Origin: Eledone cirrhosa
Taxonomy: Eukaryota
NCBI GenBank assembly: GCA_964016885.1
Contig: OZ024742.1
Span: forward strand, 293,508,001 to 293,572,000
Direction of reading: 5' to 3'
Length of the DNA: 64,000 nt
In this document: piece after piece, positions 1-64,000 of the stretch
How positions within the stretch are numbered: position 1 is the first letter of the stretch
Layout: each line of letters starts with the position of its first letter
The notes under the pieces: generated by a model
What the model was told of the DNA's origin: nothing
What the model saw: the letters and a program-made list of their open reading frames with translations, nothing else
The model's database searches: none
Position numbers and translations under genes: made by a program

Positions 1-19
1 AGAAATATATCAAGAAAAT

Positions 20-440
20 ATATATATATATATATATATATACATCCACACATACACACACACACACACACATATATATACATATACATATATATATACA
101 CATATATACACACATACATATATATATACACATAGATATACACATATATACACACACATATATATACATACACATATACATACACACACATATATATATA
201 TATACAAACAAGTAAAATATAAAGTATACATCGATATACATACATATAGACATATAAATAAATACACACGCATACACACACATACATATACATACATATA
301 CATACACATATATATAAACACATACATACACATACATATACATACACATACCATATAAATACACATACACATACATAGACGCATACATATAGAGACACAT
401 ACATATACACATATAAATACATAGACACATACACACATAA

Positions 441-499
<59 letters not shown>

Positions 500-542
500 T
501 ACACACATATACACATACACGCATACATATATATATATATAC

Positions 543-583
<41 letters not shown>

Positions 584-657
584 TATATATATATACATAT
601 ATATATACACTCACAACACTCGTATATATATACACACTCATACATATACACACATAT

Positions 658-710
<53 letters not shown>

Positions 711-813
711 TATACAGTCACACCTACATACATATATATATATATATAAATACACTCATATATATACACACATACACATACATACCCACATATAAATATA
801 TATATATACATAA

Positions 814-845
<32 letters not shown>

Positions 846-861
846 ACACATACACATACAC

Positions 862-948
<87 letters not shown>

Positions 949-1410
949 CATACACATACATACACATATACACACATACATATATACTCACACACACACA
1001 CCTACACATACATACACATACACATATATAAAGATATATATACACACACACACACACACATATAATAAATATATATATATATATATATACATATATATAC
1101 ATATACATACATATATACATACATACATACATATACATACATATATATACACATACATACATACACACATACACACATACATACATACACACACACATAC
1201 ATACACACACATACATACTCATACATAGACATAGATATATACTCACACACACATACGCACTTACATATACGCATATATACAAATACATACACATCCATAT
1301 ATGCGTATATACATACAAACACCACTACACGCTCACACAACTCAGACATACAAAGAAAAAGGTATATACATATACATATATACACATATAAATAGAGATA
1401 CATATACACA

Positions 1411-1446
<36 letters not shown>

Positions 1447-1552
1447 CCCACACACACGTACAACCATAAACACACATACAAACACATACATACACACATA
1501 CATACATATATATACACACACACAAAGACACACATACATATATATATCTATA

Positions 1553-1597
<45 letters not shown>

Positions 1598-1865
1598 ATA
1601 CATACACATACACACACCAATATATATAGACATGCACACACATACATACATACATACATACATACACATACACATACATATATATAAAAAAAAAAAATAA
1701 ATAAAAAAAAAATTAATACACACAGACAAATATGCACACACATACATATATGTATATATATATATACACACACACACATACACACACACATACATATATA
1801 TACACACATACATACACACACACATATATATACATACATATACACACATCAACTACAAATATACA

Positions 1866-1898
<33 letters not shown>

Positions 1899-2210
1899 TA
1901 TACATATTTTCACATATATATATATATATACATATATTATATTATAATAATAAATAATACATATATATATATATATATATATAGACATACATATATATAC
2001 ACACACACACACACTCACATATATATGCGCACATACGTACACATATACACATACACACATATACACATAGACATATACATGTGCATACATGTACATACAC
2101 ACATATACCCACATAGATACAAAGATACACATATATGTAGAGAGACATACATATACATACACATATATACACACACACATACATACACACATATATATAT
2201 ACATACACGT

Positions 2211-2262
<52 letters not shown>

Positions 2263-2300
2263 ATATATATATATATATATATACACACAATCATACACCC
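20..2300. repeat. Degenerate (TA)n/(CA)n/(CATA)n compound microsatellite
   Basis: Directly visible; gives the spurious IY/HT/VC ORFs. Confidence 0.95.
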
Positions 2301-2559
2301 TTATTTGCATGCGCATATATGTATTTTTATACTTACAAATAAACACCCAAACATATATACACCTACCTACATATACATACATACATACACGCTTACAAAT
2401 ACAAATAATAATAGTAGGGGGGGGGAAGGGGGGGAGAAGGGGATTATAGTAAATATATGTTTCAAGAAACATAGAATATTAATCTGTATTTGGATCTCAA
2501 TATGTGTTTACATAGTTTCAGTATTAGGAAATGCAAGAAAGAAGGCAAAATTATGCATT

Positions 2560-3540
2560 TCAATATAAGTATACCATTAATTATAGGTTAACTAAACTAA
2601 AGATAGTTAATATATTGATTTCTAAGGTGTAAATTACTTAGGTTTATAATATTTGAAGCAGAATTTTGAAGTTAAATAGTAGTAGAGTATTAATTATAGT
2701 ATAACTAAATTAAAATTATTAACGTTATGGTATCAATATTAGGAAATGAATTTAGTAATAGGGAAAAAAACAAATAAAGTATTACATCGGTAGTAGAATA
2801 TAAATTATAGGTTAACTAAATTAAAAATTATATATTAATTTCTATAGTATATGTTAATTAGGTATATAATAAATAAAACAGATATTGTATTTTATCAATA
2901 GTAGAATATAATTATATGTAAACAGAAATTAAAATTAATACATACACATATACATATACATACATATATATATACACATATATATACATACATACACATA
3001 CACATATATACATACATATACATATTTTTTCAAAAATTGCAAAGAATATATTAACTAGGTATACATCCAAAACCCATCCCGTTCTATGATTACATGACAC
3101 TCTGCAATCCGTCTGTATTAGGATACTAATTTTAAGCCAATTAAATTAAATTTTTAGGTTGACCAAATTTAAAACCAAATTATAAATATATTTCTAAAAT
3201 GTATATTAATTAGGTCTATAATACTAAAAATTATTTCTCTGTCATTGAATACACGATATTTTGTTATATTTTATCTGTAAAGGAATTTTAATAAAGGGTT
3301 AAATAAATTAAAATTAATCTATAAATTAAATTACTAAGTATATATTAGTAATATTTAAAGGTTTTTCACAATTTATGATTACACAATATTTTATATTCTC
3401 ATCTGTAGTAGAATTTTAATTAAATTAAATTTATAGGTTAACTAACATTTAAATTAAATTATATATTAATTTCTAAAATAATGTTATTAATTAGGTTTAT
3501 AATATTTAAATGTTTTTTTTAGTTTATGATTACACGATAT
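2560..3540. repeat. Degenerate AT-rich tandem repeat (roughly 110-140 bp units) in the 3' region of the Penelope-like element
   Basis: Recurring blocks ttataggttaactaa / tatattaatttcta / ttaattaggt.tataata / atgattacac at about 2580, 2690, 2800, 3150, 3300 and 3430. Confidence 0.55.
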
Positions 3541-4411
3541 AATTAATTCCTGTCGTTTATTTAATAGGATATCCTTAGATTTCATTATTTCAAATAGTTC
3601 TTGGGAACATAATCTACATTCATTTCTATTATTTTGATAAGGGGTGGCTCTTTTGAGCACACTCCAGGTCAAATCATATTCTATATTCTTATTTTTATAA
3701 CTATTGATTTTTTCTGCTAGAGATGTTGTATTAGCCAGTGCGGCATTTTTAAAACTATGTTTGTGGGTATTAAACCTTGTCTTAAAATTGTTAGAAGTAG
3801 CTCCTATATATGAGCAAATAGAATCTTTAGTTTTAACATTACATTTATAAACTATGTTGTTAACAAGACAATTTCCTTTTAATGGGCAGTTTGCTTTGTT
3901 TCTACAGTTACAACCTTTCGTTAATTCTGTATTTGAGGAGATATTATGGTTAGTTTGATGTATTGGTGGTATACTTATGGTTTTCTTACATTTATATGCA
4001 TTATAGGCACTTATATTTTGTTTTATGTTATTTGTTGTTGAGTATGAGAATTTAACTGTAGACCTATTTAAGATTTGATGGTATTTGTGGTTTGGCGGGA
4101 AGTTTTTCTCTAGGATATAAAAAAATTTTTTAGCAATATTATCCTTAATTTGTAAATTAAATGGAGCATTATACCAAGTAACCCGTCTATTACGGTTTCT
4201 ATGTTGTTTATTATTTTTATTATTTTTATAGGTTGTATCGTGATGTTTACTAGGAGGATTAATGTTAATGATCTCACCACAACCATTTTTAGTTATATTT
4301 GTAGATTTAGGTGTTTTATCTTTTTTATTAGGAGTTTTATTATTAATATTTATTAGAGTTGTATGATGAGTAGTTTTTTGAGAGTTACTATATTTTATAT
4401 TAGAAGATTTG

Positions 4412-4412
<1 letters not shown>
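3487..4412 (-). mobile_element. Penelope-like element P1, 3' ORF fragment with GIY-YIG endonuclease
   Basis: [30 protein letters not shown]...[35 protein letters not shown]; cut at its 5' side by a (TA)n tract. Confidence 0.9.
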
Positions 4413-5060
<648 letters not shown>

Positions 5061-7947
5061 TCATCATCATCATCATCATCATCAGGTTTAGCGTCCGTGT
5101 TCCACGCTTGCATGGGTTTGGACGGGGGTTTTCCCACTTGAGGCAAGAGTGGTTGTCTTGCTCGCATAGGACTGTCTGGCGGGTTTTCTACAGTTGGATG
5201 CCCTTCCTAACACCAACCACATTTACAGTGTGGGGCTGGGAGGTTTTTACCGTGTTGCCTACACGGCCACATTACAGCGTGGACTGTCTGGCGGGTTTTC
5301 TACAGCTGGATGCCCTTCCTAACACCAACCACATTTACAGTGTGGGGCTGGGAGGTTTTTACCGTGTTGCCTACACGGCCACATTTACAGCGTGGACTGT
5401 GTGTTTTTTGTCGTGACACCTACACGATCTCATTTGTTTCGGCCTGGATGTTGTGGGACCAACATAACTTTACATTGAAAGGGGCGGTGTGGGTGGGGTG
5501 GAGGTGGTGGGACGGGGGTGTGTTTTGATAGAGGTGCCTACTGACTGTAGTAGGTTTTTACTTTGTATTTAGGTAAGGCGGGTCTTCTCTATTACTGAGT
5601 ACCGCCAAAGGTCTCGGTCCAGTGACATTGTCTTGGAGTGGTGTAAGCGTGTGAGGTCGGAATTTATCAGCTCGTCCCATGTTTTTCTGGGTCTGCCTAC
5701 TCCGTGGCTACCGTCTATCTTTATTGCCCTGCACTTTGTTATACAGCTGTCGTCTTTCATGCGCATCACGTGACCGTACCAACGTAGCCTTCTCTCGAGT
5801 AAACAACATCTGATCCCTCTTATTTCTAATTTTTTCCTTAGTTCGTTTATGCTTTGCCGTTCACGTATATTACTATTGCACATCCAGCGGAGCATGCAAG
5901 CTTCGTTCCTCTCTAGTCTGCGTATATCCTCTGCACACAATGCCCAGGTCTCACTGCCATGCAGCATTGCTGTTCGTATGCAGGCATCGTATAACCTGCC
6001 TTTCATTTTTAGGGAGAACCCTCTAGCGGCTAATAGTGGTATAAGCTCTCTGAACTTTTTCCATCCAGTTCTGACTCTAGCTACTGTACTTTCAGAGCAC
6101 CCTCCCCCACTGCTGATTTTGTCACCCAGTTAACGGAAGCTGTCCACTATTTCTATAGAACCCTCTGCGCAGTTGAAGGAGCTAGTATTTTGTGGGCACT
6201 TGCTGCTACTTATTGCACCAGAGCACCGGCCACATGTAAAATCTATGTTCTTAGTTAGCTTACCTGTGATCCCACTACATCTTTTATGCACCCATACTTT
6301 GCATTTGGGACATAAAATGGAGTTTCTACCTACGCCTTTCCTACACACTGAGCATGGCCATTTCCCCGATGGGACCGCCGCCTTATTTTCTTTCCTACAA
6401 ACTAGAACTTTAGTCTTAGCCAGGTTAATTTTAAGGCCTTTTGATTCTAGGCCGTGCTTCCACGTTTGGAATTTCTTCTCTAGTTCGGTCATTGATTCAG
6501 CTATGAGCGTTAGATCATCTGCGTATAGGAGTTCCCATGGGCAGCCGGTCTTGAACTCCTCTGTTATAGCCTGAAGGGCAATAATAAATAGTAGGGGGCT
6601 AAGTACAGAGCCCTGATGGACACCAACTTTTACGCTAAACTCTTCACTATATTCGTTGTTAATTCTAACTTTACTGACTGTTTCTTTATACATGGCTTGT
6701 ATAGCTCTCACAAGCCATTCGTCAACACCTAGTTTTCTAAGAGACCACCAGATAATGGAACGGGGGACTCTGTCGAAGGCTTTCTCCAAGTCGACAAAAG
6801 CTAAGTATAGGGGTTTACTTTTAGCTAGGTACTTCTCCTGTAGTTGTCGTACAATGAAAAGAGCGTCTGTGGTACTTTTTCCTGACACAAACCCGAACTG
6901 CATTTCATCTAGATCAATTCTCTCTCTGATTAGTTGCGCTATTACTTTTTCCGTGACCTTCATGACCTGGTCGATTAATTTAATGCCTCTATAGTTACTC
7001 CTATCTAGGGCATCTCCTTTTCCCTTATAGCAGTTAACGATGATGCTGCTACGCCATTCCTTCGGAACAACCCCATTCTGTACGACTTGGTTAACTATCC
7101 GGGTGACCATGGTGTGTCCCACCGAACCAGATGCCTTCAGCATCTCAGCAACTATTTCCGAAGGCCCAGCCGCCTTACCCGTCTTCATATCTTTGATTGC
7201 CTTACTTATTATACTACCTTCAACTAACACTGCTGGTCCCTCTATTGGATCGATCTGGGGGAGACTGTCTTTCTCCCATTTGTTCTCCTCATTTAGAAGC
7301 CTTTCGTAGTGACACTTCCAAGCTACCTTCTTATCAGCGTCGGTGATGGCAAGTATGCCATCATCGTTAAGTACACACTTCTCCCCGACAATATCACGGT
7401 TTTCCTTGACACATTGCCTGGCAATCCTGAACACCTCACGTTTTTGGTCCTCACGTTGTAGAACATGCTTGAACTTTCTTTCCTCTGCTTCCCTTCTTGC
7501 GAAGTACACTTGTCTCCTAGCTTCCCTCCTGGCCACTTGATAGTCTTCTCTACTTCCCCCATCCCGCCATACTTTCCAAGCCTGCTTTTTGGCCTTAATT
7601 GACTCCTCCACCTTACTGTTCCACCACCATGTTACTCTCCTCCTACCTACAGGCCTGCTCCAGCCACAGACTTCGTCTGCCGCCGTCAGCAGGTTTACTC
7701 TCAGGAATTCCCACTGTTCCTCTATATTATACGACTCTAATTGCTCTTCCTTACTGTCGAAAGCGTCAAGTAATTTGCTTTGAAATTTATTTCTGGCTAT
7801 GGGGTCCTTTAGCTTCCATATTTTTCTCCTGAGGATAGTCCTCTTCCGCTGTCTAGTACGTCTCGTCCTGACTATGAGGTCGCTAATTATCAGTCTATGT
7901 TGGGAGGTGAATTCTTCATGGGGGTGGGATTTAGTGTTAACAACAGA
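5061..7947 (-). mobile_element. RTE-clade LINE copy A, 5'-truncated; RT + PHD finger; one nonsense codon at 6130-6132
   Basis: [55 protein letters not shown]; (GAT)n tail at 5061-5083; ORFs 6130.. and 5569.. share a frame. Confidence 0.95.
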
Positions 7948-8011
7948 AATATATATATATATATATATATCTATATATATATATATATATAAATATATAT
8001 TTATACATATA

Positions 8012-8042
<31 letters not shown>

Positions 8043-8120
8043 GCATATATATACATATATATATATACATAAATATATATATATATATATATACACAAAT
8101 ATATATATATATATATATAT

Positions 8121-8153
<33 letters not shown>

Positions 8154-8180
8154 CACAAATATATATATATATATATATAT

Positions 8181-8213
<33 letters not shown>

Positions 8214-8340
8214 CATACATACATATATATATATACATATATACATATATATATATATACATATATACATATATACATATATACATATATATATATACAT
8301 ATACATATATATATATATACATATATATATATACATATAC

Positions 8341-8391
<51 letters not shown>

Positions 8392-8719
8392 CATATATAT
8401 ACATATATATATATATATACATATATATACATATACATATATACATATATATATATATACATATACATACATACATCTATATATATATACATATATACAT
8501 ATATATACATATACATACATACATCTATATATATATACATATATATACATACATACATCTATATATATATATACATATACATACATACATCTATATATAT
8601 ATATACATATATATACATCCATACATCTATATATATATACATATATATACATACATACATCCATACATCTATATATATATATATATACATATATATATAC
8701 ATACATACATCCATACATC

Positions 8720-8751
<32 letters not shown>

Positions 8752-8872
8752 CATACATACATCCATATATATACATATATATATATATATACATATATAT
8801 ATACATATATATATATATACATACATCCATACATCTATATATACATATACATACATACATCTATATATATAT

Positions 8873-8929
<57 letters not shown>

Positions 8930-8993
8930 CATCTATATATACACATACATACATCCATACATCTATATATATATATATATACACATACATACA
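7948..8993. repeat. Degenerate (TA)n/(CATA)n tract
   Basis: Directly visible. Confidence 0.95.
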
Positions 8994-11642
8994 TCCGCCG
9001 TCGTTGTCGTCATCATCATCATCATCGTCATTTCATTTTACGTCCACTTTTACCTGCTTGCAAGGGTGGAACAGGAACTGATTCTGGCTTGATTTCTACA
9101 GCTGGATGCCCTTCCTAACACCAACCTCATTTACAGTGAGTGCTGGGTGCTTTTTCGTGGCGCCTACACGTCCACTTTACAGTGTGGGCTGGGTGCTTTT
9201 ATGCCGTGGCGCCTACATGACCACCTTGCGGTGGTGGGTGTGGGGGCATATTGTTTATATGCTTCAGCATGGACCCATGGGAGGTCGGGTACTCTGTATT
9301 ACTGCGTGACGCCAGAAGTCACGGTCGTGTGTCATTGTCTTTGAGAGGTGTAATTGGGTAAGGTCGGCTTTTATCACCTCATCCCAGGTCATCTTGGGTC
9401 TCCCCACTCCGCGGTTTCCATCAACTTCTAGTGCTCTGCACCTTTTTATGCAGCTGTCATCCTTCATACGCATCACATGTCCATACCAGCGCAACCGCCT
9501 CTCCTGCACACAGCATTTGATTCCTCTTATGCTCAGTCTCTCTCTCAATTCATTTATGCTTTGTCGTTCACGTATATTACTGTTACACATCCATCGGAGC
9601 ATGCAGGCTTCGTTTCTCTCTAATCTACGTAAGTCTTCCACCTTCAGCGCCCAGGTCTCACTACCATGCAACATCGCTGTTCGGATACACGCATCATACA
9701 GTCTGCCTTTCATTCTGAGTGAGAAGCCTGTTGCAGCTAGCAGTGGTAGTAGTTCCCTAAACTTCTTCCATCCCGTTCTTACCCTAGTTATTGTACTTTC
9801 TGAACACCCACCTCCGTTGCTAATTCAGTCACCTAGGTAGCAGAAGCTGTCTACTGTTTCTACAGGGCCCTCCCAGAGATTGGTGGTACTTGTTTCCTGT
9901 GGCTGTTTGCTGCTTGCTGTTTCAGCACAGCTGCTGCATGTGAATCCTACATTCTTAATTAAGCTTCCTGAGATCCCGCTACATCTCTTGTGTACCCATT
10001 GTTTGCATTTGGGGCAGAGAATGGAGTTCCTACCTACACCTTTCCTACATACTGAGCAAGGCCATTTCCCTGAGGGGATCTGGGTTCTGTTTTCTCGTCT
10101 ACTTACAAGGACCTTAGTCTTTGTCATGTTGACTTTGAGACCCTTTCTTTCTAGTCCCTGCTTCCAGGTTTGGAATTTATTCTCTAGTTCTACCATAGAT
10201 TCAGCTATGAGTGCGAGGTCATCAGCATACAGGAGTTCCCATGGGCATCCCGTCTTAAACTCCTCCGTTATTGCCTGCAGGACTATGATGAACAGGAGAG
10301 GGCTAAGAACAGAGCCCTGGTGGACCCCAACCTGTACGCTAAATTCCTCGCTATACTCATTGCTAATCCTAACTTTGCTGACTGCTCCCCTATACATGGC
10401 TTGTACCGCTTTCACAAGCCATTCATCTACTCCTAGTTTTCTAAGAGCCCACCAGATTACAACACGTGGAACTCTGTCAAAGGCTTTCTCAAGGTCGACA
10501 AATGACAAGTAGAGTGGCTTACTTTTAGCTAGGTACTTTTCCTGTAATTGCCTCACAAGGAAGAGGGCATCAGTGGTGCCTCTTCCTGGTACAAACCCAA
10601 ATTGCATCTCGTCTATTTTCACCCGGTCCCTAATCAGCTGTGCTATAACTCTTTCTGTTACTTTCATGACCTGGTCCATCAACTTTATACCTCTATAGTT
10701 TCCTCTATCTAGTGCATCGCCTTTACCTTTGTAGCAGTTGACAATGATGCTACTGCACCAATCTTTTGGTATGGCCGCTTCTAGTATTACCTGGTTAACG
10801 ATACGTGTGGTTATAGTGTGACCTACAGACTCAGATGCCTTCAGCATCTCGGCAGCTATACCCGATGGACCGGTTGCCTTCCCCATCTTCATATCTTTGA
10901 TTGCCTTACTTACTACGCTGCTGCTGACTTGTACTGCTGGTCCCTCTATAGTGTCTACTTGGGGTAGGGTCTCTTCTTCCCATGCATTCTCCTCATTTAG
11001 TAATCTATCATAATGACTCTTCCATGCATCTTTCTTCTCAGCACTTGTGAGGGCAAGCTCACCTTTATCATTCCGGATACACTTCTCTTCAATGACATCA
11101 CAACTATCTCTGACACACTGCCTCGCAATCTTGAATACCTCCTGTTTCTGGTCCCCACGTTGTAAAACATGCTTGAATTTTCTATCCTCTGCTTCCCTCC
11201 TAGCTAAGTATACTTGTCGCCTAGCTTCCCTCTTGGTCTCTATGTAATGTACCCTGCTCCCCCTGTTCTTCCATTCTTTCCATGCCTGTCTCTTGGCCTT
11301 AACTGCTTCATCTACCTTATTGTTCCACCACCAAGTCACTCTCCTCCTGCTTGAGGTCTTACTCCAGCCACAGACCTCATCCGTCGCCTCTAGTAAATTA
11401 TTTTTTAGGAACTCCCAGTTCTCTTCTACGTTAAATGTCTCTATCTGTTCTTCTTTAGTGTCGTAGGCGTTGAGTAAAATATCTTTAAATCTGTTACTGG
11501 TTGAGGGGACTTTCAGCTTCCAGATCTTTCTTCTCCAGGTTGGCCTCTGTTTCCGGGTTCGTCTAGTTCTGACCGTGAGGTCGCTGACAACTAAGCTATG
11601 TTGGGATGTACATTCCTCACTAGGGAAGGCTTTTGTGTTTAT
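8994..11642 (-). mobile_element. RTE LINE copy B (second subfamily), 5'-truncated; one TGA at 9825-9827
   Basis: Same RT motifs and PHD finger but diverged from A; ORFs 9825.. and 9264.. are in frame; (GAT)n tail at about 8994-9030. Confidence 0.95.
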
Positions 11643-11648
11643 ACATAT

Positions 11649-11683
<35 letters not shown>

Positions 11684-11721
11684 CATATATATCTACATGT
11701 ACATATATATGTACATATATA

Positions 11722-12212
11722 TCTCCCTGCGTACGAAAGGCCGGTTGTATGATGCCTGTGTGAGGAGCGCGATGCTGCATGGTAGTGAGACATGGGCAGC
11801 AACCGCAGAGGATATGCAACGGCTGGAGAGAAATGAGGCAAGCATGCTCCGTTGGATGTGCAATAAAAATGTGTGTGAACGACCCAGCATAAATGTGTTG
11901 AGAGAGAAACTGTGTCTGAGAGGGATAGAATGTAGTGTACGGGAGAGGAGACTGAGGTGGTATGGACATGTGATGCGCATGGAGGATGACCGATGGGTGA
12001 AGAAGTGCCAGGAAATGCCAGTTGAAGGAAGACGTGGTAGAGGTAGACCACGAAAAACATGGGCGGAGGTGGTGAGAACAGACCTCAGATCATTGAAGCT
12101 CACGGTGGAGATGATGAGGGACCGCGACGAGTGGAGAGATGCTGTGCTGAATAAGACCCGTCCCACCCTTGCAAGCAGGGAAAAGCGGACGTAAAATGAT
12201 GATGATGATGAT
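11722..12212 (+). mobile_element. RTE LINE 3' fragment B2 (third subfamily, essentially no 3' UTR)
   Basis: [24 protein letters not shown]...GRPRKTW...[13 protein letters not shown] followed at once by (GAT)n. Confidence 0.92.
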
Positions 12213-12238
12213 ATATATACATACATACATATATATAC

Positions 12239-12273
<35 letters not shown>

Positions 12274-12352
12274 CATATATATATATATATATACATACAT
12301 ACATATATATGTATACGTACATATATATACATACATACATATATATATATAC

Positions 12353-12411
<59 letters not shown>

Positions 12412-12481
12412 CATACATACATATATATATATATACATACATACATATATATATACATACATATATATATATATACATACA

Positions 12482-12522
<41 letters not shown>

Positions 12523-12726
12523 ACATATACATACATATATATATATATATATACATATACATACATATATATATATATATACATATACATACATATATAT
12601 ATATATACATATACATACATATATATATATACATACATATATATATATATACATACATATATATATATATACATATACATACATATATATATATATATAT
12701 ACATATACATACATATATATATATAT

Positions 12727-12757
<31 letters not shown>

Positions 12758-12831
12758 CATACATATATATATATATATACATACCTATATATATACATAC
12801 ATATATATATATATATATACATACATATATA
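12213..12831. repeat. Degenerate (TA)n/(CATA)n tract
   Basis: Directly visible. Confidence 0.95.
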
Positions 12832-13440
12832 TGGCGGCTGCCAACTCGTTTTCGAGTACGGCCACTACTTTATATCCATGTAGGAGAACCCCTACCGATG
12901 CGCTGAACAAGTGTGGCTTTTTAGTCCAGCCAGCAACTTAAAAAATCTGGTACAAACACTACACTTGTGACAATTATTAACACATAGTGCTGGGCCCATG
13001 GTACCATGTGACGACAAGTGCAGAGAGATCTCCACATATAAAGCAATGCCTGTGCCGTGAAGCTTTTATAGTGAGCTAAGGCACTGCACAAAGCCAGTCC
13101 CACTCTCTTAACCAAGATGATATTTACCAAAAAGAAGAACAAGTCAACATCATTGGATACCATCAGGGTTGCAGGTGTTATATCAGAGTTTTCCTTCTCC
13201 TAGAATTCTGCCTTGACAAAGGCTAAGGGGTCATCTCTCCCGGTGATTTTGGATGGCCATTGACTCTTAAGAGATCCTTTGCCCTTTGACAGGTTTTGTT
13301 TTTAGTCCTGCAGAATGTCCAAAGTCACCCTCCTCACCAAGAAACCTTGGTGGGGTTGCCAGTTTAGTCGCCAACGACCCGGCCATGGGACAGGTTGTAC
13401 TGGGATACATGTTACCAGTAGCACCAACTGGTGACCTGAC
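12832..13440 (-). mobile_element. Putative bipartite non-autonomous RTE derivative (5' UTR fused to C2H2-finger C-terminus and 3' end)
   Basis: Minus strand has the RTE 5'UTR-like motif ctaggagaaggaaaactctga; 12963-12892 translates [23 protein letters not shown]; a related 3'-end motif recurs at 13451-13482. Confidence 0.55.
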
Positions 13441-13499
13441 ATATATACATGATGGCTGCCCCCTCGTTATCGAGTATGGCCATTGCACAAGAAAAAAAA

Positions 13500-14206
<707 letters not shown>

Positions 14207-17200
14207 TCATCATCATCATCATCATCAACGTTTAACGTCCGTGTTCCACGCTTGCATGGGTTTGGACGGGGGTAGTCCCACTTGAGGCAAGAGTGATTGT
14301 CTTGCTCGCATAGGACTGTCTGGCAGGTTTTCTACAGTTGGATGCCCTTCCTAACACCAACCACATTTACAGTGTGGGTCTGGGAGGTTTTTACTGTGTT
14401 GCCTACACGGCCACATTACAGCGTGGACTGTGTGTTTTTTTTGTCGTGACACCTACACGATCTCATTTGTTTCGGCCTGGATGGCGCGGCACCAACATAA
14501 CTTTACATAGGACGGGGTGGTGTGGATGGGTGGGGGTGGTGGCGGGACGGGGTGTATTTTGTTAGAGATGCCTACTGGCAAGGCGGGTCTTCTCTGTTAC
14601 TGAGTACCGCCAAAGGCCTCGGTCCAGTGACATTGTCTTGGAGAGGTGTAAGTGTGTGAGGTCGGAGTTTATCAGCTCGTCCCAGGTTTTTCTAGGTCTG
14701 CCTATTCCGTGGCTACCGTCTATCTTTATTGCCCTGCACTTTGTTATACAGCTATCGTCTTTCATGCGCATCACGTGTCCATACCAACGTAGCCTTCTCT
14801 CGAGTAAACAACATCTGATCCCTCTTATCTCTAATTTTTCCCTTAGTTCGTTTATGCTTTGCCGTTCACGTATATTACTGTTACACATCCAGCGGAGCAT
14901 GCAAGCTTCGTTCCTCTCTAGTCTGCGTATATCCTCTGCACACAATGCCCAGGTCTCACTGCCATGCAACATTGCTGTTCGTATGCAGGCATCGTACAAC
15001 CTGCCTTTCATTTTTAGGGAGAACCCTTTAGCAGCTAATAGTGGTATAAGTTCTCTGAACTTTTTCCAACCAGTTCTGACTCTAGCTACAGTACTTTCAG
15101 AGCACCCTCCCCCACTGCTGATTTTATCGCCCAGGTAACGGAAGCTGTCCACTATTTCTATAGAACCCTCTGCGCAATTGAAAGAGCTAGTATTTTGTGG
15201 GCACTTGCTGCTACTTATTGCACCAGAACACCGGCCACATGTAAAATCTATGTTCTTAGTTAGCTTACCTGTGATCCCACTACATCTTTTATGCACCCAT
15301 ACTTTGCATTTAGGACATAAAATGGAGTTTCTACCTACGCCTTTCCTACACACCGAGCACGACCATTTCCCAGAAGGGACCGCCGCCTTGTTTTCTTTCC
15401 TACAAACTAGAACTTTGGTCTTAGCCAGGTTAATTTTAAGTCCTTTTGACTCTAGGCCGTGCTTCCATGTTTGGAATTTCTTCTCTAGCTCGGCCATTGA
15501 TTCCGCTATGAGTGTCAGGTCGTCTGCGTATAGGAGTTCCCATGGGCAGCCTGTCTTGAACTCCTCTGTTATAGCCTGAAGGGCAATAATAAATAGTAGG
15601 GGGCTGAGAACAGAGCCCTGATGGACGCCAACTTTTACGCTAAACTCTTCACTATATTCGTTGTTAATTCTAACCTTGCTGACTGTTTCTTTATACATGG
15701 CTTGTATGGCCCTCACAAGCCATTCGTCAACGCCTAGTTTTCTAAGAGCCCACCAGATAATGGAGCGGGGGACTCTGTCGAAGGCTTTCTCCAGGTCGAC
15801 AAAAGCTAAGTAGAGGGGTTTACCTTTAGCTAGGAACTTCTCCTGTAGTTGTCGTACTATGAAAAGAGCGTCTGTGGTACTTTTTCCTGACACAAACCCG
15901 AACTGCATTTCATCTAGGTCAATTCTCTCTCTGATTAGTTGCGCTATTACTTTTTCCGTGACCTTCATGACCTGGTCGATTAATTTAATGCCTCTATAGT
16001 TACTCCTATCTAGGGCGTCTCCTTTACCCTTATAACAGTTAACGATGATGCTGCTATGCCAGTCCTTCGGAACAACCCCATTCTGTACGACTTGGTTAAC
16101 TATGCGGGTGACCATGGTGTGTCCCACCGTGCCAGATGCCTTCAGCATCTCAGCAACTATTTCCGAAGGCCCAGCCGCCTTACCTGTCTTCATATCCTTG
16201 ATTGCCTTACTTATTATACTCCCCTCGACTAACACTGCTGGTCCCTCTATTGGGTCGACATGGGGGAGACTGTCTTTCTCCCATTTATTCTCCTCATTTA
16301 GTAGCCTTTCATAGTGACACTTCCAAGCTACCTTCTTATCAGTGTCGGTGATGGCAAGTATGCCATCATCGTTAAGTACACACTTCTCCCCGACAATATC
16401 ACGGTTTTCCTTGACGCATTGCCTAGCAATCCTGAACACCTCACGTTTTTGGTCATCGCGTTGTAGGACATGCTTGAACTTTCTTTCCTCAGCTTACCTT
16501 CTTGCTAAGTACACTTCTCTCCTAGCTTCCCTCCTGGCCACTTGATAGTCTACTCTACTTCCCCCATCCCGCCATACTTTCCAAGCCTGCTTTTTGGCCT
16601 TAATTGACCCCTCCACCTTACTGTTCCACCACCATGTTACTCTCCTCCTGCCTACAGGCCTGCTCCAGCCACAGACTTCGTCTGTCGCCAACAGCAGGTT
16701 TGCTTTCAGAAATTCCCACTGTCCCTCTATATTGTCCGACTCTAAATGTTCTTCCTTACTGTCGAAAGCATCAAGTAATATGTTTTGAAATTTATTTTTG
16801 GCTGTGGGGTCCTTTAGCTTCCATATTTTTCTCCTGAGGATAGTCCTCTTCTGCTGTCGAGTACGTCTCGTCCTGACTATGAGGTCGCTAATTATCAGTC
16901 TATGTTGGGAGGTGCATTCTTCATGGGGGAGGGATTTAGTGTTTACAACAGACACTCTGTCACGTCTTCTGGTAAGGATATAATCTACCTGGCTTGTGTG
17001 TTCCCCGGATCTATAGGTGATCAGGTGATTGTCACGTTTTTTGAAGTTAGTGTTACAGATAGTTAGGTTATTTGCATCACAGAATTCCAGGATTCTGGAG
17101 CCTTCCTCATTTCTAGTACCAAACCCATAGCCTCCATGGATTTCGTCGTAGCCGTCACAATGTTGCCCAACGTGACCATTTAGGTCGCCTGCAATAATTA

Positions 17201-17465
17201 TATAGTCACTGTCAGATATTTGGGAGGTAGTGAGCATCAGTGTCTCATAGAATCTGTCTTTTATAGTGCCGGGCAGTCCGGATTGGGGTGCGTACGCAGA
17301 TATTACTGTCACCGTAGTTCTATTGAGGACAAGTCGTATTTTAATTATTCTGTCGTTCACTCTATTTACGTCTATTATCTTATCTGCCCACTTTTCTGCT
17401 ACCATGATTCCTACTCCACCCAGCCCATCGTCGTTTCCCACCCAGAAAAGCTTATAACATCGTTA
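14207..17465 (-). mobile_element. RTE LINE copy C, near-complete (most of APE + RT + PHD); one TAA at 16494-16496
   Basis: [29 protein letters not shown] (APE) followed in frame by RT; (GAT)n tail; very similar to A. Confidence 0.96.
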
Positions 17466-17788
17466 CATATATACATATATATATATACCCATATATACAT
17501 ATATACATATATATATATACACATATATATATACATACACATATATATATACATACACATATATATATACATACACATATACATATACATACACATATAT
17601 ATATACATATATATATATACATATATATATATATGCATACACATATATATATACATACACATATATATATACATACACATATACATATACATACACATAT
17701 ATATATACATATATATATATACATATATATATATATGCATACACATATATATACACATATATATACACATATATATATACATATATAA

Positions 17789-17857
<69 letters not shown>
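17466..17857. repeat. Degenerate (TA)n/(CATA)n tract
   Basis: Directly visible. Confidence 0.95.
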
Positions 17858-17858
<1 letters not shown>

Positions 17859-20800
17859 CATCATCATCATCGTTTAACGTCCATCTTCCACACTTGCATG
17901 GGTTTGGACGGAAATTTTCCCACTTGAGGCAAGATTGGTTGACTTGCTCGTATAGGACTGTCTGGCGGGTTTTCTATGGCTGGATGCCCTTCCTAATACC
18001 AACCACGTTTACAGTCTGGACTGGGAGGTTTTTATCGTGTTACCTACACGACCTCATTTGTTGTGACACCTACACGACCTCATTTGTTTCGGCCTGGATG
18101 TGGTGTTACCAACATAACTTTACATTGAAAGGGATGGTGTGGATGGGGTGGGGGTAGTGGGACGGGGATGTATTTTGTTAGAATTGCCTACTGACTGTAG
18201 GTTTTGCTTTGTACTTAGGCAAGGCGGGTCTTCTGTATTACTGTGTAGCGCCAAAGATCTTGGTCCTGTGACATTGTCTTGGAGAGGTGTAAGTGTGTCA
18301 GGTCGGAATTTATCAAGTCGTCCCAGGTTTTTCTGGGTCTGCCTACTCCGTGTCTACCGTCTATTTTTATCGCCCTGCACCTTTTTATACAGCTGTCGTC
18401 TTTCATGCGCATCACGTGACCGTACCAACGTAGTCTTCTCTCAAGTAAACAACATCTGATCCCTCTTATTCCTAATTTCTCCCTGAGTTCGTTTATGCTT
18501 TGCCATTCACGTATATTACTATTACACATCTAGCAGAGCATGCAAGCTTCGTTCCTCTCCAGTCTGCGTATATCCTCTGCACACAATGCCCAAGTCTCAC
18601 TGCCATGTAACATTGCTGTTCGTATGCAGGCATCATACCTTTCATTTTTAGAGAGAACCCAATAGTGGTATAAGCTCACTGAACTTTTTCCATCCCGTTC
18701 TGACTCTAGCTACTGTACTTTCAGAGCACCCTCCACCACTGCTGATTTAGTCACCCAGGTAATGGAAGGTGTCCACTATTTCTATAGAACCATCTGCACA
18801 ATGGAATGAGCTAGTATTCTGTGGGCACTTGCTGCTACTTATTGCACCTGAGCACCGGCCACATATAAAGTCTACGTTCTTAGTTAGCTTACCTGTGATC
18901 CCACTACATCTTTTATGCACCCATACTTTGCATTTTGGACATAAAATGGAGTTTCTGCCTACTCCTTTCCTACACACTGAGCATGGCCATTTCCCAGATG
19001 GGACCGGTGCCCTATTTTCCTTCCTACAAACTAGAAATTTAGTCTTAGACAGGTTAATTTTAAGGCCTTTTGATTCTAGGCCATGCTTCCATGTTTAGAA
19101 TTTCTTCTGTAGTTCAGCCATTGATTCAGCTATGAGCGTTAGATCATCTGCGTATAGGAGTTCCCATGAGCAGCCGGTCCTGAACTCCTCTGTTATAGCC
19201 TGAAGGGCAATAATAAATAGTAGGGGGCTAAGGACGGAGCCCTGATGAACACCAACTTTTACGCTAAACTCTTCACTATATTCGTTGTTAATTCTAACTT
19301 GCTGACTGTTTCTTTATACATGCCTTGTATAGCTCTCACAAGCCATTCATCAACACCTAGTTTTCTAAGAGCACACCAGATAATCGAGCGGGGTACTCTG
19401 TCAAAGGCTTTCTCCAAGTCAACAAAAGCTAAGTATAGGGGTTTACTTTTAGCTAGGTACTTCTCCTGTAGTTGTCGTACAATGAAAAAAGCGTCTGTGG
19501 TACTTTTACCTGACACAAACCCGAACTGCATTTCATCTAGATCAATTCGCTCTCTGAGTAGTTGCGCTATTACTTTTTATGTGACCTTCATGACCTGGTC
19601 GATTAATTTAATGCCTCTATAGTTACCCCTATCTAGGGCATCTCCTTTACTCTTGTAGCAGCTAATGATGATGCTGCTGCGCCAGTCCTTTGGAACGACC
19701 CCATTCTGTATGATTTGGTTTACTATCTGTGTGACCATAGTGTGTACCACCGTTCCAGATGCTTTCAGCATTTCAGCAACTATTTCCTAAGGCCCGGCCG
19801 CCTTACCCGTCTTCATATCTTTGATTGTTTTACTTATTATACTACCTTCAACTTGCACTGCTGGTCCCTCTATTGGATCGATGTGGGGGAGACTGTCTTT
19901 CTCCCATTTATTCTCCTCATTTAGTAGCCTTTCGTAGTGACACTTCCAAGCCTACCTTCTTATCAACGTCAGTGATGGCAAGTACACCATCATCATTCAA
20001 GACACACTTCTTCCCGACAATATCACAGTTTTCCTCGACACATTGCCTAGCAATCTTGAACACCTCACGTTTTTGGTCCTCACGTTGTAGAACATGCTTG
20101 AACTTTCTTTCCTCTGCTTCCCTTCTTGCGAAGTACACTTGTCTCCTAGCTTCCCTCCTGGCCACTTGATAGTGTTCTCTACTTCCCCCATCCCGCCATA
20201 CTTTTCAAGCCTGCTTTTTGGCCTTAATTGACTCCTCCACCTTACTGTTCCACCACCACGTTACTCTCCTCCTGCCTATAGGCCTGCTCCAGCCACAGAC
20301 TTCATCTGCCGCCTTCAGCAGGTTAGCTTTCAGGAATTCCCACTGTTCCTCTATATTGTACAACTAATTGCTCTTCCTTACTGTCAAAAGCATCAAGTAA
20401 TATGCTTTTAAATTTAAATTTATTACTGGCTGTGGGGTCCTTTAGCTTCCATGTTTTTCTCCTGCGGATAGTCCTCCTCTGTTGTCGAGTACGTCGTACG
20501 TTTTGTCCTGACTATGAGGTCACTGACTATGAGTCTATGTTGGGAGGTGCATTCTTCATGGGGGAGGAATTTAGTGTTTACAACAGACACTCTATCACGT
20601 CTTCTGGTAAGGATATAATCTATCTGACTGGCGTGTTCCCCTGATCTATAGGTGATCAAGTGATTGTCTAGTTTTTTGAAGTTAGTGTTACAAATAGTTA
20701 GGTTATTTGCGTCACAGAATTCCAGGATTCTGGAGCCTTCCTCATTTCTAGTACCAAACCCATAGCCTCCATGGATTTCGTTGTAGCCGTCACAATGTTG

Positions 20801-22221
20801 TCCAATGTGACCATTTAAGTCGCCAGCAATAATTATGTAGTCACTGTCGGTTATTTGGGAGGTAGTGAGCATCAATGTCTCATAGAATCTGTCTTTTATA
20901 GCGCCAGGCAGTCCGGATTGTGGTGCGTACGCAGATATTGCTGTCACAGTAGTTCAATTTAGGACAAGTCTTATTTTAATTATTCTGTCGTTCACTCTAT
21001 TTACATCTATTATCTTATCTACCCATTTATCTGCTAACATGATTCCTACCCCACCCAGCCCATTGTCATTTCCCACCCAGAAAAGCTTATAGCATTGTTT
21101 TTTACCCACAATGAATCTAGCAGACCCACTCCTTCACCGGGTCTCTTGGATACAGCAAACATCAACCTCCTTACGTTCAAGCATTTCTACAACCTCGTTA
21201 GAGCGACATTTTAAGGTGCCTACATTCATGGTACCAACTCTGAAGTTTTGGATTGCATTTGGTGGGTGGGAACGGTGTGGCGCGGGAAGGGGTGAAGGGA
21301 ATGGCGTTGGGGTTATGTTGGCCATCCGCGGCCGAAATAAAGAGGAGGAGTCCTTGCCTTTTCGTCCAGCAGCATTAGGTGAATTTGTCTTTATCTTTGG
21401 CATTGTCACCGAGTGTCCAGATTTTTCAGACGCTCCAGAATTCCTTAGTCCATCCATCATATCGAAAGGCAACCAGGGAAGTGATAGCATAGGCCGCTGA
21501 CTTATGATTGGTCCAGATAATAATGGTGGCGAGTGGGGGCAATTGGGATGGGTATGGGGTAGTTAGCGAGAAGGTTTAAATAAAATCCTCCAATTTTGAG
21601 CATAATTGGACAAGCATATACAGTAATAAGCGAATAATGGGATTTTAAAATACAAGAAGACTATTTAGAACAACCAGACAGAATTATAGAATAGCATTGA
21701 GAAAGAGCAAAGATTTGGATTCTGGGTGATGATGTGGCTATATGAATGAATGGACCAGGAAGATGGAGAGACAAGAAAAAAATGGCATTTTACATTACAT
21801 TTCACAGGAGAGCGAGCAAGTCTGACCATTAATAAGAGTTGACAAAATCTGAGATTCGTACCTCGTAACAGGTTTATTTTATATTTGGTGAGAGAAGGGA
21901 GTGATTGAGAGAGAGGGAACCAGTAGGTGCATATACAATATTGGGGGGGGGGGGGGGTAGGAGAGGCAAGGGAGGCCATTTCATAAATCCTAGAATTTTC
22001 GGCCAAAATTAAACACACGAGATTGTTATTTTAGAAAACAAACGAGAAGGATTAAAACATCAGACGTAGTTAGCGAGAAGGTTTAAATAAAATCCTCGAA
22101 TTTTGAGCATAATTGGACAAGCATATACAGTAATAAGCGAATAATGGGATTTTAAAATACAAGAAGATTATTTAGAACAACCAGACAGAATTATAGAATA
22201 GCATTGAGAAAGAGCAAAGAT
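17858..22221 (-). mobile_element. RTE LINE copy D, apparently full-length but decayed (single ORF, probable 5' UTR to about 22221)
   Basis: N-terminus RVGTMNVGTL...DVCCIQETR of APE at about 21130-21240, then APE/RT/PHD with many stops and indels; (GAT)n tail; ends at a (TA)n tract. 5' boundary is inferred. Confidence 0.9.
21559..22221. repeat. 156-bp direct repeat (21559-21714 / 22066-22221), period 507 bp
   Basis: gtagttagcgagaagg...gaaagagcaaagat present twice, with about 2 mismatches. Confidence 0.93.
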
Positions 22222-22405
22222 ATATATATATATATATATATATAGCCTATCAAAGTTCTTTCATCACACACCTGTGACATCATCAGTGGTACTATTATGT
22301 TTCCTCCCATTGTATTGTAAAAGCGAAAACCAATCCAAACCAAACAGTGAGTGTGTTTTATTATCATTTCTGGCAATATTATAACAATATGACCCTCCCC
22401 AAATA

Positions 22406-22444
<39 letters not shown>

Positions 22445-22786
22445 AAATGAAGTAATTCCGTCGGAAAGGTCCAGGAAAAAAGAGTGCTCTATGTACATCG
22501 AACAAGCATTAGTGAAGCAACACCCACTAAATAATAAATGTACATCCCATACCCGACTTGTACTGGCACTAGTGAAACAACACCCATAATATAAAAATGC
22601 TAAACACCATCATATGAACAGGTATAAAAAACCAAATGTGACTAGATTGTCTGAACACCGGCCAGAGTTACTCCCCCTGCTCTGCGATAATAACAACATA
22701 TGCATGAAGGAGAAGAATGAACTTTGATGTTAATTTAACCGTGAAATCCCTCCTGGGTCCTGTATTGATCATTTTTTTGTTTTCCA

Positions 22787-22829
22787 TGCCCTTGATAAGC
22801 CCATTCCGGGCGAAACGTACGTAGGCGCA
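22787..22829 (+). ncRNA. Minimal type I hammerhead ribozyme, U3-A8 core variant
   Basis: tgccc-TTGATAA-gccc attcc gggc-GAA-acgtacgt-A-ggcgca; palindromic stem III as in Penelope-associated hammerheads. Confidence 0.65.
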
Positions 22830-23728
22830 CTGTTATATAAACATGTTCTAATGGTTTTAAACTCCTTGTATTCATTTCTTCTATATATATACACATATAT
22901 ATATACACATATATGCAAAAGGCAAACAGAAATAACAAAGCCAACAACACAGTACAATAAGAAATATATTATTAGTAGGAAAAGAGTCTTAATGTTTCAG
23001 ACAGTAGTCCTTCATCAGAAATAGAATGAGAAATTAAAGAAGAAATAGACAGGAGGGAGATGATATATATATATCACCTGAAGTTTGTGTAATTATAGGA
23101 AGTGGGAAGGTTTTGGAGTATAGGTGGGGTGGTATTGGTACTCATACTCCGTGTCTGAAATGAGGAATGTGTGCATAGCCTTCTTTTTTTATTGGTTCAT
23201 GAATATCAAGTCTTTTTCTTGTCAAGCTTCCTTCTAAAACTGTCCTGATCCTATTTACTCCTCTAATCTTCAATGAAGTACTATCATCAATAATTTATCA
23301 TTAAGATATATGGTAGCTTACATGGGTCTTGACTTCTGATTCTAAAGCTGTTTGATTGGTCTAGCAAGGACTAGAGTGGGTGTGATCTCATGGAGATAGG
23401 GGTGATATGAGAGCAGTAAGAGAGACATGTATCCAACATGAGAGCAGTGAGAGAGGGAGAAACATGTACACATATATAAGAGACCAGTTGAGAGAAAAAC
23501 ATGAGGAAAGTTAAGTATAAAGATTAGCTGTGGCCAGTTAATAGCGAGACAGGCTGAAAGATTAAAGAATTTTAAACAAAAACTATACTTCAAATGAACA
23601 ATGATTGTAGGTGGTAACTAAATCAAAGCCAGTAAGAATAAGAAAGAAAGTTATATTTCATAGTGAGGGGGAATGAGAGAGGGAAGATAGAGATAATACA
23701 GTGTGTGGTAGAATGGAATGCAGTGGTG

Positions 23729-23772
<44 letters not shown>

Positions 23773-23775
<3 letters not shown>

Positions 23776-25028
23776 CCTGGCTAAGACTAAAGTTCTAGTT
23801 TGTAGGAAAGAAAATAAGGCGGCGGTCCCTTCTGGGAAATGGTCGTGCTCGGTGTGTAGGAAAGGCGTAGGTAGAAACTCCATTTTATGTCCTAAATGCA
23901 AAGTATGGGTGCATAAAAGATGTAGTGGGATCACAGGTAAGCTAACTAACAACATAGATTTTACATGTGGCCGGTGCTCTGGTGCAATAAGTAGCAGCAA
24001 GTGCCCACAAGATACTAGCTCTTTCAATTGCGCAGAGGGTTCTATAGAAATAGTGGACAGTTTCCGTTACCTGGGTGGTAAAATCAGCAGTGGGGGAGGG
24101 GTGCTCTGAAAGTACAGTAGCTAGAGTCAGAACTGGTTGCAAAAAGTTCAGAGAGCTTATACCACTATTAGCTGCTAAAGGGTTCTCCCTAAAAATGAAA
24201 GGCAGGTTGTACGATGCCTGCATACGAACAGAAATGTTGCATGGCAGTGAGACCTGGGCATTGTGTGCAGAGGATATACGCAGACTAGAGAGGAACGAAG
24301 CTTGCATGCTCCGCTGGATGTGTAACAGTAATATACGTGAACGGCAAAGCATAAACGAACTAAGGAAAAAATTAGAAATAAGAGGGATCAGATGTTTACT
24401 CGAGAGAAGGCTACGTTGGTATGGACACGTGATGCGCATGAAAGTCGATAGCTGTATAACAAAGTGCAGGGCAATAAAGATAGACGGTAGCCACGGAATA
24501 GGCAGACCTAGAAAAACCTGGGACGAGCTGATAAACTCCGACCTCACACACTTACACCTCTCCAAGACAATGTCACTGGACCGAGACCTTTGGCGGTACT
24601 CAGTAACAGAGAAGACCCGCCTTACCTAAATACATAGTAAAACCTACTACAGCCAGTAGGCATCTCTAACAAAATACACCCCCGTCCCACCACCACCACC
24701 CCCACCCCATCCACACCACCCCGTTCTATGTAAAGTTATGTTGGTGCCGCGCCATCGAGGCCGAAACAAATGAGATCGTGTAGGTGTCACGACAAAAAAA
24801 CACACAGTCCACGCTGTAATGTGGCCGTGTAGGCAACACGGTAAAAACCTCCCAGACCCACACTGTAAATGTGGTTGGTGTTAGGAAGGGCATCCAGCTG
24901 TAGAAAACCTGCCAGACAGTCCTATGCAAGCAAGACAATCACTCTTGCCTCAAGTGGGACTACCCCCGTGCAAACCCATGCAAGCGTGGAACACGGACGT
25001 TAAACGTTGATGATGATGATGATGATGA
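23773..25028 (+). mobile_element. RTE LINE copy E (A/C subfamily), 5'-truncated, frameshift in a G-run near 24100
   Basis: [15 protein letters not shown]...MKGRLYD...EKTRLT*, 3' UTR as in C, (GAT)n tail, (TA)n on both sides. Confidence 0.94.
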
Positions 25029-25401
25029 TATATATATATATATATATACTACATCAAAAGAAAGCTGAAAATATATACATCACAATGACTGGTATATACG
25101 TATGCTTGGATATCTACAATAACCAACATAACACAAAAACTGACCGACAGACACAGTTATAAACATACACACACACATATATATATATACATATATGTAC
25201 ACATACATATATACACATACATATATACATATATACACATACATATATACACGTATATATACACACATGCACATATATATATATATATACACACATATAT
25301 ACATATATACATATACACACATATATACACATACATATATACACACATATATATATATACACACACACAGACATATATATACATATATATACACACCCAT
25401 C

Positions 25402-25442
<41 letters not shown>

Positions 25443-25741
25443 ATTGTTATTATTATAGCCAGCTTTGATTTAGTCAACACCTACAAACATTGTTCTTTTC
25501 ATGAATGGTTTCTGCTTTAAATTCTTTAATCTTTCAGTCTCACTATTAGCTGGTCATAGCTAACCTCTATACACAATCTATTTGTTCTTTCTTATTGTTG
25601 AATTGCATCTCTTTCCCATACACTATTCTGTCTCCATCCGCCTCTTTCCCTCACCCTCATACACTATACTATTATTCTCTTAATCTATTATGTGTTTCAG
25701 CCAATAGGCTGAGGTCATGCTGGGTCATCACCATTAAAAAC

Positions 25742-25847
25742 AAAAAATGGAACACTTCATGAATTTGCATGTCATCCTTGCACAGGGGCCATGCTAATAT
25801 TCTCTGTATGGTTCTAATTATAGAATATGTACTGCTGAAACAAGTAA
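25742..25847 (-). pseudogene. U6: U6 snRNA pseudogene (full length)
   Basis: Minus strand TACTTGTTTCAGCAGTACATATTCTATAATTAGAACCATACAGAGAATATTAGCATGGCCCCTGTGCAAGGATGACATGCAAATTCATGAAGTGTTCCATTTTTT aligns to U6 including ACAGAGA and AGC; all CpGs lost; no TATA visible at -30. Confidence 0.93.
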
Positions 25848-26143
25848 TATTTTTACCAGTCATAGCCAAACTGTGGCCCATTTAGCTTTCTGAATGGCAC
25901 GCCTAATTTCAAATTTGCCTTGAAGACATGGCATAAACCTCCAACTATTGCTGAAGAACACAACACACAATGCAGCTTAGGAATCGAACCCATGACAATA
26001 TTGTAAGCCAAAAAAATTAACTCACAACGGAAAGAAACAAATGGAAAAACAATGATGGAAAAAGTTGATAAAAATACAAAATTAAAATTACACCAAAGAA
26101 TAATAAAATGATGAAAAGTTAAAAAAAAAAAACTCCCACATAC

Positions 26144-26347
26144 CATAATGGCACCAACTTTCAGTAGGTTGTTAAGTTGAATCCGTAGTTGGTCACAAAG
26201 GTCCAATATCCGCTCACGGTTCTCATGAGAAGTGTAGGCAGAGTCAGTGAAATCCTGGCTACTTTCAACTATTAAGTCTAAGGCACTGTTGAGTTTCTCC
26301 TGAGTACTCGGACCTACCATTGTTATCCGAATTAGTTCACATAAATC
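26144..26347 (-). CDS. CTNNAL1: Alpha-catulin-like gene, internal exon (68 codons, phase 0/0)
   Basis: tttcag|DLCELIRITM...SQDFTDSAYTSHENRERILDLCDQLR...GAIM|gtatgt; DFTDSAYTSHE.RERIL is characteristic of alpha-catulin. Confidence 0.92.
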
Positions 26348-26859
26348 CTGAAATAAATAAAAAATATTTATATATATATATATATATATAATGTGTAAAA
26401 ACAAGCTAAAAACCTTCATACATATAAAATATATTTTTAAAATAACATCAAAGATGAACAGGAAATTCAAATCCTGTTGAAGATAATGTTGCTTCTGATC
26501 CATTCAGGATCCTGAAATAAAGGGTCAATATAGAGATGTGGATTAATGGAATTTTTGGTGTTGGATGAGATGCCTTGTGATGTTTGTTCTGCCTTACTGC
26601 ACTGTTGCCACTGTGTCTAGTTGAGTGGCAGACTTAATCCATCACCCTGTTTAACACCCCCATCTGGCTCGTGGATGTCTTTATAGAGATTCAACATTGT
26701 TGCAAGCATTAAGGCCAGGTTTGTGGTCTGAGAATACTTTCTTCCCTCTCTCCATCACACCAGTCTTGATAGTGCCCTAGAAAAGGTTATGAGCACTGTC
26801 CTATCATGCTCTACCAATTCTGCCAATCCACCGCCCTGGAGTCACCATTAATAATTTTT

Positions 26860-27145
26860 TGATTTAGGCACATGGCCAACAATTTTAGAGGAGGGGAAAG
26901 TCAATTAAATTGACTCCCGTACATTACTGGTGCTTTATTTTATTGGCCCCAGTACATTACTGGTGCTTTATTTTATCGATCCCTTAAGGAAGAAAAGCAA
27001 AGCTAATTGCGTCACGATTTGAACTCAGAACGTAAAGGGCCATATGCTGGAAAGCATGATGTCTGACGCTCTACCGATACTGGACCATAACTCTATGCTG
27101 CAATGCATGGCGTCGGATGTTCTACCGATTCTACCAATCCACCGC
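26860..27145 (-). mobile_element. tRNA-headed SINE with Meta-like central domain
   Basis: B-box-like gagttcaaatc; reverse complement of gcttttcttcctta..ggatcgataaaataaagcaccag; related copies at 35642, 49192, 51500, 53295, 58240. Confidence 0.65.
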
Positions 27146-28241
27146 CCTGGAGTCACCATTAATATTGGTAACAAGACTTTAAAAGTGTTGAGACAATACA
27201 ACCACACAATTTTCTTTTGATTTTTCTCAGTCTTTCTTTAGACATCAAAATGAAATTCAATATTTTTATGAAATAGCAGGATTACTTAAGTTATTGATAA
27301 TCTGAAGAGAATAATTTCTATTGCATATTATCCACAGATGTTGGACATTGATTTTACTATTCTAAGTCATCAGACAATTGAATCTTTACCAATAAACGCA
27401 ATTTTAATTTTCATCATCATCATTTTACATCCATTTTTCCATACTGGCGTGGGTGGGATAAGTTGTCACAGTCAACAACTAAATGGATCAGAGAACCATG
27501 TCTCACTCATACATTTCATTTTTGGAATGGGTTCTACAGCTAGAATTCTTTCCTAATGCCAACCACTTTACAGCATGTACTGGATGCATTTTATCATGGC
27601 ATCAATACTCACTGTATTTTATTGTGACACCAGCACTATCACCTAACAGAATGTAGTGGGTGGATTTTATTGTGGCCCCAGCACTAGAGCAGTTTTTGTG
27701 ATCACAGCAGGGTGAAAACAGACCTTTTAACACTACATTGTCTCCATTTGGAAAATAATTGCTAAATGTTTGATAACTTTTCTTCAATTCATCAAATGTT
27801 TTATCTAAATTTTATGTCTTCTAAAATGCATGGTGGTGGAGTAATATTAGCAGCTTTAACTCATAATGGAGTCATAGAAGTGTTGTCCTCACATATGACA
27901 TGTCATGAGTACTTTAAACCTCGTGAAGCCCATTCTACCTCAACTCAGAATACAGTAAATTTGTGAGAGGGGAGCTAGGGAGAGAAAGAGAGACCCAATT
28001 GACAAAACTGCCCCAGTGGAATGAAAAGTAAACTTGACTTTAGTTAGATTTGAACTAAGAATGGAACCATTTACTGTTATCTAATCTGATGTTTTACCAC
28101 CACCACCTTTAGACTTGTTCACCAATGACAACAAACAACAATTATCCTCAGGCTTTATTTCTGTGAATTTAAAACTACAAAGCATTTTGGTGTTATTTTC
28201 CTAATGATTAATCTTTTTTCTGCAGACTAACTTTATCTTAA

Positions 28242-28468
28242 TCCTTTAGCATTAACATTATTCTATATTTACTATTGTATTTTCACGGTAAAGGCTTTAT
28301 CTCACATAATCATCTCACATAATATCGAATTTACAAGATTTTGATGATATTGTTATCTGTTTTGAGAACAATACCTTAACGTCGGTATGAGTGGCCGGTT
28401 ACAACCGGTTTGAACAAAAAGAGGTAAGATAATTCTGGCTGGATATGGCCAGTTTAAATGCTAAAGGG
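28242..28468. mobile_element. piggyBac-type MITE with TTAA target duplication
   Basis: ttaa|tcctttagcatt...aatgctaaaggg|ttaa; paralogous empty site tatcttaacagtt at about 29346; second copy at 52223. Confidence 0.85.
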
Positions 28469-30849
28469 TTAACAGTTTTTTTGTTTTTTTTGCTGTAACA
28501 ACTATGGTAATAATACAAACCAATATGGAAAATATAATAGATCAGTGTTTCCTAATGTGGATTCCATGAAACTACAGGGTTCCACAAAATTATTCTAAGG
28601 TTCTGTGTGATTAAGTAGCCTTTTAATAAAATAAAAATATAAAAAATAGATAAATTATTTTTAATGAATAAAATCACTTGTCTAAAATAATTATTGTTTC
28701 ATTTAATTTCTTATTAAAATTAGAGTAGTAAGGATTTTTCAAAAGATATAAGGAGGGTTCTGTGGATTTTCAGAAAATCCTAAAAGGACTATAAAATAAA
28801 CTAAGTTTGAGAATCATTGCTCTAGATGGATGGAATGTAAAGCTGACTCTAGTGTGATTTGAACACAGATTGGAATAAAATACTGTTATTTAGTCAGGTG
28901 TTCTACAAGCTAATGTACTACTATTTAAATCATTTTTAGATTGTTTATTCTAGCAAGTTAAGTGATCACGTGATGTCTCCTACGCTTACTAGTTTGAAAT
29001 TAAAGGTCACATAAACCTTTAATTGTCACATACAATCTCCTTCTCAAAAAAGCTATCAATTTTCATATGAAGTATATGTAAATGTGTGACATCCAAACAA
29101 GTATCCTCTACCTCCAACTAACTTACCCCTCACCTCTGGGTCCCGGCTAATAGGATGGAGGATGTATTGCCACAGAGGATGGTGAGGGAGACATGCTGGA
29201 ACAGCCTACTTACTTATACAGTTCTATATTTCAACCAATAACAACAAGCAACAAAATCTTCAGGCTATATTTATGTGTATTTAAAACAAAGCATTCTAGT
29301 GTTTTTTTATTTCCCACTAATAATTAATCTTTTTTCTGCAGACTGTATCTTAACAGTTCTTTACTATAACCACAATGGTAATAATACCTACCAATATGGA
29401 ATTATAATAGACTAGTGATTACTAAAGTGGATTCAGTGTAGAAATATTGAAGTTCCATGAGATGTGGTGTCTTAATAAAATTTGGTAAAAATTTGTTATA
29501 TATATATATATTTTTTTTGTATTAATAAATTCTCTTTAAAACAAATTTTTTTGTTTGATTTAATGTCTTAATAACATTAAGGCAATGGAAATTCTCTGTA
29601 AAATATAGGTAAGTGTTCCACAATTTTGGGAAAATTATATAAAGATTCCATGACAAAACTAATCTTTTTCTGCAGACTGAGATTATCTTAAAGTTCTCTG
29701 CTATAACTATAGAAGTAATAATGCCAACCAATATATAAAATATAATAGATTAGTTTTTCCTTAAGTAGGTTCCATGAAAAAATTCTGGAATTCTGCAAGA
29801 TAAGATGTCTTTAAATAAAACTCAATAAAAAATCTATTATATGTTGTTTTATATATACGTAAATATATTGTCTCTCCAATCTAAAACTATTTATATTTCA
29901 TTTAATCATCATTATCAGCATCATCATCATCATCATTTAATGACCATTTTCCCTTTTGGGTGGGTTGTAACAGACCAAGTGAGTACTTAGAATCACATGC
30001 CTTTCAAACAAGCCAGGGACTGCATCATGTTTATATATGTTCCCACAGCCTACAGAGTGTACTGAGTGGATTTTATAGTGGCACCAGCACTACAGTAGTT
30101 GTCATTTCTTAGACAAGACTGAAGAGTTTTCTTAACTTTTTGTTTATCATATTTTCTATGACTGGATGTCCTTCCTATCATTAACCACTTTACAGAATGT
30201 ACTAAGGGTACTTTATTGTGGAACCAACACTAGAAAAGTTGTGCCCTTGACACAGTTGAAGAGTTCTCTCAACCCTCTTTTTTTTTTTGGTATGGTTTCT
30301 ACAGTTGGGTGTGATTTCTAGCACCAAACATTTTTCAGAGTGTACTAAGTGCATTTTATCATAGAACCAGCACTAAGGAGGTTGTTGGTTATTGATTTGA
30401 CTGAAGGTCCTCTCTACCCAGGATTTTCAGCACTTGGTCATCAGAAGAACGGAGGTAACTGTAAAAGGAGGATGGGGGGAGGTGGGGGGAGGGACAGAAG
30501 GAGGAGGATTTAAGAACCCCTGACCTAGAAGAATAAAAGGTACAGTTAACTCTGGTGTTATTTGAACATGAAATGGAATCAAATTTTGTTATTTTGTCAT
30601 GTTCTAGTAATTCTATGACTCCACCAGAATTCTACTTTAGCAATAATAACTGCAGACACTAATATCTCCAGGCTTTATTCCTGTGAATTTATAACTACAC
30701 AGTATTCTAGTGCTTTTTCAGAATAATTAATGTTTTTCTGCAGACTGACTTAACACTTTCGTGACAATATTTCTAATAAATTACACAGTATTTCAATGAT
30801 TTAATGAAGAATTCGAAAGGATTCTCTCGCCATATATATATATATATAT

Positions 30850-31836
30850 CGCCATGGGGCCCGAGGCGCGGCCGGTGTTTTAACCGCCACATAGTACCCT
30901 TAAATTACAGAACAAATCGGAACTATTATATAATAAAATGTTAAACTGTTGAACTTTAAATTTTCTAACCTCTTTAATATTGAATATTGATTATTAATTT
31001 TGTTAACTTCATCCTAGAAGTCTAAACACTGTAACACACTGACTCCCAATATATTCACCTCTGCTAAGATGCGGGTCCCTGTGAACATTTTCTCGTGCCG
31101 GCTTGACTGTGGTCTGACATTAATATCGACCTTTCTTCCTCTTTCTTTCTATCTTCCTTCTTGTAGCCATCAACCCTTACTTTTCTACTTCTCTCTTCTC
31201 TTCCTTCTCTTCTCCCCTCTTCCTGTCTTCCTCCTGCAGACTTATCTTCCTTCCCCCTCTTGTTTGCCTATATCTGACCGGTAGTAGTTGCCTTTCTTCT
31301 TTTAGCTGACATTAACCCTGGCTTCTCTTCTTCTTTCTTCCCCCTTCTTCTCTCTCCTTCCTTTCTTTCTTTCTTTTACCTTGTGTCATGAGATCGACGT
31401 TAACTTATGTTCCCATCCCTTTCTGTTTTCGTTTATCTGACCGGTAGTAGCATACTATAAACTTTAGCCACGTCACTCCAGGGCGACCGGCTGAGGTTGA
31501 AGGAACAGAATAGCGGTCGCCCTCGGGTCCTCGATTTTCAGCCCCATGGATTTTATCTATTACATTCACGTATTATATTTCGAATACCTGATGATATCAC
31601 CGGATTCATACGGAACCCGGTCATTGAAATGATCATAGTATAATAAACCTTTCAAGGATTTACACAAATCCAGCCTCCTGTCATTTCATTATAATATTTA
31701 ACTCCGTAATAGCACCACCAACTACAAAAACAAAGACGGTTGAACTGCTTTACGTTGAGTACTCTCTATATTATTGCATTACGATTGACCATACGGAATA
31801 GACCAGCTCTATACAATGGTGAACCTCAAACCTGAA
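30850..31836 (+). mobile_element. Non-coding hammerhead-bearing element (Penelope pseudo-LTR or retrozyme-like) inserted in (TA)n
   Basis: TA tracts on both sides; internal hammerhead followed by AATAAA; its 3' end resembles the reverse complement of 63660-63725. Confidence 0.6.
31584..31641 (+). ncRNA. Type I hammerhead ribozyme
   Basis: atac-CTGATGA-(extended stem II accgg...ccggt)-GAA-atgatcat-A-gtat; palindromic stem III. Confidence 0.7.
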
Positions 31837-32016
31837 TATATATATATTATATATATATATATATATTATATATATTATATATATATATATTATATATATA
31901 TATAATATATATATATATAATATATATATATATAATATATATATATATAACCCAAGGGCGGTGCCCCAGCATGGCCTCAGCCGGATGGCTGAAACAGGTA
32001 AAAGAGTAATATATAT

Positions 32017-32337
32017 ATGGCTTAGTGGTTAGAGCATTGGCCTTGCAATCGAAAGGTTGTGAGTTCAATTCTCAGACTGGGTGCTGTGTTGTTTCCTTGG
32101 GCAAGACACTTTATTTCACATTGCTCCAGTTTACTCAGCTGTAGAAATGAGATGATAGGGAATGGGGTCCCTATCATTCCACTGCAAAGTGGTCGTGGAG
32201 GTGCCACGGCAAAAAAGCACCCAGCACTCACTGTAAATGAGGTTGGTGTTAGGAAGGGCATCCAGCTGTAGAAATCAAGCCAGAATCAGTTCCCGTCCCA
32301 CCCTTGCAAGCAGGGAAAAGTGGACGTAAAATGGTGA
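32017..32337 (+). mobile_element. tRNA-derived CORE-like SINE with RTE-type tail
   Basis: A box tggcttagtgg, B box gagttcaattc, CORE-like ccttgggcaagacacttt...cagtttactcagctgtagaaatg, tail shared with LINEs B/B2. Confidence 0.88.
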
Positions 32338-32404
32338 AAAAAAATATATATATATACACACACACACATATACATACATACATACATACATACATACATA
32401 CATA

Positions 32405-32485
32405 CATGGGTGTCCCAAAAATGTATCCACACTTTAAAGGCATTCTAATAAATATGTGTATATATTTTTGGGGGGACACCCTATG
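32405..32485. mobile_element. Small Tc1/mariner-type MITE (hairpin) in TA
   Basis: ta|catgggtgtcccaaaaatgtatccaca...tgtgtatatatttttggggggacaccctatg|ta. Confidence 0.5.
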
Positions 32486-32664
32486 TATATATATATATAT
32501 ATTTCATTATGAAGATGATATATGTAACATAAATGGTTCTCATACAAAATTATGTATGAAACAGAAGAGTAAGAAATTCTAGAATAACTGGTGATAGGGA
32601 AGAAACAACCACATCCCTGGCTGCCTAATCTTACCAAATGATGATAGTGGTGATAATAATAATG

Positions 32665-32869
32665 ATTTCTACTATAGGCACAAAGCCAGCAATTTGGGGA
32701 GAGGGGAAAGACATTATTTTATCAATCCCGTAAGGATGAAAAGCAAAGCTAACCTTGGCTGGGTTTGAGGTTAGTTTTGCCTTTCATCCTTACAGAGTCG
32801 ATTAAATAAAGTACCACCAATCCACTGGAGGTCGTTTAATTGACTTTCTCTTGTGCCTAAAGTAGAAAT
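32665..32869. mobile_element. Two Meta-like SINE fragments in inverted (fold-back) arrangement
   Basis: atttctactataggcacaa / ttgtgcctaaagtagaaat at the ends; central stem taaggatgaaaagcaaagctaacct / aggttagttttgcctttcatcctta. Confidence 0.7.
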
Positions 32870-33689
32870 AATAATTATTATTAATACCGTTGGTATAAAG
32901 TATAGAGTGTTCATGAGCAGAGATGAGACAAAATAGTGAAGACTCTTAATGACAGAAAAAGAAATTGCCAATACCTGCTTTTTCCACCTTTAAGGGTATT
33001 CACCTTATTTTATAAGCTATTTTATACCATCTCCATTCATGAACATTCCATTTTTTATATTAACTTTATTCCCTCAGCACTTCATAAAAGTCCAAGAGAT
33101 CAGCTTTGTATACACAATAATAATAATGATAATAATAATTCCTCTAAACATAGGTGCAAATATGCTATAAAAATATGGTGCAACAGATGTCAGTGAGAGA
33201 AACCAAATTAGATTGGTATGATAATGTGATAAGAGACATAAAAGAAAGAAGCTAAAAAAGCAGTTCACTTTTGTTATATATATTCTCTGTAAGAAAGTTT
33301 ATTTTATTCAATCTGATATTTAGTCTTAAATCAACATGAACCAGCTGTTAGTTATATGGAGAGTATGGAATATTTGAAAAAGAACTCCTTTGTTTATCTT
33401 TTCCTTTTTTATTTCTTTACCTCTATCTTTTAGTCCTGTACTTCTGTCTCTTTTTATCTATTCCTCTCCTCCTCACTTTCTTGACCTCATGGCAACTTCA
33501 TGTCCCTTTGCCTCAGTCTGCTGCTAGCCTCTTTATATTCAACACCATAATGCTGTTTCATCTTGGGACTAACGTTTGAATATTTTTTTTTTTTCCTTCT
33601 CTATTTCCTCCTGGTTAATTTGTTGTACACCCATTTTCCATTTCAGGTACAGAGATTTACCAGTAGATAACCTAATCATCACTGTCAGC

Positions 33690-34130
33690 TAACACATTAC
33701 AGAGCTGCTTCACTTCATGAAGGGAATTTGAAATGCAGATCTGGAGAAATTGTAATGTTACTTGTGAGAAAACAAATAGATGTGTGCTGTATAGAAGAAA
33801 TAAGATATAGGGGAACCTCAGGCAGATTCTTCAAAGACAAACAGCTTAGATATAAGATTTTCTGGATAGGAAATGATGATGGAGTAGGTGGAATGGACAT
33901 TCTACTAACTGTGGAGAAATAAGGTAATTAAAGTAGTTAAAGTAGGTGACAGAATCATCAAGCTCAAAATAGTCATAGGTAATAGATTGACTACAATTAT
34001 CTCTACATATGCACCTCAATCAGGTCTTAAGTAAAGAAAAAGGACTCATTCTGTGAAGAACTACAGATAACCTCAGTTACAGATATGACACCTCATCATC
34101 CTAGCTGTTAACTTCAATTGATATATTGGG
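33690..34130 (+). mobile_element. Old RTE remnant (N-terminal APE domain)
   Basis: LKCRSGEIV...IDVCCIEEIRYRG...YKIFWIGNDDGVGGMDIL, then a decayed TIISTYAPQSGL. Confidence 0.8.
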
Positions 34131-34759
34131 TAGCACCAATCAAAAGAGCTGGGGTCTCAAACACACAACCCCCAAGCTACTTTTCTATAACCCACAGCAA
34201 AACAATACTCAGAATATATAGCTTTTGTTTTCCCTATTTTAATAACAACATCTATAGTACAATTTATTGCAATATACCTCTGAAATTACAGTGGAAAAAA
34301 TGGAATTTACCAAAAGTAAAAAGGGAATTAAGGAAATTTAAAACGTAAAATTTATCTCCCTGCATTTTGTACTAATTCATATATCCCACATACTATCATC
34401 ATTATTTAACATCTATTTTCTATGCTAGCATGAGTTAGAGAGGTTGCCCCATTGTGAGACAAGCCAGATCCGATGACCATGACTTGCTCATACAGAACTG
34501 GTTTTGGCTTGGTTTCTATGGCTGGATGCCCTTCCTAACACCAACCATGTTTACAGTGTGTGAAGTGGATAAATATCACGTGCATATTCATTTTGATGGG
34601 GTAAAAAATGAATAGTAGCCTATCAGCTGTACTGTAGATTAGTGTTATAACTGGTGGAGATAATTATTTGTACATTATTCTATGAACTATACATGCACCT
34701 TTGATGAGTTGTGCACCTGAGCACTGAACACAATAATTTTCATTATTATTTTTTTATAA

Positions 34760-34915
34760 CAGACACAGTGATGATAAGAACTAGGTTTAGAATCTACTGT
34801 GGCAGACACAGTGATGATAAGAACTAGTTATAGATTCTATCATAGCCGACACAGTGATGGTAAGAACTAGTTATAGAATCTATCATTAACAGACACAGTG
34901 AAGGTGATAAGAACA
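34760..34915. repeat. About 43-bp minisatellite, about 3.5 copies
   Basis: cagacacagtgatgataagaactag..tagaatcta repeated. Confidence 0.85.
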
Positions 34916-35641
34916 TAGAACACAACCTATCATAACTAACACTGTGAAAAAAATTATACTTTTAAGTGTTGATTGAAATTACTTCAAGGAATTTTAATGT
35001 TGTCATATCTAAAATATTGAAAATGACTCTGTAGAATCATTAGAAGAAGAATATCAATAAATTTATTTGAATGTAATTTCAGATGATTCAATTAGAGATG
35101 GGAAAGACAGATGTATAGGGAAATGAAATAATATAATAGAGAAATGTATTATCTTGACATTTCGTGATAACTGAGGAAATTACTGCAGTCACACACCAAA
35201 CAATTTAGAGGTTTTTACTAATATTGAAATACAGACAATTGATCGGAATAAATCTTGAAAAAATATACAATGAGGCCATTCCATCATCATCACTATGTTA
35301 TGTATATATTCCATTATACAATATAATATGTTGAATAAAATCATAATTGACTGATCCTCCTATATTTTCTTTCACTCAAAGCCAGGAACTTTTCAGCATC
35401 CCCTCGTATATTGACATTAGCACTACCATTTTACAGAATTCACTGGGTGCATTTTATCTTGGCATTAGCACTACCATTTTAAAAACTGTACTGGGTGTAT
35501 TTTATTGTGACAACAGCACTAACACTTCACAGAGTGTACTGAGTGTATTCAAAATATATAAATACATTAAATAAATACAATAATATCTATATAACAACCT
35601 ATAAACATCATAGCAATAAATTACCAAAGGTATTTAATAAT

Positions 35642-35820
35642 TGTTTCTACTTTAGGCACAAGGCCAGCAATTACCCAGTGCATTACTGGTACTTTATTTT
35701 ATCGACCCCATAAGGATGAAAGGCAAAGTCAACCTCGGCGGGATTTAAACACAGATCGTAAAGGGGCGTAACTATGCTGGAAAGCATGGCGTCCGACCCT
35801 CTACCGATACTGCCAATCCA
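35642..35820 (-). mobile_element. Meta-like tRNA SINE
   Basis: Reverse complement has ccgaggttgactttgcctttcatccttatggggtcgataaaataaagtaccag; close to 49192-49378. Confidence 0.75.
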
Positions 35821-36636
35821 AATAATGATATATGTAAAGGAGGTGTAGAAAGCTGATGGAAGAAGTTAATTATGGAGATGATTTAGAATGCCACAGTAAT
35901 GAAGATGGAATAACTTGAGTAATGTAGCAAATAGAGTAGAAAATATTAAATACAGGAAATTTACTGCTACAACACGAAAGGGAAGAGAGAGGAAGAATAG
36001 TAGCCTCATGTCAATGGTAATAATTATAATAAATGGCAATGATAGGATAGTTTATTTCAATGAGATTAACCCTTTTTATAGCAACCAACCTAAACCACAC
36101 CTCTGATTCTTTTGGCAAGACAGAATATAACGTTCAATTGTCTTCAACCTATATAACCTGTATTCAATACATGTGTGTCAGTGACATCTGAACAAATATC
36201 TTCTACTACCAACTAACTTACCCTCCGCCTCTTGGTCCCGGCCGAGAGGATGGAGAATGCATTGCCCTGAAACAGCCACTCCAGCTCACACCGGCGGGAA
36301 ACAACGCCATCTAATTTAAACCTTTTTGTAACCAAAACACCTGAAACCACACCTGGTTCAGTGATACAGTGTTATTTGTTTTAAAATGCTTATATTTATC
36401 TAAAAACTTTTCATCATAATTTCATGTAAAAACCAATTATTACTAAATCCCACCAAACTCTTGATTATTTTCAAAGTGATTTGAAAATCATAGGCAATGT
36501 CAATTTCAAAAATTGGGTGCTAATCTGCTAGCTGCAACTTCGATTATACTCATTTCTATTATACATATATATATAAATAGATAGATAAATAGACACACAT
36601 ATTCATTAAAACAGCCACCAAATGCGTTTTTACATA

Positions 36637-36682
36637 AAATTTACGAACGTTTCATCCCCTTCCTGGGACTTTTCAAAATCAG
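36637..36682 (-). ncRNA. Hammerhead ribozyme (U3-A8 variant) in the P2 inverted pseudo-LTR; sister copy 41413-41459 (+)
   Basis: Consensus of both copies: ctgatt-TTGAAAA-gtccc aggaag gggat-GAA-ac gttc gt-A-aatcag. Confidence 0.6.
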
Positions 36683-37423
36683 TTATTTAAGATTAAAGAA
36701 CCTCATTATAACCTCACCAAAATACTCGACAGCCAGCAGTTAAAGAAAATGTTTACCTTTAAAAAATCCGAAATGACGCCAGTAGCAAACTAAAGTTCCT
36801 GCAATTTGATATACATAACTATTATGCTTCTATCTCTCCTCTCCTTGATAAAGTTTTGTCATTTGTTGCTGATCTTACTGATATTACTCAAATTGAAATA
36901 GATACACTTTTACTAGCTAGAAGAATTATAATAGAATTTAATGGGGATCTATGGACTAGGAAGGATCGTCCGAATAACTTTGATGTCACTGTGGGTTCTA
37001 GTGACTCGGCCTAAGTGACTGATTTGGTTGGATTATTTATTCTAGATGAACTTAAGGCCAATTTTCCTACTATCGGGGGGAGGATTATACCGCTTGATGC
37101 TCTCTTTACTTTTGAAAATTATTTTAAATCAGCTTTAGAGAGTGTTAGAAAACATCTACAAAATTCTTTAAAGAATATGATTTAACAGTTACAATTGATA
37201 ATAATGATAGGGTTGTTAATTTCTTAGATGTCAGTTTAAACCTAAATTATCATTCCTTCCAACCATACCATAAACCTGGTGAGGTTCTATTTTATGTTAA
37301 TAAATACTCTAACCACCCTAAATCTATTAAAAATGCAATAATCAATAATATTTCTAATAGAATAAATTCTCTTTCGACAAATATTGATGTTTTTAATCAG
37401 AATACTAATTACTATAATGAGGC

Positions 37424-37745
37424 ACATGGCTTAGTGGTTAGAGCATTAGCATTGCAATCGAAAGGTTGTGAGTTCAATTCTCATACTGGGTGATGTGTTG
37501 TTTCCTTGAGCAAGACACTTTATTTCACATTGCTCCAGTTTACTCAGCTGTAGAAATGAGATGATAGGGACTAGGGTCCCTATCATTCCACTGCAAAGTG
37601 GTCGTGGAGGTGCCACGGCAAAAAAGCACCCAGCACTCACTGTAAATGAGGTTGGTGTTAGGAAGGGCATCCAGCTGTAGAAATCAAGCCAGAATCAGTT
37701 TCCGTCCCACCCTTGCAAGCAGGGAAAAGGCGGACGTAAAATGAA

Positions 37746-37781
<36 letters not shown>
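37424..37781 (+). mobile_element. CORE-like SINE inserted into the P2 RT with 7-bp TSD atgaggc
   Basis: TSD at 37417-37423 / 37782-37788; removal restores YYNEALHKSG; long (GAT)n tail. Confidence 0.92.
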
Positions 37782-37785
<4 letters not shown>

Positions 37786-39494
37786 GGCCTTACATAAATC
37801 AGGATACAATGAAAAAATAAAATATAACGCTTCTGATAATAAATTTTACATCTTCAAAGAATGGCAATAAACCTACATATGGTTTTTATAACAATAGGAC
37901 GAAAAATAATAAGAAGAATGCTATAACTAAAACTGATAATTCTTTTAAACCAACTATTAACATTAAAAATGACAATTTAAAACCAAATTTAATTGATAAA
38001 GTTGTTAGTAATATAGATGATACACTGATTAAATTGTGTAATTATAAAGTAAGGCATAAATTAAGAAGGAAAAAACGTATTTGGTATAATCTTCCATTCG
38101 GTATTCAGGTTGCTTCTAATATACCTAAGTTATTCTTTGATATAGTGGATAAGAATTTTCCTCCCAACCATAGATATTATAAGATATTAAATAAATAATG
38201 TGAAATTATCCTTTTCTACAACCCCTAATTTGGTGGATTACATAGCATCAAACAATAAATAGAAACTTAATTCCTTTAGAGTAAATGGTAGATCTTTAAC
38301 TAATACTGGACCCCCTAGAAATAGTATATGTTTTAGAACCACTAACAATACTAGTAGCAGCAATATCTTGGTTGACAATAATATTATTAATGAATATATT
38401 TCTACTCTTAATATCACAAATGAAACACTCATTAATCTTGATAATAATTACAGTCTCAATGGTAATGAAACTGACACTTGGAATAATAACAGTATTGTTA
38501 ACAATAATGTAAACACTTAAATCAATAGATGGGCGTCTGGAATACATACTGAATATAAGGTATGTGGTAAAATTAGGTATACCACTAAGATTTTTGTTGG
38601 TGGTGATCAAAATAAGGATATAATCAATAATAATAGTCAACCTTTAGGGATTATGTGTAATTGTAGAATTCCTAATAATTGCCCATTTGGGGGGTAAATG
38701 TCTTAAAACTAATGTTATTTATAGATGTGAGGATTCAACTAGTGATAATTGTTCTAATTATATAGGTGCTACTGCCAATAAATTCAAAACTAGATTCTAT
38801 GTTCATACTCATACTTTTAAAAATAAGAAGCTGAAAAATATAACTTCTCTGGCAAAATTAATCTGTTCTCTTAAGGAAGGTAAGGTTAATTATAATATCA
38901 AATGGTCTCTAATTAATACTGCAAGGCCATATGGGGGAAATAGTTCCAAGTGTAATATTTGTTTAAGCAAGCTGTTTGAAATATTAGCCTCTAATATAAA
39001 CTTATTAAATGCAAAAAAATGAGAGAATTCCTTTTTGTCAACATAAAACACATTACTCCTTTTGCTATAAAATTAAGGAACCTGACTAGAATTATGCTTC
39101 TTTTTTTTTGGTTTATATATATGTATTTTTTTTTTATGTGGGTGTTATTTTTGTATGTACTTACCTTATTCTATTCTATATTTTTTTTCCTATAGATTTT
39201 ATATAGTCTAGATTTGATTTTATGAGGAAATACATTAATTTTTTTATATGTATTTATTTTTACATGTGTGTATGTGAATATACACACCCATATATATGTA
39301 AGTGTTAGGTTTGCATTTATGTCTTTATTGTTTAAGTATGTGTTTGTATCTATTAATACAGGTATGAGTGTGAATAAATGTATGTGGGTGTATATATGTA
39401 TGTGCATGTATGGATTAGTATGTGTTTTTTGTGTTTTTTTATGTTTTTTTATATATATGTGTGTGTATATTTGTATGTATGTATATGTGTGTAT

Positions 39495-39538
<44 letters not shown>

Positions 39539-39706
39539 GTAAATGAGGTTGGTGTTAGGAAGGGCATCCAGCTGTAGAAATCAAGCCAAATCAGTTCCTG
39601 TATGAGCAAGGCATGGTCAGCCGACCAGACACTGCCCACAACAGGACAACCCATCTAACCCATGCTAGCGTGGAAGAACGGACGTAAAACAGTGATGATG
39701 ATGATG
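39539..39706 (+). mobile_element. SINE/LINE 3' fragment with a third tail variant (longer copy at 47248-47481)
   Basis: gaggttggtgttaggaagggcatccagctgtagaaatc...cccatgctagcgtggaagaacggacgtaaaacagtgatgat. Confidence 0.8.
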
Positions 39707-39812
39707 ATATATATATATATATAAAAGTTAAACAAGGTTCAATGAATACATCAAAGAATGAGTTTTACAATAGATTGGAAGCACTCAACAAGAAGGTTTT
39801 CCAGAGTTATTA

Positions 39813-40138
39813 ATATTAATTCAAAATATTAACAAAATAGATATTCTTGTGATCAATTATATTTTATTATACATATTTCAGAGGTACTGAGTTAAGTTTA
39901 ACAGTACGTCCTCATCAGATAAAATAGGATGATGCATGACATACCCTGACATAGTAGATGGTTAAGATTCAGTCATGACTGAATCTTAACCATCTACTAT
40001 GTCAGGGTATGTCATGCATCATCCTATTTTATCTGATGAGGACGTACTGTTAAACTTAACTCAGTACCTCTGAAATATGTATAATAAAATATAATTGATC
40101 ACAAGAATATCTATTTTGTTAATATTTTGAATTAATAT
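39813..40138. repeat. Perfect 326-bp spacer-less palindrome (axis 39975/39976)
   Basis: Arms read as exact reverse complements around agtca|tgact. Confidence 0.95.
40025..40091 (+). ncRNA. Type I hammerhead ribozyme (mirror copy 39860-39926 on minus strand)
   Basis: tattttat-CTGATGA-gga cgtactg...cagtacc tct-GAA-atatgtat-A-ataaaata. Confidence 0.75.
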
Positions 40139-40150
40139 ATATATATATAT

Positions 40151-40800
40151 CGTTTCTGAATTTGTTTAGCAAGATTCTTTATCTGAAATCGTGTGTTGAA
40201 ACCGATATTGTTATACTTTGGGAGGGTCATGTTGCCAATAAGAAACACACGCACCAGTTGCTTTCACTTCAATTTATTATAATAAATTTATAAATTTCCG
40301 GTTGGTTGGTTCCACAACCAGATGGTTGTTTATATATTGTCAAAGTTCTTTCGTCACACATTCTGTGACCTCTTCAGTGACTGGGGATTCTTTTCTTTGT
40401 TTTTGTGCCTCTCCTTTGTTCTGTCCTACGCCATCTTGTTTCTGTGTGTGTGTTGTGTGCTTAGTCTGCGCATGCGCCACATCCAGGTGTCTGTGTGCGT
40501 TTATATTCGTTTATTTATTTGTTTATTTACATGTTACTGGTTGGTTGTTTGTTCTATGTGTGTGTGTGTTTTCATTTTGTCCTTAATTGTAAGTTGTGAT
40601 GTTGCTGTTCCACTCATATTTTCTATTTAATTTTGGTTGTAATTCTTTTATGTTTATTGCCTCTGTAATTTGTCTAAACATTGCGTCTTTTCTGTGTGTA
40701 GATTCTATTTTTATTTCTATGTTCTCTAATTTACCCTTATGTTCTATTTTAGCATGTTGGTAGAGTACACATGATTATTTACTATCTTGAAGGTCTCGCC
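40151..40800 (-). mobile_element. Penelope-like 3' fragment (GIY-YIG C-terminus + pseudo-LTR) nested in P2; decayed relative at about 50250-50490 (+)
   Basis: YQHAKIEHKGKLENIEIKIESTHRKDAMFRQITEAINIK..PKLNRKYEW; contains a hammerhead. Confidence 0.75.
40339..40381 (-). ncRNA. Minimal type I hammerhead ribozyme
   Basis: gtca-CTGAAGA-g gtcac agaatgt gtgac-GAA-ag aa ct-T-tgac. Confidence 0.7.
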
Positions 40801-40946
40801 AGTGTTCATTCATATATATACATACCTGTGTGTATATGTATATCTCTATATATTTGTTTATATATATATATGTATTTTTTTATATGAGTGCATGGGTGGG
40901 ATTGGGTATGTATGTATATATATGTATAGTTATGTGTGTGTGTGTG

Positions 40947-40977
<31 letters not shown>

Positions 40978-41708
40978 ATATATGTATATATATATGTATG
41001 TATGTGTATATGTGCGTATGTATTTTTATGTGGTTATGTATGTTATGTATGTACGTGTATGTGGGTGTATATATACATATGTATGTGTGTGTGTATAGAT
41101 GTGAGTGCATCTATATAATTTATGTATGTTTATATCTATATTTGTATATATGTGTCTGTGTATACATGTCTTTATTTTTTCCTTATCTTTTATAATATTT
41201 TTTATGAAGTTAATATTTCTCTTTTTTATATTCATCATATATATTTTTTAAAATAAGCTTTTATAGTAATGTACTAGAGTGGTTTGATGTTATATTTCTG
41301 TAGTTGGACAACATAGATTTTCTATGCATTATGGCGTCATTTCGGATATTTTAAATGTAAATATTTTCTTTGGCTGCTGAGTATTTTGATGAGGTTCTTT
41401 AATCTTAGATAACTGACTATGAAAAGTCCCAGGAAGGGGATGAAACGTTCGTAAATCAGCATTCAATGTAAAAACGTATTTGGTGTCTGTTTTAATGAAT
41501 AATTTGCTTCATGTGTAATTATTATTTTTAGCACAATAGGATTTTATATACATGCTTGTTTCGAAAATTCTTTCAACGAAGTATGAAACATAGCCTTTTT
41601 TACTGCTTATTATAGTAAACTACTCTATTTTGAGCTGTTTTTAACTTCATGTTTCTAATTTTTTATATTGGTTTTGTAAAAAAATGATATCTATTTCATA
41701 TATATATA

Positions 41709-43012
41709 CAGGGTGTGGACGATATTTGTTCGCAACTTTCAACTACTAATTTTATGCAAATTTTTTTTACTTCCGTTGTCACTCTTGTCTTCACAAAAAC
41801 AATGACTATATTTCCATTATTTATTTTCAGAATAATTGATTATAAATAAGTTTGAACCTCCAAATTTGTGGAAGAGACACGGAGTTCTTCTTGGGATCCA
41901 TGCCGGGAGGACAAATAAGGAAATTTCAGACTTTCTCAGCGTCAGCAGAAGAATGGTGGAAAAGGTCAGAAAGGAATTGGAAGATTCAGGATTCGTCTAC
42001 GAAGCAACATCAGAGAGGAAAACACATGATCGACGATCTGACACCTTCAGAACACTCGAGTTTGTCGCTGAAGTTCAGGATATCATCAACAATGAACCTA
42101 GCAAGTCGATGCGTGCCATTGCAAGGGAGAAAGGCGTGGATGAAAAGCTCATTAGGCTGGTGGTACATGAAGACATTCGCTATGTTTCGTACAAGATGAG
42201 GAAAGGACAATTTCTGTCAAAAGCGATGCAAGAAAAGTGAGTGAAGCACACAAAGAAGCTGATCAACGAATTGAAACACTCACTGGAGCCAGACATGCTG
42301 TGGTTTTTCTCCGACGAGAAAAACTTCTGCCAAGACCAGAAGATCAACTCCCAGAACAACAGGTGGTTCACTGTCTCATCCAAAGCCGTGCCCAGAGTCA
42401 TGCAGATAAAGTTTCCAGCAACAACATTGGTCTTAGGTGTCGTCAGCAGTCAAGGTGACGTCATGCCACCGCACTTCTTCCCTGAGGGCCTCAAGCTGAA
42501 CACCGATGGCTATATCTGCCCTCTGAGTGAGGTAGTAAAGCCCTGGATCGACCAGGTAGCTGCAGGTAGGCCGTACGTGTGGCAGCAAGTCTCAGCGCCC
42601 TGCCATACCAGCCGAAAGACCCAAGCCTGGCTATCAGAGAACTTCGTCGACCACACTTCAGCTGACATCTGGCCTCCCAGCTCGCCTGACTGCAACCTCC
42701 TCGATTTCTTTGTGTGGGGCGCAGTGGAATGAGACACCAACAGATCTAGCTGCAATATGAAAGACGATCTGAAGGCCAGGATCACAAGTGCCTTTAGGGG
42801 TCTAAGTCGGGAGACAGTGACGAAGGCCTGTAGCCGGTTCCGAGGCCGCCTTGAGGTCGTCATCAAAGCAAATGGCGGGTTTATCGAGTGAGATCGAAAG
42901 AACACGTCATGAAGACAAACTGACCCCAGTTTGATAAATATATCTTAAAAAATAAAACTACTGTGTTATTTTTTCCTAGACAGTAATCTTGAGAACAAAT
43001 ATCGTCCGTACC

Positions 43013-43015
<3 letters not shown>
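41709..43015 (+). mobile_element. DD37D (maT/mori) Tc1-mariner superfamily transposon, complete but inactivated
   Basis: 27-bp TIRs cagggtgtggacgatatttgttcgcaa / ttgagaacaaatatcgtccgtaccctg, TA flanks; WFFSDEKNF...WQQ(V)SAPCH...WPPSSPDCNLLDFFVWG with 37 residues between catalytic positions 2 and 3; TGA stops at 42238 and 42730; ORF ends 42891. Confidence 0.93.
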
Positions 43016-43082
<67 letters not shown>

Positions 43083-43218
43083 AGTGTAATTTTCTACACA
43101 AAACGAAGGTTATAGAGAAAATTGAGGTTGGTAATGGCACATGGAATATATAAGAGACAGAATACTTTTTTGTGAAAAAACATAATTTTATAAGGTAAGG
43201 AAATAATAAAGGGTATAA

Positions 43219-43266
43219 AAAATGACCGGTTTCGATGGGTCTGCAAAAGCCATCTTTTCAAATGTT
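43219..43266 (-). ncRNA. Hammerhead ribozyme (U3-A8 variant) in pseudo-LTR-like segment of about 43079-43575
   Basis: aacat-TTGAAAA-gatgg...ccatc-GAA-accggt-C-atttt. Confidence 0.6.
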
Positions 43267-43786
43267 GATTAATATTAAGAAAAATTAATAATACGAAGAG
43301 TTAAAATTTGAGACTTGAAAATTCAAGTATAAAATTCATTGTGGGATTTCATAGCAGTTTTCATCTAGGTAGCAACAACAGGTTGACTGCTGTGTCCCTT
43401 TCTGGTAGTGAATGAGAAGTTATTTGGGGTGTGGGTTATTTTATAAAGGTCAGATTTAGCAATCACCAACTGGCCAGCTGCTGGTCAGTGAGGGGGTGGA
43501 AGCAATATACATACACATATCTTCCTGTGATGGGTAGGAGAGTGGAGCGTGATAGAAAGGGATTTAGTGCACTTACACCTATATATACACACATACCTTC
43601 ATCCACACATACATACATATACATATATATATATACATATATATACATATACACACATACATACACACACACATACATATACATACACACATACACACAC
43701 ACACATATATACACATACACACACACACATATATACACATACACACACACACATATATACACATACACACACACATATATACACAT

Positions 43787-43857
<71 letters not shown>

Positions 43858-43880
43858 CATACACATACATCCAAATACAC

Positions 43881-43925
<45 letters not shown>

Positions 43926-43928
43926 CAC

Positions 43929-43963
<35 letters not shown>

Positions 43964-43973
43964 TATATATATA

Positions 43974-44865
43974 TCATCATTTTACGTCCGCTTTTCTCTG
44001 CTTGCAAGGGTTGGATGGGTCCTATTCAGCACAGCATCTCTCCACTTGTCACGGTCCTTCGTCATCTCCTCGGTGAGTTTCAGCGAACTGAGGACTGCTC
44101 TCACCACCTCCGCCCATTTTTTCCTGGTCTACCTCTTCTGCGTCTTCCTTCTACTTGGATTTCTTGGCACTTCTTTACCTAGCGGTCATCCTCCATGCGC
44201 ATCACATGTCCATACCATCTCAGCCTTCTCTCCTGCACACCACAACTTATCCCTCTTATACCCAGTTTCTTTCTCAACTCGTCTATGCTAGGTCGTTCAC
44301 GCACATTGGCATTGCACATCCAATGGAGCATACTTGCTTCATTTCTCTCCAGCCATCGCATATCTTCTACAGTTGTTGCCCATGTCTCACTACCATGCAG
44401 CATCGTGTATCTCACACAGGCATCATATAACCGTCCTTTCGTACGCAGTACGCAAGGAGAAACCCTTCTTAGTCAACAGAGGAAGCAGCTCCCTAAACTT
44501 CTTCTAACCCATCCTTATTCTAGATACTATGGCCTCGGAACACACCCCCTCCCATGCTAATCTGATCACCTAGGTACCGGAAGCTATCAACCACTTCCAT
44601 AGAACCCACCTGCATTGGAAAAATGTGTCTATCACTGCGATTACTACTGCCAACTTCCCCTGTACATCTACTGCGTACGTAGTTTTCCCTACCTGTTAGT
44701 TTGCCTGCTATCCCACTACATCTCTTGTGTACCCAAGATCTGCATTGCATGCATTTTATGGAATTTATGCCAGTTCCTTTCCTACATATCGAACATGGCC
44801 ATTTCCCCGATGGAATCAGAGTATTGTCCTCTCTTTTAATTATCAACACTTTTGTTTTAGCTATG
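43974..44865 (-). mobile_element. RTE LINE copy F (B2-like subfamily), 5'-truncated and decayed
   Basis: IAKTKVL..SGKWPCSICRKG...[30 protein letters not shown]; B2-type terminus. Confidence 0.9.
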
Positions 44866-45030
44866 TATATGGGATAACAAGTTATTGTTATAGGCAATCC
44901 AGTTAGAGGTTGTGAGTACTCTGTGTTGTGGATAGTTTTAACGTATGGCTTTGTTTGACTCAACAAGATGTTTCTATAGTTAGGTAGCGAGTTCTTGAGA
45001 ATTCCTATGCAGGTTATTCTTGGAGTAATA

Positions 45031-47149
45031 ATAGTGAAAGATTGAAGAATACCATGGTCAACAGTACAAAAAGGGTTTTATTTCAAGTATTAACAATTGT
45101 TTCATTGAACAGGTGAGTCTAAAGGCCGCTAATCACTCGAAGTTGCATCACTTGACCTTAAATACAGTGTTTACCTCTGATCAAATCTTTGGAATACTAG
45201 AGGTTTTACATATGACATTGGTATATATAGAGATACAATGGAGAATCAAAACAATAACATCAATAATAAAAGATAATGATAAAGAGGTAAAGAAGATAGA
45301 ATGAAGATGGTACAGATGTAAAAAATAAGTAAAAAAAATAATAAGTACAGAATGCGATTGCTGGTAATAGTGGTGGTAGTGAGTAAGTGTATGTGTAAAG
45401 ATAATACTAACATGAAAAGTAACATCAAATACATAGAAATAACAAACATAGAACTAAACATAGAAATAGACAATGAGCACCAGAAATAACTGAACTGAAT
45501 ACTAATATAGGGACCCCTAGGAACTATGGAAAACCCAGAGATAAGAAATACTCATGGTTCAATCCAATATTCAACTCCTCTATAAAAACCAAACTTCCTT
45601 CTACATTCTTTAAGCTACTTTAAACACTTCTCTAAACTACACAAATACCATAGAATCTTTAACAAAAAAACTATCAAACTCTCTTACTCTACTGCAGCAA
45701 ACATAGAATCACACATACATAAAATCACCTACAAAAGAATCTCTAAAGAAAATAACCTACCAACATACACCATAACACCAAATACAAAACGCAAACACAT
45801 AACCACACACACATCAGGGCGCATCACAACAAAACCTTAATAAGCCTAAATCTCAGCCCATCCATAACAACATACAAAACCGCAACGGAGAACCTACACA
45901 CAGGAAGGCCTCCAACTGTAACTGCGACCTGCCGGATAAGTGCCCACTACAAAATAGATGCCTGAAATCAAGTATGGTATACATGTGTACTATAAATTTG
46001 GGCAACTTAACATGGCACTACATAGGTTCCATGGCTGGGGAATTAAAAAAAAGATGGTACGTTCACAGACACTCTATGAAGAACCGTAGACTAGAGAACT
46101 CAACAACGCTGGCCAATAAAATCTGACAGCTTAAGGACACAAACCAAGAATATGGGATTAGCTGGTTGAAATTATCGGGAGCAAGGGCCTACAACAACGG
46201 AATGTCCCACTGCGGACTTTGCAATATGGAGCTGTTCCATATTTTAAAGTATAAGGTGCTGCTTAATAGAACAATCAATTTTCTGTAGGCACAAAGCAGC
46301 TACCAAATTCACAAATTTCAAACCAACATGATTCGATCCAGCAATCCCAAAATTCAAACTGAACTACCCGGATTTTAATGTACTAACTACATACCTCCCC
46401 ACTGTTATTAGCTGCCAACTGACAGACTGGTCACTAGATTAACATCATAAATCTCCTAACCTTTCTTTCACTCTCTCTTCCTAAAGCCACATCAACCCCA
46501 TTAAGATAAGACAATCAGCATGCGAGACATTTACCACACACACATATATCAAGACTCTCCATCTCAATTCTTATCCTCTATCTACCTATCTACTCCTTCC
46601 CCATCTTTAGCCCTACCCCCTATGTCTCATCCTCATATCTCTTCGCCTCTGACTTAATCTTTAATTTATTATTTTTTATCTTTTATCTGTCATTTGTTAC
46701 TATTTTTATTTTCTACTCTAACCCTCTGAGATGTGACCACCACGTATATATGTATATATTTGATGTTGCTTTTCATGTTAGTATTATCTTTACACATACA
46801 CTTACTCACTACCACCACTATTATCAGCAAACGCATTCTGTACTTATTATTTTTTACTTATTTGTTTACATCTGTACCATCTTCATTCTATCTTCTTTAC
46901 CTCTTTATCATTATCTTTTATTATTGATGTTATTGTTTTGATTCTCCATTGTATCTCTATATATACCAATGCCATATGTAAAACCTCTAGTATACCGATG
47001 ATTTGTTCAGAGGTAAACACTGTATTTAAGGTCGAGTGACGCAACTTCGTGTGATTAGCGGCCTTTAGACTCACCTGTTCAATGAAACAATTGTTAATAC
47101 TTGAAATAAAACCCTTTTTGTACAGCCGACCATGTTATTCTTCAATCTT

Positions 47150-47156
<7 letters not shown>
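45031..47156 (+). mobile_element. Penelope-like element P3: decayed GIY-YIG fragment flanked by about 400-bp inverted repeats (45031-45431 / 46757-47156)
   Basis: SWFNP, CNCDLPDKCPLQNRCLKSSMVYMC..HYIGS..LKKRWYVH; arms are reverse complements. Confidence 0.85.
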
Positions 47157-47221
<65 letters not shown>

Positions 47222-49191
47222 TATATTACATATACATATATATATACACGGCAAAAAAGCACCCAGCCCACACTGTGAAGTGGACGTGTAGGCGCCACGG
47301 AAAAAGCACCTACCACTCACTGTAAATGAGGTTGGTGTTAGGAAGGGCATCCAGCTGTAGAAATCAAGCCAAAATCAGTTCCTGTATGAGCAAGGCATGG
47401 TCAGCCGACCAGACACTGCCCACAACAGGACAACCCGTCTAACCCATGCTAGCATGGAAGAACGGACGTAAAACGGTGATGATACACACACACACCATAT
47501 ATATATATATACGCAAGTATTCATACACATACATATGTATATATGTGTGTATAAAAGATATCTCTATATATACGTATCTTTCATACACACACATTTATAC
47601 ACGCACACATATATATATATTCATACACACACAAACACATCCTGTACCAGCACCATCAATAGTGACAAATAAATTGCAAAATCAAATATATTGATAAAGG
47701 TTGTTTGTATTATTTGCATGATACTATATTATAGATGAATAATTGAATTCTTCTGATTAGGCAGGTCTCAGATTTACAATGGAGATGAAATGAAATCAGA
47801 ATACCTATTATGTTTAATAAAATGGGAAAAAAAAATTGATCATATCCACCCTTCTGGGAACCTATATCATCCTTCTCAATACTTGTAAATAATTAAAGCA
47901 GCCAATATTTTACTAACATCTATAAACTTTCCTTCGTAAATCATCTTTAAACCTTCGCCTACGGTCAACTGTTACACCTCTGGTCTCTTTAACTACTACT
48001 TCTACAATAACGCTGGTTGCATCAAAAGACCCATTACTTACTATCCCCTCCCTCTATCTATCCCCCCTCTCTATCTCTCTCTGACATACACACACACAAC
48101 TAATAGCTATTGTTATATCTTCTTTCAAGCTTCTTATGCTCTGCTATGTTACTTGCCTTTAACTACATCAATCTAAAACTTACTCCCAAGCTATAAATAT
48201 AGCCTTAGCAATTATCTAAGACACATATTTCCCAACTAACACCGATACAATATTAGATTTAATGAAGTTGTTGACACTGTCATGAATAATGACCACTGGT
48301 GAAACCTCACTGACCAGTGTTGAGTGGTCAACAAATTGTATGTTGTTATAACCCTTTACAAAAATCGAAGACAAAGATGAAATGAACAACTAGTAAATTT
48401 TAACATATTTATTTGACTTAAAATCAATATCATTAATTTTATCTATTATCTCCAGTAGGAAATTAGGAGCTGTAGTACAAGGGCCAATGCTACCATTAAA
48501 GCCAAGTAAGTAGCCATCTAGGGTGCAGATCTCACACAGACACATTACTGAATCTTAAGGGATCACAGTAATATACAAATTTATATAACTAACTTAAATA
48601 TATAATTTCCTGTTTTACAACCTGTCTAACCTATGTTATCGTGGAAAATAGACATTAAACGATGATGATGATAAATAAATCTCAAAACGTATTTGCTGCA
48701 TAACATTGTTGAAATATCCAAAGTTGTGTTGGGGTGGAATGAGCAGGGTGGTTTGAAAATCAGTAATTTTTCTAGGTTGTTTCTGTTGAGTGTTTTTAAA
48801 ACCAGTATTAGTCGTTTAGTTTACATATTGAAACCCCAACCCATCCTATTTATTTTATAACATATGAGATTTCTAGTAATGTACTTTTTTTGTCATGTAT
48901 AATGTTTTTTAATGTCTAAAGAAAATTTATTGTCGCAGGAATACTAGCACTTGAAATAAAATTTCACTGGAGATAGATTAGCAAAATTTAAGAGTGGGGG
49001 GGATAAGAGAGGGGGGGGGGGGGGGTTCAAAAAATCTGAAACAGGGGGAGGGGGGGGATTATTCTAGACCAGAGAGTAAATACATAAATACTTTTATTCT
49101 CAAGAGTTATATATAATTTCTTTTAAATTTATTCTACTGATTTATAAAAATGACCATCAATTTATTAATGATTAGTAATTAATAATTATTA

Positions 49192-49378
49192 ATTGTTTCT
49201 ACTTTTGACACAAGGCCAGCAATTACCCAGTGTATTACTGGTACTTTATTTTATCGACCCCGTAAGGATGAAAGGCAAAGTTAACCTCGGCGAGATTTGA
49301 ACTCAGAATGGCAAGGGCCGTAACTCAATGCGTCAAAGCATGGCATCCGACCCTCTACCGATACTGCCAATCCACCAT
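49192..49378 (-). mobile_element. Meta-like tRNA SINE
   Basis: Closely similar to 35642-35820. Confidence 0.75.
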
Positions 49379-49959
49379 CTAATTAATAATTGACGATTAG
49401 TAATTTGTAATTTATAATTAATTAATAATTGAAGGTTGCCGATTGTTTTAAATTTTTCTGTTTGATTATTGACCCCTTTAATAATTTTCTATTGATAGGT
49501 AATTATAAACTATTAATTTATTAATGTAAAATACATGTACTCACACACACATATAGACACACACACACATGTATATACACACACAAACACATACACACAC
49601 ATATCATCATCATCGTTTTTACGTCTGTTTTTCCACTCATGCATGGGTTGGACATGATGATGATGATATTTTGGCAGGATTATTCTAGCTGGATGCCCTT
49701 CCTATCACCAACCACTTTACAGTGTGGACTGGGTGTATTATTCATGCCATCAACACTAGAAAAGTTGTCTTACTAGACTTAAGAGTCCTCTCCACCCTGT
49801 GTTAGTTTTTATTTGGAGTGTCTACTCTCCTATATGGGTTGCCTTCTCCCTCTTTTTATTACTTTTATCACTAGCTCTTTTTGATTATCAACTGTAAGGA
49901 GTACTTGATACCTCCCTTAGTCTGTCATGTCTTACTAGCTCTATACGGACGTTTAAATT

Positions 49960-50178
49960 GGCACATGCTCACCGACATTCAGTGTGGACACTGCACTTAG
50001 TGATCCCGTGGGAACCCCTACACAGACACACTAGAAGAGGGAGACCGAAGATGATATATATTGATGCCCTAAGGACGAACACTGGTCTCTGGAAGATGCA
50101 GGACATGGCAGCAATGATGAAGGACAGAGACTGCTGGAGAGAACCTATACATGGATCTCAGGAATTTTACCTGCCTTA
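49960..50178 (+). mobile_element. 3' fragment of another RTE family
   Basis: WEPLHRHTRRGRPKMIYIDAL...MKDRDCWR. Confidence 0.65.
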
Positions 50179-50491
50179 GATATATATATATTGCAGAACA
50201 AATACATAAATGTTATATATATATATTTATATATATATATATATATTACATTTATGTATTTGTTCTGCAATATTTTTGATGTGAAGTTGCTCCACAAAAC
50301 AAAGGAAGACAAGATGGAGTAGAAGTTTAAGACCAAGAAAAAGAGGAGACACAAAACATGGAAGAGATCACAGAATGTGTGACAAAAGAACTTTCACAAA
50401 TGAATGAATAACAAAAAATAAAGTGAAAATTATATGGTGCATACTTTTCTTTCTATTGGCAACATGACCATCCCTAAATGTAACAATATAA

Positions 50492-50530
<39 letters not shown>

Positions 50531-50904
50531 TATCAAATTTCCCTATTTAACTATTCATTGTTATAACTAAATCCTTATCTTGAATTATTTACCTCACAAC
50601 AAGTAGAAAAAAAACTACCCCAACATGAGATGTTATAATTATATATTAGATGTTATCATAATAGACAGGAAACACCTGCTTATATCTAGTTTTTCTATTT
50701 ATAAGAAATGATATCTTATTTTCTAGATCTTCTTGATGGACATCAGAGCATTCATCACAATACATCCATCTTCTACTCAATAACTATCAGAGAAAAATAT
50801 AATATTTCTGTTACATTACAGAAAATATCAGGATATTGTTTCCATTTCATATTTCTAAAGAATAACACTGGTTCCATATAATATTCTTCTTGTAATTTAT
50901 GGTG

Positions 50905-51170
50905 GAGACACAGGGCATAGTGGTAAGGGTGTTGGACATATGATCACAATGTTGTGGGTTTGGTTCTCAGTCAGGGATGTGTCTTGTGTTCTTGAGCAAA
51001 ACACATTTCACGTTGCTCCAGTTTACTCAGCTGAAAATAAGTACCAACAGCAATAGCTAGGAGTTTATCCCTGCAATGAACTGGTGCCATGTACAGCAGG
51101 GAGTCATGTACTCTCAGTTGCTTCATGCCACAGAAACTGGGATACGTACCAGCCTGATGAGCCCCCAGGC
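50905..51170 (+). mobile_element. Old CORE-like tRNA SINE
   Basis: tagtggtaagggtgttggac...cttgagcaaaacacatttcacgttgctccagtttactcagctg. Confidence 0.65.
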
Positions 51171-52222
51171 TCAAGACAGACTTTTGTAATTTACATTCTA
51201 TTCTTGGTTCCTAGTTGGATGCCCTTGCTAATGCCAACCACATTTACAGTGTGTACTGGGTGTTTTTTGTCATGACACCTACATGACCACTTTACAGTGT
51301 GGACTGGGCACTTTTTGTTGTGTCACCCACACGACCACTTTACAGTTGTAACATTTATGAGACAGTATTTTATGACAGAATGCCCTTCCTCACTTGAACC
51401 CTTGATCATTATAACAGTTACCTGTTATAACGATCATACAGAGTTATGGTGTTCCTATTCCAGAAAATGGTAAGCAGCAGCAGTTTCTAACCGACCTTAA
51501 GCTACAAACTGAAGGGAAGGGGTGGTAGTTAATCAAATCAACTCTATCACACGAATGGCACTTTATTTTATCACCAACACTTCCAGAAGAATGAAAATCA
51601 AAGTTGACCTCACTGAGATCTGGATTTAGAATGTAAAGAGGCATAACCAAATACTGCAAGACAATCACAATATCACACTGCTACCACCACCATCATCACC
51701 ATTATTATCACTACCATCACCACCACCACCCTCACCATCACTACTACCATCATTATCACCACCATCATGATCAACACCATCAATCACCACCACCTTCATT
51801 ATCATGATGATGATCATCATCATCATCACCAAAATGAAGTCTGTAAATAATGGGAAGTTATTTGATTATGGTAGTTAATTGTTGGATTTCTTTAAATGGT
51901 TGCTAATGTCATTAACTTCAACTCTGGCTTTTCTCCAAACATTTTAATAACATTTGCCAATGTTGGAAGTCATGAACATGGAGTTAACCTGGATCTAATT
52001 GTTATCCTTTCTATTTACTTGGAATCTTTCACAACCTTTACACTGGTTACTTCTAATCACAAATTTGTAGGTTATTTATAACATCCAGTCTTATTGTAGA
52101 TCTAGTCAGAACTTTCCTTTATAAACGACATAGTTTTACACCAGTGGTTCTCAAATTTATTTCATCACAAAAAAAAACATTGTAGAACCTGAAAATCCCA
52201 CACCATACTGCTCTTGGTTTAA

Positions 52223-52429
52223 CCCTCTAGCATTTAAACCAGGGTATCTGGCCAGAATTCTCTCACCTCTTTCTGTTCAAACTGGCTGTGACCAGCTGCT
52301 GATACTGATGCTAAAGTATTGTTCACAAAATAAATAATATCAAAATCCCATAGATTCAATATGATGTGAGATAAAGCCTTTATCATGAAGATACAATAGT
52401 AAATATAGAATAATGTAAATGCTAAAGGG
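52223..52429. mobile_element. piggyBac-type MITE (same family as 28242, opposite orientation)
   Basis: ttaa|ccctctagcattta...taaatgctaaaggg|ttaa. Confidence 0.85.
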
Positions 52430-52469
52430 TTAAAACCATTTGTTTTTAAATATTTATATTTATCTAAAA

Positions 52470-52790
52470 ATCATCATCGTTTTTTACGTCTGTTTTTCCA
52501 TATTTGCATGGGTTAGAAGGATCCTGTTCAGCTCAGCATCTCTCCACCCATTGCATTCCTTCATCATCTCCTCTTTGAGTCTCGGTGATTTGAGATCAGC
52601 TCTCATCACCTCTGCCCAGGTCTCCCTTGGTTTATCTCTACTGTGGCTTCCTTCCACTGGGATTTCTTGGCACTTCTTCATCTAGCCATTATCATCCATG
52701 TACATAACATGTCCATACAAATGCAGTCTTCTCTCTTACACACCCTTTTGGATTCCTGCTAAACCCAGCTTCTCCCTCAGTTATCAAAGC
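52470..52790 (-). mobile_element. RTE 3' fragment (B2-like); another at about 58590-58805 (+)
   Basis: MKKCQEIPVEGSHSRDKPRETWAEVMRADL. Confidence 0.8.
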
Positions 52791-54199
52791 TCTACCTTTC
52801 TCTCACATGTACATTGCAATATAATTTTATGCAAATACTTTTGTTGAGTTATGCTCTAAACATTAGCTTAATAATAGGAAAGTTAGCTATCCTACTAAAC
52901 CCTCCAAATTCTTGATTATTTTCAAAATTATTTGAAAAAAATAGACAGTGCCTTTCTTAAGAAATATGGTAAAGAAAGGATTAAATGAAACAATATTTGC
53001 ATTAGAAAGAGAATTTATAAAAAAAAAATTATAAAAACATATGATAGATTTTTATAAAATATTTTATCTTGTGGAAGATTTTTTTTTTTTTTTCAGAATC
53101 CATTCAGGGAAAGGAAGAATAGAAAGAAGCCTTTAAATTCTGATTGGGTTATAGTCCTGGCACATTTTTTAGGTCTGAACACATTAGATTTCTTCCTTAT
53201 ATACATATAAATGTGTGTGTGTGTGTATGTAGAGAGAGAGAGAGGGGCATATAGATATATAGAGGTAGATAGATAAAGAAAAAACATAACGGTAATTTAT
53301 TTATCAACTTCAAAAGAATAAAAGGTAAAGTTGACCATGCTGGGATTTGAACTCAGAATTCAGTGAGCTGAAACAAATACTGAGGCATTTAATCTGACAT
53401 TCTAACAACTCTGCCAATTCACTGGAAAAACAATGTTAAACAATTGCAAGTGGCCTCCAACAAGAGGAAATAAGTTGCCATTTGTATACAAACAATCCTA
53501 AATTTCTTTTAACAATTGAATGTTAAATTTGAGGAGATCTTCTAATGTTAATATGTTATTGTTTTTTTTATTTCTGGTAGCATGTGTATGGCAAAGGATC
53601 CCTATACATAGTATTGAATGTTCTTACTACAGGATAAGAGAAGAAACTTTCTGGATATAAAAGCAAAAAGTGTTTGAGAGAGCTAGTTAATGTTACCATT
53701 GTAATAGGTCCTCAGATTTAACCTCCAATTCAAAATTATGATGGTGAATTGAAGGTTAAATTTAAGCACCTATTCTAATGTTGAAATGTTATTTCAAGAG
53801 CCATGCCTGTGGCAAGGGACCCATATTATAGTATAGGTGCAGAAATGGCTATATGGTTAAGAATTTTACTTTTTAACTACATGGTTTTAGGTTTAATCCC
53901 ACTGCATGAGCAACTGCTGTTTACCATAGTGTAAAGGCTGAGCAATACCTACTAAGTGAAACTGGTAGACAGAAACTAAGTAGATGTTCATAGCGTTTGT
54001 GTGTGTGCGCGCGCGCGCATGTGAGAGTGTGTGCACATGTGCGTGTGTGTGTGTAGATAACATTATCAAATCATTATAATATTATAGAAATATACACAAG
54101 AAATGCCTCATCATGGCCACAGTCTAACTACTGAGACCAGTAAAAGGAAAGTGAAAAGAGAAATTCATAAAGAAGGATAATCAAATTTAAGTAACTTAC

Positions 54200-54409
54200 A
54201 TCAAAGTCCTTCAGCACTCTGCTTGCTGTAGGCTGTGAAGTAGCTAAACCAATACCAGAATCTCCATTGACTGTCGGAGAAAGGCTATCAGCAGACATTC
54301 CACCATTGGTAACTATTTGGTGAACCATGTCGAGTGCCCGTCTCATCTGGGCAAACACACCAGCTCGGTTCTGCTTGGCAGAATGGCAGTCAGGATGGCG
54401 CAAGCATGT
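54200..54409 (-). CDS. CTNNAL1: Alpha-catulin-like gene, internal exon (70 codons, phase 0/0)
   Basis: ttgcag|TCLRHPDCHSAKQNRAGVFAQMRRALDMVHQIVT...VLKDFD|gtaagt. Confidence 0.93.
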
Positions 54410-54914
54410 CTGCAAATATAAATTAAATGATAATTCTATATTTATTTTCTCATTATTCTTTAACTTATAATATACCAAAATGATTTAGCAGCAAATATCT
54501 GAGAATGGGTTTATTAATTCAAATATTTATATCTTTAGTGGTGGACAGATTGTCATGCAATATCTTGCTTGTATGGCTTTGTGCGGTACTTGACATTAAG
54601 AGCTAAATAAATTTCATGACATATATACAATGACAACAACAAACGTTTAAGGCCATTTTCCATGATAAAGCAGCCCCATAATGATCTTCTCCCTGTTGTT
54701 CAATTACCTGCATCTCTCCCTCACCAACCCCATGGCTTTCATTTCCCTTTCCAACATTTTTACCCATGTTTTTCTTCATCTTCCTCTTCTACTTTCTTCC
54801 AGTCATTATCATCACTCCTCTCACCCAGCCCAATTTTGACTTAAAGATTAGAAAAACAAACAAACATAAAAATGAGGTTTCAGTATTCTCACATAATTTA
54901 TTAAGTTGTTTTGT

Positions 54915-55195
54915 TAGTAACTTAGTGACGCAGCAAGCTTGTTGATTACTTATAGTAACTTAGTGACATAGAGACCTTGTTGACCATATAGTGACTCAGT
55001 GACATAGAGATCCTGTTGGTTACTTATAGTTAATAAATTAGTGACATAGAGACCTTGTTGACATATAGGCCCAGTTGACCACATAGTAACTTAATGAGAC
55101 ATAGGCCATTGACCACATAGTGACATAGTGACACAGGCTGTCTTGACCATATAGTGACACAGTGATACATAGGCTGTGTTGACCATATAGTTAGT
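54915..55195. repeat. Degenerate minisatellite of about 35-40 bp
   Basis: tagtaacttagtgacatagagaccttgttgaccata-like units. Confidence 0.7.
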
Positions 55196-56436
55196 GGCAA
55201 GGTTACAGAGATAATATTGGTCCCAGATAGCTTGCAAGCTTTCTTTTACTTTTACAAGGTAATTTTTTTACTATACCCTACTCTTAGTTCTTGTGTTACT
55301 TGATGAGGCCACTTAAAATCAACATTGTTTGAGGAAAATAAAATTGATATACAACATATATATAAATGGAACATGTAAATTACTGCTAGTCAGTTATTTT
55401 CTTCTTTGCCCACTTATTCCTGACAGGGTCATAGAGGCAGAGTCCTCAAACGCTGGATTCCCAAGCAAAACCAGCCAAGCTCATGGATGTTATCCAACCA
55501 TCATGCTCAAGGTCTACCCTTGGGTCTCCTGCTGGTTGGTTTTGCTTGTAAAATCTGTCCAGTAATTCTTTCCTGAGACATTCTAACCATATGCCCATAG
55601 TATCAAAGCTGTGATCTCTCAATTCTTTAATTATAATTTATACATTATATACAGCAGTTGAAATGACTGTCCAGCATAGATAACCATCCTCTTGGGTTAA
55701 AATGAACTCATGAAAAATGTAACCATCATCTTCTATGATACACAGTCAATTTTCAAGACTTATTTTAGGAAAATATTAGCATCTTTGATGCCAAGAAATA
55801 TGGTAATTACAGATATATATTTGAATGACAAAAATAAAACTACAAGACTGAAGCAGTTGGAAAGGTTTTACAATGTCGTATGTCATTAATATCAATAGTT
55901 ATGAAGTTTTTAGTTCCATACATGAATCGATTTAGCAGTGTTGATGGTTTTATAATTAAAAAGTCAATGAACAGACGTAGAATTTAGCTTAATATCATTT
56001 CCTGAAGCTTGATATTTTTACTAAACTGTCTGACTGCAATGAGCCATGAATCACAGCTGTGTAGAATATAAATATGTTGTGAGTGAAGAAGTTGAAGAAA
56101 CACTTTTAATGTCACCAGAGACAAATGTTTTATTCAAATATTCCAACTTGTTAGGATGGAACAGATTCCTCCTCACTTGTGATTCATTTCTTAAGATCAA
56201 TACATTTTCAATAAATATCATTATCATCATTGCCAATTCATCCGATCCATGAAAAGTGGATGTAAAATGACGATAATATTTTCAATACGATTATCCAATA
56301 TTGTCCTAGGGTGTTCCAGGTATTTGGAGACATCAAACGTCACAGGTAGAGAATCTGTCAGGGATCAATAACATGTGAGGTAGATATCAAAGGATATCTG
56401 CCTATTTCATGAGATGAAAGGAGAAACATTAAATAC

Positions 56437-56526
56437 CTTGGACGAAGTTAGCAGCATCATTGTCGCCTTTTCAAGTACTGCACGTGCTGCCCCCATTTGG
56501 GCACGCTGTTTATCACTCTTAAGATC
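56437..56526 (-). CDS. CTNNAL1: Alpha-catulin-like gene, internal exon (30 codons, phase 0/0; absent from ORF track)
   Basis: tttcag|DLKSDKQRAQMGAARAVLEKATMMLLTSSK|gtattt; joins in frame to TCLRHP as in alpha-catulin. Confidence 0.93.
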
Positions 56527-57500
56527 CTGAAAGTTGAAAACAAAATTTTCATTTTTAAACTTCTAAAATTTTAGATGTGAACTTTTAAGTGAAGTAGAAT
56601 TACAATACTTTCATTAGTTTAACAAAATGTTTGGTATAACAGACTTAGAAATCTTTAACTCTTTTGTTAACATATTACTAATGAAAGATACTGTCTGTGA
56701 TTTTCAATTAATTTCTTAAATAACACTGTGTAACAAAAAAAATTTTTTTTCTCTGTTCCTGGCTTGTAATCACTTTTTTTGTGTTGCTTAGATCCCAAAT
56801 AAATAAAAAAAAGTCCTATTAAACAGTTAAAAGTTTGGGTTTGTAAAAATTCTAAGCTATTCGCTAGAATTATTTGTATGCTGGATTTTACGTTGTATGT
56901 AAGTTTAATTTGCTTATGTTAAATGATTTTTTTTATATATGTTTCAGGTTAAATTAAAATTATAAAATAAAGAGTAATACCTAAAGAAAATTATAAAAGT
57001 GCAACAAAGTATAAAATTGTTAAAAAGTGGATTAAAGAGATTTATTGATACTGGATTTTTGCACCCTGAATAAAGGGTAAGTTGTGTTTTAAGCACGGAT
57101 TTTCATTAGTATGATTAGTGTTCTTTTATATTATTTAAATATATATTTCCCTTTCCAATATTTATTTTGTATTTCATATCAAATTTATTTTCCAAGACAA
57201 GTATTCTGATGAAGAGGAGGAGATGGATGCAGAGGACTTGGATTACCTGCCTGAGGTACCAGAAAAAGTTCCTCACTTCCCAAACCAAAAGTTTTTTATT
57301 ATAATAAAAAAAATTAGAGGGATTAAGTAAAACAACTGACTTTCTCGTTATCAAGCTGGTATTTAGAGCAGAATTTAAGCAAAAGTTCTTACAAAAAGTT
57401 ATAATGGAGGGTTTAAATTTAAACATGAGCACTTGAAAAAAAAGTTTTTTCATGGGTGGTTTCAGGCTGGTTGGTATCAAAAGGACTAATGTTCTCAACA

Positions 57501-57554
<54 letters not shown>

Positions 57555-57556
<2 letters not shown>

Positions 57557-57647
57557 TTATTCGTGTTCTTACAACATGGCCTCAATGTTTCAGCAAAGTG
57601 TATATTTGCTGAAATATTGTGGCCATGTTGTAAGAACATTAATAAAT
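57555..57647. repeat. Near-perfect 93-bp hairpin (MITE-like)
   Basis: tgttcttacaacatggcctcaatgtttcagcaaa-gtgtata-tttgctgaaatattgtggccatgttgtaagaaca. Confidence 0.85.
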
Positions 57648-59114
57648 CTCTATATACTACTCTGTTTTCAACATTGAGTTCTTTCTCACTTGTAGTTTAT
57701 TATAAAAACAAGGTTAAAACCATTGCATGTTTGTTTGATTCCATGTGTTTGTATTAATTATGCAGAATTGTATTTTTATTCAGGAAATTATGAGAAAATT
57801 GGCTTCTGAAATAAAGCCAGAAGCATTGAATGAGAAATTAATTTTCACAGCATTTTAGTTCCACAATACCAAAGAATATGATGACAAGAGAAGTAAGATA
57901 GAAAATGTCTACTGCACTTAAAAATTTGGATCGCCCATCTTTCTCTGCTTTAGCTATATAGATTTTTAGTTTATTTTTTCAAAAGCTCTAAGACTGATGG
58001 GAGGATGTTAGTTATATTCAAAACACAAGATATACCTTAAATTTATGCAACAGAGTGGGTTCTGTTAAATGTAACCAAGGACTATGTGGTGGTGGTGGTG
58101 GTGTTGAACTAAACAACATATTAAGTCTCCCACCCAAGTAGACCAGGATGGGATTTGAAACCAGAACACAAAGAGCTGGAATAAATACTGCAAGGTATAC
58201 CATTCAATGCTCTAACAATTCCTCCGGTTCACCCAGACTTGTACTTTATTTATAGAACCCACAAAGAGTGAAAGGTAAAGTTGACCATGGCAAGTTTTGA
58301 ACTCAGAATGCAAAGTACCAGAATAAATATACCAAGGCATTTTGTACACTGCTATAACAACTTTGTCAATTCACCCCATTGATTAAACCCTTTATCACTG
58401 TATCAGATAGAGAGACCCCCCACACTTTAGAATAACACATCATTATAACTATTTCTCTAACTGGGGATTAAAACCCTACATTATAGTGCAGTATAAATAG
58501 AAAGAGACCATCAAATTTTAGAATAATCTATTAAATATATTCCTGGAGCTGGGATTGAACCCCCTCACTAAATTAACAAATAAAGAGGCCACACAGGAAA
58601 TGCTAGTGGAAGGAAGCCGCACTAGAGGACGACCAAGAAAGACCTGGGCAGAGATTGTGAGAGCTGACCTAAAATCTCTAAGACTGGAAGAGGAGATGAT
58701 GAAGGAACATGACAAGTGGAGAGATGCCGTGCTGAGGAGGACCCATCTAACCCATGCAAACATGGAAAAGCAAATGTGGTGGTGGTGACGATGATGATGA
58801 TGATGATATCAGGTACTATTTCTGTAGCTGAGATTTCATGTATTTATAGAATGTATGAATGGAATAAAATATGACAAATTAAAAATTACATAAATATTAA
58901 TTAAAATTATTGTAGATAATGAAATAGAAAAACAAAATAAAATAATAATTTAAGTGTTTATATAGATAGAATACTTAATTACACTATTTTTCGGTTATTG
59001 CAATAATTAACAATTACATAAACAGTGTCTGATTAATGCCACCAATTAGTTTAACGAGATACTGCATTCTCTATTTTTAAGTGTAATCAATGATATTATG
59101 CAAGTAAAAGTTAC

Positions 59115-59330
59115 TCATCATCATCATGTTCCTACAACTGGCGCAGTCAGTTGTTAGGGTGCCACTCCATCATGTATAGAAGGTTCTCGTGTTGTGACCA
59201 ATCCAGTCTTTGATGTTGTCAGACCACAATTTTATTTGTCTGCCTCTCCTTTGCCCTCCCTTGACTGTGCCCTGAGGGATGGTTTTGGACAAAGAGTTGT
59301 GGCAGAATATACCTAGGATCCACTCTGACA
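59115..59330 (-). mobile_element. RTE (BovB-like) 3' fragment
   Basis: LSKTIPQGTVKGGQRRGRQIKLWSDNIKDW with a short (GAT)n tail. Confidence 0.7.
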
Positions 59331-61082
59331 AAAGATGGCAGATCTCAAAAGGACATACTGACAAGACTCGCCCTGGCTGACAGGAACCACTCCTTGTGGT
59401 AGTGAAAAGATGAAAGCTCGCCTGGTATGGTAATATATCCCACTAATAGTTACTAGCTTCATTTGGTTCACTGATGTCCTGGATAATGTCATGAACACTA
59501 CTACTAGTATTTCCTTCTCTTCTTTACAATGATAGCAATACTTTTATACGGTTATTTACATAAACATATTAATTATGCTTTCATATACACACCTATTATG
59601 AACCATGCTATGTTAGTGCCACTTCTAAGTAACCCTAACCAGTCATGTTTGCACTATATGCAAATGAGCAGCTTCTGCAATGTTTCATATGCAAAAATCA
59701 TATAAGCTTTAGCCTATTCTCTATTTCTTTGAGTCATAGGTTTGTTTGATTAGAGTGGACCTGGGGCTAAACAGCCGATGAACTCTAAATTAATTTCTTT
59801 ACATTTAGTTGGATAGCATTGTAAGTACCCCGCCCTCTGGTATACTTCATTTTCATTGTTGGTGCCACAATAAAATATATCTCGTCTATTCTAGATTGAT
59901 CAAATGCCAGCAATATAGGGTAGTCAGAGTCCTTTAGTCACATGAAAGATATGACACCGTTGCTATTGCAGCTGCTTTAATAAACTGGACCCTGTACACT
60001 CTGTAAAGTGGTTGGTGGTAGGAAGAGGCATTTAGATATAGAACCCAAGCAAAAAAATGGAATGTACAAATGAGATGTGGTTCTCCAAGTTCATCTAAGG
60101 GAGGTGGTAATTATGAATAAGAAGTGACATAGAATTTAACAACCTTTCCAACCAATGTTAGCATAGTAAGTAGATGTAAGATGATAATGATGTCATGTTG
60201 AAAAATGCAGTTAAGATTTTTTTAAATATTAAAATGAAATCAAAAATGTATGGCAAGAAGGTTACAGAACATTGTAAGACCTATTTTACTGTACAGATTT
60301 TGAATTACACCAGAGGTAACTTTACAATAAGAGTTCTACAAGAAGTCCTATGTTAAAGAAGTAGATTATGGCCTAGTGGTTAGGGTGTCGAACTCATGAT
60401 CATAAGGTCATGGGTTCAATTCCTAGACTGGGGCATGCTGTGTTCTTCAGCAAGATGCTTCATTTCATGATAAACTGGGGCTTCTTTCAACTAAACACAC
60501 AAGAAACCTGCTATGAGATGCAATCTCATCGAGGTCAGCTAAACCTGCATAGGTGAGAGATGTAAAATTCATTTCATTCTTTATAAGGAGGAGGACATAA
60601 AACAATGGTAATGGTGAGGAGGGGGAGCATAACTTAACAACGGTTCTTACATAAAATTATGATAGGAGGTTTTTAGATAAATATAAACATTTAAAAATAA
60701 ACATCATCATCATCATTTAACATCCATGTGTATAAGAACTAGATTTAAGATTAGAATATTTTCAAGTTCTAAAAATGATTCACAATAACAGTTTCCTATG
60801 TTTAATATTTGTAACTGATACTGAATTGTTCACAATTGACCTTTCAGTTAAAAGGTCAACACCTTTGTTTTATCATTCTTTTTTCAGGTTCAGAATTATA
60901 AATTGTCAATATATGACGAAAAAGAGAGTATGAAAATAAAATATTGGCATTTTCTGAGCTTTCAATATACACACACACATATATATATATATATATACTA
61001 TAGAGTAAAGCATGTCCAGAGAATTATTTGATAATATATATACATCATATATACCTGTGACTTTGTTTAATTGGTGTATGTG

Positions 61083-61130
<48 letters not shown>

Positions 61131-61695
61131 GACAAATAAAATAATGGAGAAGTTAAAAAAAAAAAATCATGCCACTCATTAATATTTTGTTTGAAAGAAA
61201 AATTGAAATTTTTAATTGAATAATTACATTGTGAACCAAGATTAGAATAAATACATCTCTTGGACCATAATTATTTTTTTAATTATCATTCTAAACATGT
61301 CATTTATAACTTATGAAACCTTCTCAAATTAGAAAGGAGAGTCAGCAGGGACTAAAACATGTAGTATGATTAATTTAGTAAAGCTTGTAATGTTGCTGAA
61401 AGATATGTGAAGGTGATTATATAATTATTGTTTTTTTAAGTCCAGAACTGGAGTGTTAATATTTAAATATAGTAAGAGGGTGTTGATGTTTACTTGAAGC
61501 ATTGTGTAGAAAATAGTGTTTTGTTTGAAGGCCACAATAATGTGAATTGGATGGTGATAACTATGGTGTTGCAGTTCTTTATAGGTTCTTTATATATTTC
61601 AGGATAAAATCCCTTCATCAAAAGGTTAATAAAAGAAACAAGAGCAGATCTTAAGAGTGACAAGAAAATATAGTTCTGAACTAGTTGGTGCTTTT

Positions 61696-61967
61696 TGCCA
61701 TAGCACCAGTACTGTGGGAAAGTGAGTGACATGTTGTGGGGACAACCTTGAAGAGAGTGAGTTGTGTTTGGTAGTGTATTGTGGAGTGTGTCCAACTTTC
61801 CATACATGCATGCTTTGGACAGGAAAGATGTGCCATGGCACCAGCACTGTGGTAGAGTGAGTGACGTTGTGGGGACAGCCTTGGCGATACTGAGTTGCAT
61901 CTAGTAGTGTATTGTGGAGTGTGTCAGATTTTCCATACATGCATGCTTTGGACAGGAAAGATATGCC
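61696..61967. repeat. Tandem duplication of about 134 bp
   Basis: tgccat.gcaccag.actgtgg...ccatacatgcatgctttggacaggaaagat twice. Confidence 0.85.
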
Positions 61968-63257
61968 AGGGATATTTCAGTATATCTATATTTTCAAACC
62001 AAAATATTTATATTCACCAACAGTTTAGTATTGCATGGAGCATTAGGAAAAAATCATTATTCATCTACACTGACTACCTAATTCGTTTCTTAGTAACCAT
62101 TCTAATATGATAAGTTCCATTTGATCATTCGAGAGTTTGTAACAAATTCAATATTATGCTTTATTGGATGATTTTATCGATAGTTAAAACAGGAAGACAA
62201 TTTCAAATAATCTAAAAAATAAAAGTTTTTTTTTTTATCTTTCAACACTGAATACCTTGTAGAGAATAATCTACATATATCTAACCATTTTGATACCAAA
62301 CCTCCTAAACCACCTATGGTACTATGGCACAAAACTGTTTATTTTAAAGTGTTTGTATTTATCTAAAGACTTTCTATCATAATTTAATTAATGTAAGAAC
62401 CTTTATTAAGTTATGCTCCTATAATGGCTAGGAAAACTGATGAAAGGGAATGTAAGGAATGTGTGATGGTGTGTATGAGAGATACATGAAATTTATTCCA
62501 TGCCTGTTGTTTATGTTTGGACAAAAAAAGCTAACAAGAGTGGACAGAGAAAATTGCTGCATCTGTTTGTTTAAAATAGATTATTTATTTCATCAAATAT
62601 TGAATTTGAAATTACTTTCAAATTTTCAGATAATTCATGGAAATCAAAAGGTTAACAATATGAAAATCATGAAAAATTGATGAATGAAATTGCAAACTAA
62701 AGAATATTTGTGTGTGTAAATGTTTTGTATGAAAGAGAAACAGATAGGCTAATGACTTGGGTAAAGAATTTAGAGATTGTAAGAGATGATAACCATGTCA
62801 AGCTGTCATAGTCACTGACCTGCAGTAAAGCCAGCAATTGCCCAAAGGCCTCTTCTGTTATCAAAATCTGTGACCAACTGAGTGAAAGCTAGCTTGTAGC
62901 ACAAATTTTTATCCCAAAAGGGGATGTTATACTGAGTTCAGTAAATTGCATGGCTTATGCACTGAAATTAATGAATATTGATCCACCAATGCATACAATA
63001 TTAAAATAGCTGTAGTTTTGTGCAATAATATCTTGGCCAATGTGTGATTTTACTGCACTCAAACTCCTGCTTAATAACAAGAAAGTCTGTTGTATTACTA
63101 AATCCCTCTAAATTTTGTATTGTTTTCGAAATTATAAAACAGTATTTGTCATTAGAAATATGTTGAAGAAAAGGTTAAATTATGCTCCAGATACCAGCTT
63201 AATATTAAGAAACTTATATTAAATTCCATTGAGTAAGTAGGAACACAACTTACTTTT

Positions 63258-63333
<76 letters not shown>

Positions 63334-63762
63334 TAGGTAATTCCGAAGAAAAGGCAAAGGAAAAAGAGTGCTCTATGTATAGAACAGAGCTATTTAATTA
63401 GAAATAAATATATATATACATCATATATAGTGTATAATATATACTGTACACAGTGTATATGTAATGTATATAGTGTATATTTGAGTTGTGATGTCACTGG
63501 TGCCAAACTGTATCAGCCACTGCCTTTCTCTTGGACAATATATAACGTATATATACTGTACATAGTGTATATATATATATATATATAGTGAATATATAAT
63601 GTATATATAGTGTATATATGAGTTGTGATGAACCAACAAACTTAAATATATATATATATATTTATTTAGGTTTCTTAGTTCACCACTGGATAGAACTGGT
63701 CATTCCATATGGTCAACCTCGATGTAGCCTCCTGTTATTTTATAATAAATATATATATATAT

Positions 63763-64000
63763 GGAGGCACATGGCTTAGTGGTTAGAGAATTGGGCTTGC
63801 AATCGAAAGGTTGTGAGTTCAATTCTCAGACCGGGTGATGTGTTGTTTCCTTGAGCAAGACACTTTATTTCACATTGCTCCAGTTTACTCAGCTGTAGAA
63901 ATGAGATGATAGGACTGGGGTCCCTATCATTCCACTGCAAAGTGGTCGTGGAGGTGCCACGGCAAAAAAGCACCCAGCCCACACTGTAAAGTGGTCATGG
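63763..64000 (+). mobile_element. CORE-like SINE (same family as 32017 and 37424), cut by window end
   Basis: ggaggcacatggcttagtggttagag... nearly identical to the other copies. Confidence 0.9.

Follow-up and report, generated by a model that had tools for sequence, protein, structure and literature searches.

Exchange of 3' modules between LINEs and a CORE-SINE in Eledone cirrhosa, with a probable, limited return of a SINE-type end to LINE B

Stringent LINE/SINE partners such as eel UnaL2/UnaSINE1 and zebrafish ZfL2 have a 3' stem-loop in common, and replacement of the tail in CORE-SINEs has reportedly been described by Gilbert and Labuda. LINEs of the RTE clade carry a very short 3' UTR that ends in simple repeats. 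The latter description is in part found in the portion of PMC9115989 drawn on here, which also presents RTE-2_OV as an octopus LINE of this clade (Petrosino 2022), and CORE-SINEs are already known in octopus from OR2 (Ohshima and Okada 1994, as cited in the portion of PMC4758252 used here). According to the sections of Kojima 2018 (PMC5786205) considered here, exchange of a SINE tail leaves older LINE-derived sequence behind as the SINE 'body', the origins of most conserved bodies are unknown and their donor LINEs are gone. The same sections relay the suggestion that an Aplysia Ingi LINE recombined with a Ceph-SINE, and 452 Alu/LINE-1 chimeras have been attributed to template switching of the reverse transcriptase or to RNA ligation (PMC13174262, in the part used here).

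The window studied here, meaning the whole stretch of DNA that was analysed, comprises 64,000 nucleotides of Eledone cirrhosa (GCA_964016885.1, contig OZ024742.1, positions 293,508,001 to 293,572,000) and contains a LINE B copy at 8994-11620 on the minus strand. The reading that we favour, and hold to be reasonably probable from the sequence comparisons, is that 8994-9263 comprises the 3' UTR and the tail belonging to a 5'-truncated copy of LINE B, the body of which is of the ordinary young type and the last 60-125 nt of CORE-SINE type, produced by a reverse transcriptase that would have begun copying a SINE RNA and, somewhere in the ~200 nt common to both RNAs, passed over to one of LINE B. 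Such a product resembles the LINE/SINE chimeras in the parts of the papers cited above in that a 5'-truncated LINE body bears SINE sequence at its 3' side in the same orientation, and in being recurrent and rare. It differs from them in that the switch would have occurred in register, within sequence that had come into the SINE at an earlier time from this very LINE family, and in that the outcome resembles an intact LINE with another terminus and does not look like a LINE to which a SINE has been appended.

The body of this copy (9264-11620, minus strand, as are all its parts) holds a frame with reverse transcriptase and PHD finger, interrupted by one internal stop and terminated by a stop codon at 9264-9266, and its truncated 5' end adjoins a microsatellite. 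It is 97-100% identical to ordinary LINE B copies in each 150-column bin, and the tree places it closest to a copy with the long terminus, to which it is 98% identical over 576 columns. The 230-nt UTR (9034-9263) opens with a LINE-only segment (gaagcatataaacaatatgccccc..., 9235-9263) that serves as an anchor and, in combination with the long terminus, has 9,651 genomic occurrences, followed by unit 1 with the left edge of the LINE/SINE homology (ccaccgcaaggtgg..., 9170-9234). Unit 1 carries private changes, and its state was therefore rejected as the canonical one of LINE B. Unit 2 (gtgtaggcgccacgaaaaagcacccagcactcactgtaaatga, 9127-9169) has the young-LINE-B state CACG-A5, and the 34-nt block (ggttggtgttaggaagggcatccagctgtagaaa, 9093-9126) is identical or nearly so across LINE A-type UTRs, B-type UTRs and the SINE. 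The marker at 9078-9088 reads gccagAatcag, the SINE-type state, where young ordinary LINE B has gccagatcag; it is followed by the short terminus of SINE/B2 type (cctgttccacccttgcaagcaggtaaaagtggacgtaaaatg, 9034-9075), which includes the 5-bp hairpin CCTTG-CAAG-CAGG(g>t), and by an (ATG)n-type tail that runs down to 8994 (8994-9033; aaatgacga(tga)n..., beginning as 'gtaaaatg|aaatga'). The crossover to SINE-type sequence probably lies between about 9150 and 9088.

An earlier note on this DNA had matched the LINE B UTR to the whole post-CORE part of the SINE. This match stands for the window copy, in which 9234 down to 9034 aligns with 32175-32333 and with ~37585-37743, ~160 nt of SINE corresponding to ~200 nt of LINE because the window SINEs have one ~50-nt unit and the LINE has two. 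However, the copy is atypical of its family, since the long terminus was present at 29/29 other LINE B loci fetched by their ORF-UTR junction. That junction is not peculiar to this locus, as the note had allowed it might be: the full query is spanned in 40/40 scored matches, drawn from 1,396 candidates. Genome-wide, exact patterns find 9,651 LINE B 3' ends with the long terminus and 57 with the short one (reversed-pattern control 0 for each), plus 4 with longer gaps, or ~0.6% of copies; such exact counts are too low for old copies and include segmental duplicates (L116-L120, L234/L235). Two ordinary 5'-truncated LINE B ends lie in the window on the plus strand, a fragment at 39539-39696 with block and long terminus and a copy at 47248-47480 with both units, block and long terminus, and the third terminus form that had been noticed there (39547, 47330) is indeed distinct but is simply the ordinary long terminus of LINE B.

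The long UTR itself belongs to the LINEs. LINEs A, B and B2 are relatives of one another, each with one frame that encodes an endonuclease, a reverse transcriptase and a PHD finger (Pfam matches to Exo_endo_phos_2, E = 2.8e-8, and RVT_1, E = 1.8e-32, plus the PHD finger), with 78% amino-acid identity between A and B and 67% between either of them and B2. RTE-2_OV, compared by its description only, is similar in having one reading frame that holds an endonuclease, a reverse transcriptase and a zinc finger; unlike that element as described in the portion of PMC9115989 used here, in LINEs A and B the 3' UTR is long, at 230-490 nt as against the very short one of the RTE clade. The LINE B UTR (~230 nt) consists of two ~50-nt units, the 34-nt block and a hairpin terminus, and this arrangement of two units, block and long terminus is common to LINEs A and B, the LINE B UTR being homologous along its whole length, unit by unit, to that of its sister LINE A (z = 26 upstream of the block and 23.5 downstream for A-type against B-type). 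The LINE A copy at 5079-7920 (minus strand) has units, an A-type terminus and, through a ~112-nt tandem duplication, the block twice in its UTR (5079-5568), and LINE C (14223-17860, minus strand), a member of the A family with 97% amino-acid identity to A, has a homologous long UTR at 14223-14561. With up to 3 mismatches allowed, the window contains the block 11 times against an expectation of 0, and, as had been noticed earlier, it is joined to a different terminus in LINEs A, C and D and in the copy at 24573-25012; the proposal that it is Nin-domain-like was not supported, no run shared with Lottia_Nin being visible by eye (PMC4758252 supplement, in the part used here, a single Nin-DC sequence compared). 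In the tree, 10/10 sampled long-UTR LINEs form one clade (support 100/100), with five compact-ended rows outside it, although whether the long UTR was gained or lost depends on rooting the tree on its most distant row. The presence of the UTR in all ten members of this clade means that it is native to the LINE lineage and served as donor of the SINE body.

The SINE is represented in the window by two plus-strand copies of the short-terminus, one-unit form, at 32018-32333 and 37420-37743, the first of which shows a tRNA-like head, CORE, spacer, LINE B-derived body and B2-type terminus. Its head (32016-32079) scores 28.4 bits (E = 6e-4) with the Rfam tRNA model, just below the gathering score of 29, and ARAGORN reports no tRNA in the SINE heads. 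By eye, the CORE of the SINE ('tccttgggcaagacactttatttcac...ctgtagaaatgag') corresponds to that of oyster Cgi_CORE_1 ('TCCTTGGGAAAGACACTTTACATG...GTGTAAAATGGG'; PMC4758252 supplement, in the part used here), and the SINE contains CCTTGGG, a motif named in the sections of PMC5786205 considered here. The SINE query is covered end to end in 40/40 scored matches, from 759 candidates. The 3' part of the element is LINE-derived, its body matching the LINE B UTR and its tail the B2 terminus, and the post-CORE body is, judged by these alignments, of LINE B origin; since it is B-like and not A-like, it would have been copied after A and B split. Two subfamilies can be told apart, the oldest with LINE B's own long terminus (103 exact copies) and a later one (15,493 exact copies; reversed-pattern control 0 for each) whose last ~45 nt are those of B2, where they are coding, the join lying at a shared CCCGT. 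The number of units varies as well, with one-unit, two-unit and multi-unit forms and the copy L107.

That the terminal ~45 nt of the SINE (cc[c/t]gt[c/t]ccacccttgcaagcagg.aaaag.ggacgtaaaatg) are the end of a LINE reading frame had been recognised before, and this holds: they coincide with the frame end of the 5'-truncated, plus-strand B2 copy at 11722-12198, whose frame runs through the terminus to a stop at 12192-12194 and then directly into (ATG)n. SINE and B2 termini are identical except at one C/T site. The B2 arrangement is regular, its junction 32-mer occurring 4,341 times in the genome, the whole junction query being covered in 40/40 scored matches (from 488 candidates) and the junction being present at 30/30 loci. 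Compact ends of this kind, with the frame leading into the terminus and then (ATG)n, are found in B2 and three more distant relatives; within the window, an older, decayed B2-like copy (43973-44860, minus strand) has the same junction, and a remnant of a related LINE with 58% amino-acid identity to B2 (52484-52780, minus strand) leads straight from frame into terminus hairpin and (ATG)n. Outgroup LINEs, to which the earlier note had pointed, are compact at the 3' end and thus give no showing of an ancestral long UTR lost later in B2. Where the frames of A, B and C end, signs of a relic of the compact terminus are weak, the score for C being reached in 71/2,000 shuffles and those for A and B not being significant. 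The idea that B2 might be non-autonomous, 1.3 kb long and fixed at its 5' end was rejected, as the copy used as query (L035/L151) is inverted on its 5' side and 14 other B2 copies extend upstream into reverse-transcriptase sequence.

The SINE thus described resembles those in the sections of Kojima 2018 considered here in its tRNA head, its CORE, a stretch from one LINE and a terminal tail from another, and also in the template switching proposed and in LINEs that are RTE-like and end in a microsatellite. It differs from them in that the middle piece comes from a LINE 3' UTR here and from a 5' UTR there, and in that both partner LINEs and both SINE stages remain in one genome, so that the join can be read to the base (CCCGT). 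The exchange may have proceeded in three steps, each by template switching: the LINE B UTR would have passed into the SINE, the B2 terminus would then have been joined to the SINE at the shared CCCGT, and the SINE-type end would finally have been transferred to occasional LINE B copies. Among copies on a young background, the marker gccagAatcag upstream of the terminus is present in 6/6 with the short and 0/15 with the long terminus (Fisher p ~2e-5, by hand), which makes the route from B2 through the SINE to LINE B likely. In 14/30 short-terminus LINE B copies and 11/30 short-terminus SINEs, but in 0/30 B2 copies, GTAAAA is followed by the tail form TGAAATGA / gtaaaaTGAAATGA, and orientation was the same and the join in register in the 30 short-terminus LINE B copies that were fetched and aligned of the 57. 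Flow from SINE to LINE B is therefore probably real, though limited to the last 60-125 nt and ~0.6% of copies. The donor of the young chimeras could have been a short-terminus LINE instead of a SINE; the argument for the SINE consists of abundance (15,493 vs 57) and one subtype match.

It is also conceivable, although we consider it unlikely, that the classical direction suffices, with an old LINE B sublineage that took up the B2 terminus directly and gave rise to the short-terminus SINE, and with recombination among LINE RNAs producing the short ends of young LINE B copies without any flow from SINE to LINE. Of the short-terminus LINE B copies that could be scored, 10/24 indeed have the SINE-like left-edge state CTGCAAAG and sit among the older branches of the tree, several short-terminus copies have the unit-2 state 'G+A6-8' of two-unit SINEs, and SINE-like markers also occur in old LINE B copies whose terminus is long (L208, L211). 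However, mean pairwise distances (n = 30 per class, taken in genome order) make the long-terminus SINE the oldest class at 8.6%, and short-terminus LINEs (4.1%) are not older than short-terminus SINEs (5.6%); long-terminus LINEs stand at 2.0%, and the median divergence of B2 is 2.0%. Moreover, the short end is found on several LINE B backgrounds: when the terminus is left out of the alignment behind the tree, 12 changes of the short/long label are required, at least 5 of them forced by well-supported branches and thus on separate backgrounds. In this tree 34 of the 57 inner branches are weak, and some are long because 5'-truncated rows bring in flank of foreign origin. The terminus variant of the window copy, 'cctgtt...aaaagtgg' ('cctgttccaccc..aaaagtgg'), matches a SINE subtype (the duplicates L234/L235, and L246), and short-end SINEs exceed such LINEs ~270 to 1 by exact counts. 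That SINE-only sequence can enter a LINE B UTR is shown by one copy (L138 = L283), the sole one genome-wide, with the SINE-only segment gggtccctatcatt inside its UTR; as just this 1 LINE copy in the whole genome has the spacer, we rejected it as a relic of an old LINE B UTR.

Transfer to LINE B during reverse transcription has to be weighed also against the proposal, to which we give little credence, that, from the same donors, LINE B insertions already in place received their short ends through ectopic gene conversion or through unequal recombination between genomic copies. The exchanged segment does lie inside ~200 nt at >90% identity, with the flanking (ATG)n as a possible second homology arm, and unequal exchange would shift the number of units, as the one-, two- and multi-unit forms and L107 show it to vary. 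Against this, the tail form beside the terminus changes along with the terminus, and template switching by LINE reverse transcriptases that yields LINE/SINE and LINE/small-RNA chimeras is documented (PMC13174262, PMC4758252, in the parts used here).

That the whole ~230-nt LINE B 3' UTR was taken from the SINE body is highly improbable, because, although UTR and post-CORE half of the SINE match end to end within the window and related LINEs outside the A+B clade have no long UTR, so that it was gained at some point, LINE A and older A-like and B-like families share a UTR architecture whose divergence keeps pace with that of their reading frames, the body of the SINE is B-like rather than A-like, two units are present in LINE B with ~30 nt of LINE-only UTR upstream of them, just one LINE B copy has the SINE-only spacer, and the long terminus is on 9,651 LINE B ends vs 103 SINEs. 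The earlier note's idea of a reverse flow is thus retained in part: modules do move, and a SINE-type end sits on ~0.6% of LINE B ends (57 vs 9,651), but the ~230-nt UTR did not come from the SINE, given its homology to that of LINE A and its confinement to one clade, and the acquisition of a SINE body as UTR is contradicted by the oldest SINE subfamily, which still carries LINE B's long terminus.

The consequences of such exchange depend on the terminal hairpin. SINE and B2 share their 3' terminal sequence with a conserved hairpin, as in stringent LINE/SINE pairs, and like UnaL2/UnaSINE1 and ZfL2 they have the last ~45 nt in common, with a short hairpin and then a simple-repeat tail. Unlike in those systems, the hairpin here has just 5 bp, with 95.4% of cells paired, and a single compensatory change, one pair being altered on both sides from AU to UG in what counts as one event between lineages; enzyme recognition is putative. 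If reverse transcriptases recognise this 5-bp hairpin, as we propose, the change of tail would bring both the SINE and the chimeric copies of the LINE under the enzyme of B2. A bolder extension, which we regard as doubtful, is a two-way cycling of 3' modules, in which the long UTR of A and B would be a one-time 3' extension of a compact, B2-like ancestor and the SINE would now return the B2 terminus to LINE B RNAs, tagging an autonomous LINE for a rival LINE's enzyme. If true, autonomous LINEs would be open to cross-mobilisation and would switch 'partner' as SINEs do.

The standard model of LINE-to-SINE transfer is not overturned by these results, and the short ends on LINE B are a variant of two known processes, tail exchange in SINEs and the formation of LINE/SINE chimeras. 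What one genome keeps side by side is the donor LINE, a SINE with the donor's terminus, the tail-changed SINE and rare LINEs with the SINE's new tail. This provides a readable example of module exchange, and of an exchange that is not strictly one-way, and it offers a natural test bed for the 3' element that each reverse transcriptase recognises.

The LINE B frame, for which Pfam reports reverse transcriptase and PHD finger domains, stops on the minus strand at 9264-9266 and is followed by a 230-nt 3' UTR (9034-9263) and an (ATG)n-like tail that runs from the UTR end down to 8994. The UTR consists, in order, of about 30 LINE-only nucleotides, two units of about 50 nt, a 34-nt block (9093-9126), a short spacer and a terminus of about 42 nt (9034-9075), the short terminus. 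In both SINE copies, at 32018-32333 and about 37420-37743, a tRNA-like head (28.4 bits with the Rfam tRNA model at 32016-32079, slightly below threshold) is combined with a CORE-like central domain that by eye resembles oyster Cgi_CORE_1 (PMC4758252, supplement file 4); past the CORE, both continue with a spacer of about 30 nt, one unit, the block, a spacer and the same terminus as the LINE B copy. In the related LINE B2 (11722-12198, plus strand) the frame continues through the short terminus as protein sequence. The block occurs 11 times within the window, with 0 expected. The earlier note correctly described and placed the UTR, its match to the SINE, the coding terminus of B2 and the recurrent block; its 'Nin-like' designation of that block finds no support, as by eye there is no resemblance to Lottia_Nin, the sole Nin-DC sequence compared (PMC4758252, supplement file 4). 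The 13-mer CAGCTGTAGAAAT at the end of the SINE CORE domain (32135-32150) also lies in the LINE block (9093-9110; LINE A, 5297-5310), a match reached in 1/500 shuffles for B that could be coincidental or mark a hot spot of recombination. Next to most LINE tails and 5' truncation points lie long microsatellites of the (TA)n and (CATA)n type (1-2600, 7900-8990, 12200-14200 and elsewhere in the window); they yield long spurious open frames and a chance mir-297 match.

The ORF-UTR junction that the earlier note saw in LINE B does recur in many copies, being common to 40/40 scored matches (1,396 candidates). In 29/29 other LINE B copies, a 53-nt spacer separates 'cagttcctgt' from another type of terminus, the third variant of the earlier note and LINE B's ordinary, long terminus. 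Exact patterns, with a LINE-only anchor for LINE B and a SINE-only anchor for the SINE (reversed-pattern control 0 each), matched 9,651 long-terminus and 57 short-terminus LINE B copies (plus 4 with a longer gap), and 103 long-terminus and 15,493 short-terminus SINEs, counts that miss part of the old copies and include some segmental duplicates. The B2 frame-terminus 32-mer occurs 4,341 times in the genome. Five near-identical short-terminus LINE B copies (L116-L120; G000:C25, 20.1-22.8 Mb) have in common an internal UTR deletion, a truncated terminus and the flank, and are segmental duplicates rather than independent insertions.

The earlier note's proposal that the LINE B UTR is a re-acquired SINE body is not supported: the A-type UTR is homologous and the long-UTR LINEs form one clade. 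Over the last ~600 residues LINE A is 97% identical to LINE C of the same family and 78% identical to LINE B; B2 shares 67% identity with A or B. In all these LINEs Pfam detects endonuclease, reverse transcriptase and PHD finger. Comparison with shuffles shows homology between A-type and B-type UTRs both upstream (z = 26) and downstream (z = 23.5) of the block, indicating that the plan of two units, block and terminus predates the A/B split. A scan of about 970 kb, made up of sampled loci and the window, with the C-terminal 150 residues turned up older families of A-like and B-like type that also have this long UTR, and three more compact-ended relatives (window 52484-52780, L135 and L171) whose frame, like that of B2, leads directly into a terminus hairpin and (ATG)n. 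A tree of LINE C-termini unites the 10 long-UTR rows in a single clade (100/100) and, with the most distant row as root, leaves the compact-ended rows paraphyletic, so the long UTR appears to be a single feature of the A+B clade and is probably derived, gain versus loss hanging on that rooting. The copy at 52484-52780 (minus strand) is a remnant of a further LINE family, with 58% amino acid identity to B2 and its own hairpin variant (cccatgcaaatatgg). LINE C lacks the ~25-28 nt that A and a further copy, D, have directly past ..KTRL (14530-14561 versus 5540-5568 and 18180-18215, minus strand), so that its frame reads ..KTRLASRHL and then stops, similar to B2 ..TLASR..; its likeness to the B2 hairpin (cttgccagtagg versus cttgcaagcagg) is weak, the score being reached in 71/2,000 shuffles. 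The LINE A UTR (5167-5345, minus strand) contains a tandem duplication of about 112 nt of unit and block (blocks 5185-5218 and 5297-5330), whereas these are single in LINE C.

In genome-order samples (n=30 per class), pairs of copies differ on average by 8.6% (SINE-long), 5.6% (SINE-short), 4.1% (LINE-short) and 2.0% (LINE-long) in the 100 nt that precede the terminus, the classes being named by element and terminus; the B2 median distance is 2.0%. Since SINE-long is the most diverged class, and CORE and tRNA-like sequence lies upstream in 28/30 of its loci, the SINE appears to have begun with the LINE B UTR and LINE B's own terminus, a first step that would be a classical LINE-to-SINE capture. 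A, B-long and B2 have mutually homologous termini. The SINE-short terminus is essentially identical to that of B2, although frame identity between B and B2 is only 67%, which argues that this terminus does not belong to the B lineage but is B2's own; the same frame-terminus junction is seen in an older, decayed B2-like copy (43973-44860). In a second step the SINE would have swapped LINE B's terminus for B2's, the join falling at a shared 5-nt word (..ttcCCGTatgagc.. in many SINE-long copies, ..agaCCCGTcccaccc.. in B2, ..ttcCCGTcccaccc.. in SINE-short). The common one-unit SINE is a hybrid with its start from unit 1 and its end from unit 2, and two-unit SINEs are found with either terminus. 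The terminal 5-bp hairpin is 95.4% paired, with a single compensatory change. UTR unit number varies in minisatellite fashion, as in L107 (G000:C17:12568745-12571853), where at least five tandem ~50-nt units precede the block and short terminus. In one B2 copy (L035 = L151, G000:C6:95346300-95351100) the first ~50-100 nt are repeated in inverted orientation at the 5' end, which looks like a twin-priming-type 5' inversion.

To judge from sequence, SINE-type 3' ends have probably been joined repeatedly to LINE B bodies. In a tree built, with the terminus left out, from 30 copies each of LINE-short and LINE-long, the terminus label requires 12 changes (shuffle mean 20), at least five of them forced by well-supported branches, and the window copy is placed among young long-terminus copies, the nearest 98% identical over 576 columns. 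On the young LINE B background, defined by the markers CCGCAAGG and CACG-A5, 15/15 long-terminus copies carry the spacer marker gccagatcag or gccaaatcag and 6/6 short-terminus copies the SINE state gccagAatcag; with that state in 6/6 versus 0/15, the replaced segment appears to begin upstream of the terminus, in sequence that B2 lacks, and its donor to have shared the UTR. Tails of the form gtaaaaTGAAATGA occur in 14/30 LINE-short, 11/30 SINE-short and 0/30 B2 copies. By alignment the window copy resembles LINE B as far as the unit-2 A-run (about 9150) and the SINE from 9088 on, and its 'cctgttccaccc...aaaagtgg' is that of a SINE subtype (L246 and L234/L235, the latter duplicates of one insertion). 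A further copy (L138 = L283, G000:C2:373352773-373355828) joins the end of a LINE B frame and the LINE-only beginning of the UTR to the SINE-only spacer gggtccctatcatt, units, block and long terminus, and by exact pattern is the sole LINE B copy in the genome with that spacer in its UTR. A template switch within the shared ~200 nt during reverse transcription would be the likely mechanism, given known LINE enzyme behaviour (template switching as treated in PMC13174262 and PMC4758252). It is possible that the order of events was different: 10/24 scorable LINE-short copies are older and SINE-like at the left homology edge, and may represent an old LINE lineage that was given the B2 terminus first, from which, and not from the SINE, the young chimeras may have taken their short end. 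We favor the SINE as the likely source of the short end in the young chimeras, its role as donor, and as first recipient, being argued from abundance and a single subtype match. The SINE-to-LINE flow of the earlier note is supported, as probable, in a narrower form: it concerns the final 60-125 nt of about 0.6% of LINE B copies, and not the whole UTR.

The elements involved are a CORE-SINE and putative RTE-type LINEs. Kojima (PMC5786205) describes SINE tail exchange as leaving older LINE sequence as the SINE 'body', the same kind of event as the tail swap here, and suggests that SINE-like sequence in a LINE of Aplysia came from LINE-SINE recombination. Both SINE tail exchange and chimeras of LINE and SINE are already known kinds of event; what is unusual is that all stages coexist, and that a SINE probably brings the terminus of one LINE onto copies of another.

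Follow-up and report, generated by a model that had tools for sequence, protein, structure and literature searches.

A complete C4HC3 PHD finger lies between motifs 6 and 7 of the reverse transcriptase (RT) of a single-ORF RTE-type LINE, six finger-coding copies of which sit in the 64-kb window (the whole stretch of Eledone cirrhosa DNA analysed here). The finger marks a whole clade of animal RTE-type LINEs and is not a local oddity. The labels RTE, BovB-like and CR1-type are presumptive throughout, assigned from motifs.

Identity and position of the finger

In copy C of the element, the finger is encoded on the minus strand from its first Cys at 15359 to its last Cys at 15228, in frame within the RT ORF 14562-16493 (-). 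As located by six-frame scan, Pfam and alignment, this C4HC3 core corresponds to residues 379-422 of the protein P0001. The catalytic YADD of RT motif 5 (15519-15530) and the KTK of motif 6 (15414-15422) precede the finger, the latter directly before the insert, and the YLG of motif 7 (15129-15137) follows it, all on the minus strand. Relative to PHD-less RTE relatives, the whole insert measures about 62-64 residues (approximately 15204-15395, minus strand), comprises the PHD and variable linkers, and occupies the same loop as the '6a' loop of R2. The ligand pattern and spacing are those of a PHD finger: all eight ligands are present in 99-100% of 117 aligned proteins, among which neither the finger's Asn nor its Trp varies. 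The initial annotation had recognized a C4HC3 PHD pattern inside the RT, and Pfam bears this out. A 90-aa piece matched the full PHD model (PF00628, positions 1-47 of 47; E 1.5e-7; 31.8 bits against a cut-off of 24), whereas matches to C1 and RING fingers were partial and below cut-off, and these assignments were rejected. The PHD score was 24.3 bits in P0001 and 28.1 bits in an intact ORF, against the same cut-off.

A single-sequence fold of the finger reached a pLDDT of 37.6. In an alignment-based model, the PHD region is confident and forms a short hairpin and a helix. Both fold searches with the larger model were filled by polymerase and RT structures, returning only polymerases and polymerase-like folds, with the PHD part masked by the RT matches.

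The YADD-to-YLG distance is 125-136 residues in PHD+ elements versus 64-76 in nearly all other RTEs, which upholds the earlier view that RTE-type RTs have a short linker here; in close PHD-less relatives, the linker is about 62 residues shorter. Mean column conservation is 0.68 in the PHD and 0.70 in RT motifs 2-5, and the linkers reach 0.43 and 0.33. For subfamily C against B, dN/dS was 0.124/1.48 for the PHD and 0.402/1.38 for the linkers; between C and D, a younger pair in which PHD and linkers are not separated, the values were 0.028/0.28 and 0.049/0.45. Comparisons with F were saturated at silent sites. With a dN/dS of about 0.08-0.10 and a conservation above that of its linkers, the finger is, to judge from these substitutions, under purifying selection, an outcome in favour of the initial annotation, which had suggested the comparison.

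Copies in the window and in the genome

The window contains a cluster of LINE copies amid long TA-type microsatellites, and a six-frame scan placed the first Cys of its six PHD-coding copies at 6354, 10058, 15359, 18983, 23846 and 44795. Copy C (14206-17465, minus strand), an RTE-type LINE, is 5'-truncated within the endonuclease and contains one in-frame stop between endonuclease and RT; its 3' UTR ends in (GAT)n, and TA-type microsatellite flanks it on both sides. Copy A (5052-7947, minus strand; PHD at 6354) belongs to the C-type subfamily, and copy D (17843-21099, minus strand; PHD at 18983), the 5' extent of which may exceed the match, is 89% identical to C. Copy B (8990-11641, minus strand, 3' border approximate; PHD at 10058) represents a diverged subfamily whose ORF is about 75% identical to that of C at the DNA level. 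Copy E (23773-25037, plus strand; PHD at 23846) is truncated just before motif 6. Copy F (43960-44870, minus strand, borders approximate; PHD at 44795) is a decayed member of a third subfamily and has lost the seventh ligand; at 11722-12219 (plus strand), an F-type copy is represented by a 3' fragment whose truncation point is downstream of the PHD. That the finger is kept in three subfamilies, as originally described, still stands, but the Cys loss is not a trait of the F subfamily: an F-type copy elsewhere in the genome (L035) retains all eight ligands, and on this comparison the lost Cys is decay of one copy.

In the 3.0-Gb genome, the 90-aa region gave 55,341 first-look candidates; the 150 that were scored were all 100% identical. 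Several of 20 long copies encode the same intact 1084-aa protein, in which Pfam domains place an APE endonuclease ahead of the PHD-bearing RT in a single ORF; with these copies available, the ORF of copy C did not have to be repaired. Upstream of four long copies, no ATG ORF longer than 114 aa was found on either strand within 900 nt (the 5' end being approximate), which agrees with the initial description of the element as ORF1-less. A (GAT)n 3' tail is present at 46 of 48 distinct loci. The 5' UTR of two copies (L033 and L036) shows an apparent repeated unit that spans about 0.6 kb and encloses a (CA)n(TA)n run. PHD+ RTE elements make up 15 of the top 30 Pfam PHD loci in this genome, and the abundance of the family inflates automatic counts of its PHD genes. 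A different repeated PHD family is seen at G000:C25 (~19.3-23.7 Mb), where many equal-scoring 138-base PHD matches are clustered.

Distribution and phylogeny

A protein search with the RT-PHD region returned 159 matches. The finger was present in 116 of the best 120; the other four lack a catalytic motif that could serve as an anchor and were not aligned. When the RT core was the query on its own, which makes the search blind to the finger, there were 3,809 matches, and among the best 120 of these we found 92 full fingers, 17 that were variant, frameshifted or mis-joined, 8 proteins ending early or deleted, and 3 without the motif; none of these 120 had an intact short linker. Few matches carried a host name; the named hosts among the matches listed are Octopus bimaculoides, Mercenaria, Hydractinia, two Branchiostoma species and the catfish Neoarius. 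Clustering at 50% gave 150 representatives, of which 126 could be placed by RT identity. At an identity of at least 50%, 10 had the PHD, 8 were unclear and 1 was short owing to an internal deletion through the finger. Between 45 and 50%, the counts were 5 with PHD, 4 short and 1 unclear, and below 45% they were 1, 77 and 19, respectively.

A tree was built from 66 RT cores with the insert removed; it excluded rows that were unclear, cores that were partial, the copy with the deletion and, from one near-identical family, every row except three. All 36 PHD+ rows joined together with six short-linker rows (support 99/93). A single origin of the finger is compatible with this tree (p-AU 0.545), and so is one gain followed by one loss. 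The PHD+ elements grouped with short-linker elements and away from the CR1-type row, in a tree that includes no named RTE-1 or BovB reference. P0245, P0248, P0284, P0286, P0290 and P0400 form a PHD-less group either inside or sister to the PHD+ clade. These six sequences possibly reflect one loss of the finger and are the best natural PHD-less controls. Two PHD+ RT proteins from metagenome-assembled bacteria (P0003 and P0154) were rejected as bacterial members; they are probably animal host DNA that entered the bins. In viral contigs, 13 pattern matches yielded no confirmed finger.

Insertion sites and the local cluster

The six copies in 64 kb compare with 1.2 expected from the genome mean (Poisson p 0.0014, the candidate count being approximate), and about 65 windows of the genome would reach this density by chance alone. 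The initial annotation had proposed that the PHD explains this local pile-up. A motif-spacing pattern search found PHD-less RTE-type copies and led to a young family (L151-L190) with a 69-residue spacing, ORFs of up to ~1240 aa and three C-terminal C2H2-type fingers; it contains microsatellites within its own UTRs and may be related to the octopus element RTE-2_OV. In the 12 bases after the 3' end, a TA/ATGT-type microsatellite was present in 26 of 46 PHD+ copies, 29 of 32 PHD-less copies and none of 29 CR1-type copies, against a background of 2-4%. The scored copies were top search matches rather than a random draw. Two duplicates and two copies without a recognized tail had been dropped from the PHD+ set, 8 of 40 PHD-less copies also lacked a recognized tail, and 1 of 30 CR1-type copies was dropped. 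Under a 30-base rule, the counts were 26, 25 and 0. Since part of an ATGT run could be the tail of the PHD-less element itself, 5' truncation junctions were scored as well, and 10 of 18 PHD+ and 11 of 17 PHD-less junctions fell in microsatellite.

Most junctions lie within microsatellites, and two PHD-less RTE-type 3' ends, near 13474 (-) and 12856 (-), lie inside the microsatellite cluster of the window. The PHD is not needed for the pile-up, because insertions of a young RTE family that lacks it, in the same genome, fall in TA/ATGT microsatellites no less frequently. We therefore rejected a PHD-driven pile-up. The best reading of the cluster is that RTE elements, whether or not they carry a finger, nest in microsatellites; the repeat tails of RTEs have been proposed to play a part in the choice of site (PMC6007223). 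The suspected insertion-site bias between PHD+ and PHD-less families likewise did not appear, the target class being the same. PHD+ flanks showed no GC or CpG enrichment over those of PHD-less RTE or CR1-type elements (p 0.18-0.63; 37, 21 and 28 flanks), and island-like flanks numbered 1, 1 and 2, respectively.

Cage and surface charge of the finger

The best PDB profile matches of the finger are Pygo1/2 (E 6.7e-6), followed by KDM5B, PHF23, ALFIN-like 3, Set3, BPTF and PHF2, and its protein-atlas neighbours are annotated with PHD and PHD_Pygo. We take all the best solved PHD matches to be H3K4me readers. According to the accessible text on the Pygo complex (PMC2726290), the K4me2 cage is formed by W366, Y341, D352, V350 and A356, with I357 and E360 also needed; Y341, V350, A356, I357 and W366 contact H3K4me2 and T3, an E360 mutant lost binding, and Pygo itself has no R2 pocket. 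The five contact positions are matched in nearly all of 215 distinct RTE fingers: the Y341 position is aromatic or His in 196, V350 is V or T in 210, A356 is S, A or C in 215, I357 is I, V or L in 214, and W366 is W in 214. The last of these is the Trp two residues before the His ligand, encoded at 15297-15299 (minus strand) in copy C. The acidic residues of Pygo are missing, the positions of D352 and E360 being acidic in 2 of 117 proteins each, and an acid after the third Cys occurs in 6 of the 215 fingers.

Calculated from sequence, the net charge is positive in all 215 RTE fingers (+1 to +10, median +6), and a negatively charged H3-binding face was not found among them. Of the top 30 Pfam loci in this genome, the 15 PHDs that do not belong to RTEs, which were called cellular by their sequence and include some cut by introns, range from -9 to +6 (median -2); all 15 have an acid after the third Cys, and one has Trp at the position two before His. 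Compared with the surface charge of H3-reader PHDs in the portion of PMC10124903 available, the RTE finger surface has the wrong charge for an H3 tail. Because the cage is kept, the acids are missing and the charge is basic, the finger presents a reader-type cage on a surface ill-suited to that tail. A predicted complex of the PHD with the H3 tail (score 0.04, mark 0.34), made with an unmethylated peptide and with the alignment unused, counts neither way.

Possible function

We tentatively propose, at somewhat less than an even chance, that the basic PHD finger in the motif 6-7 loop grips target DNA upstream of the nick as target-primed reverse transcription (TPRT) takes place. Going by the predicted model, the finger would fold into a module of its own, attached to an RT palm that stays intact. 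It would also, like the 6a loop of R2, face the target DNA on the upstream side. Conserved Lys and Arg residues may add affinity for DNA, bare or nucleosomal, and the Trp cage could stack on a base or weakly bind methyl-lysine. The choice of TA/ATGT microsatellites is independent of the finger and likely stems from the endonuclease and from pairing of the RNA repeat tail. Cross-brace fingers that bind DNA are known, including one in a transposase (PMC5861402). We place DNA gripping ahead of H3K4me reading because the acidic histone contacts are missing and the charge is always basic. Several points speak against a grip on DNA. The five Pygo contact positions are conserved, and the best solved profile matches are all taken to be H3K4me readers, a pattern to be expected of a finger that reads histones. 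Target class does not differ between PHD+ and PHD-less families, so the finger, in contrast to R2 6a, confers no sequence specificity that can be seen. A module of 62 residues can move a long way from the place of a six-residue loop, and many retroelement proteins are basic overall.

It is somewhat unlikely, though the closest competitor, that the finger is instead a true H3K4-methyl reader of the Pygopus type, perhaps bivalent with its cage on the tail and its basic face on nucleosomal DNA, which would bias integration to a chromatin state. The conserved cage, the Trp two residues before His (214 of 215 RTE fingers versus 1 of 15 non-RTE PHDs), the profile matches to Pygo1/2, KDM5B, PHF23, BPTF and PHF2, the atlas neighbours, and the fact that Pygo itself lacks an R2 pocket are all in line with reading; the missing D352 and E360 acids, given the loss of binding in the Pygo E360 mutant, the invariably positive charge, the shared target class and the unenriched GC/CpG of the flanks (a weak proxy for promoter targeting) are not. 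We consider unlikely the fuller form of this proposal, in which the polymerase of an old clade of animal RTE LINEs incorporates a methyl-lysine reader at the upstream-DNA loop; the reader would be bivalent on the nucleosome, its cage on H3K4me and its basic face on DNA, and TPRT would thereby be gated by chromatin state. If true, this arrangement would be the LINE counterpart of chromodomain-bearing integrases, and the motif 6-7 loop would be a general socket for targeting modules in non-LTR RTs. Binding of the element's own RNA or of a host protein, by which the finger would replace part of the missing ORF1 in particle assembly, template holding or processivity, fits the lack of a sizeable ORF1, the basic surface, the otherwise usual location of LINE PHDs in ORF1 or at the start of a single ORF (PMC4120745, accessible text) and the binding of RNA as well as DNA by the PHF6 PHD. 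It appears quite improbable, however, given that PHD-less RTE relatives are also single-ORF, with the L151-L190 family young and abundant, and that the R2 loop faces DNA rather than RNA. A tolerated passenger or local artefact with no function could account for the single possible loss in or beside the PHD+ clade, but with a conservation matching RT motifs 2-5 more closely than the linkers, a low dN/dS and retention of the finger down to 45% RT identity, it is scarcely credible.

Relation to known systems

Like RTE-1, BovB and RTE-2_OV (PMC9115989, in the text available), the PHD+ element has a single ORF with APE endonuclease and RT, a short-repeat 3' tail and frequent 5' truncation. RTE-2_OV, described in the same text as a 1109-aa EN, RT and C2H2 protein, differs from it: the PHD+ element has about 62 extra residues, as a PHD between motifs 6 and 7, and no terminal C2H2 finger. 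R2 uses the same loop, and its '6a' loop contacts upstream target DNA (PMC10499050, PMC11601368). The R2 6a loop, however, is short and basic, recognizes a specific motif, and has been called unique to R2 among non-LTR RTs, whereas the PHD+ element carries a folded zinc finger, is APE-type and has no fixed site. A PHD inserted within a retroelement RT is also found in Chlamys Penelope-like elements (PMC8557442); these are of a different class, and as far as the accessible text extends, their PHDs sit between RT2a and RT3 or in the endonuclease, in five Chlamydomonas families, compared with one clade across several animal phyla here. CR1/L2 LINEs also have PHDs, proposed as a targeting aid, with no functional study at that date according to the available part of PMC4120745, but in ORF1 or at the ORF N-terminus rather than inside the RT. 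Although the Pygopus PHD (PMC2726290, text as available) is the best PDB profile match with all five H3-contact positions matched, the RTE finger has a loop two residues shorter, no D352 or E360 acid, a short loop 2 and a strongly basic character. The cysteine-rich domain at the C terminus of piggyBac (PMC5861402) is likewise a cross-brace DNA-binding zinc finger in a transposition protein; unlike the RTE PHD, it has C5HC2 ligands, is terminal and binds the transposon's own ends.

In the literature covered, with Repbase, Dfam and most subscription journals outside its scope, we found no description of a PHD or zinc finger in RTE elements, and the accessible portions of PMC9115989, PMC3849965, PMC10294476, PMC13282606, PMC6007223 and PMC13580325 contain none. 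Pfam already marks the finger on many public proteins. By its domain arrangement, with the finger in the 6a loop of the RT, this RTE-type LINE would be a new variant, a PHD within an RT having been described already for the Chlamys Penelope-like elements. How APE-endonuclease LINEs engage target chromatin is poorly known. In this family the PHD is part of the catalytic protein, relatives that lack it can serve as controls, and a single genome supplies many intact copies. The family also shows that a loop considered specific to R2 can accommodate an entire folded domain, a finding of use both in understanding insertion tools based on LINEs and in engineering them.

Other features of the window

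Short elements whose 3' UTR or tail is common to the PHD+ family occur at 47253-47483, 39538-39720, 32182-32284 and 37591-37771 on the plus strand, and at 51213-51334 and 13689-13751 on the minus strand; they are either truncated copies or related SINEs. A C-terminal piece at 3490-4350 (-), adjoining a TA tract, is by eye what we take to be a Penelope-type GIY-YIG endonuclease; no Pfam match was found for it at E 0.01. An exon-like open frame at 26141-26362 (-), for which no Pfam match was found, presumably resembles alpha-catulin, and because of this frame the cluster may lie in an alpha-catulin intron. An open frame at 42241-42732 (+) resembles, by eye, a fragment of a Tc1/mariner-type transposase.
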